NCBI GenBank assembly: GCA_964247055.1
Contig: OZ176053.1
Location: 7,812,001-7,876,000 of the forward strand
DNA from: Paragordius varius
Taxonomy: Eukaryota > Animalia > Nematomorpha
Reading direction: 5' to 3'
DNA length: 64,000 nt
Part shown: in pieces, positions 1 through 64,000 of the stretch
Numbering within the stretch: position 1 is the stretch's first letter
Layout: each line of letters begins with the position of its first letter
Translations under genes and position numbers: made by a program
The notes under the pieces: model-generated
Database searches by the model: none
What the model saw: only the letters and a program-made list of their open reading frames with translations
What the model was told of the DNA's origin: nothing

Positions 1-301
1 TCTTTCAACAGTTTTTACTAGGTATGTGTGCCAAAATTGGATTACATTATCTATTTTTGATTAATTTATACATTTACTTTAACCATTTTTTCTCATAATA
101 CTTTTATTAGGGAGTGTTGGTATGAATTTGTTAATCAACTAACAATATTTTTAATTTGTTTTTAAATGCTATCAAATGATTTTAGTTTATTTGTGAAAAC
201 AGTTTATTTTTTATTATAATCTATTTTTAAATTTGGGAAAATTTTTATAAATATAATCCAAAATACTATAATTGGGATTTTTATCACCATGTATGTATTA
301 C

Positions 302-304
<3 letters not shown>

Positions 305-347
<43 letters not shown>
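305..347. repeat. (TA)n microsatellite; similar tracts at ~1496-1520, 9439-9467, 18270-18296, 33294-33317, 41717-41749, 46484-46515, 49782-49820, 55983-56020, 62654-62682
   Basis: Perfect TA runs read directly; many lie next to splice sites. Confidence 0.95.
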
Positions 348-349
<2 letters not shown>

Positions 350-436
350 ATCATTGCTAGCCTATTCATACAATTTTAATTTATTGATATTCATTTATTT
401 ATTCTACGTCTATATTGGAATAATCGATATTATTAG

Positions 437-3400
437 AAGTATAATGGGGATTGATTCCTTAAGAGATTTTATAACTCATTTGGCTGACAAAGAGGAAAAT
501 ATTTTTACAATCAACAATCATCCGACTATTGCAGATCAAGTTGGCAACGATACGGTATTTTATTAATTAGCAAAAAAAACGTTAAAATAAACTTTTTAAG
601 GGGGAATGGTAAACTTTTTTCTAACGCATTATTAACTGATAACCTACATTGAAAATGCTATATTAATAAAAATTGCTTGGGTAAATTTTTTAACTATTTT
701 ATACATGTTGAGTTAGATAATTGACCTTTTTGCTAAAGTCCTTGCACAAATACGTAAAAATTAACATATGTAAGACATTGAAATCAGATTCTTTTACTGA
801 CAGCGTAATTATTTTTTTAAAGCTGGAACCAAAAAACGGTACTGGAACATTGATTTAAACGGTTAAATAAAATCATTTTTATTTTTCTAATTTAACCCAT
901 GTTAGCTTTTCAATCGTTTTTTATGAATTAAAATAATTTTTTATTTCAGATAAAAGTAGAGCTCTATAAAACTTGGAGCTAAATATTTATTTGTATGATG
1001 GATATATAATAAAATATTTGATTTAAAAATAAACGTAACAAATTAAATAATCAATCAAATTTTTTTTGAAATTGAAAATTTTGTCCGCAGCCTTTTATAA
1101 AAATGCGGAACCATAAACAGATGTTTATAACTAAAACCCGAAAATGTTTTGGTTTTAATCCCTTATATTTTTCTATTTGAGAAATGATTCATCGAAAAAT
1201 TAATTTATAATACCTGCATTACCATCATTTAATCATAGTTTGATTTTAAATTGTGTATATCAAAAACAATTAACTATAATTGAATATATTTTTTTACTTT
1301 TAGCATGGATTCCTTATATATCTTCGAGACGTTTTACAAAATGCTAAAAAGCTGAAAATAACTGAAGCGAAATATCCATGTTGGCTAGGATCCACTCTAC
1401 TTAATTTATCATGCGATGATCTGGCACATCTATTAAAAATAACTGTAATTCAAATAATTTACTCATTTTTTTGCGTAAAGTATAAGAATAATAATTATAT
1501 ATATATATATATATATATATAAACCATTTATTATTGGTCCTATGAAATATTATATATTGGTAAAAACATGTGTGATATTTTTGCAGCAAAATGTTTGTTA
1601 TAACGAAATATTACCTATGGAAAAAAAGTTGTTGATTAAAACCTTAACTAAAACAAAATTTTAGATAAATTGTGTTAAAAAACTTTGTTAACCGTAATAT
1701 TTATATCTGACACAATCCTATTATTTTATACAATGTATATTTATGTTATATCATATCAAGGATATTACAATGTCTCAAATGATGTTAGTTTACCGTTGTT
1801 TCCGTAAAAAACTCTACTTTACCATATTGCGAAATAGAATAAACCCGTTTGAAAATGTCGCAAAATTAGGTTGTATTTGAATCTTTATTTTAAACATTGA
1901 ATGAGTGAAAATAAAATGTGGCTTCTTAAAGGCCTAATATTTCATAATAAATCGGTTTTTTATCCATAATTATATCCTTAAGCTATATCATTTTTTTATT
2001 ATAATTGAAAATTGTACAGTCATAATGTTTTAATAATTAGATTAAAGGCGAATATTACTTAGCTTGTATATAGTTAAAAATTTGGTAGGTACTGATGTTG
2101 AAAAGAGTTGGTAATTATATTAATTATAGTATATCTCCTTACCTAATTCGGTATAAAGCATTTTACTAAAATTGACAGAAAAATGCGTGATAAATTGATG
2201 AGCGCTTATTAGTATATTTATACATTTAGCGTCCTGTTTCAACCTACTTAATCGAAAACTTGTCGGGATGATGCGTGAAATGAATGAAATCGGTACCTTT
2301 TACGTTCTTACTTAAATTCAATATAATTAAAGCAAATAACATTTTTTTATTATATAGCAGGGGTGCCCAACACGAGGTCGGAAGCTGAGAAAATGCAAAA
2401 TATGCTTACATAATTAAAATAAGATTAATATTTTTGAAAGAATTTCTTTTTAATTTAATCTATCCAATTGGCAGGAGGTATAAAAAATTGCCTATATTGT
2501 GTTTGTATTTTACAGCCTTTAGTGTTTGAATTTAATAAATTATATATAAAAGCCCATATTTATTCCGAATGCGGCCCGCGAAACCATTTGTTTTGGGCAT
2601 CCCTATTTTAAAGTAACATTTGAATATTTTACTTTATATAATTATAATTGGTTTGTGTATTTAATAAAGATAATTTTATATAGATGATGATATTGATGAT
2701 ACCATTGAAACAATCCTTGAGGTATTTTTGATCTTAACACATCATCCGATTGTGTCAAAAACGTTGGAATTTCCAGATAATTTACTTAAAGAATGTACCT
2801 TAACTCTTCACAAAATCATAAAAACGGTATAATAATTTTTACCTGTATTTAAATACATTATTTGTAAAAACTACATATTAATTTTTTATATGGCCATAGA
2901 TATTGAATGAAAACAGACTATATGACAAAAATGTGCAAAACTCCCCAAAAATACTTAAATGTTTGGAATGTTGTGGACATTTTGCAATAAAAAATTTTGA
3001 TACCAATACTGACCTTATAGAATCTGCTATAAGTTACCTTTATTTGATACTCCACCCAAATGTAACGAATCTACCATCCGACATATCGATGCATTCAAGT
3101 ATTTATACTATAAATTTTATTTTAAATTAAATTTAATTATTTTTTTTATACTATAAACAGAGATTTTTAAATTGGTCGCATGGATGGTAGAAATGTACAC
3201 GACTAGGAAAATTAATCGAAACAGTTGTTGGGAAATGTCTATTTACCGCACATTATATGGTATTATACATCAGGGTTGTCCAAATGGCTTCCGGGCCATA
3301 TTTTTTACTAGAAAAAAAAACGGCGGGACGCATCTCAAAGATATATATGGGCATTTATTAATGCAGTATTAGATTTCAAACATAACCCTGTAAAATTCAA

Positions 3401-6400
3401 AAACAATATGACATTTTCTATCGTTCTTGCCAATTATATAGACTTATTTCGAAATAAGAAATATCCATTTTACCAAAATTTTGTGAGCATGTTTTTGCAA
3501 ATTATGGAGTTTCAAATTTTTCGCATGCCTTGTTTTAGACAACCCCTGTTATACATATTTTGGAATTTTTATTATTTTAATGAATGGATATCAAAAGCAT
3601 ATATAATTTATATTTTTTATAGTGTTATTTAGAGTGTCTTATGTCCATAACTTTGTGCTCTTTCACTTGCCGATAAATATGGAAACTACAGAATCACAAC
3701 CAATAAAGTCAAATGAGAATGCTTTTATAGATACTCTCAAAATTTCACCCTTTTCACCCGAAGCCTTTTTTATGGATTTAGACGTTTTTCGTCGATTTTC
3801 CACCTTAGTTATTATGATGGGTATATTAATTATTTTATACTGTTTCATTATTCCATTAATTTGAGAAACATGATTATAAGTTATAAATCAGGAAGGAGTG
3901 TGCATAGTTAGTCAACAGAGTTGCAGGATGGATATATTAGTATATCCTAATTAGCAACAGAGACTATAAGAAACCAAATTTTGTTGACAGTGTTTACCAC
4001 GTATAGTGTGAGACGCGTTTCGTCCTTGTTGTGGACTCATCAGTCACACATAATGAACACGGGTAAACACTGTCTGTTCAGGAATTGTATATATATATTG
4101 AGTTTTAGAGAATTTTGAACCGAATAGTCTCTGTTGCTAATTAGGATATACTAATATATCCATCCTGCAACTCTGTAGACTAACTATGCACACTCCTTCC
4201 TGATTTATAACTTTATAAGGAGATGGCGCCTTTCCGCCAAAAAATTTTCTAATTTTCTAATTATAAAAAGCTTAATCCTGGCTTAGGGATTATAAGGAGT
4301 CATAATATTTGGTTGAATTTTGGTATAATCGGTTGTCCAATATGGACTCTAAACTCTATAATATTCATTTCCCCGACTCTATTCGGTTCAAAATTCTCTA
4401 AAACTCAATATATATACAATTCCTGAACTGACAGTGTTTACCCGTGTTCATTATGTGTGACTGATGAGTCCACAACAAGGACGGAACGCGTCTCACACTA
4501 TGACACGTGGTAAAAACACTGTCAACAAAATTTGGTTTCTTATAGTCTCTGTTGCTAATTAGGATATACTAATATATCCATCCTGCAACTCTGTAGACTA
4601 ACTATGCACACTCCTTCCTGATTTATAACTTTATAAGGAGATGGCGCCTTTCTGCCAAAAAATTTTCTAATTTTCTAATGATTATAAGTTATTTAAGCTC
4701 TCAATCAATTATTTTAAGGGTCATTATTAAAATATTTAGGTCTAATGAAACCTAGGTGTCTAGTCTTTGGTATAAATTATTAAACTTACCGATTCCAAAA
4801 AGAGCTAAAAGATTTCTCTTAAGTATACCAGCGTAAATCTCGGGCTGCTACGCAACCCGAGGAAGTCCTTCGGACTTCTTGGGAAGGGTCCTCCCTCCAT
4901 TATCATAAAAATGGCATCACCTATCTCCAATCGCCAAAACAAAGACCCGATATCGCAATCGGAGTGTTTAAGCAGACGCCTAATTCAATTAGCTCCAAAA
5001 CAAAGCAATTTTTATATAGTGGTGCAGTTTTCGGCGGGTAGCTCCTTACCCAGGGGCAGGCATAAAAAAGCGTTAGGCAAAATTTTGGCCTTTATATGGG
5101 AAATATCTGGAATCATGGATTCCATATGTTTTTATAAGTTCTTGGAAATATTGCTTCAAAACAAATGTTTTATGGCGGCGCATTTTTTTGGGCGTAAAAC
5201 TTTACTTAGCGACGCATCAAATAACCCCCTATACTAAAATATTTTATTATTTAAGGGGTATATCTTTTAGGTCCCTATTGATCTCACATAGTCTCATAGG
5301 TATTCTAAAATTTGGCTCCAAAGGCATGCTGTATCAATATGGTGGCGCGGTTTTACACGGGTAACTCCCTAACCAGGGGCGAAACAGAAAAACGCTCGAT
5401 TAAAATTTTTGCCTTAACTTGGGTACATGGAATCATGATTGTTCCATATGCTCTCGTGGGATTTTCGAAAAAAAGTCATTCTATGGTGGCGCATTTTTCA
5501 GGGCAAGATTAAGGGGTAATTTAATAAAAACGCTCTGCTTAAATTTTTACCTTTTTACGGGTTTTATTGAACTCATATGGCCTGATAAGTTTTCTAAAAT
5601 TTGCTTCCAAAGTCACGCTGTATCGATATGGTAGCGCAGTTGCAGGCGGGTAGCTCCCTTCCCAGAGGCCAATATATAAAAGACGTTCGTATTTTTGCCA
5701 TTAGAATCATCATTCATTTTATATGTTTTTGTTTTTGGATCAAGACTAAATAATAGTTCAATGATAGCGCATTTTTTAGGGCTTAAAGGACCTAATTAAC
5801 GGCTAATTGTAAAAAACAGCACGACCTAAATTTATGCCTTGTTACGTAATATTATAAGCACCTATAGTACTATGGCCTGATAGTTTTCTGAAATTTAGCC
5901 CCAAAAGCACGCTATTTAGATATGACGGGGAATTTTTAGAGGGTATCTGTTTACCCAATAGCCATTATAAAAAAACGCGCGACTAAAATTTTTGCATTAA
6001 CGGGGAATACCTGAAATCCTCATTGAATTTCCGTATCACACCTTGGGCGAAAAATAGATTCAAAAAAAGTTTTGTGGCTTGATTTTTTTGAAAAAAATGG
6101 CATTTTTCGGGAGGAGCTGGTAAAAAGAGGGCCTAAATTAAAAACGCAAGCCGAATATGTTTGGCGCAATCGATATTTGAAATCGAATAATCCAACACGT
6201 TTTCCGGAAAATTGTCTCAAAAATACGATTTTTGTGGAATTGCTATCAAAAAACCCGTTTTTTGCGGGGTGGGCCCGAGAATTCAAAAAAATCGCGAAGC
6301 TATTGTCGGGGTATTCATTAATTATTTAATTTTTTGACATTTGGATTTTAATGGGTCTACCACTTTTCCGGAAACAGACAAAGCCAACATTTTCCATTTT

Positions 6401-9400
6401 TATAAATATATAGATTATGGAAAAATGGTTTTTTTATTTAAAATTTTATATTTCCATGCCTCCTGAGATAATAGTGAAACTTTGTAGTGTTTTCACATGG
6501 TGGGAATTTGACCGCATTTTTTTGTAAAACCTCGGAACTTATTAAAGTATATTCTAAATATAAATTATTGAATACCAAAATTATTTTATTTTTACTGCTA
6601 GTCAACCATTTTTCCCTGTACCGTAAAAACAAATGTATATTTTCAAACAATATTTCGTTTTTAGGTTGGTCGGATGTCAGCAATTTTCAAGAGATTTGTG
6701 TCATTTTAACATCGGCCATTAATCGATTCATGTCGCACGATGACCATTTAGATGACACACCAAATCACACATTAATGGAAGAAAATAATTCGCCAGGATC
6801 TCCAACGACTCAATTAGAGCGCTCAGATACGCCTATTATTGATACAGGAACTGTCGATAAAGTTGAATTGGTCACATTGGCTATCATAGCTGTGAGAACG
6901 ATAACCCATTTGGTAAAAGCTAATATGTTTGTAGTATGAATCATTCATAGATGATGGATTTTATAATTATATAGTTTATAAAGCACGAAATTAGTCAGTG
7001 AATACTATTGACGAAGGGTTTAACATTTATAATTTCAGTTTATACATATATTTTTCAGTTAATTTTCTATCTAATTTTCGATTATTATTTCACGGATTTA
7101 ACAACTGTTATAAGACAATTAATATTTAGAATGGAGTAATATTTTCCTCAATATCAAATTTTTAATTTATTTAATTTACTAAAATCATTAAAACGTAATG
7201 TAAGCGATTCCTTATCTGGTTTATACTAATTATTTTTATTATCAATATTTTTTTGTTATGTAGATTTTATATACTACGCTTAAGCCGAATCCCGGTGATC
7301 CTCTCTATTGTGAATATCCTGAAACTTGCATCCCAACATGCGATCTTTTTAAACGGATTGATATTAAAAAACGGTACATATTAATAATACGGCCCCAAAC
7401 ACATAAAATTGAACATTGAGTCAAATGTGAGAAACAAATCTAGCTGCACAATTTAAAATACTGATTGTTTATAATAAACTCGATTAAGAAATTTCAGTAG
7501 TTATATAGATTGATTTTGAGGGGAAAACCCAAATTAATTAAGATCTTTTATCTTATATACCATTTTTATAATATAAAAACTAAATTGGTCGTTATTTACT
7601 CAAGAATTGTTAAAAAGATTAGGTTAATGTAAACCATATCGATTAATTTTATAAATTTTGCCTTATAAGGTAAGTTTTTTTAATTCAGGTACAACGCTCA
7701 ATTAGAAAGTTTGTCATTATATTTTGGCCTTGATAATCGCAAAAATGGAAAGTTTTGGTCAGAGGAGATACCCTCGTGGCCTTGGAGATGCAATTTTTAT
7801 CCAACCCACAACATGGGACAAGTATAATATTAATAATAATATGTGTTTTGATTTTAAAAATTTAAAGGAATTAAAAGCTACTATTAAAACTTCGGTTCAA
7901 ATTGGAATTTGAGTTAGGATTTTTAAAAAACTACTGAATGAGACGGTCCTTATTTAAATGTATGCTTCTATCCTAATAAAAATAATATAAATATGCCAAA
8001 ATATTTAAATAAAATTTTGTTTTGAAAAAAAAGTTACATGTCAAACTACCGCGACGCCATTTTTGTTTTTATAAAATTTTTGCAAAATATCGTCTTCATT
8101 TTATTTAAGGGTAAAATTAAAGCTTATTTTTATTTAAATTACATTTAACATTGATAGAAATAGAAAAAGCGGTTAATTTTGTATTATTTTTCAATTTTAC
8201 CATTGCACACATCTCACGTTGACCAAATTTTTGCCTTTCGGTTTTAGCTTAAAATATGTAATATCAAGTATTTTTGAATAAAATTTTTTATATATTCCGG
8301 TTTATTAATGTTATATAAGTAAATTTGCCATGGTTTCGATTCCTTCCATATTTTTTAAAGAATTCAATTTAAAACCGGCTTGGGGTATTTAACTACCCCA
8401 ATTTGAATCGAGGGACTAAAATGAATGTGTTAAATCCAAGTGGAATTGTCGTAAAAATTATGGGTAAATAGATATATTTTACGGATCAAATTCGAAAATA
8501 AATGTATGTTGAATAATTAATTTTAATTGGAACCGTTTTGCAACGGTAAAATGGCATACCATATTTTGCAATTTGTGGATTTATTTTTTGTGGTTATATG
8601 TTAGCATATATGACAAACTCACGAGAAAACTATTTTAAACAATGAAATTATAATAAATATTTTTAGATAATAAATCATCGGCATAGTTTTCTAAAACAAT
8701 GTGAAGAAATAAATTGGACCAAAATTAAAACACGGTTTCGCTTCATATTTGGACAAATTTTAATGAATGATAATTAAGCCGCGCCCCTAACACTACCTTT
8801 TTGGCCCGAATTATTTATTATATTTTTTGATGTACTTACTTGAAGTATGATCTGCTAATGTATCAAACAGCTATTAAACTTTGAGCGGTATTATGGCCCT
8901 TGAAGCAAGGAAAATATTTTTTGGCTGCCTTTTACATTTTTTGGTTGAGTACCGCTGGTCTAAATTAACCAAATAAAAATTTAGATATCGCTTAAACACG
9001 CTTGGCTTGTCATGGGCTCAAAATGTGTCGTTAGATCATCTCTTTCCGAAGCTGATCAACGAAAATTAAATTTATCATCCCCAAATCAGGGAATCGATCA
9101 AGATCCCAATGACACTGTTTTGATCGCATTGGGTAATTAATTATTGACAAAAAATGTTCTGGGGTTTTCAAAAAAGATTAGTACTTATAAGTTTTACTGT
9201 TATTAATGAAAAAATATATATTTATTTTCATATACAATAAAAATAATTATAAGGACAAAATATATAAAGCTTAATAAACTATCATTTTTTCTATATAATT
9301 AATATATTAACAATTGTGAAATATGAAATTATGTGCGCGACCAATTTACATCTCTGTTCTTAGATAGGTAATATTAAAAATATTGAGGTTTTTAAAATAG

Positions 9401-9430
9401 TTAGTCTTTAATTTTTTTCTATAATTTTGA

Positions 9431-9471
<41 letters not shown>

Positions 9472-12400
9472 AGAGGAGAAAGAAACACAATTTTCTCCGT
9501 TATATCATTCAAGTGGATGTGATATGATTTCCATACTTAAACTTATAACTGATTTGTATGCAAATGCTTTTGCATTCCTACAAAAATTATTAGCGCCCAA
9601 CTATAAAACGACATATGGGACACGGAATGAAAATTCATTGATAGCAAATACCACTGATCATAGTTATAAAATGATTGGAGATTTTACTATACCACAAATT
9701 GAGTCGTATACAAATTTTTTGGATAAAACATAATCCATTTAATTGATTTATATTTATACTCATTCTAGAAAAAGTACTGTACGATCTGTCTCACGACAAG
9801 AAAGTTTTATGGTTGACAAGATTATCCCGTATCGTAAATTGTTATTGGAACTCATAAAATCGGTTTTTTTACACACTTTTATTTTAAAATGTAAAAACAT
9901 TATCATTTTTCTATGGTTATTTGTTTGTCTTTCTTTTTACTAGACCATATACATTTCGGATCTCTTTTCCAATCCGGCACAATTTGAATGGGCGCAAGCA
10001 GTGTTTACGCAACTTTATGAAGTTTTCAATGATGAAAGTTCATCACTTTTGGTCGAAAATTCTTCTACTGGTTTACCTTTATCACTTGAACTTTTTTTGG
10101 ATGGTGGCAATAATATTAGTGGTACAACTAGCAAAAACTATACTTCACCAGAAGATAAAAATATTTGTCGTGACGAATATTTGATGTCGTATATTGCATT
10201 CGGTTTATGTAAATCTTTGGCTAGTCTTGGCATGGTATATAATTGTGTTTTGATTCAAGTTTATATATGAGTGTGTTTGTTTTGAGAGATTACGGATTCA
10301 ATAATGTTTTGCATAAAATATTCTTAACTCGTTTCGTCATTAAACGCAAAAAACTGAAAATTTGCAATAGTTATCTCATAATCTCGAATCAGATAGTTGA
10401 GAATACAAACTAGCAAGAAACTGTCTATGACCATTAAAAATGAAGTGTTGTTAACCACATTATAGTTAAGCGTTAATAAAAATTTTTTTCATTAATATCG
10501 TGTTTCATCAATATATGTTTAGTTCTTATTTGTACGTATATAGTCTGCAAAACTTTGTGAATCAACATACGCCATTATTACGAATGTTTTTAAAAGTTCC
10601 AGTATTTTGACCAAAATCCTTGGCTTCAAGATGAGTTTTTATTTGCTTGAATCGAACCCTTATGCGAATGAAAAACTTATACAACTTTTAGCTAATCATG
10701 CATACACCTTGTTGGATTATTTAACACCGTATGAAATTTAATTGTTTTTATGGTATAAAAGAGTTCCTCCATAAATAAACTAAATCTTCCTCGTATATTT
10801 TTTGGTTTAATTATTTGGTTTGAATATAATAATATGTTTAAATATTCTTTATTTCCTTGTATATTTATTATATATATTTTTATATTAACCCTTTATACGT
10901 ATATAATCGTTTCTTTGCAGAAAAACTTTGGTGAGTCATGCATACGTTGATGTTTTAATGAAAACTCTTTTTTACCTTGGAGAAACTTTTCAAAACATTC
11001 CTTTGCCAGAATTAACAACATGCTCCACTCATAGTAAGCTATATTTTTACTACCTTATTAACTCTTAAAGAGTGTTATGCTTAATTTTTTTATTTTTACA
11101 TCATATATTGGCCTTCAGCTTAGAATTTTAAATCCATTTTAAACGTATTATTATAATGAATTTTACTTATTTATAAACAAGAATAGAATTGACATATTTC
11201 TTTTACTTAATGTTTTAGTGCCAATACCATTCCATGATAATAATTGTGATCTATATGTGCGGAAATTGTTGGGACTTCTCGTGAAAAATGGATTTTTCGC
11301 TTTGCCATCATATATTGCCGAATTAAAGAATATAAAGGGAATAGGTAGATTTTCCATTATTGATGTGTCAATATGTTATTGTTATTTTAATATATTAATG
11401 ACTTGTATAGTTTAAATACGATTTTGTTCCATAATTTGGTTTTAAATTAATATGCAAAATAATTAAATAGACGCCACACCCTCTACCTTTATATTATATC
11501 TAAAATTCAACCCTTCTGCCTTTATATAATATCTAAAATTTAACAAATAGTGTTGTATTAATATGCAATTATTGAAAAACAGCGATTTCATTTTTTTTAA
11601 ACCGAAAAGTAATAGTTTACATACGCTTACATTGTTTTTATGTTAAATAATTTATTTTTTATATGTTCCTAAACCAATTCTAAATAGTATTGATTATTTT
11701 AAAAAAACGAATCTATCGAAACAGGTTCATAATAAGAATTATATTTATCTTTTTGATACATATTATCCTAGCCATATAAGTTTAATCACCGTTAACTATC
11801 AATTGCATTTATCAATGATACAATAGGCTGACAAATATGCACATACAATGTTTTTAGATTTAAAGCAAGCGAATTGTAGCTTTGTTGAACATTTCCACCA
11901 AATTGACTTGGACCGAAATAATTGTCGAGTAAACTGTCAACTTTGCAGGCTCTTATTACTTAACATTGTGCCCGAAGGACCTGTTTTGGATTTTATAACC
12001 GCACATTCTTTATCTTCGTAAGTTTTAATTTGTAACAAATATAATTATCAAATTGGGATTTATATAATAGGTCATGTAAAAGAAGTATGAGTAAAAGTTG
12101 CTGTTGATCCAGTTTATAGAGAAAACCTATTAATTGTACGAAACTATTAACTATAGATATCGTTTTAAGACCAACTAATCCTATAAAATTAATTCTAATT
12201 TAATATATCTGTCTATTGCATGAATTTTTTGCCGGATACCTCTAGGTCAATTAAATGAATATTTGATTTAACAACATATTTATTTAGATTTATATCCATC
12301 ACCAGTTGGGCTCATCAATCACATCAAACCCCTTCCATACTATTTATTGAACCAAGAGGACCATTACTTACTTCATACATTAATTTACTAAGCACTTGTA

Positions 12401-13865
12401 TGTTTTGGAGCAAATTAAAGCGTCAAAATGCATTTCGAAATAACGCCCCCAATTCAAAACCCTTAGTAGCTTTAAATAATTCTCATAATTATTCTAATAC
12501 TGTTAATAATGTTGGACCTTCATCACATCAAACTCAAGCATTAACCGGATACATAATGCAATACACAGAATTTATGATTAGTGATTACACCGATCTCACA
12601 GATAATTTGACGACACAAACCATCTTATTTGATTCTGGCCCATCCTTTATGCCAGGGACCATTTTGGAGTTTACGTTTGCTGCTGATTTGATTGATAAAT
12701 GGTTAAATCGGTACACTACTTCCACAACCTTTCCGAATTCTCTGCCAGATTTGGTTAACCATGATTGGAATGCTAATACCGCTAACCTTAAAAATAGTCT
12801 CTTGCTATATTACACATTTCACCATATTTACCACAAAGCAATGGTTGAAAATGGTACACCATTATATACATTAAATGATGCACGGAAACTATTGGCGTCC
12901 GATAACAATGGTTTGATGTTTAAATGATAAATAATTCTTTTTGATGCTTTAAAATTATCAATATGTTTATCAAATTATCTTTATATTTTTTCTGCTTATG
13001 TAATCTTTGTCAAAAAACATATTATTATTGATGGATTAATAATGCATTAAAAGACCAATATATGAAATAAAGATAACAATGTTATAAGAATCGAACATGA
13101 TTGGATACTATTGGGCATGGAAAAAATATTAGCCATTATGAGCCGTTACATTCAAAAAGGTGAGTTAGAAACAGAAAACATAGGCGTTGAAAACTCAAAT
13201 TCTGCGATTGATGTTTTGCAATATAACATTACACATCAATTTTGGAAATTGATAACCTTACTAACTGCTGACACAATGACGGATGATAGCAAATCCATGT
13301 AAGATTTTTAAGTAAAATATATATTTAATAAAAGTCTGTTCAAAAATAAGAGACTATCATTTCTTTGGCTAAAGTGAATAAATATGATTAGGATTGCTAA
13401 ATAGGCAGTTATAAAAAAGTTGAGGGTTCTTTAACTTTTATTATATAGGCTATTTATGGTAGATTATGCTTTTGAGCTGTAACTCTTTATGAAAAGAAAT
13501 TTACTTTACATAGTTTACGCCGTATTTTTTGTAATCGGTATATACCTCTTAAGTTTTTAAAATTCAATAGTTTATGGGATCATATTTTTACAAAATATAG
13601 ATTTCCCTATGTTTTGCAACGTATGTGTAACCCATCAATATTATCTGGTGATTCAATCGATGATTGTTCTTTCATAGTGACGCAAATTGAAAGTTTTTTT
13701 CACTCAATACGAAACAATGAATTGAAACGCAGATTTATTGACATTATAAATGGCTTCATCAGAACAAACCATAAAATCAATAACGAATCTATTAACTTAA
13801 TATTTAAGATACTTCAATGTGTAAACGAACATATTCAGTTAAAAACTGACCCTTTAAGGGAATAA
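437..13865 (+). CDS. HTT: Huntingtin orthologue, divergent, C-terminal portion (5' end lies left of window); ~22 exons
   Basis: Phase-compatible GT-AG exons at approx. 437-554, 1304-1444, 1761-1869, 2230-2292, 2684-2826, 2900-3098, 3161-(end unresolved), 3633-3820, 6665-6912, 7264-7373, 7689-7821, 8985-9132, 9474-9662, 9769-9833, 9944-10234, 10544-10728, 10921-11033, 11219-~11344 (junction unresolved), 11827-12017, 12288-12853, 13073-13298, 13601-13865. Collinear matches to recalled human HTT C-terminal blocks: GWSDVSNFQEICVIL~GWTSRTQFEETWATL; TITHLILYTTLKPNPGDP~AITSLVLSAMTVPVAGNP; GQISLKHAWL~GQVSIHSVWL; HSSGCDMISILKLITDLY~HRAGVDIHSCSQFLLELY; SDLFSNPAQFE...DEYLMSYIAFGLCKSLASLGM~SDLFTERNQFE...[30 protein letters not shown]~ILPHVISRM. 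Confidence 0.85.
2358..2605. mobile_element. hAT/Charlie-like MITE in htt intron
   Basis: TIRs CAGGGGTGCCCAA ... TTGGGCATCCCTA with a subterminal GCGGCCCGCG; 8-bp flanks only partly similar. Related internal fragments at ~8780-8900 and ~18560-18700. Confidence 0.55.
3986..4074 (-). ncRNA. Minimal type I hammerhead ribozyme (Penelope-like), intact core, antisense to htt
   Basis: Minus strand: GUGUGA CUGAUGA GUCC-ACAACAA-GGAC GAAAC GC GUC^UCACAC. Helix I GUGUGA/UCACAC, helix II GUCC/GGAC, palindromic ACGCGU helix III, predicted cleavage between 4012 and 4011, all enclosed by a perfect 13-bp stem GACAGUGUUUACC/GGUAAACACUGUC. Confidence 0.88.
4430..4523 (+). ncRNA. Second hammerhead copy, sense to htt, with core mutation GAAA->GGAA (A13G at 4484)
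   Basis: gtgtga ctgatga gtcc acaacaa ggac GGAAC gc gtc tcacac; inverted copy of 3986-4074 with small indels in the outer stem. Confidence 0.8.
4828..6414 (-). mobile_element. Non-autonomous Helitron with internal ~300-bp degenerate tandem repeats
   Basis: Minus strand begins A|TCTATATATTTATAAAAATGG (6414) and ends with GC-rich hairpins + 8 nt + CTGG|T (4828): TC...CTRR inserted in an AT site without TSD. Internal unit recurs at ~4980, 5290, 5590 and 5880. Confidence 0.7.
7888..8442 (-). mobile_element. piggyBac-like MITE copy (htt intron), degenerate ends
   Basis: Reverse-complement similarity to 15570-16140, including gggtatttaactaccccaatttgaatcg. Confidence 0.7.
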
Positions 13866-13979
13866 TAATAAATTTATTTATTATGTAATATAACGGGATA
13901 AATAATTTATTATCAATAGGTTATAATTAATTATTTATATAATTAAATAAATGTCCTAATATGTATATATATAATATAA

Positions 13980-15481
13980 TTATTGAAATAAATATTCGTC
14001 AATCCATGAAATATCAATGGGAGTATCACTGTCCACCAATTCAACATTATTTATATATTCATTAATAATGTGTGCATTATCCTCATAAAGTTTAGAGATG
14101 GTACAATTTTCTTGAACCAAAATTTCAGATGACATTGGTAAAATGGGTTGAAGAGATGTTTGAATATTTGGTTTTTCTAAAGCTAAGCTTGTCAAGTTTT
14201 TGTTTTCAACCGTTTTTGTTGGATTCAATGAATTATGCTGCTTATGGTTGTAATTATGTTCTTCGTGAACCAGTGTGATGAGCGAATGGCCATTCGTTGT
14301 ATTACATGGTTCTTTTGTAATAATGTCTCGCTAAATTATAAAAACGATAATATATCACATTATGTAATAAAAGCGATATAGTTGTTACTCCAATATTTAT
14401 AATATAAAAAATGATAATTTACGGATATTAACAATTAAAATGAAAGCAAACATAAAATAATCTCTAATATCAAGAAAAATATGTTATATTTATTTTGTAT
14501 TTTGGTTGAGAAAAAATAAACCCGTTTTTATCTAAATGTTTGATCTATAATCATTTTTTAGAGAAAAGCAAAGCTAATCATAAAATAAACCTTTTTCAAA
14601 TATTTGCCCCATTTTTTAATAATAAATATAGATATATATTCCGGCTGTAAATATTTTTAGATGTATTTATTGAGTAACAAAAAAATATATTATATACCAC
14701 TGTTTTATATTCATCTTCGGATTCATATCCAGAAGATCTATTGCATTCTTCGGAAAAAGAATTGTCTGACAATGAGTGGCTGGGTGAGCATATCCATTCT
14801 TGTTTAATTGATGTTGATAATGATGATTTGGAATAGTTGTCTGGTGAATGTTTAGCTCGTTTTGCGCGAATACGTTGGTTTGTATCAACGCAATTATCAT
14901 GAATATCATAAGTACTGGCATTTGGGATAGCAAAGGAATTCCCCATCGATTGTGCCGCAAAGAAATCGTAGTTCCACCAATTTTCTCGTTCCGTAAATGT
15001 TCGTTTGCATGATTTAATGATTGGGATGCCCTCGGCTGGGGTCGGAAAAACTCGGCAGGTTTTTCAAAACTATCCCTATCATTTTGATCAGCATTTTTCA
15101 AGCAATTCCCTTGAAGATCACAATTGTCTTCATGACTAGTTTGAACTTCGATTTCTAGTGCGGGTAATTGATTGTTATCCATTTCATTTGTTTTGATGTT
15201 CGAGCTTTTTCGTTGGTTCAAAGTACTCAATATTTTAAAAAGTTTCATATTTTGTTCCATAAGTACAAGTTTCTACAAGATTTAAAATATATAAACTTCT
15301 TGTTCCATCGACATAACTTTCATTTCTAATTCTTTAATATAGGCCTTTTTACGGTCTCTAGCAATCTGGGCTGATATACGGTTATTCATTTTTCTTATAA
15401 TTAAAAAATGTAAAACCTTCTCAACAGCTTCTCTTCAAAACTCAAGTCCTCTTGCATCATAATATTTGGATCAATTACCAT
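13980..15481 (-). CDS. XBP1: X-box binding protein 1 (bZIP UPR transcription factor), with unspliced and IRE1-spliced frames
   Basis: Exons 15481-15417, 15393-15297, 15272-14698 (contains IRE1 intron 15055-15036) and 14330-13980. The bZIP LSFEEKLLRRKMNNRISAQIARDRKKAYIKELE matches XBP1 LSPEEKALRRKLKNRVAAQTARDRKKARMSELE. The unspliced frame has a hydrophobic HR2-like segment (PLLSQMPVLMIFMIIALI). The spliced frame has IKQEW..SPS..SD..SGYES and HEEHNYNHK motifs. Confidence 0.92.
15023..15076 (-). other. IRE1 dual stem-loop; 20-nt unconventional intron at 15055-15036
   Basis: mRNA sense: GAAAAAC-[CUG^CCGA]-GUUUUUC (7-bp stem, 7-nt loop) and CCC-[CAG^CCGA]-GGG, with a possible outer GGGAU/AUCCC stem. 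Removing the 20 nt gives an open frame ...EKPAEGIPIIKSCKRTFTERENWWNYDFFAAQSMGNSFAIP that joins ORF 14946-14596. Confidence 0.88.
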
Positions 15482-15507
15482 TGCAAAAATAATTTATGGC
15501 ATTGAAT

Positions 15508-15518
15508 GCTACGTGTCA
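15508..15518 (-). promoter_or_regulatory. Candidate UPRE-like bZIP site (TGACACGTAG) just upstream of xbp1
   Basis: 8/10 match to the XBP1/CREB3-type TG(A/C)CACGTCA consensus, ~27 nt above the ATG; could instead be a splice acceptor. Confidence 0.3.
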
Positions 15519-15569
15519 AAAATTTATGAGCCGAACCGTACAGTGTGTTATATTACTAATATATTTTAA

Positions 15570-16140
15570 CACTTGGATGCAACAGATTCATTTTAGTCCT
15601 TCGATTCAAATCGGGGTAGTTAAATACCCCAGGCCTGTTTAAAATTAAATTCTTAAAAAAATATGGAAGGAATCGAAACCATGGCAAAATTGTGCACTTA
15701 TATAACATTAATAAACCGAAATATATAAAAAAAATTATTTAAAAATACTTAATATAACTAATTTTTAGCTAAAACCGATAGGTAGAAACGTCAACCTATG
15801 TCTGGAATGGTAAAATTGAAAAATACTACGGAATAAACCGCTTTTTCTATTTTTATCAATGTTAGATGTAATTTATATAAAAAAAATAACTTTATTACCC
15901 TTAAAATTAAATGAAGACGATATTTTGCAAATTTGTAAAATAAAAATGGCGTCGAAGTAGTTTGTCATGAAACTTTTTTTTCAAAATAAAATTTTATTTA
16001 GATATTTTGGCATATTTATATAATTTTTATTAAGATAGAAGCATAAATTTAAATTGGGATCGTTTCCTTCAGTAGTTTTTAAACAATCCTAACTCAAATT
16101 TAGTCTGGGGTATTTAGATACCCCAAATTGAATCGGAGTG
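15570..16140 (+). mobile_element. piggyBac-like MITE, best-preserved copy, 89 bp upstream of xbp1 ATG
   Basis: TTAA|CACT ... AGTG|TTAA with asymmetric subterminal inverted repeats (cgattcaa..ggggta...taccccag). Confidence 0.8.
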
Positions 16141-17160
16141 TTAATCTATTTTTATAACCTGATACATTTTCTAGGTTTTAGCTTTTAGCCATGAATAAAT
16201 ACACAAAAAAAGTAGTATTTTTATAGTGTTTTAGTTTAGGGCTTTTGACCTATTTAAAAACGACTTTTATACTTTTGTGCTAATTTATATCAAATCGTCC
16301 GATTGGCCCACATTATGGTATGAAATTTTTAAGTGGAGGAAAGGATGCCATATCATCTACATTTAAAGATCACATTTGTGTATTCTATCATAAATGTCGT
16401 CCCGAAAATCTCAATTTAGGGTCATTAATACGATATAACATAAAAATTCCGAGCGTATAATATTATCTGTGCTAAAATTGTTTTTTATGATTTATTAAAA
16501 CTTCATGACGTTTCCCCTTTTTTCCGCGATAATATATTGGGTAATTTTACCAGAGCTTAATCTTGTAAATAAACTTAGGTTAAATAATTACCATGCACTG
16601 TGTGTAATAGATATAAAAGCTTATGCAATTTTGAGACTTCTATAAATTTTGAGACACTTTTACACTTTTTATTAAATAATTTTATATTGCGCCTAAAAGA
16701 CTAAACAAAGTAAATTTTTAAAAGTTTATTGCCCTAAATAATTAAGATATTCGATTTTCAATTCGCTCTGGGATTAAATCTATCCCAAAGAGTCAGAGAG
16801 CGTTAAATCATTTGATGTACTTATTTGGAGTATAAAATTGAAAATTCATCAAACAAGAATGAATTTTATCGGTATTCCCTTGGAACCGAAAAAAATTTAG
16901 CCATTTAAAATTTCTGGTTTGTTTCAATGTTTAAGATTATGATCAAAATAAGTTGTATTTCATAAATGCATATTTTGCCTCAAAATAATTAATTTTGTTG
17001 GATCATATATAAATTTATGTATAACTGTAAACGGCATAACTACCTTTACTAAAATTGGAAGAAAAATATTATGATGAATTATCTATTATCTGATAGATAA
17101 TGTGTTAAGATCATAATGCTTTGATTTTAAGCCTTACGAGTGACTGATTTTTCGTTTTTG

Positions 17161-17710
17161 GTACACCACATTCATTTTAGTCCTTCGATTCAAATTGTGG
17201 TAGTTTAATACCCCAGGCCTGTTTAAAATTAGATTCTTTAAAATATATGGTAGGAATCGAAAATATGGCAAGATTTTGCACTTATATAACATTTATAAAC
17301 CGAAATATATAAAAAATTTATTCAAAAATATTTGATTTTACTTATTTTAGGCTAAAACCCAAAGGTAAAAATTAAGTCAATGTGGCATGTGTGCAATGTT
17401 AAAATTGAAAAATAATTCAAAATAATTTCTATCGATGTTAGATGTAATTTAAATTTAAAATCAGCTTTATTACCCTTAAAATTAAATGGAGACAATATTT
17501 TGCAAAAATTTTGTAAAATAAAAATGGCGTCGAAGTAGTTTGACATAAAACTTTTTTTTCAAAACAAAATTTCATTTAGATATTTTGGCATATTTATATA
17601 ATTTTAATTAGGATAGAATCATAAATTTAATAGGGACCGTTTCCTTTTCTTAAAAATCCCAACTCAAATTTAGTCTGGGGTATATAGATACCCTAATTTG
17701 AATCGAAGTG
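17161..17710 (+). mobile_element. piggyBac-like MITE copy, left end truncated
   Basis: Collinear with 15590-16140; ends AGTG|TTAA at 17710. Confidence 0.75.
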
Positions 17711-18261
17711 TTAAAGAGTTACTATACACGGCAAACTGATGATTGCAGAGTGTAAAAAATCGTAGGTTGTTATCTTAAAATATACTGATAGAAAAATGTA
17801 TTAGGATAATCACAGTGCTTGGTTTTGCCCGTACGAGTGATATAAAAAAATTATGCGTAATTTTACACATGGTCGGAACACACGGTTTTCTCGAATAGAA
17901 CGCATTCATAAATGGCAAATTAATAAAAATCGGTTTTATTGATTTAACTATGGTCCAAGTTTCCCGAACGTTTTATATTGTTCGAAATCGCAATTTATAT
18001 ATGTGATTCTACCCAATAGCTTATATAGAGCTCTTATATATAATCCACTCGTTCTAAAATAAATACGTAGGACAGATGTATCGTTTTCGGCAAAAATCTT
18101 TTATTTTATAATAATAGATCTAGTTTTTTGAACGTTATTTTGCGGAGGTAGTGTTCAAACATAGGAGAATTTAGCACGACTGTATTCGGCAAATAGAAAA
18201 ATTCTTTTATTAATTTAAACGAGCCTCTCCAAAAACTGACTTAAAGCTAATTTACAATTAT

Positions 18262-18300
<39 letters not shown>

Positions 18301-18714
18301 GGTTGATTTATATTGTAACAAAAATAACTGAGATCAAATCCGGCTTCAGATTCCCTGTGTTTTAGCCATATACAGGACGTGAGGAAAAGATTTACTGATC
18401 ATTCAAAAATCTGCAATTTATTTTATTTAGTGTAAAGATTCTCTTTCGGTGCTTTTTGTGATCAAAACCTTCTGCATGCTTAATCATACAACTGATTTTT
18501 ATAGAAAACTTTAAAATGAGGGTAAGATATAAATACTTATTCAGTGGTACTCAAAATGCGGTCTATCGCATTCTGCCCAAAGTGCCTTTTTATGGCCCTG
18601 AATTATTTAATATTTTTTGATATACTTATTTTAAGTATAAGGATCTACAAATGTAAACCGCTATGAAATTTTGATCGGTATTATATGGTGCGGCCCTTGA
18701 GTATATTTTAAATC

Positions 18715-19345
18715 TATGCTTTAGGTTTTAATATCTGGTGTGCCCACAAAAGTAAATGTATTTTGCCAATTCTTCTTGGCGATCGGCCGCATTAATATTT
18801 TTTATCCACTTCCAGGCATTGTTTTATAAGAGTGTCTTCATAATCCCTCCTTGTTTGTCGTTGAAATTCTTTTTGTTTATATTTTAACCACCTTGATTTA
18901 GCTTTTCTCCCACTTTTCTGCTATCTCTAAACTCTTTGACATCCATTTATTTTCTTTCCTCTTTACCCTTTGCATTTTTCCTTTTGCCACTTTTTTTAGC
19001 TACCCAAAACTGTTCAAAACTACATTCATTGTCTAATCTTTTGTTTCTGATCTAAAACTATTTAAAATGTTGCGGGTGTCATATCTGTATGTCTATTTAT
19101 TTTATTCATTTTAAGTTTAATTTTTGTTATTAAAAGCTATGATCGCTCGAGCAATCACTGCTTTGGTTGTTTTTGCATCGAGTATAGAGTTTTTCCATTT
19201 TTGTGGACATATTATACAATGTATTGGATTTTTGCCGCATGGAATGATCCATGCATATATCCTCCTATTGTGTTGTGGAAACAATGTGTTCGTTATCATC
19301 TCGTTTTTCTGGCAAAAATTGATTATCATAGGAGGTTATTGGAAC
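18715..19345 (-). mobile_element. Decayed RTE-clade LINE fragment (APE endonuclease end and linker)
   Basis: ORF 19329-19117 INFCQKNEMITNTLFPQHNRRIYAW..PCGK...IHCIICPQKWKNSILDAKT matches the RTE/BovB endonuclease (IEFCQEN..IANTLFQQHKRRLYTWTSPDG..NQIDYILCSQRWRSSIQSAKT). Confidence 0.75.
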
Positions 19346-19374
19346 AGCAAATAGAGGTAAAGTAAATCAACTAG

Positions 19375-22300
19375 TCGAGACATATGAATTGGGAGAACGA
19401 AACGAGGTTGGGGAGGCATTGATCAATTTTTAGGAAAATGAGATGATAATAACCAACACATGGTTTTCACAACACGATAAGAGGCTACACATGGACCGCT
19501 CCATGCGGCAAATACAAAAATTAAATCGATCATATAATATGCCTACAAAAATGGAAAAGCTCTATACTCGATACAAAAACAAGCAAAAGCAGTGATTGCT
19601 ATAGCGATCATAGGTTTTAATAACAAAAATTAAACTTAAAATGAATAAAAATAATGTTAAACATATAGATATGACACCCGCAACATTTCAAATAGTTTTA
19701 GATAAGAAACAAAAAATAGATTAGATAGATTAAACAATCAATGTAGTTCTGAAAAGTTATGGGGAACGATAAAAATGAAGTGGCAAAAGGAAAAATGCAA
19801 AGGGTAAAGAGGAAAGATAATAAATAGATGTCAGGAAAGGCAGAAAAGCGGAGATAAGCTAAATCAAGGGGGGATAATAATATGGTTAAAATGTATAACA
19901 AAGAAATCCAACAACAAACAGGGTAGGATTATGAAGACTTTCTTAATAAACAATGCCTGTAAGTGAAAATAAATAGTAAAAAAGGATTAATGCAGCCAAT
20001 GAACTGATACAAATGACTCACAAATCCTATATATCATCCCAAAGATTAAAAAAGAGAATAGCACCATATTGTGCAAACAAGTACGAGCGATGGAGGGAAT
20101 CCACCTAAAATCTCTATCAGGCCCCTCAAGCAAAAGGGTTACAATTAAACGAGGAAGAACGTGATCCAGATATACTAAAAGAGGAGATTGAAAGCCTTAA
20201 AACATATTCCTAACAACAAAGCGATGGGTTGACAATATTCCAATAAAGTTTATAAAAACTATTCCTGTAGAAACCTCACAGAAGTTATGCCAAAAGGTGT
20301 GGGAAACATGTGAGTGGCCAAAAGACTGGATTCATCCGTATATCTCCCAATATCCAAATAAGGTGATGCATTCTAGTGTCAAAACTACTGAAACATAGGG
20401 TGGAGTGAATAAAAAAAAGGAAATCCTTTAAGTGTTTCCTATGCTCACTTTTTCAAAGAAAGGGTTTCCTTATAATTCTTATAAAAAACACATCTGATTA
20501 ACTCTCGAGTTTCCTGAAACCATGCCTAAAACCGATATAAATGTACCTAAAGAAAAATTGATACTTCTTCTTGCAAAGTAACTTAATATTTAATACTTTA
20601 GATATCCCATAGTTTTAAACAAATCTATGTATGGTACCGTATATTCAAAAAAAAGCTTATAAAAATCTACAAAATGATTGGTTGACAAAAGAATTATTAT
20701 GAGATAGATCAGATATAGCGATAGATATAAAAACTTTAATCAAAAAATATGATTTAAATAATTAAGGAAACGTTGTCATGAAGATCGTACGAAATCGAAG
20801 GAAATTTTCCTAACTTAAGATCGCACAGAATCGGAAGAATTTTTAAATTATTATGACAATCTATTTCACATTTTATGATATTAAATAATAAATAGATTAA
20901 AGTTTATTTACACATTTTTATATAATAAAATAATAGTTTTTTGACAAATTTTCATTTGACAAGAATCACATAAGAAACTGATTGACTTTTTTGAGGCTTG
21001 CATACAATAAGAAATGAGATTTGTTCTTTAATCGAAATCAAGGAAAAGTATTTTGTCATAAAGTTTATTGGGTGATTATGAAATCGTAGAATTTGTTTCA
21101 TAGATAATTGATTCTCATGCATATTTTATATGTTTTTTTGTTTCTTATCTAAGATCGTTGAGCAAACATTTAATTTCTACACTGTATTCCAAATATAATA
21201 GAAAAATCTAAAATATATAAAAATAACTTTAAACATTGAAATTTAAACTTATCGAATCTAATATCAAAACCGTATTAGCTTTAATTGCCTTGTTTGATCC
21301 TCTACTATCGATTGTTATAAAATTTATAAATATTTAAGGATGGTATTTAGCATCCTAAAAAATGTGTAGGGTTTCCTTTAAATTTTTTTATTCACTTGAA
21401 AACAAGTGTTTCCTTAAAAATCTAATGTTAATTTTTTTAGGGTCGCTTTTTATTCACTCCAAATTAAGGAATCTCTTAAAAAAGCTAAGGAAAGAGTGTT
21501 TCCTTTTTTTATTCACTCCACCCATAGCTCTTATTAGACACGCTAGTAAGGTCATGCTAAAAATAATACAAAACACGATGCACAGTATTATACAGCTAGA
21601 AATAGTAGAAAATCTGGCCGGATTTATGGGGAAAAGCACAAGAGATCAAACATAGAAGGATAATGGAAACAACTAATACATGTGTTTTATCGTTTACAAA
21701 CAAGCTTTTGATTCGATAAATTATGCTTGTGGGAATCGAAACTAGAGGTATCGTCCAACAAATAAGATAAATTAGTTCTATCTATGAAAAACAAAGAGCA
21801 ATTTTTGGAACATCAGCGGGGGACACAGAAGATATACCTATCTTGAAAGGAGTCCAAGGGTGTTGCTTATCCTCTTATCTAACACAGAAATGATAATGAG
21901 AAAATTAGATGGTAAAAATATTGGAGTAATAGGAGAGAGAACAATCAATGTCTAAGGTGTGCAGACGATACCACCATTATAGCCGAAAGTGTAAACGATT
22001 CGATGAAATTGATTGAAAAGATTCGAAAAAAAAGTTTGAGTTATGGTCTTTTGCTTAACCCTAACAAAACAATATTATGTACTGGAGAAAAGCCTACAAT
22101 TATTATAGATGAAGTATAGAAGTAGTTAATCATGAATTAACGTTTTTGGGTGCTATAATTACCGAGGATGGCTCTTCAACTCCTGACAGCAGAAAGAGAA
22201 TAGGATTGGGTAGAGAAGCGATGTCCAAATTAATAAAGATTTGGAAAAACAAAATCGTAAAAGTTGAAACCAAAAAAAGATTACTTTAATGTTTTGTTCC

Positions 22301-22660
22301 CCCGGTTAACACGTATGGTTTTTATGGCTTTCGAAAGGAGTTGCTGGCGTAGAATGCTTGGATACCCCCATAAAGATAAAATTAAGAATGGAATAACTGC
22401 AGAAATAAATCTTAAGACAAACATCTTGATGATAATTCTAAAAAGAACGTTAACGTATTTTGTTTATATCATGCGATCGAATTCTCTAGAGAAAGACAAA
22501 ATTCGGAAGGTAGAAGTATAAAGGAAACCAGCCGATGAGGTGGTTAGACATGATAAAAGATGAGACTAAAATGACATTGAAGGATTTGAATGTAGCGATA
22601 AAAATAGAAAGAAATGGAAATCAATAGTGAAAACTATATCTAAAAAGTCGTTTATGATCT
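19375..22660 (+). mobile_element. Decayed RTE-clade LINE (endonuclease + reverse transcriptase remnants), interrupted by insertion 20398-21523
   Basis: Broken frames give ELGERNEVGEALINF, EPDILKEEIE, LCQKVWETCEWPKDW, IALIRHASKVMLKIIQ, FIVYKQAFDS, gcagacgatacc (ADDT) and the 3' MRWLDMIK..W motif; many stops and frameshifts. Confidence 0.8.
20398..21523. mobile_element. Non-autonomous TIR DNA transposon nested in the RTE RT region
   Basis: TIR GGGTGGAGTGAATAAAAAA at both ends; 3-bp ATA duplicated at 20395-20397 and 21524-21526; removal restores the RT sequence ...aac ATA gctcttattagac (IALIRHAS). Confidence 0.8.
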
Positions 22661-22815
22661 AGAATAACCAACCAACCGCTTACATAGAACTATAGCAATA
22701 TAATATAATAAATTTTATTTACTATTGTAATTTGGTTATGATTATATTATACTCATATATCATATTAATATAATACTATATTAGGTCAAAATTAGTGCAT
22801 TTAAAAAATGTTTGT

Positions 22816-24420
22816 TTATAAAGGAGATATGTCATTAAGGGGATTAAAAGGTTTCGGTTTTGAAGTGATAGGTGTCAATGGATCCATATTTCCATAAAAG
22901 GTGGTTAAATAGTTTAAATATATTTGATTATTTTTTTTTGCAGTTGGGGTAAAACACAAGGGATTTTTATGAAGTGTATTTTTAGCCATAACTCCTGGAA
23001 CAGATAGGAATTCGGTTTGTGCATGATTTCCATTAGAATCACCATGTGACATTTGTGGTTTTTGTAGAGTCCAAATTTTAAGTGTTTCATCCGAAGATAT
23101 AACGGCCAGATGGGTTAGATTGTTAGATACAGAGGATGAAATGATATATGGAAACGTGTTTTCATAATCAGTAAATGGTGTAGTCGGTCGATGAAGCTTT
23201 GCGTCAAAAATTTGTATCTCCTTAATTTTGGTCAAAACCTTATTATGTTTTACGTCTGAAAAATGGGATGGACTATTTCTATGCAAATTGATACCATTAT
23301 CTAATTTATGTGACATCTCATTAGGAGAATGATTGAGTATCTTTTTATTATAATTATGAGACACATCGTGTTGCGATAATTTGTAAGACCCCTTCATGAT
23401 CATATCCATTTCACATTGTGACAAATTGGATGTTTGATGCTCCCTCCAATACCTAATGCCGCTACATATCTTTGTCTTGTTCCGCATTTTAATTTTGTGA
23501 TTACGATGGAAAGTGAAAAGGGATAAAACATCTACTGTGCCATTATCATTGGTCTCAATGGTTAATTTGGGTATATAGATGATATCAAACAAGGGGTTAT
23601 CAAACAAATATAAAGACATAATTCTTAATTGGTGTGGTTGAATTAAGCGAAAAGTCACAAAATAAGAATTGAGAAAATAACCGGCATCATCAAAAGAATC
23701 AAAAATAATGCTAAAATCCTTTAAATGCCACTTACTCCAATAACATCCAATTATTACAATAAATTTGTCGCACAAAAAATAATTGGAAAGTTTGTGCATA
23801 TCATCAAATTTAAAATTGTGCGCAAAATTATATTTACTAAAATCATATTTTAGAAATAAATTATTATTTTCGACGAAAAGAAAGGAATCATCTTGATTAT
23901 TATAATCATAATATATATTAGGTGATGATAATTTGTAAAATGAGTAGGAGCTACGTAATTTTAAATTATAAGACTTCATATAATCGTTAAATGTGTAAAT
24001 TATGTTATTTTTAATGCAAACTATTGATGAGTTCATAGCTGTATCAATAAAATTAATTACAGCGTTTTCTAAATTATTTTCAAATTTAATCTTATAAACC
24101 TGAAAAACAGATGATTTCAAAACCAAAATTAATTGTAAGTAAGGTCCCCATAAAATATTTAATATGTCATGGTCAAATTTTTGAATATTTACAACCAACT
24201 CCTTTTCTGCATTCCATATATAAATTTGATTTTTTAGCGCAATAGCAAGTATATTATTTAAGGATTCATTCCATGCTAAAATATGTTGAGCAGAGTTATA
24301 AGCATCGACAGCATCTAACGTTTTGTAATTGTCAGATATTTTCAGCTCTTCAAGATTTTTTTGAATTTTTGCATCAGATTTGAATATCCCACCAGAAGGG
24401 CTTTTGTTCTTGACCAGCAT
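22816..24420 (-). CDS. Intronless Cdc20/Fizzy-family WD40 protein, degenerate (534 aa)
   Basis: Single ORF. N-terminal TLDAVDAYNS..ILAWNESLNNILAIALKNQIYIWNA matches the first Cdc20 WD repeat ([37 protein letters not shown]). LAVISSDETLKIW matches the last repeat (VASAAADETLRLW). The middle repeats are poorly recognisable. Confidence 0.7.
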   Translation of the reverse strand: MLVKNKSPSGGIFKSDAKIQKNLEELKISDNYKTLDAVDAYNSAQHILAWNESLNNILAIALKNQIYIWNAEKELVVNIQKFDHDILNILWGPYLQLILVLKSSVFQVYKIKFENNLENAVINFIDTAMNSSIVCIKNNIIYTFNDYMKSYNLKLRSSYSFYKLSSPNIYYDYNNQDDSFLFVENNNLFLKYDFSKYNFAHNFKFDDMHKLSNYFLCDKFIVIIGCYWSKWHLKDFSIIFDSFDDAGYFLNSYFVTFRLIQPHQLRIMSLYLFDNPLFDIIYIPKLTIETNDNGTVDVLSLFTFHRNHKIKMRNKTKICSGIRYWREHQTSNLSQCEMDMIMKGSYKLSQHDVSHNYNKKILNHSPNEMSHKLDNGINLHRNSPSHFSDVKHNKVLTKIKEIQIFDAKLHRPTTPFTDYENTFPYIISSSVSNNLTHLAVISSDETLKIWTLQKPQMSHGDSNGNHAQTEFLSVPGVMAKNTLHKNPLCFTPTAKKNNQIYLNYLTTFYGNMDPLTPITSKPKPFNPLNDISPL

Positions 24421-24443
24421 TTAAACATATGCCTACGTAACAA

Positions 24444-35166
<10,723 letters not shown>

Positions 35167-36175
35167 AATGTGTCAATATTATATATATTTTTTACACAAG
35201 CATAGACAATATTATTATATTATAATAGCAAATTTAATATATGTACACAATAAATTATCTTTATTTACTTTATAATCAAAGAGAGCTTCTATTCTAAAAT
35301 TGTTAATGGTATAATTAGGGTCGAACCGGAACCTTTTAAAATTTGCCTTTCAATTAAATAGTTTTTTGCACTTAAATATGTAATATGAAAAAATACCCAC
35401 AATGATTCTGGTTTTAACAAACAGTTTGTTTTTATGCAAAGGATCGTTTTTGCCACATTATTAGCGGTTTATGTTGCTTTTATAGTTTTAAAAATATTTA
35501 TTATAATAGAACCCGAGATATTTTTCAGGGTCCTATGATCGAATTTGTTTTTAATAATGATTTTCAGTAGCAATTATAGTTGACGTTTGGAAAATCGGTT
35601 TTTTGCTGCTATTTGATTCCAATTTGTTGTAAGAGACAACTGTTTAGGAGCGACGGTTGTCGAGATTTATAACGGTTTAAATGTAATTAAATAGCAAGGG
35701 TGTTCCTAAAGTTTGTCTTTTAACACTTCTATTAGGTCCTTGATAAAATTATTGTTTGTTCAAAATGTATCAAAACAAAAATATTTAAAATGTTGATTTT
35801 AAAAAAACGGGATTAAAATAGATTAAAAAAATAAATTCAATAAAGTATGGTTGCACAGGAGAACGCTTTAGGACCAATTTGAAGTCAGTTCAAATGGTAT
35901 ATTACGAAAATATTTAAAAAAGATATAGACTTTTTATAGCCTTTTCATGATTAGCTTATAGAATAAAATAGAAGTATTTATTTCATTTGTAAATATCACA
36001 AATTTAAATAAAAATGTGCAGAATATGGAAATGGTGAATTATAAGGATAATTTTTTAAAAAGATAGATTATTTATTGGCGATTTCCTTCCATTTTATCAA
36101 ATTTTGCTTGATATAAGCATTCCAGGGGGTATTTTTTAGTCTATTACAAAAAATTATAGTTGAAAATTAAATATA

Positions 36176-37380
36176 ATATATATATAAAATGGAAAATGCT
36201 GGCTTTGTGATCTGTTTTCGGAAAACCGGTAGACCTATTCAAATCCAAATGTCGAAAAAATACAATCATGCCCTTTTTTTAATTAGGCTCCCAGTTCGGG
36301 CCCACTGCTTGTAAAAACGGTTTTTTTAAAAAATACAAGTCCACAAAAATCGTGTCTTTGAGACAGTTTTCCAGAAAACGTGTTGGACCATTCGATTAAA
36401 AATGATTTTTTACTTATTTTCGATTGCGCCGAACATAGTCGGATCGCTTTTTTAATTTAAGTCCTCTTTTTGCCCGTTTCCCCCGTAAAATGTCATCTTA
36501 GTCCACAAAAATAATTTTTTGAATCTATTTTTCGCCCAAGGTATAGACCGTAAAAATTCGATCAAAAATTTTAGTCATGCGTTTTTTATATTGGCTGCTG
36601 GTTAAAGAAATACCCGCTAAAAACTGCCCGTCAAATCAAGATAGCGTGACTTTAGGACTAAATTTCATAAAATCTATCAGGCCATATGAGTTCAATATGT
36701 ACTTAAAATATTACCCGTAAAAAGGCAAAAATATACGTCGTGGTTTTTTAAAATTAGCCGTTAATTAGGCCTTTCATGCCCTTGAAAATGCGCCACCATA
36801 GAAAGATTTTTCAGTTTTGAGGCAATTTTAATAACTAACCAGAGCATATGGAATAAATTATGATTCCAGGTATTCTCAGTAAAAAGCCAAAAAATTTCAT
36901 CAAGCGCTATTTTATCAGCGTCTGGGTAGGGAGATACCCGTCTAGAACTGCCCCACCATATCGAAATTGCGTTGTTTAGGAGTTAATTTTCAGAAAACTT
37001 ATCAGGCCATATAACTTTAATAAGGGTATGAAATATTAAAAAGTAAAAATTTAAGTCGAGCGGTTTTTGTAAATTAGGCGTAATTAGGCCCTTTACGCCC
37101 TATAAAATGCGTTCATTGAACTATTTTTTAGTTTTGAAGCTATTCCAAAACTAATAAGAACATATGGAATGAATGATGATATCAGGTAGTCCCCTATAAA
37201 GGCAAAAATTTTAATCGAGCGTTTTTTGTTTCGCCCCTGTCCGTAAAACTGCGTTACCATATCGATACAGTATGCCTTTGGAGCCAAATTTCAAAAAACT
37301 TATGAGACTATGTGACTCTAATAAGGGCCTAAAATATTTATTACCCCTTAAAAACAAATATTTTAGTATAGGGGGTAATT
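36176..37380 (+). mobile_element. Second, 3'-divergent copy of the same Helitron-like repeat
   Basis: Reverse complement aligns with ~5222-6415 (e.g. aaaatggaaaatgctggctttg...agacctattcaaatccaaatgtc); no terminal hairpin/CTRR seen. Confidence 0.65.
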
Positions 37381-37969
37381 TTTTATCTTAATATTTAAGT
37401 TATTAATTAGGCCCAAATTAAAAATATGCTTTCTGTAGCCTTTTAGGCGCTAATACGAAAATTTTTTAAAAAACCTCATCTTAAACTTTTGCGCCGTCAT
37501 TTTTTTATATTTTTTAAATTGCTAATATAATAGGCAAATAAATGTATATTATGGTAAACAAATTTAAAAAAAAACTCAAACTTTCTTGCATTTTACCAGC
37601 AAAAACTCGGTATTAATGGATTTTAAAATCAGCTGTTTATTCAATCATGTTTTAGAGTCCTAATTTCACTCTCTAGAAGTTACGAAACTGTAAAAACTAT
37701 AACCTTTTCTATCTAACCAAGAGAACAATGTTTGATAATTATGACACAATAACTCTCAAAAGTAGTTTATTTATAAGATTGAGCTCTGTGATATAAAGCT
37801 ACTCTAAAATGTCACGGCGAACAAAAAGGTCATGAGGTGTTAAGCATTCCTAGATTTTCCCATTTAAGAGAACACAAATTTTCAGAATACATACAATGCT
37901 AATGATTCTTATTAAAATTTGTTTAAAGATTTTTGTGAACATCATCTCATTAATATAAATTAATTTTAC

Positions 37970-40900
37970 TTTTTTTCGACGTTTATACCGCTTGTTGAAC
38001 ATAACATTTCCGACAAACCAGTTTCTGTACTTTTCATTTTGCGAGAGGGACGGCCTCTTTCCAATTTTTGTTTTTCTTCGTTGATGCTGTGAATCTTATC
38101 CTTGTAAGTTAAAATTGATTCCATCATGGCCTCCAACACCTGAAAACACGGTTCCACAATGAATGTGATAAAGCCTAATTTAATTACACATTTTTATAAT
38201 GTTTCTTTTGTAAGTTTGCGTTTAAGGAAACTTAACAAAAGTAATTACAATAGTAAAAATACATTTGTAAAGACTAAACATAAAAATTAAAAAATCAACG
38301 TAAAGAAGGGATGTTTTTCGATATACTTGGTTTTTTCTCTATAAATTTAAAATTATGATACCAATTTACAGTCATGTATATCGTGTTTCTAATAAACGTG
38401 TGTAATTGTTTTCTTTCATTTTATATATGTACCTAAACAATGCATATGCTATAATTAGCTATTTAAGACTTAATTATGCACGCGTTGAAAAGTTGTCATA
38501 ACAATATTATAACGCGTACGAAAACAAATCTAGGCATTCCCTGTACATCTCAATTCCCTATCTAGCAACTGACGATAAGGTTTTTTAAAAGTCATAGTTT
38601 AGAAATCTGGTTTTCTAATCTTGATTGTTTGCTCTTTCGTTTTATTTTATTTTTTATTTTAATTAATTACTATCATTTTTTTTCTATAAATATTAAAAGA
38701 TCAAGACAGGATTGTTATTTGAATGTAAAAATAAATTTTAGGATAATCTGGTCATTAAATACCAATTTGGGATTCAGGCACCAAGGTAGTTGTTCTATCA
38801 CATAGAGGCGAATACGATAAACCAAGTTCCAATTCCTTGTCTCCCTGTTAAAAATTAACACACTTATTAAGCATATATGAAAAAACGGTAAAAAATGAGA
38901 TTAATTATATGGACAAAACAATTATTTTTCAAACCGCTGAACTAAATTTGATTATTTTATTCATTGTTTGAATTGCAAAGTATGAATTAGAGATGATAGG
39001 GCAATCCACTCAATGTAGTTTACAAAAAATAAATAATTTATAAGGGAAAGTTAAGGTTTATAAAATACGGTTGTCTTTTGTAAAAAAATTGTCTATACTA
39101 CGTTTTGTGTGCATAAATTTTTACTGTATGATATTTTCTGGATTTTCTTTTCAATAAATTAACAACTTGTATGATGTTTTTTTTTCATTTATGTTATACT
39201 TGTGTAAAAAATTCTTGGTTAAGAGCTTGAGTCCATTTTGCGTGGAAAGGCCAAGGTTTACAGGGGTGGCTTATGTCGGCAGAATGTAGGATTAAGGAAA
39301 GAGCTTTCGCTTTGTCTATGCTGTGAAAAATTAAAGTTAATTGTTTGAAGTGGTAAAATATTAATAATTTATTTTTATTACTATTCTGGAAGTGCCAATA
39401 GGTGTTTTATTGTTTTAACTTGTTGAAAATGTGAAGACATATCAGTAGCAAGCACCATGTCGATAACTAATGTCCGGAATTCTCTGGATATTACAAAATT
39501 TTATATTTACCTTGTTATAATAATTAAAGGATGTTTTCGATATTATTTTTTTCATGCTGAGTAATTGTATATTTGACGCTTTTGTTTAATAATTTACACC
39601 AAAATATATTTAATATGAAAGGAGTTACTAAGTTAGATAAACATCCAAATAAATTTATTATAAATTTAAAACAAAAACCTGTATTCATCGGGAGTTAAGC
39701 CATCAAGGATAGTAGTTTCACATTGACGCATAATTTTAAAAGTCGAGCTTAAATGATAATTCTCCAAGATTGATTTATCATTGTATACCAAAGCTAATTC
39801 CGAACTATTTATACACATAATATAAAGAATTTGGTTTTTAGGATCTAATTTCTGTAAAATTTACAAAATATATGATGTTTACTTTGTTTTAATGTGATAG
39901 TTGTTTGTGGTCCCTGTATGTTCATAATCATGTATCATTGCTGCAACTAAACATCCAAATTTTTCCAGGTCTGTCAATGTTTCCTGTTAAAATTATCAAT
40001 CAAACAATATATATATAATTTTTGATGGGTAAATATTTTAACTGATTGAGTAAATTTTAAAGACATGGGCAATTTTAAAAACATTTTTATATTAAAAAAA
40101 ACCAAACAAATGTATTAAGGCATGCGTAGTGTGAAATAAAGAGTTATAAAAAATGTTTTATTTCATATTGTTTAATTAAACATGTATTCTGGTTTTATTG
40201 AGGAGGTAAAACACAGTTTGGACAACATCAGCACCATGGACAATATTATGATACGAGTTTGAATACTTTTGATAACCAACCATTAATTGGCCCAAAAAAT
40301 TTTCAAAATGACGCATTGATATCTAACACAACGAAAAAAATAATGATAACAATATATACTGATGATAATATTTTTTGATAATAGAATACATTTTTTTATA
40401 AAAACCTTTAAGGTTTATTTAATTTATAAGTAGGGTTCGAGAACCGTTTTTAATCAGGAATGCGGTATCAATTTTTTATTTTGATATAGCTTTTTTATAA
40501 TTGTTTTATATATTTTAACTTAATATAGAGTTTTTCGCTAAGAAAAGCAGCAAAATTGAAAATAAAATTTGTGGTTCTAATATATAATGCAAATTTCAAA
40601 TCAAAGACATTTGTTTAAATATGAAATCAATTTACCCCCATACGTTATCTAAAATAAATATATGTAAACAGTGACAGTATATATAACTTAAAGCGGAATC
40701 ATATTTAAATTAAAACTGCCGATATTGTTTCAATTTTTTAATTTTCAAATTTTTTCTTGGGGTTATTCAAATTTTTAATAGTTAAGAGGTATTTATCATC
40801 ATAACCATTAAAGGTTTGTATCTTGTTAAAAAATTAATAATAAAAATAAATTTTTATTTTAATTTTTGGTGTCTAATCACCCAAAATCGTGAAATTAAAA

Positions 40901-41713
40901 TATTACGAATATTATGTATGTTTGTGAACAATTTTTAGGAAAATGATCCTTAAGCTATATGTTTTAAATAATTTACATTAACGGTATCAAAATATTTGAA
41001 ATTCTTCGCACCTCAAAAATTAACAATCTAACGATTTACTCGTTTATTATAATATCAATAAAACCATGGCTAAATCTATAAAGAATTTAGAATTACAATT
41101 AGGGTTACCCTTTGATAAAAGAAAATAAACTATACCATATAGTTATTGATAATATAATAAAAACAAATATCTGCATGTTTCCGCCTCGGAAAATTATATC
41201 CAAATGCATTTTTATGTAAATTTATTTAAATCATGAAACCTGATCATAATAAATGCAATTTAATGCATATATACTCTAAACTAAATTATAAAAATGATAA
41301 TGATAAACAAAACCAACCTTAGGATTGACAACACTTGAATTGCACCACATTAACTTTATCACGCTAAAAATCCATTACCATAAATAATATCCTTTTTTCA
41401 TCATTTAAATTATTGACTCTGTCATTATGTCAACCAAAAATTTAAATACCATCTCACCATATACATACATACAATTAACATTTATATACATTTCATATTT
41501 AATTCTTTGTAAAACCAAGAGAGACAGAGACTGTTTCAAAATGAAAACTATATCAACTATTTCAATATATAATTATTTTTGTCAACTATTGTACCTTATT
41601 ATTGCAATTGCCATTAATTTTTTAAAAAATACATACACAAATAAAAAAGTGACAGAAATACGTAAAAAATCATTTTTTATAATAATATTGTTATTATTAT
41701 TATAAATATATAC

Positions 41714-41752
<39 letters not shown>

Positions 41753-44240
41753 TTATATTCCCACTAACCTTGAATCTATTAATGAGATCAAATTTATTTA
41801 ACACTTCGATACTGATGTACCTTAGCGACTGTTCATTGCTGGCCTCATGTAGTGCAAACACATCAAAATCCCATTCATTAATTTTCTTTATCATTGTATA
41901 TATCAATTAAATTTAATATTTAATCAAATTTTAATAAAAAGGCGCAAAACATAAAAACATTTTCTAACATGACAATTAGCAAAAGATTGTCTGTAATTTA
42001 TTTGGGATATTTTAACTTTTACAATTTTAAGTCTGTATTTCACAATTCTAATCGCGGGTATCGCTAAAATCTAAAATTTACTTTTTTAAATATAACTTTA
42101 ACATGAAATTTTTATAGCGAATAATAATCGCTACTTAATAAAATTAGGCGTAAAGAAAGATCTAAACGTTAATAAAATATTTAAGTTATTTTACAAAACC
42201 ATTTTTGTCAATTTCAATAATTTTATGTTTTGGATTTCTATAAACATTGTCGATTCAAATTGGGATATCTAGGGACCCCAAACTATATACAAGATATTTA
42301 AAAACTACCGACAGAAACGGCTTCAATTAAATTTATGCTTCCATTCTATATAAATAAGCCAAAATATCTAAATAAAATTTAATTTTGAAAAAAAAGTTCA
42401 ATATAAAACTACTTCGATGCCATGATTATTTTACAACATTTGCACAAAATATCTTGTTTATTTGATTCTAATGCTAAATTATAACTTATTTTTATTCAAA
42501 TTACATCTAACATTGATATAAACAGAAAAAGCGGTTTATTTTGCCTAATGTACAGATGTCATATTGACTAAATTTTTACCTTTAGGGTTTTCCATAAAAT
42601 AAGCACCCAAGTTTTTTTTAAAATAAATCTTTTTTTTATATTTCGGTGTACCAATCTTATACAAGTGCAAACTTTTGCAATGGTTTCAATTTTCTCGATA
42701 TTTTTAGAAACATTTGATTTTAAACAGGCCCCTAGGGTCCCCAAAGACCCCACTTTGAATCGGAGGACTGAAATGAATGTGTTGTATCCAAGTGTTAACA
42801 AAAAAATATATATGTTTTAGAGAAGATAAATTTAATAATACTTTGAGGCATTGCATCACAGGAGTTGCAATATGTAAATTTGCCACTGATGTTTTTCTAT
42901 ATAATCTGACACAGAAATATAATTAATTTCTAATTTATATTATTGGTAAATACAAATAGATACACTACTGTATATTTGTTTCCTTTTGGGTATGATTCTG
43001 ACGAATAGAAATTAATTAATTTTCAAAAAAATCACAAATATTAATACAAATAAATTTCGAATTTATAAAGAATTTTGGTTTGATTTATAATTATCAAAAA
43101 AATTATTTAAAATAATTTCAAGTGCTGTCGGATAAACCATGACATATATAAAATTTTTATGTTACAGCTAATGTGTGCGCTATTTAATGTTGTTTATCTA
43201 AGAAACAAATATGGATATAAGTTTAAGCCGTATATCCTTATGCAATTATATTACAATATGGCATCTAATGTATTAGGATTTTCTTATTTTAAAAAAATAA
43301 AGTTGCGAGATTAGCAGTAGTTTCAAAATAAAATGTATCCTCCAATATATATTAGCGTTAATTGGCCATAAAGAAAAGTAAAAAAACAAAGATTTTGATA
43401 ACGAAAATGCGATTATTTAACTCAAAATTGATAAAAATAATTATGGAATATTTATTGATTATTTTATTCACATACTTATCTACTAAGATGCCGACACGGA
43501 TTACATTAGCGATGCTTTTAAACTTTCGTTTGTGATTTTCCTGACCAGACGCCATTTTAGTGGTAAAAGTTGATGATAACCAATCTTTAACTTCTTCAGG
43601 AACAGCCTCGAGTTTAGGATCAAAAACTACCTCCTCTTCGCCAAACAACATCCTTAAAATTCAAGTAATCAATAAAAAATATCAGCTCCATTGAGAAATG
43701 TTTTAGAATATTTGGGTATTTTAAAGGATTTAGAAAAAAATACTTTTTTTCATAAGCATATGCCTTATCCAATGCTGTTATCGCCGTATTAATAATATCT
43801 TTAAATGTGATCGGATCCACTTGTACGTCGGAAGTTTCAAGTACTGTCAAAACATTTCGCAATCTAGGGCATTATATTAACATTTTTACAGGGTATAGAA
43901 TTATATATACGTGAAAATGCGGTAGTTTAGGGCTCAACTATACCCAAAAAATAAAAAAGAGAACTAAATTCAATCAACACAATGCAAAAAAATTAAAAAG
44001 CCCACACCCCCTGCGTTCCCTAGTACCGCCATTGTCAGATTTTTTTACCTGAACGAAAGGGTGAAAATGCCCCATTTACTTCATTATTTTTAAACTGTGA
44101 ATTATTGACGTTTTTTAACCATATATATGTGAAAAGAGAGAAAATGGTACTTACTGTTCTCCACTTTGTTGACACAACTTGAGGGATTCAGACAAAAGTT
44201 CGGAATCCTTTGTTATATTTGCGGTTGATGGGCCGCTCAT
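37970..44240 (-). CDS. PDE1: Ca2+/calmodulin-dependent cyclic nucleotide phosphodiesterase (PDE1 family); terminal exon unresolved (~37800-37970)
   Basis: Exons approx. 44240-44155, 43863-43744, 43652-43476, 42905-42842, 41885-41769, 40322-40182, 39983-39883, 39804-39679, 39483-39382, 39320-39200, 38844-38763, 38174-37970. Motifs: VPEEVKDWLSSTFT, CaM-binding RKFKSIANVIRVGILVDKLYRKT, YHNIVHGADV, MIHDYEHTGTTNN, YNDKSILENYH, LATDMSSHF, HSADISHP, EFFTQGDKELELGL, SQIGFITFIVEP. Confidence 0.92.
42245..42794 (-). mobile_element. piggyBac-like MITE copy (PDE1 intron)
   Basis: Reverse-complement similarity to the family; ends ccaAGTG|TTAA at 42794. Confidence 0.7.
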
Positions 44241-46475
44241 TTTTGTATTATGTTTTTTTGTCAATCAGATTTTTACACAAGCATCAGAGAAGAGTAAATT
44301 TTGTAAGGAATATAAAAAGTTTTTATCTTATCTTTGTTAAAAATTGAATAAAAAGGCTCAATTGTATATAATAGGGATATTTAGGGAGAGGTATGTATGT
44401 CTGTTATTATTTGTGCGTTGACAGAAAATTAGATAGACCAACAACTAACTAACTAGCCATCAGCGCAAACAGATTAAACCACAAATATGGGATAATATGA
44501 AGTGAGCACGTGACACTAATTGCCAGGACGACATAATGTAAAAAATTGTTAGGTTATTACGGTTAAAGCTAAACTATTTTGTTGTCCCTTTCCAAGTGGA
44601 TTGTGATTAATAAAGTACAATACTCTTTAAATTATTTATTAGTTTTTACGTATACATTTTTTCGATGTTTGCTAAAAAAATGATATATAATTAATTGAAA
44701 CGAAAATTAGTCGGATAATATAATAGTGTTGGGGTTTCATGGTTGTATGTATATCACAAAATTTGGAATAATATGATTGTATCAATTGATGCAACGCAGT
44801 TTTAATTATATAGGTAATTTTTGTAATATGGCAATAAATATAGAAGTTTGACGCATCAGAAAGATAAATTTTCATTTATTATAATAAAAAACAAAAATCA
44901 AAAAAAGAAGATAATTTAATTATCTGAAATAGTAGCACAAAGTAAAAAGCATTTCATTAATAAAACTATTTTGGATGATAGATATAAAGCAAAAAAGTAT
45001 AGGCTTTAACTTTGCCATACAAAATAAATAAAGATAATTACACAGATAAGTTAGTGTAGTTATCAAGGTGTGTGTTGTGAAGATCAATAAAATATGGATT
45101 TTTATATTTTTTATAAATATAGTATTATCCAAATATAAAATTATTATTTATCTCTTTGTAACTTTCAAATGGTTAAATTTTTTATTGTGTTTAATTTTTT
45201 TATCATTTTTAAATGCATTGATGGCAACGGTGAAATTAATAATGAGATCTAACACCTTTATGTATTATTATTATATATCACAAAGGTAATGCATTAAAAA
45301 TGCTTTCAATGTAATGAATTGTTTTAATTTCACAGGTTAGAAAAACATTTAACGATAAAACCTATATTTATTAACAGCGGGAGCCGCTTATAACTAAAAA
45401 AATATCCAAAAAAGATATAATTTAAAATTTTTTATAGTATGCGAATCAAATTTTATGGATTTATTAGGGTTTGCAATTTATTTTACCGATAGATGGCACT
45501 AGAAGACGGCATGTCTGACAAGCCTATAGTCTGTTTTAGTTTTATATTTTTGTATAAATTTTACTATAAAAAATTAAAAAAAATATTAAACCAGCTTTTA
45601 TTTAGATCAGTGACAAAATTACAACTTTTTATTCGTGGTAATAATTTAAATTTAGGGCCTTTTGCAAAATGATTCATTCCATTAAAAGACAAAACAGGCT
45701 CATATTTCCGCCACTAGTCTGAAGAAGTTTTGTGTAACCGGAAATCCTTCCATCTTTGCAAGATTTACTGGAGTAATATGATTTTAAGATAAAAATTATT
45801 TTTAGAAAAATAAAAATTGAAGCAACCAGTTATTTCCTTTATGATGAATAAAATAAAGAATATTTAAGTAATCAACACAAATTAATGCTGACCGAATCCT
45901 TAATATGCAACCAATCTTTGGGAAGAAAAAGGAAACTGCAAAAGGTTATTTTGCTGTCACATAGAGATTAAATCCGTTTTGTGAAAATTTTTTATCCAAA
46001 ACAATTTTCCCAGAACTGTTTTAGGCCTCGGATGCCATCATTTATATTTTTATTTGTTTCGATACAGAAATGACCCAATAAGCGATATTTACATTTTTTA
46101 GTATCCGATTTTCAAGTGAAGTATTTAAGGTGTAGAGAAGAAAGGAAAAGTCTTATACTCTTGTCAAAAATATTTGCTATTTAAATTGGCTAAAAAACCT
46201 AAAAAAATCGAAATGTTTTACCTGATAGAACATTTTATATACGATACAAATTAAATTTTTGTCAGATTATATCACGCATCTTACAATAGAATATCAAATC
46301 TCGTTATTAAGATCCTTTTATTATACATAATAATTTGGCTATACCTGTTTCACAAATTCGATGTTAAAGTTAAAATTGTTAACCCATAAATTTATATCAC
46401 TATTCATTTACATGGTATCATTAGATTTGAATTTTAAATATTTAACAGTATATGAGAACTTAATTATGTTATTAA

Positions 46476-46520
<45 letters not shown>

Positions 46521-46713
46521 CTTAAAAATTAAAATATTAAACTTGTTTAAAATTAAAACTTGATCATATTTTTATACACAATAATTAGAACTGATTTCTA
46601 TGAAAAATTATTCCTGAATAATAATGTTTCTAATCCTAAAATAAGGCATGAGGATAGGAAAAGGTCAAAAAAGAATATGTATTGAAGTTAGCTAATTAAT
46701 TTTATATAACGCG

Positions 46714-47460
46714 AGACAACAAATTTTGTTTTTTAACTGCAATTTTTAAAAATTTTAATTCATTAAAGTACACAATAGTGAATCTGAAAAAATTGGCCAA
46801 ACACTTAAAATTTTTTTATTAGGGTTTATTGAAAAATTTCGGACCCGATTTAACATTGAACTCGGAATTTGAAAAATTAACAGTTTTAGATATAGAGCCT
46901 GCATTTTATATCATTCGAAAGAGCGCGAAAGACTGAATCTTTATAGTTTGTCATTTAAATCAATATGATGTAAAAGTTATTTAAATTTATTAGGTCAAAA
47001 TTTTCAAATCAAATATAAGTCAAAATTTTTCCAAACAAACTAATTTAAAAATTATATAAATTATTTTAGTATATACGGTTACATTATTATAAAAATTTTA
47101 CTTTTTTAAACTTGCCATCAACACAAAGCTTGAACTAATTTTATCCATTTATAAAATATATTAATTAGGAAAAAATCGCGGGTTTGTCGCTTCCTATGTC
47201 CAATATCAACCATCGATGCAAAAATTAGTATGTATTTTATAGAGTTTCCATTACTCTTTCGAATGATGTATACAAATGAGCATTTGTTGTCTATTCAAAG
47301 AAAAAAATTTTAAGTAAAATTTTGATAAAGAGGGCGAATAATCATAAAAAATAAATTATAAAAAATTCTTAAATGGAATCATAATTTTTATTTTATATTA
47401 CTGTTAAAATGAAAGTAAATATCAGAAAAAAACTCAAGTGGCAGAAAAATTTTCTGTCTA
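46714..47460. mobile_element. MITE-like dispersed repeat (imperfect TIR ~AGACAACAAATTTT)
   Basis: Collinear with 59961-60290 and 61285-61637. Confidence 0.6.
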
Positions 47461-47538
47461 CTTTAACTTAGGAAAAACTAAATCCATAAAAAAAATAATG
47501 CAAATTTTTCAAACTGAATATTTTGTGTAACCATTTAA

Positions 47539-48058
47539 CACTTGGATACAACATATTCATTTGAGTCCTTTGATACAAATTGGGATAGTTGGCCCCAAGC
47601 CTGTTAATATTCAATAATACATAAAATAAATCATGAATTGAAACCATGGTAAAAATTTGCACATTTATAACATTAATGAACCGAAATATATAAAGTTCAT
47701 AGAAAGATAATTGATATTACTTATTTTAAGGTAAAACCTCAATAAAGGTTTTGTCAGCATGACATGTGTGCATTAGCTAAATGCAAAAATAATACATAAT
47801 AAACCACTTTTTTTGTTTTCTATAATGTTAGACGTGATTTAAATGAAAATTAGCTTTGAAAAAATGTTGTAAAATAAAAATGGCGCCTAAGTAGTTTGAT
47901 ATGGAATTTTTCGAATTTAAATTTTCGGCTTCTTTATATAATTTTTATTAGGATAGAAGCGTAAATTTAAATTAGGGCCGTTTCTTTCAGTAGTTTATTA
48001 ATAATTTCAACTTAAATATAGTCTGGGGTATTTAGATACCCCAATTTGAGTCGAAATG
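47539..48058 (+). mobile_element. piggyBac-like MITE copy
   Basis: TTAA|CACTTGGATAC start; right end gtctggggtatttagatacccc present, terminal bases degenerate. Confidence 0.7.
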
Positions 48059-49701
48059 CAATGAATTATATAGAATCTGTTTTAACAACTTTAAACCGTT
48101 TTTTACCGTTTTTACCATGCTCCGAAATACCATAAAATACGGTTCATTAAAATGCTAAAAATTAATTTTTTAACAAAGTTTGCATTTTTTCAAATTTTTT
48201 TTTTGATGTTTTTACCATATAAAAAGTTGATTCTTATCGCAATATCTTATTTTGCGTTTACAAAACTAACCCATTTTAGAGAGGGCCAAAAATTCGATTT
48301 GGGAATTCATCCAAATAATTTATATATTATGAATATATTGTTTTGCTTTTACGTATTATATGATACTTTTTGATGATATTTATTGGAATGAAGCATTTAG
48401 CTTTCACCAAAAAATTTTTATTTAGCAAAACATGAGCAAATTTTGCGATTTATCGATATAAAGCAATTATCACAAAGTGTAATATTTTATTATATCATCG
48501 TAGGGCAAATCAAAAGCCAATCAGAAATGTAAATGGCAAGAAATTTTCATACTTAAAATAAATTTTTTAACGATGATGAATAATGTGGACCTAAATTTAT
48601 TTATGATCTAACACACATATAGTATAAAATGTTCAATAAGTTTAACAACTTACAATAGCATTCCCGGTTTATTAATACAATCGCATTCTTAATTTTGTGG
48701 ATACATTTTAAAACTTAAGGTGAATGAATACATTATATAAATATTGTTTGCAGTAGTGATTTTCAATAAATAATAAATATTTTTAATACCCAACTAATCC
48801 ATACTTCTAAGATATTTTTATTTTCATTGGTAAAATGATAAATAATATTTAATCTAAAAGTAATCAAAATATACGTTTTTAATTTACGGATATTCTTGAT
48901 TTATAATTTCCACAATCACATTAGCAAAGTATAAGAAAAATTATATTTTAAATGAGTATGCTCTGAATATCGCATTAACTATACTCCTTCGGTTTGTCTT
49001 AGGTTTCAATACCTATAAATTTATATGAAGTACACTAGAAAATCCCAAGTATATAAAATTTAAATTAAAACAGAAAATCCAACATATGAAAAATAAAAAT
49101 ATCGAATATTTAATTGTTTAGGTTATAAAAATTATTTAATAAAACATGAATGTTAAGATTTTAATAGTGAGTTTAATTGGTACATATATAAAAAACCATT
49201 TAAATATAATATAGACTAATACATATTAAGAGGCCCGGTAAAATCTAATTCGAATGAATTATATCTCGAAGTACACTTGAATTTATGACCAATTTGTACG
49301 AATTAATAAAAATTAATGGAGAGATCTATTATAAGCCATCTAATTAACGATAAATGTAATTACCCATAACTAATAGATTTATTTTAATTTGATCACGATT
49401 TTTTTATATTAATTTTATTAAAACCCTAAATATATGATTTTAGCTGTTTATAAATAGTAAATATCTGACAAAATCATAAATATTTATATTGTACCAAGTT
49501 TGTCGTTTTAACAATAAGAAAATGGCCCTCATTTTCGCACACTGTTATTTATGTTATATTTATCAATATAATTTATTGACTGATATAAATTACTATGTAA
49601 ACGTATATAAAATATCACAAATCATATTTAAAATGGTATTAGCAAAATGAGCGTATATTTGTGGAAGAACTAAATGCATATAAGAGATTGTTTAACCTTT
49701 T

Positions 49702-49780
49702 TCAACTATTTTGTAGCGGATCTGTTTCATCTTTGGCTAATAATATAAAAATATACTTAAAAACAAATTAGATTAAGTAG

Positions 49781-49819
<39 letters not shown>

Positions 49820-52800
49820 TACCAAATAATTTTTGTAATATAATATTTAGAAATATTTAATTTAGTTTAAAATCTAAAAATATGATAGATTTTAAGGGGA
49901 CTCATGCATACCTAAAATAGAATCATCCACACATGAATTCGCGGGTGCTGGCGGTGGAATTATATAAATATCATTTTTTAAGGGTATAGTTGTATCTAAT
50001 TAAAAAGTATATAATAATGGATGTATAAGATAAATTATATTTTTTGACGCCTATGCTATAGAAAAAATATGAAATCCTTAAAACTTTAAACCTTGCTCGT
50101 CGATTTCGTCAACATTTTTTAGTGGTTTTGTTGTGCGTGCAGAGTTTCTCGGTTTTAGATCTTTATTATGTTTTTTGTGGTAATACTTTTTCCCATTATG
50201 TAATGGAATTTCATTTTGGATTTTGATATTATTTACACCAAAACTTCCATCATTTAATACGGGACTGTTGTTGTTTCGGAAGGATTGTAAAAAATATCGC
50301 TTAAAAAATTGCGTAGATGAAGTCTAGATAACCAAAAATATGAAAATATAAATCAATAAAAAGTTGCACGGTATATTATAGGAAACAACATGATTAAAAA
50401 CACCTCATATTTCTTTAAAAAAAACAAATCGAAAAATTTGATATAGCCAATATTACATAATCTAAAAATAAATCGGTTTATATATTTATACCTGTGGTCG
50501 CAACATTCTTGTGGCTGGTTCATGATTTTGAAATAATGATACATTTTTGCGCTTTTGAACAGATGTATTAGAGGAAGTGGATGTGGTATAATGCCCATTT
50601 TGTTTGTTATTACCCATATTTCTTGGATTGTTTGATTCGTTTGGTTCTACAAAACAGAAAAAAGATATTAGAATTCAAAACATTAAACAAAAAATTGGTA
50701 AATCACTTACTTTTAAACACAATGTTAGATTTTTCGGCCAAATTTCGCATATTCAAAGTTTTTTTCTTTTTGCGTCTAATATTGGTCACAGGTTCTTTTG
50801 AATTCATAAGGCCATTCCGTTGAGTTGGCATGACATTTGGTGCGTGAGATGAAATCGTTTTTAATTCGTTTCTCAGGTGTGGTCCATATAAATTTTTTCC
50901 ATCAAAATTTCGATACCAAGCAGAAAACATTGACTATAACAATATTTATTTTAATATACTAGCTTAATTATTATCTAAAAAAACTTATCTAATGATTAAA
51001 ATTATATCAAAGAAAATCTGGAGGAAAACAATATGTACATTTTTACATAATAAAATAGCATGGTGAATGAATATAAGAGACCCTTAAACAAAATAATTGA
51101 TTTTAACACCGATTGATCTATTTCACACTATCATAGGTGATTTATATATATTTAATTATATTTTTATCATTAAATTTAGGGCATCCCTTATCCTTACTTA
51201 ATTAAACTTACGAGATATATCTCTCTTATAAAGCTAAGGTTTGGTTTGATGAAAAACCACAATTTAATTTTTATTATCATTCATTCTGCCCCGTGTTGTA
51301 AAACTAAGTAAAAACTAGTTAATTTATGATATACTACCGTGGAAGGTTGACGTTTCCGAAAACCAAATCCAACCGATGAAGCCAACGATGAAAGCAAAGA
51401 AGGGGGTGGGGCTGGGGGCATTGCATGATTGTGACCTCCCACCAAAGAATATCCTCCCATACCATTAATACCATTGCCATTACGATTACTATCATTATTA
51501 TTGTTGTTTGAGGAATGGTTATCAAACGCAAAATAATCACCATCTATATTTTTATGTAAAAATAAAACATTGGAAGAGTTAATAAAAATGAAAAGGGGGT
51601 ATGGTAAAGGCTTCAAGCTCGTAAGAGTTTTATAGAAATATACTAAAAATGTATTTTTATATATCATGAGTATGAGTTATAAAAATCACTTTAAAATGTC
51701 TGCATATATTGTTAAATATAATCAAATACAAAAGTTATAAACTTAAAAATGATAAAAATAATAAAAAAACGTTTTCATTTAAGCTTATATTAAGGTTTAT
51801 CCGGTTATGTGTGAAAGTAAATTAAGGGTTTATATCCGTTTATGTGTAAAGTAAATTGATTGGATATAATCTACCAGTGTTTGGTAAATTAAAAAGTGGC
51901 TTAAATTGAAAAAACTTATAAGGAATAGAAATTTTTTATTACTCTGTGATTGTATCTGTTGTTCATGTTGGAATTTTTGCTTTTTAAGCGGAGCGCCTGC
52001 ATTTATTAAAGATGGGATGAGTGGTGATAAATTACTATTATCATCATTTTCGCCGTATTCCTCGATGCCTTGAGCGGATTTATTATTATGGTGATTAACA
52101 TCATAAAAAGATGAGACAGAAACATTAGTTTTGGTTGTTTTACTATTGGTAGCGTTGAAATGGTTTGCATGCAAAGTTGTGTTAGCCAGTGGTTTAATAT
52201 TGGGTTCGTAGCCTAAAACAAGGAAATTTTATTATCTTATCTTGCAATATGAAATCCCGTGAAATTTTAAGTAATTACCATATTTTTTATGTAAATTAAA
52301 ATCAAATGAACAGAAAAAACGATGATAAAAACGGAAATCGGGACCACTGTGCGAAAAAAAGAGAGTTAATAAAATTACAAAACAGATAACCAAATTAAAT
52401 TTATAATATTTTCAATAAAAGTAAATTTGGTAAAGGATATTTCTGCATAATGTTTAGATATATACACACGGTAATAAGTCAATTTTATAACTTTTAGAAG
52501 CAATAAGCAATAACTGCAAACGAAATATCTATTATCACTAACGAAACCAATGTTCCAAACAAAAAAATGTTTTGTTCGCGATTTCGCATTATCAAAAAAT
52601 CAAAAAAATATTGATAAATTAATACACACCACCTTCATGTATTTTGCGATTAAAGGAGTTAACAGTTGATGTTAATTGAGAAGAGACATCTGATGCCGAT
52701 AACTTCAAAGGATTTCTTTGACCCAAATTTTGGGGTCTTGAGAAATAAGATGACGATGTCAACAAAGATGATGCGCCATGTGATTTTTTGTCTAAAACGT

Positions 52801-55800
52801 TTGAAAAAAATTAGAATTATATAACAAAATACAGAAAAAGTGGAAAAAATAAAATATTTTCTGATAAATAAAATCATATTTTTTTTAAATCTTGATGTTT
52901 TATTAGGTTTTGAAACATAAAGAGTTGAAATGTAAAATGATAGCACAATCATTGAATAATAATCTTGCAACCAGATTTATTTTATAAAAAACAATGATAA
53001 AAAAATATCGTATTCTTTAAAAAAATTAGTATTATTTTATATTCTTTATAATTAAATTCAAAAATTATACGCCATTTTACCAAATGCAATCGTTAATTAA
53101 TCTTTTTTTTAATATAAAAAAAAGCTTTATATCATACGTTGATTAAAAGCAAAGGAGCTAGGAGGTGGAGGGACAGGCATACGAACTGAGGACACATCAG
53201 AATTTTTTTGAGATAAATTTCTAAAGAAAGTACCATCGTTCAAATTTTTACCGGATTTTTCTATCAAATTATACAATTTAATGAATATTAATCTTGAAAA
53301 TATCATCAGCTTACAAAAACAAGAATAATAAAATGGGAATAATTTTTGCTTAATTTTACAAAATATGTGGTAGATAATAGCATTTCATGCAAAAAGAGAT
53401 AATTAAGTATTTAAACCAAATTCGCATAATTAATATTTTATAATATTTTAAAAATAATGCGCACTTGTTTTAATGCTTATGTTTGTTTCCAAGGTTGAGT
53501 TTACGGCATAATTTATTTGACCACCGCGTTTGGGTAATGGCGGTAATTTACGTTGATTAAATCGCCTGAAACCTATGAAATAATTAAATATAATTAATAA
53601 AATAAAAAACATAGACACTTACTTCACCATTATAAAAAAAATATTACCATATCATTATACATATAATTTAAACCAAAAAGAGATACCAATTAATTAAGAA
53701 GAAAATTTGTGGGGTAAAAAACATATTTACCCACATGATATTATAATTACTAAAGTAAAAATCATTCTAATCATTTTTGTAAAAACACCTTAATTAAAAC
53801 CGAAAAAATGCATCTATTATTTAATTTTATAACTGTAAATTTATTCATATTTTAAACAACATTATAAAATATTTGAATATATGAAAAATGTTAATTTTAC
53901 CAATTGGCACCGGTTCCGATTCGTCTCCCACATCTTCTTCTGTATCAAAATAATTGTCGCGTTGTGTACGATGTTTATAATCAACACCATTCAACCTTCC
54001 AGATTGCATAGTATCATCCAAGTTGTTATTGCTGAGAGGAAATATGTATATGGTTAATTTCAAAATAAAACTAAATTTATAATCCTGAAATATAAATGCA
54101 TTTCTAGCATGGTTTGGAACGGGACCAGTTTGGTCTGAATCTCGTATGACAAAAATAATAAATTTAAAATTCCCTTCCGTATAAAACCTTGAGGTTCCGG
54201 TTCTAATAAATGGTATAGGACTATAAACTATTCATTTAGCAAATTACGAAAAAATTTAGGCCCACAATAGTTAAGTAATTTGAAATACACTACCTTACCT
54301 TAATAATGAATTGGCTGGACCGTTTCCGAAAGGTGTACAACGGTGTCGAAATGAAGCATAAAACATAGCAATCAAGAGTATGATAACAAACATTCCAATG
54401 AAACCAAGGGCATACCTCATTTCCGTGGATCGAGTAGATAATGAACGTGTATTACTTTTCTTTGCATCCATTTTTTCTAAATTAACAATATTATTTGGTT
54501 GTCTTGATGATGCAGCATATTTATTACCATATTTATGGATATGTAATATGTTGTTTTTGATGCCTGATAGAGAGTTAAAAGGATCAGTATAATTGGCAGT
54601 GTCTAAAAGTGTATAAATATATGATTTACAAGGAGAATGTTAATTGTATTAAAAATTTAGTTATCATAATAATTACGAATCAGCCCAAGTTCAAATTACC
54701 GGGATTTATATGTTAGTGGTAACAGAATACTTTGGACTTTTTAATATTAAAGCATCAAGCTAGAGTTGTATAATGAGATTTTTAATAGTTTATTTAAGTT
54801 TAACAAGGTATTTGAAAGTTTTGATATATATAATTAGATCCATATTCTTATTAAATCACATAAAATAAGTGAAGTTTTAAATAAAAAGCAATAATAAGAA
54901 GTATAGCCTTCGAATTTCAAAATTTCCAGCTGTTTTTTCTTCTTTACATACCCACAATTTAATAAATATAACTATTATTTTTTTTATATAGCACACAAAC
55001 CTGTCAATAGGCCCGTGAATTTCCATGTATTAGATTTAGTATTTTATATTTACCGTTTTTACGCATTAGGAAACGTGTAAATTAAATTAAAAGCTATTTT
55101 TTGTAATTATACCCTTACCCCAAAAAACTACTATTCTCTTACATATGCAAAAATCTGACAAAAAGTGGATGGATTTCATCCTTATTTTAACTCATTACTT
55201 TGAAATAAAATATAAATTTATTTTTTTGGGGTCAACTCATAAATTAAAGACACACCTCAACAAAAATACGAAGCGCAAAACCTGACAAAAGTTAGGCCCT
55301 GAAATGTACAAGCCTTTCATGATTTTTTCCCAGTTTTTAAGCATTAAAACACTAGTAATTTAAATTAAAATCTATTCTTTTTTCCAACCAATCCCAAAGT
55401 AAAAATACTATTCTCTGCATACGTAAAAACCTACAAAAGATAAGATCATTTTATTCTTATTCTCAAACGTTTTATCTCATTACGTGGAAAAAAATAAAAC
55501 TGTATTTTCAAGCTAAAATACCAATATTATCACACTTTCAGCAAATACACGAAGCAGACAAGCCTAATCAAAGGTAGAGTTTTATCCTTTTCACCTTTAT
55601 AATTTAAACTGTAATATGTTCTTTTCATTAATCCAATCCAAAAATAAAACTATTATCTTTTTATATAGCAGGTACAGAAACCTGACAAAAGGTAGGCCCG
55701 TGAATGTGCATGCATTTCATGTTCGCCACAATCAATCTCATCACTGGCATCTGGGCAATCAATGTAGGTATCACAACGAGCTCGATCCCTCACACATAAC

Positions 55801-55980
55801 CAAGAGCTAGTCGTAGCGGAGGTGGCCGCCGTTGTTCTACCATCATTATTGCTATTCATTGAGGGATATATTATGGCATGGTGTGGATTGGCTTGATGAC
55901 ATCGGAAAAGATCGTGTTTGTGGCCCCCATACAAGGAACAATCAAAAGCACCGAATCCTGACACGATAGTTTGGGAAAAT

Positions 55981-56023
<43 letters not shown>

Positions 56024-59000
56024 CGCCTAAAATTGTCTTTTAAACATTTTATTACTCTGTCTAATATTGATAATATACATCTCTACCGTTTAAAATTACT
56101 TTAAATAATTTTCATCACTGTGGAAAAATTTATATACACCATTGGCACATTAAATTTACCCACTTAACTTTCAATTTATCCCCATGGATATTTTAAATTA
56201 AGGTTTGACCATTTAAATTCATCTAAATCATCCTTTAAACATTTCTTCCTACAAGTAAATTTTATGCTAAAGATATGTGTTTTAGGGAAAAATAAGTCAA
56301 TGAATTAAATTTTTAATATTAGTTTTTTCTGTTTAGTAATTAATTTGCATTAATTTAGTTCACAAAATAATAAAATATTATTAAAGTATTGAAATGTTAA
56401 AGGGCAAATTTGAGGTGTAAATGGTAGTTAACTCAAAACAATGTAATGGGCCCATAATTTGGTGAGTTAATTTATTTAGATAGATCCCATTAATATTATA
56501 AAATATTTCATCTTTTAAACATTTAAAAACAAAGGATATCCTTTGATTGTTGGCTAAAATATACAGTATGCACATTTCCTCTGGCTTATTCACATTAATG
56601 TTGGCCAATTGGTAATATATTAGGGTGTGTTATAAAACAAATTTTGCCTTTGTTGTTTATAACCATACACTACTAAGGTGCCAATTTGCCAAAACATAAA
56701 TGTTTCTTAAAAAATTCGATATAAAGGTATTCATATAAAATGCATACCATTGTAAAGTAACGGTTCTTCGTTATATCCATTAGCGGCAATATCATTTTTT
56801 ACTTTAACATCATAAGACTGTGCATTATATCGTAACAATTCATCCATTTTACTTTTAATTTTGTAATTGGATTTTATATTCTTAGCTCCTTGATTCACTA
56901 CAAATACAATAAAAATAAGTTTATAATGCAATATTTTTTGATCTTATACAGAGTTACATGCATACGGAATACAAGAATCCTATTATTTTGTCATTTACAA
57001 ATAAATATGGAGCTAAATTACTAATTTTCATAACCAAATTTGGTTTATCCTATTATAATATTTTTTTGCATGAAAATAAACCAAAGGGTCTTTATTAATG
57101 GATAAATAATTGAATATGAAATGATTTAAAATAATAAAGCAAATTAAATATAATCCAAATATATTAATAAATACCATTTGCATTGATAATTAATGGATTA
57201 TTTTTGTTTTTACAAGTTGTGAGACTTTCATCCGAACTGTCTTCACAATCAGGGGAACCATCACACTTCCAAGTTAAGGGGATACAATCAATAGCACCTG
57301 CCAAACATTTAAATTGATCGTTTGGGCAATCTCTGGGTTTGTTTTGACAAAACTATACGATTCATAAAAAACTAACTTAAACAACTTTAAAATCAAGCAT
57401 TAAAACCCAAGACATTTTGTCTTTGGATTCGATTTAATGCAATGTTTGATAAAAAAACGGTTACTAGCGAATAATTAACAGTTTTTTTGAGTAGATTTTG
57501 CGACGGCTCCATTGTGTTTAGGTGTTCAAACATATTTATATAAAATATAAAATTAACAAATTATATATAATATTATATTGTAAAAAACTATGAAAAATAT
57601 AACACAATCTTTTTAACCGCAGTTATCTGAAAACAGTTAATAAACGTTTTCGAATTCGCTCTTTGGTTATAAAATAAATTTCTAGTGTAGTTCCACAAAA
57701 GCCATAACAAATAAATTAAATAAGTACCTTAAGTTTTTGATTTGTATTTGTGCGGGATTTTTTCTTCCGTTGTGCAGAATCTGTGTTTGATCCAAGGCTT
57801 GGCTAAATCAAAAAGCATATAAAATAATTAATTTCATTAACCTAAAGCCACATTTAAACCAAAACATGACATACATTTTCAATCAGTATTTTATTCAAAG
57901 GGCATGAACATTGTACAGTGTTTTGGAGATATAGTGTAGGTGTCCTCATAACTTGCTGTGATGATGTATGTTGATTAGGAAGAATAGGGTGAATAACAAA
58001 TTGTTTATGTAATATGGCATTATGAGAATTTGGAGCATTTGTATCACTAAATGCGGGTGAAATACAGATATCAGAACAATTTCCATTATTGTAAAGGTAT
58101 GAGCAGGGATGGATTGCCAGGTTAAAACTAAAATCGCTACTTTGCCAATCTTTTTGCCCATATATATCGATGGCAGTGGAGTGACTCTGTATTTATATAA
58201 ATTATATAAAAAATGTTTTTTATGTTTTAAAAAAATTAAACACAATAAATGTACAGTTTTGTTTGGCCATATCCATAAATCATGATGTATAACCATCAAG
58301 CGTGTCGCTGATTGGAAATTGGTTAACGAATGGCCAGTTTTGTGAAAATTAACGTCTTTATCGTTGTATGATGGGCTCTCTATATGTCAAACAAAAAATT
58401 ATTACACTACATACACTATGACTATAAATACAATGCTAGTTTTTCATTAAATATTGGAGATAGGATTAACAATAAAAACACTATTATTAACTAGATATTC
58501 AAAAACTTAATTTACGTCAATATTAATGCTGCTATGCTATCTGGCAATGTGTTTAATGATAAATAGCCAAGAATTTTGACTAAACCTCTAAAAGTATTTT
58601 TCCGTAACTATAATCTAACAATTAATTATGCCTTTACAATATCTTTGCAAATAAACTTGTATATTTAGCGCCTTTCCCTATTGTCACACTATTTATGTGT
58701 GTTGCTTCTTTACTATCCAACCAATAAATGCTTCGTCCTTGAATAAGGGCTAATGCGATCGGATTCGTTGTCGTTGCACTAATGATACTTCTATCGCCAC
58801 CCAAAGCATCACAATTTTCAATAACGCCAAATTTGGCGTCGGCCCAATACAATCGTCGATTCACCGTATCAAATGTTATTGATGAAATATGACTTTTCTA
58901 AATTTAAAAATATAGTGAGTGATATTGTCAAATTATTATTTCAATATTCTATTTCATTAATAGAAAAATATAATACCCTAATCGAGATTTTAGGATATAT

Positions 59001-62000
59001 ATTTATTAGTTTAAAAAATTTAAAACTTTAAATTATTATCATATAATTGATTTGTTTGCCCTGTCTAAAAACGTTTCTAGAGTGAATCAAAGTTCGAACC
59101 TTTAAAATATTTTTATTGAGTAGGACAACGTTTTTTTTAGTTAAAAAACCTTTAAACTTAGTAGTATACTATTTTGGCTATCGAATTCCTTTATATTAAT
59201 AAAAAAATAATCGCTTTTAGTAAATTATTTTACAGAGTTAAGGAATAGGTGGACTTATTGAATACAACTATAAAAAAAGGAGCATTGATATCATAAGTTA
59301 AAAGGTTTTCAAAATATAAAGTAAACTCTATTAGTAGGTGGAACTATCAATGTTCGTTTCGTTCCATCATAAAGAATTCTTTCGATAGCCGGTCCTCCAT
59401 AACCTAGCGGTATGCGATTATTAGATGATGCCATATTTTTATGGACAAATTCCTGGACAAACAGTAAATCATTTACCCAATAAATGTATCTAAAAAAGAA
59501 AGAAATGGAACTTTTTAGAATATGACATATTTTTAGAGATAATTAAAGATTGGCTTTAAATGCGATATAATTAAAATGATAAAATTTGCTAATAGAATAT
59601 TCCAGTTTGCGTCAAATCAAATTAAAAAAGGTAACATAACAATTTTGTGCTAACCCAGAAACATAATCCATGGTTAAAATTGTAGGTGCAATATCAAGGT
59701 TAATGTGATGTTTAAATTGATATAAATGCGGATTCTTGGTATCAAACTCTTCAGGCTGCGTAGCCAATTTTTCATATCCGTTATCATTGGAAATGATTGA
59801 ACCTGAGTTGAAATATCCATCAAAAGCGAAAAGTAATTATATAACAATTAAAAACGATATACAGTAAAAGTTTAAAAAAAAGACAAAACGTAACTAAAAG
59901 AAATATATAAAAACCAGCCATACTTTTAAAAACTTGATTTCTTTAAATTATATAAATTACAGAAAACAATTCTTTTTTTAACTGCCATTCTTGTAAATTT
60001 AAATTTTTTTATTAAAGTATACAAATAGTTCTGAAAAAATTGCTCTAACACCTAAGAATTTTTTTATTTGGGTTTATAGATAATTTTTGGCTGATTTAAC
60101 ATTAAACTGAAATTCGAAATTAAAAGTTTCAGATATAGAGCCATGTATCGAATGGTAGTTGGTCATTTAAATCAATTTGTAAAAGTAATTTGGGTTTATA
60201 TGGTCAAAATTTTCAACACTTAAATAAATTAAAAAATTTTACGGACAAACTATTTAAAATAAATTATTTAATTAGGATTACATTAGTATTAAAAAAATCT
60301 TTGAACAAGCTTATTAGCTTTTAAAATAAAAATTATTATTCTTAAAATTATTTTACCTAGTGGATACTAAAATGCATAGTTATGACTGTAAATGTATAAC
60401 ATAATCGTTAAAAAATAAAAAATTACCTAACACTTTGTTTTAGTCTTTGAAATTTCGATATTAGCCTCGTAATGAAAATAAATTAATATTGATGAGATGG
60501 TAATTTTTTAAAAAACAAAAAACTTAAAAATAGCTGTTTTGAATGACATAAAAGCAATATATAAGTGTTGTAATCAAAAAAACTTTGGTTACTTTTTAGA
60601 TTCATTTCCATCTATACCATTTGAACTTCAAGAGTGTCCTTGAACACTTCAAGTTGGCCCTTGAACAATTCAAGTTGGTCCTTAAACAGTTCAAGTTGAT
60701 CCTTGAACATTTCAAGTTGGTCCTTGAACACTTCAAGTTGGTCCTTTTTCTTTTTTGTTTTGTTTTTAACTTTTATCAATCAAATCGTAAATAATTTATC
60801 TATTTTATTGTTTTTAACCTATTTTCTATTATTTAACATATATTTTAAATCGATATCAACTTTTAATCTTTGAGAAACCGTTTATCTTCATTAATTTCTT
60901 AAAATAATTTTGGATATTTATAAGATTTAAACATGAAATGAAAAAATATGTAAGTTTTCTAGGTTATTAATTAAAATTTTTCATTAAAAACAATTAAAAG
61001 TCAATAATTTTGTTCAATTGAAAAAAAATAGTTTGAAACAAAAAAGTGGTTTTTAAATAATTTTTTTTATTTTTAAATGAAAAAATATATAATAAATAAA
61101 GAAAATTAGGTTAATAATTAATAAAATAAAAAAATAAATGCAAAAATTATGGTTAAATCAAAATTTATAAATTTTAGGGACCAACTTGAATTGTTCAAGG
61201 ACCAACTTGAATTGTTCAAGGACCAACTTGAATTGTTCAAGGACCAACTTGAAGTGTTCAAGGACACTCTTGAAGTGCAAATGGTATACACAAAGTTTGA
61301 GCTATTTTCACCTATTACTTTAAAAAAAATATTAATTAAGAAAAACGCTCTCGCTTCGTGCGTTTGTTATTCCTATGTCCAATATTAACTATCGATGTAA
61401 AACAGATTAGTATGCATTTTATAGAGTTTATTACTCTTTCGAACGACATATTCCAAATGAACATTTGTTGTATATTTTCAGAGAAAAATATTTTTAGTAA
61501 AATTTTGATAAAGAGCGCTAAAAACCAAATATACGAAATTCTTAGGTGAAATTATAACTTTTATTTCAGATTTACTGTTAAAATAATAGTAAATATCAGA
61601 CACAAAAAACTGGCGTGGTAGAAAAATTTGTTGTCTAGTGTTATCGTTATAGGTTGAAATATGAAGAAGTAATTAGAAAAAATTCAATTCTACCTTTCAA
61701 CTTGTAATCATTTATGTTTTATAGAAAAATATCAGGGTGCACAAAAGTATAGTTGTATGTACGTTTGTTTTGCCAATAATTGATTTTTACTGTTAGCTAA
61801 AAAAAATTTAATTACCTATATAAGCACCAGCACCATTTCCATTACGATCATCCATCCAATTGAGGTATATGGCTTTAGTCCTTAAACATGTCCAAAAAAA
61901 TTGGCGAGTAACTGGATAAATTACCATATCATAAGGAAAATAATTATAAATTTCATTAATTCCATTCCCAGTCCCCGATGAGGTGGTAGACTGTTGAAAA

Positions 62001-62650
62001 TTATTTGAGATAATTGAAGGTGACTTATTTATACTATTTTCTATATTTTGTTTTGGATTAATAGTATTGTGATGTAATCGCATTTTACGCAATATTTCGG
62101 GATTAGGGTGAATAAAGTGAAAATTAGGCAGTAACATTTGAATTGTTTTCTAGAAATTGGTTAAAAATGTTTTTACTAATATTCAGGATTATTATTGATT
62201 ATGAAATGCAAAACTCAACAAATGGGTTGTTATGTGTTATTTTGCATTATAGGTGATTTTTTAAGGTCATAAAATATTATTATATTATTCTATATTTGGT
62301 TTATATTTTTTGTTAAAAACGGAATTAGGTAAAAATCAAAAGCCAATATGTGGAGTTGTTAATAATTGTTAAATATGAAAAATATACTATATCATTGTTT
62401 TCCTTTTGTCTCCATATGACGCCAAAATCTATCCAATATATGTATTTATCCCGATAATCATAATCAATAGCCGTTATATCTATTATAAGCAGGGCCATTT
62501 TTTTAAAAAATAAGCTAAAATTAAATAACAACATTTATGTTAAAAACTTAAAACAGCCTTTTCTGGTTTGATTTAATATAATTTTTTTCGAATGTCCAGT
62601 TAAATACGTTTCCAGCCAAATAAAACAAAATATAACCATGAAATTTGAAA

Positions 62651-62685
<35 letters not shown>

Positions 62686-63877
62686 ATACCGTTTTGTACA
62701 TTATCCTCAAAAAGTGTTGAATAAGGATTATTTTGCGTAGATTGTTCGTTTGTGTAATCCAAGGCCTTTTTATAAATTGCAATATTTTGCAAAGGTATAA
62801 TCGTTTCAACCGGATCGTTTAGTAATGTTAAATTATCATCGCCTTCAAACATAACACGATGTAACTTATCCTTTTCGGATAATAGGAAATATCGAGTTGG
62901 CGCTATTACATAATCACAAAAAAAGAAATATAATCTATCATCTCTATAAATTCACCCTTTGAAAATTTATATTCATTCTAAAAATAATTTAAATGTTTCT
63001 GAATTCTCTATTAATAATTATAATTGTTAGTGGCATAAATAATTATCTTCATTACTCCATTTGTTTTAAAAAGTGTTTTTTTTGCTAATTAATAAAATAG
63101 AGGGAAATATAAATGATAACAAAAAGTATTTATCGTAATTATAAGTTAAAGTCCATAAAAACAAAATTTGTTTAATTTTGAAATGTTCAAGAGTCTGAAA
63201 AGTTTTCAAGGGTGTATTGAATGTAATATTAGTATATTTGCAAAATAATTAGCTAAAATGCTTAAATAAGTATCAATTCAACAATAATAATTTAAAAAAG
63301 AGTTAAAGATTGAATAGTACGCAGGCATACGGAACCGTTTATGCGATAATGGGTTGAACAATAACATGTGATACCATTGGCTTGACTCGCATCGTACATG
63401 TAAAAATGTTGACATTTTTTATGTGTTTTAAGCTTTTCAACGAATCTTTCTAAAAGAAATTATATTATTGATAAAATTAGGTTGTTTTTTGCAAAGATAA
63501 AATGAATAGCGGCTAATAGAACTACTAACCCCACTAAATTAGCATATTTATAAGTAAAATTATTTTTCACAATAACGCTCTATATTCAATTGCGAATTAC
63601 AAAAAAATTATGCAATATATATATATATATTACATAATATTAAAAGTTAATTCAATATACTTACTAGTGTGCCAATCCTTAGCACTATGATTGAAATGAG
63701 CCTTCATATCAATCACGTATGATAGATTAGTAATGTATGTTACATTTATTTTATTGGGATTTGTTTCGGGTATAAATCGTTGAATAGATTTATTCCAAAT
63801 AATGCGCATTTTGTTTATACATCGTGTATTCCAATCCGACCAAAACACATCCAACAATTCCCCATAATTGTCACCAC
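49702..63877 (-). CDS. LRP6: LRP5/6 (arrow) Wnt co-receptor, 3' half (end of propeller 3, EGF, propeller 4, EGF, LDLa repeats, TM, long cytoplasmic tail); 5' end beyond window
   Basis: Exons approx. 63877-63665, 63451-63321, 62900-62689, 62481-62389, 62150-61818, ~59830-59657, 59489-59330, 58898-58641, ~58375-58255, 58188-57875, 57802-57728, 57352-57175, 56897-56747, (56700-56000 unresolved), ~55965-55687, 54603-54301, 54031-53884, 53572-~53512, 53221-53138, 52792-52633, 52215-51943, 51544-51339, 50933-50708, 50646-50487, 50327-50094, 49995-49912, 49736-49702. Matches to recalled LRP6: PTRYFLLS~PTTFLLFS; [15 protein letters not shown]~AIDYDPLDKQLYWID; [17 protein letters not shown]~PYDLSIDIYSRYIYWTC; [13 protein letters not shown]~PKIERAALDGTER; [30 protein letters not shown]~[30 protein letters not shown]. 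TM is [19 protein letters not shown]. Confidence 0.85.
54995..55715. repeat. Degenerate ~120-150-bp tandem repeat whose last unit overlaps an LRP5/6 exon end and donor
   Basis: aa(a/g)cct(g)acaaaag motif at ~54998, 55151, 55278, 55427, 55560 and 55678. Confidence 0.55.
59961..61637. mobile_element. Second copy of the 46714-47460 repeat, split by nested insertions
   Basis: Shared blocks ttttaactgc..agatatagagcc, ttcctatgtccaatat..ttactctttcgaa and aaatatcaga..gaaaaattt..gtcta. Confidence 0.6.
60617..61284. mobile_element. Foldback-type element: long TIRs built of 21-bp tandem repeats, TA/TATA flanks
   Basis: CCATTTGAACTTCAAGAG... (60617) is inverted at ...CTCTTGAAGTGCAAATGG (61284). The unit GGACCAACTTGAATTGTTCAA is repeated ~5-6 times in the left arm and ~4 times in the right. 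TATA lies on both sides. Confidence 0.8.
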
Positions 63878-64000
63878 CTGTATAGCAATGAAAAAATATT
63901 TTTTTTTGCAAAAACAATTATAAAATGATATGAAAAAGATATAAATTATTTATTAATAAAATAGCACATAAAAAAAATAAATACATGAACAATTTAGATT

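Follow-up and report, generated by a model that had tools for sequence, protein, structure and literature searches.

The closest described counterparts of the locus analysed here are the unconventional introns that IRE1 excises from animal XBP1 and fungal HAC1 messages. The metazoan cleavage loop has been summarized as C(C/U)G|CAGC across 34 metazoans (PMC4687415) and as CNG|CAGN (PMC8674358), and the A at +2 is also part of the human RIDD motif (PMC8674358, PMC2952871); among nine sites mapped for human IRE1alpha, three are one base off CUGCAG (PMC2952871). Mutagenesis defined the motif of wild-type yeast Ire1 as CNG|(C/A)NGN, in which +2 may be any base, and three dimer-interface positions set the promiscuity of the enzyme (PMC8104961). 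The 5′ site of yeast HAC1 reads G|CCGUGAU (PMC6627864), whilst in Neurospora the splicing of a CUG|CUG site, bordering a 23-nt intron, has been experimentally confirmed, showing that the +2 position is tolerant (PMC4488935). Introns of 20 nt are known from fungi (PMC2606855, PMC4488935), where they are bounded by CUGCAG on both sides (PMC2606855). A literature search returned no animal IRE1 that cuts CNG|CCG and, for 20-nt XBP1 introns in animals, only fungal cases; the principal survey, by Hooks and Griffiths-Jones (2011), lay outside the search and priority is therefore unproven.

The window, a 64-kb stretch of the Paragordius varius genome, very probably harbours the xbp1 gene of this nematomorph relative of Gordionus, with positions 15055-15036 constituting an IRE1-excised intron whose length of 20 nt and C at +2 are derived in the lineage. 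That the site is cleaved and ligated, that this depends on stress, and how xbp1 is divided into exons downstream are all predictions from the sequence. The features of the locus are as follows.

15417..15481, minus strand: xbp1 exon 1, with its putative ATG at 15481-15479, MVIDPNIMMQEDLSFEEKLLRR; from the sequence, with an EEKLLRR motif and an intron position common to Gordionus (P0001).
15394..15416, minus strand: spliceosomal intron 1, GT-AG, 23 nt; position matches a 36-nt Gordionus intron (L004:6066-6101).
15297..15393, minus strand: xbp1 exon 2, with the bZIP basic region KMNNRISAQIARDRKKAYIKELEMKVMSMEQE; Pfam bZIP_1 3.3e-8, bZIP_2 1.2e-6.
15273..15296, minus strand: spliceosomal intron 2, GT-AG, 24 nt; position matches a 42-nt Gordionus intron (L004:6199-6240).
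14701..15272, minus strand: xbp1 exon 3, with zipper, linker, IRE1 site and dual-coding region; from the open reading frame at 14667-15260, with a probable 3′ end at 14701.
15018..15081, minus strand: the bifurcated stem-loop in full, with the central stem that pairs exon to exon; full-length RF04247 match, central stem seen in folds.
15045..15065, minus strand: hairpin of the 5′ splice site, in which GAAAAAC pairs with GUUUUUC (7 bp) around the 7-nt loop CUG^CCGA; from the sequence, a forced-open fold and RF04247.
15036..15055, minus strand: predicted IRE1-excised unconventional intron CCGAGUUUUUCCGACCCCAG; from the flanking loop cut positions, twin-site uniqueness, RF04247 alignment and frame joining.
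15029..15041, minus strand: hairpin of the 3′ splice site, in which CCC pairs with GGG (3 bp) around the 7-nt loop CAG^CCGA; from the sequence, RF04247 and fold.
14883..14939, minus strand: HR2-like hydrophobic segment IPLLSQMPVLMIFMIIALI, in the XBP1u frame only; top 19-residue Kyte-Doolittle window, 2.35.
14331..14700, minus strand: putative spliceosomal intron 3, GT...AG, 370 nt; phase-0 donor in the s-frame to phase-0 acceptor.
13980..14330, minus strand: exon 4, the putative C-terminal part of XBP1s, 116 codons with an acidic end ...VELVDSDTPIDISWIDEYLFQ and a stop at 13982-13980; from the length of the open run.

Read on the minus strand, the site runs ...GAAAAAC-CUG^CCGA-GUUUUUC-CGA-CCC-CAG^CCGA-GGG..., so that the predicted intron lies between two 7-nt loops. 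The 5′ loop (C15058 U G15056 | C15055 C G A15052) sits on seven uninterrupted base pairs (G15065-C15045 to C15059-G15051), and the 3′ loop (C15038 A G15036 | C15035 C G A15032) on a stem of only 3 bp whose register is ambiguous, with four C residues available to three G. Cuts are predicted after G15056 and after G15036 and would remove 15055-15036, a length that is 2 modulo 3 (20 mod 3 = 2). In every fold computed, the central stem pairs UGAU.GGGAU (15081-15072) with AUCCC.AUCA (15027-15018). C at -3 and G at -1 and +3 are present in both loops, which fit CNG|(C/A)NGN (PMC8104961); they depart from the metazoan consensus C(C/U)G|CAGC at +2 (C) and +4 (A) and, in the 3′ loop, also at -2 (A). 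A script scan of both strands of the window for twin sites (two CNGNNGN loops separated by 15-30 nt, each on a stem of 3 bp or more) returned this site as its sole match; in shuffled sequence 0.07 such sites are expected per window, and a stricter definition was found in none of 200 shuffles. The stability of the stem-loop is unexceptional against shuffles (z = -1.43). With its loops forced open, the canonical structure folds at -18.0 kcal/mol against a minimum of -19.7, that is 1.7 kcal/mol higher, and the form with both loops open makes up a minor share, about 3%, of the predicted ensemble.

The reading frames change over at the same place. The unspliced frame comprises 201 codons, and the alternative (s) frame, closed by a TGA at 15066-15064, is open directly after it, from 15063 to 14599 (155 codons), and begins 7 nt ahead of the 5′ cut; in the AT-rich DNA of the window, runs between stops have a median length of 8 codons. 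With the 20 nt removed, the 201-codon frame continues into that of 155 codons, and downstream of the site both the XBP1u and XBP1s frames are open in exon 3. The hydrophobic segment lies about 40 residues past the splice site and occurs in the unspliced frame only; its likely function is assumed here by likeness to mammals, from which the membrane-targeting role of HR2 in XBP1u is known. Beyond exon 3, the putative acceptor of intron 3 immediately precedes the 116-codon open frame of exon 4. A 56-nt alternative for intron 3 (14700-14645) is disfavoured, as it would yield a short hydrophobic tail and leave that 116-codon frame unused.

On its sequence, the host gene is a bZIP gene with the layout of XBP1, here termed xbp1-type. 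The basic region includes EEKLLRRKMNNRISAQIARDRKKA, which we take to resemble that of human XBP1. When the 32 residues of the bZIP exon were compared with 1.84 billion proteins, the sole significant match was Gordionus XP_065315686, 78% identical and labelled ‘uncharacterized protein’. No match named XBP1 was obtained, the PDB and protein Atlas returning generic bZIP or CREB/Jun-like matches only. Exon 3 read in the XBP1u frame had no match in a word search; Gordionus P0001, whole or restricted to the bZIP region, matched the two Gordionus models only, and the peptide word ARDRKKA had no match in a search of literature text.

The Rfam model of the bZIP non-canonical Hac1/Xbp1 intron, RF04247, aligns end to end (model positions 1-72) at 15081-15018. 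The score is 27.6 bits (E = 0.035, with 4 kb searched against 4227 families), below the curated gathering threshold of 41 bits. A scan of the whole genome with RF04247 gave nothing at E ≤ 10, the xbp1 site itself being among those missed; the scan thus points to no better site in the rest of the genome, and the model alone would have overlooked this one. Given the sub-threshold score and the empty genome scan, the intron call rests on context and not on the model score alone. The corresponding Gordionus element, despite its canonical loops, likewise falls below the threshold at 31 bits; since this is only slightly better, and since it folds no better, the low scores are taken to reflect short AT-rich stems and not decay. 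The Rfam threshold consequently passes over the xbp1 introns of both hairworms, and annotators of AT-rich invertebrate genomes should seek the element by context.

Gordionus, a horsehair worm, was the only relative found and carries an xbp1 element at the colinear position (P0001, L004). In Gordionus sp. m RMFG-2023 this element (L004:6679-6701) has the canonical animal form, 23 nt with loops CUG^CAGA and CAG^CAGA. Its 3′ hairpin, UUCCC-CAGCAGA-GGGAG, keeps the stem and loop frame of that in P. varius. Between the two species, the second stem pair is switched from A-U to U-A, and the central stems differ in sequence and are paired in both. The ligated junction is predicted to read P-A-E-G in both species, and a hydrophobic counterpart, ALLMNNSLFLMLFLFSFVI (Kyte-Doolittle 2.09), also stands just after the splice site in Gordionus XBP1u. 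Elsewhere the loci have diverged strongly outside the bZIP: blastn gives significant matches in exons 1 and 2 only, the IRE1 site aligning colinearly at noise level (E = 0.86), and in pairwise protein comparison neither post-site frame shows significant similarity to Gordionus, nor is any detectable between exon 4 and the Gordionus C-terminus. One public Gordionus gene model spans the IRE1 site with a made-up spliceosomal intron. Because the canonical 23-nt CAG form occupies the same place in Gordionus, both the length of 20 nt and the C at +2 in the two loops are recently derived in the P. varius lineage. The derivation would require the loss of one codon inside the intron and one A-to-C change per loop; neither substitution alters the protein encoded by the spliced frame, and that in the 5′ loop is silent in XBP1u as well. 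Both derived changes lie within the range that IRE1 enzymes are known to accept.

These comparisons partly bear out the first-pass annotation, which had described an IRE1-type intron in an animal xbp1. The twin hairpins, the RF04247 alignment, the bZIP host and the frames all agree with such a (predicted) intron in an xbp1-type gene; its 20 nt can be read directly between the two predicted cut positions, both loops are CNG^CCG in the sequence (CUG^CCGA and CAG^CCGA), and its removal opens the putative XBP1s frame. The published precedents it invoked, namely fungal introns of 20 nt, the CCG of yeast HAC1 and the metazoan CNG|CAG, are also correct (PMC2606855, PMC4488935, PMC6627864, PMC4687415, PMC8674358). 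Its term ‘fungal-like’ holds for the length only, as the fungal 20-nt introns are bounded by CUGCAG (PMC2606855) and the loops here are not.

The same annotation raised the possibility of an altered IRE1 specificity. In the strong form of this reading, enzyme and site have co-evolved: IRE1 reads +2, its preference has moved from CAG to CCG, and RIDD targets would carry CNGCCG loops. This would explain the joint change of both loops, C at +2 in both here and A in both in Gordionus, against the background of an A that the Rfam consensus writes in upper case, as highly conserved, in either loop and that belongs to the consensus of 34 metazoans (PMC4687415) and to the human RIDD motif (PMC8674358, PMC2952871). 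The genome, however, encodes a single IRE1 (G000:C1, about 4195288-4197000) with a human-type RNase core, DLRKFRDY...LRDLLRALRNKKHHY. The RNase-site Y, R, N, K and H are conserved, and every residue checked, comprising the Y of FRDY, RNKKHHY and Q/D/K at the three dimer-interface positions, matches human IRE1alpha, the dimer-interface D being read across a splice site and partly inferred; inspection of the RNase domain thus reveals no departure at these residues. The enzyme is also closer to human IRE1 than to that of yeast (31.8 versus 20.3 bits, 39 versus 29.6 bits), whilst the exon DVSDLIEK... alone had no match in the PDB. Furthermore, +2 is free in yeast mutagenesis (PMC8104961) and is U in Neurospora (PMC4488935), one substitution per loop has about a 1 in 3 chance of giving the same base twice, and the changes are silent in the frames noted above. 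With a human-type core and a published yeast motif that takes any base at +2, a change of specificity is neither needed nor supported, and we regard it as improbable. Were it nevertheless true, the splice motif and any motif-directed mRNA decay would have drifted from the CUGCAG rule held to be general in animals, and the intron, at 20 nt, would be the shortest functional one in any animal XBP1.

A second alternative is that the site has decayed or is silent, with C at +2 and the 3-bp stem weakening cleavage so that IRE1 splicing of xbp1 has been lost or is poor. The sub-threshold RF04247 score, the weak 3′ stem with its low predicted open-loop occupancy and the divergence of the protein outside the bZIP would all accord with this. 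Against it, the three invariant bases are kept in both loops, the changeover between the overlapping 201- and 155-codon frames falls precisely on the site, in DNA with a median open run of 8 codons, the genes for IRE1 and RtcB are intact, and Gordionus, with canonical loops, reaches only 31 bits and folds no better; decay is accordingly judged very unlikely. It is less credible still that the true intron is 23 nt and that 3 nt were lost from the assembly in runs of T or C. The intron does contain T5 and C4 runs, and its Gordionus counterpart, longer by 3 nt, has T6 and C4, but a clean 3-nt loss that preserves both frames and both hairpins is unlikely as a sequencing error, and the perfect 7-bp 5′ stem uses exactly the five U residues. 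The many further substitutions between the species in the same stretch also make the difference in length look evolutionary.

With the reading of a lineage-derived IRE1 intron, the following scheme may be proposed. The unspliced mRNA would encode XBP1u, with the bZIP domain and the hydrophobic HR2-like segment. Under ER stress, the single IRE1 would cut each 7-nt loop behind its third base, a G, the central exon-exon stem holding both loops side by side, and RtcB, a ligase gene present in the genome, would join the exon ends. The loss of 20 nt would then shift translation into the 155-codon frame and a probable further exon, yielding the activator XBP1s. The intron would leave the known mechanism unchanged whilst widening the natural range of animal XBP1 introns to 20 nt and to a base other than A at +2 in both loops. 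It also offers a natural test case for whether an animal IRE1 reads +2, which bears on motif-based prediction of RIDD targets.

Compared with known systems, the locus resembles the metazoan XBP1 intron in its bZIP host, in the position of the site downstream of the zipper, in a bifurcated stem-loop whose two loops of 7 nt are cut (here by prediction) behind the third base, in a length of 2 modulo 3 that switches to the activator frame, in the hydrophobic segment of the unspliced frame and in a genome with a human-type IRE1 and RtcB. It differs in having 20 nt where C. elegans and Gordionus have 23 and mammals 26, in C instead of A at +2 of both loops and in its very short, 3-bp 3′ stem; two further departures from the metazoan consensus, A at +4 and, in the 3′ loop, A at -2, are common to P. 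varius and Gordionus. With the hacA/hac1 introns of filamentous fungi (Aspergillus, Trichoderma) it shares the 20 nt and adjacent hairpins almost without spacer (PMC2606855, PMC6627864), a likeness in length that is convergent, as the sister lineage has 23 nt. Unlike P. varius, these fungi have CUGCAG flanks (PMC2606855) and not CNGCCG, their host protein is of the Hac1 type, and they ligate with the tRNA ligase Trl1 (PMC6627864), whereas P. varius has RtcB. The 5′ site of S. cerevisiae HAC1 shares with the loops here the three bases CCG that follow the scissile bond, at +1 to +3 (PMC6627864), and like them fits CNG|(C/A)NGN (PMC8104961), but its intron is 252 nt long and pairs with the 5′ UTR, its 3′ site differs in sequence, and CCG occurs in one of its loops only, compared with both in P. 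varius. Neurospora crassa hac-1 likewise provides a non-A base at +2 of a naturally spliced site (PMC4488935), although in a fungus, with 23 nt, with U and not C, and in only one loop.

A compact IRE1 intron with CNG^CCG loops, whose removal opens the frame of the activator form XBP1s, is very probably present in an xbp1 gene of Paragordius varius, a prediction that draws on sequence, structure, reading frames, a relative and the enzymes encoded in the genome. The host is a small bZIP gene at 15481-13980 on the minus strand, in AT-rich animal DNA (GC 23-36%), arranged as follows.

15481-15417, minus strand: exon 1, C-terminal residues EEKLLRR
15416-15394, minus strand: spliceosomal intron 1, GT-AG, 23 nt
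15393-15297, minus strand: exon 2, encoding KMNNRISAQIARDRKKAYIKELEMKVMSMEQE
15296-15273, minus strand: spliceosomal intron 2, 24 nt
from 15272, minus strand: exon 3, carrying the IRE1 site
14700-14331, minus strand: putative intron 3, with the frames as sole basis
14330-13980, minus strand: putative exon 4, with the frames as sole basis

The spliced model was searched one exon at a time, and exon 2 matched the Pfam families bZIP_1 (3.3e-8) and bZIP_2 (1.2e-6). Against 1.84 billion proteins this 32-residue bZIP exon returned one significant match (E = 8.7e-6, 78% identity), an "uncharacterized" protein of the horsehair worm Gordionus sp. m RMFG-2023 (XP_065315686). The architecture, together with a resemblance of the exon 2 basic region to that of XBP1, makes this a probable XBP1 orthologue; no named XBP1 was among the matches. 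Spliceosomal introns 1 and 2 occupy identical positions in the Gordionus xbp1 locus (L004), where they measure 36 and 42 nt (L004:6066-6101, 6199-6240) versus 23 and 24 nt here. A weak match to the C/D-box snoRNA family sn3071 upstream of xbp1 (16349-16420, minus strand; 22.8 bits, where the cut-off is 40) is probably due to chance.

Exon 3 RNA reads GAAAAAC-CUGCCGA-GUUUUUC-CGA-CCC-CAGCCGA-GGG, placing a CUG^CCGA loop on a perfect 7-bp stem at the 5' site and a CAG^CCGA loop on a 3-bp stem at the 3' site, with predicted cuts after G15056 and after G15036, 20 nt apart. Direct reading of the minus strand confirms the coordinates (15055-15036), loops and length proposed in the first-pass annotation as exact. 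A script searched both strands of the window for pairs of CNGNNGN loops, each on a stem of 3 bp or more and separated by 15-30 nt, and this pair was the sole one; composition-matched shuffles yielded 0.07 pairs per window, and not one of 200 passed a stricter definition (6 bp or more in one stem, length 2 mod 3). Fold stability is not unusual (z = -1.43), and the minimum-energy fold is 1.7 kcal/mol more stable than the canonical bifurcated stem-loop. A local fold of the two exon ends, joined without the intron, places the re-formed CUG|CCG in a loop of 13 rather than 7 nt, closed where G-U-rich pairing extends the central stem; this weak prediction agrees with the published idea that the spliced XBP1 product is not re-cut (PMC4687415).

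The Rfam model of the bZIP non-canonical Hac1/Xbp1 intron (RF04247) aligned end to end over 15081-15018, outer exon-exon stem included, but scored 27.6 bits (E = 0.035, 4 kb against all 4227 families), below its 41-bit gathering score. Scanning the whole genome with RF04247 returned nothing at E <= 10, so that no better site exists elsewhere and the model alone would miss the one in xbp1. The same cut-off misses both hairworm introns (27.6 and 31 bits; 15018-15081 and L004:6656-6717) because their short AT-rich stems are penalised, and automated annotation of such AT-rich genomes will not report IRE1 introns like these.

The reading frames are the strongest single argument for the predicted intron. 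Starting at 15272, the unspliced frame contains no stop over 201 codons. A TGA (15066-15064) closes the alternative frame, which becomes open at 15063, 7 nt ahead of the 5' cut, and stays so for 155 codons; the earlier claim that removing 20 nt opens the XBP1s frame thus holds. Since the typical stop-to-stop run in the window is short (median 8 codons; 121 or more in only 16 of 9284), the switch between two such long frames must fall within about 30 nt, the stretch that holds the twin loops. The unspliced frame alone encodes a hydrophobic stretch, IPLLSQMPVLMIFMIIALI, a feature that its protein, XBP1u, is expected to have.

The Gordionus locus, reached through a second gene model (P0002), has a colinear site, AAAAUC-CUGCAGA-GAUU...UUCCC-CAGCAGA-GGGAG, with a 23-nt intron (L004:6679-6701), two loops, CUG^CAG and CAG^CAG, that are canonical for animals, and a sub-threshold RF04247 score of 31 bits. 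Its removal gives the exact frame that the GenBank model gets by other means (EGEYNNEENHTIK...), and P-A-E-G spans the predicted ligated junction in both species. The two proteins are not alignable beyond the bZIP and the DNA of the site, though colinear, aligns at noise level only, so the relative's support is positional and structural: base pair 2 of the 5' stem is A-U in one species and U-A in the other, and the central stems differ in sequence and both pair. That the Paragordius site has decayed is unlikely, as is an assembly error there. Because Gordionus has 23 nt and A at +2, like the described animal pattern, the 20-nt length and C at +2 would most simply be derived in the Paragordius varius lineage, through loss of one intron codon (E-I-N-F-F-P-Q to E-F-F-R-P-Q, unspliced frame) and one A-to-C change per loop.

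The GenBank model P0002 arrives at the XBP1s frame by inventing a GT..AG intron of 44 nt (L004:6658-6701, OX940784.2) whose 3' end is the IRE1 3' cut, skipping residues THKP|CILKENPAE..., and the RefSeq models (XP_065315686) yield XBP1u alone; the true switch lies in the 23-nt IRE1 intron (6679-6701). Within each species both splice sites are identical over six bases at the cut-site G (GCCGAG twice, 15029-15056; GCAGAG twice in Gordionus, L004:6675-6710), so that a cDNA by itself would not fix the exact position of the deletion, and the two loops appear to change together over evolution.

The 110.6-Mb genome (44 contigs) holds one IRE1 locus by RNase-domain family (G000:C1, about 4195288-4197000). 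Its RNase exons, DWSRALDVELKKDLRKFRDYRTDTLRDLLRALRNK and a second of 38 residues, align without gaps to human IRE1alpha, and human chains give them better scores than yeast ones (31.8 versus 20.3 and 39 versus 29.6 bits). Tyr, Arg, Asn and His of the catalytic site are conserved, as is the neighbouring Lys. Three dimer-interface positions set stringent versus promiscuous Ire1 cutting (PMC8104961). Paragordius has Q, D and K there, the human and S. pombe type, the D being read across a splice site. The yeast and human numbering used for these positions was checked against the residue names in that study. The genome also encodes RtcB, the exon ligase of animals (G000:C6:4252771-4262260). An altered IRE1 specificity in this lineage, as the first-pass annotation had suggested, is kept alive by one fact, the same unusual C at +2 in both loops, yet given one change per loop this has about a 1 in 3 chance of arising; it is not needed, finds no support in the human-type RNase domain, and appears very improbable.

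The compact-intron reading can be set against known sites. Human IRE1alpha follows a 7-nt loop rule, CNG|CAGN (PMC8674358, PMC2952871), the consensus across 34 metazoans is C(C/U)G|CAGC (PMC4687415), and RF04247 has a highly conserved A at +2 in both loops; the Paragordius loops differ from the animal rule at +2 and +4. Point-by-point mutagenesis of the HAC1 loop gave CNG|(C/A)NGN, with +2 free, for wild-type yeast Ire1 (PMC8104961), the 5' site of HAC1 itself reads G|CCGUGAU (PMC6627864), Neurospora splices its hac-1 at CUG|CUG (PMC4488935), and 3 of 9 human sites mapped in vitro are one base off CUGCAG (PMC2952871). Intron lengths are 26 nt in mammals, 23 nt in C. elegans, 19 nt in Candida albicans and 20 nt in filamentous fungi (PMC2606855). 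A 20-nt animal XBP1 intron was not found in the literature searched, whose scope did not extend to the Hooks and Griffiths-Jones 2011 survey, and is likely new for animals. Of the fungal likeness first proposed, only the length survives, since CUGCAG flanks the fungal introns on both sides (PMC2606855) and CNGCCG is found here. The element lies within the range of the whole Hac1/Xbp1 family and outside the pattern described for animals: the switch is a well-known one, and its length and loop base are specific to this lineage.
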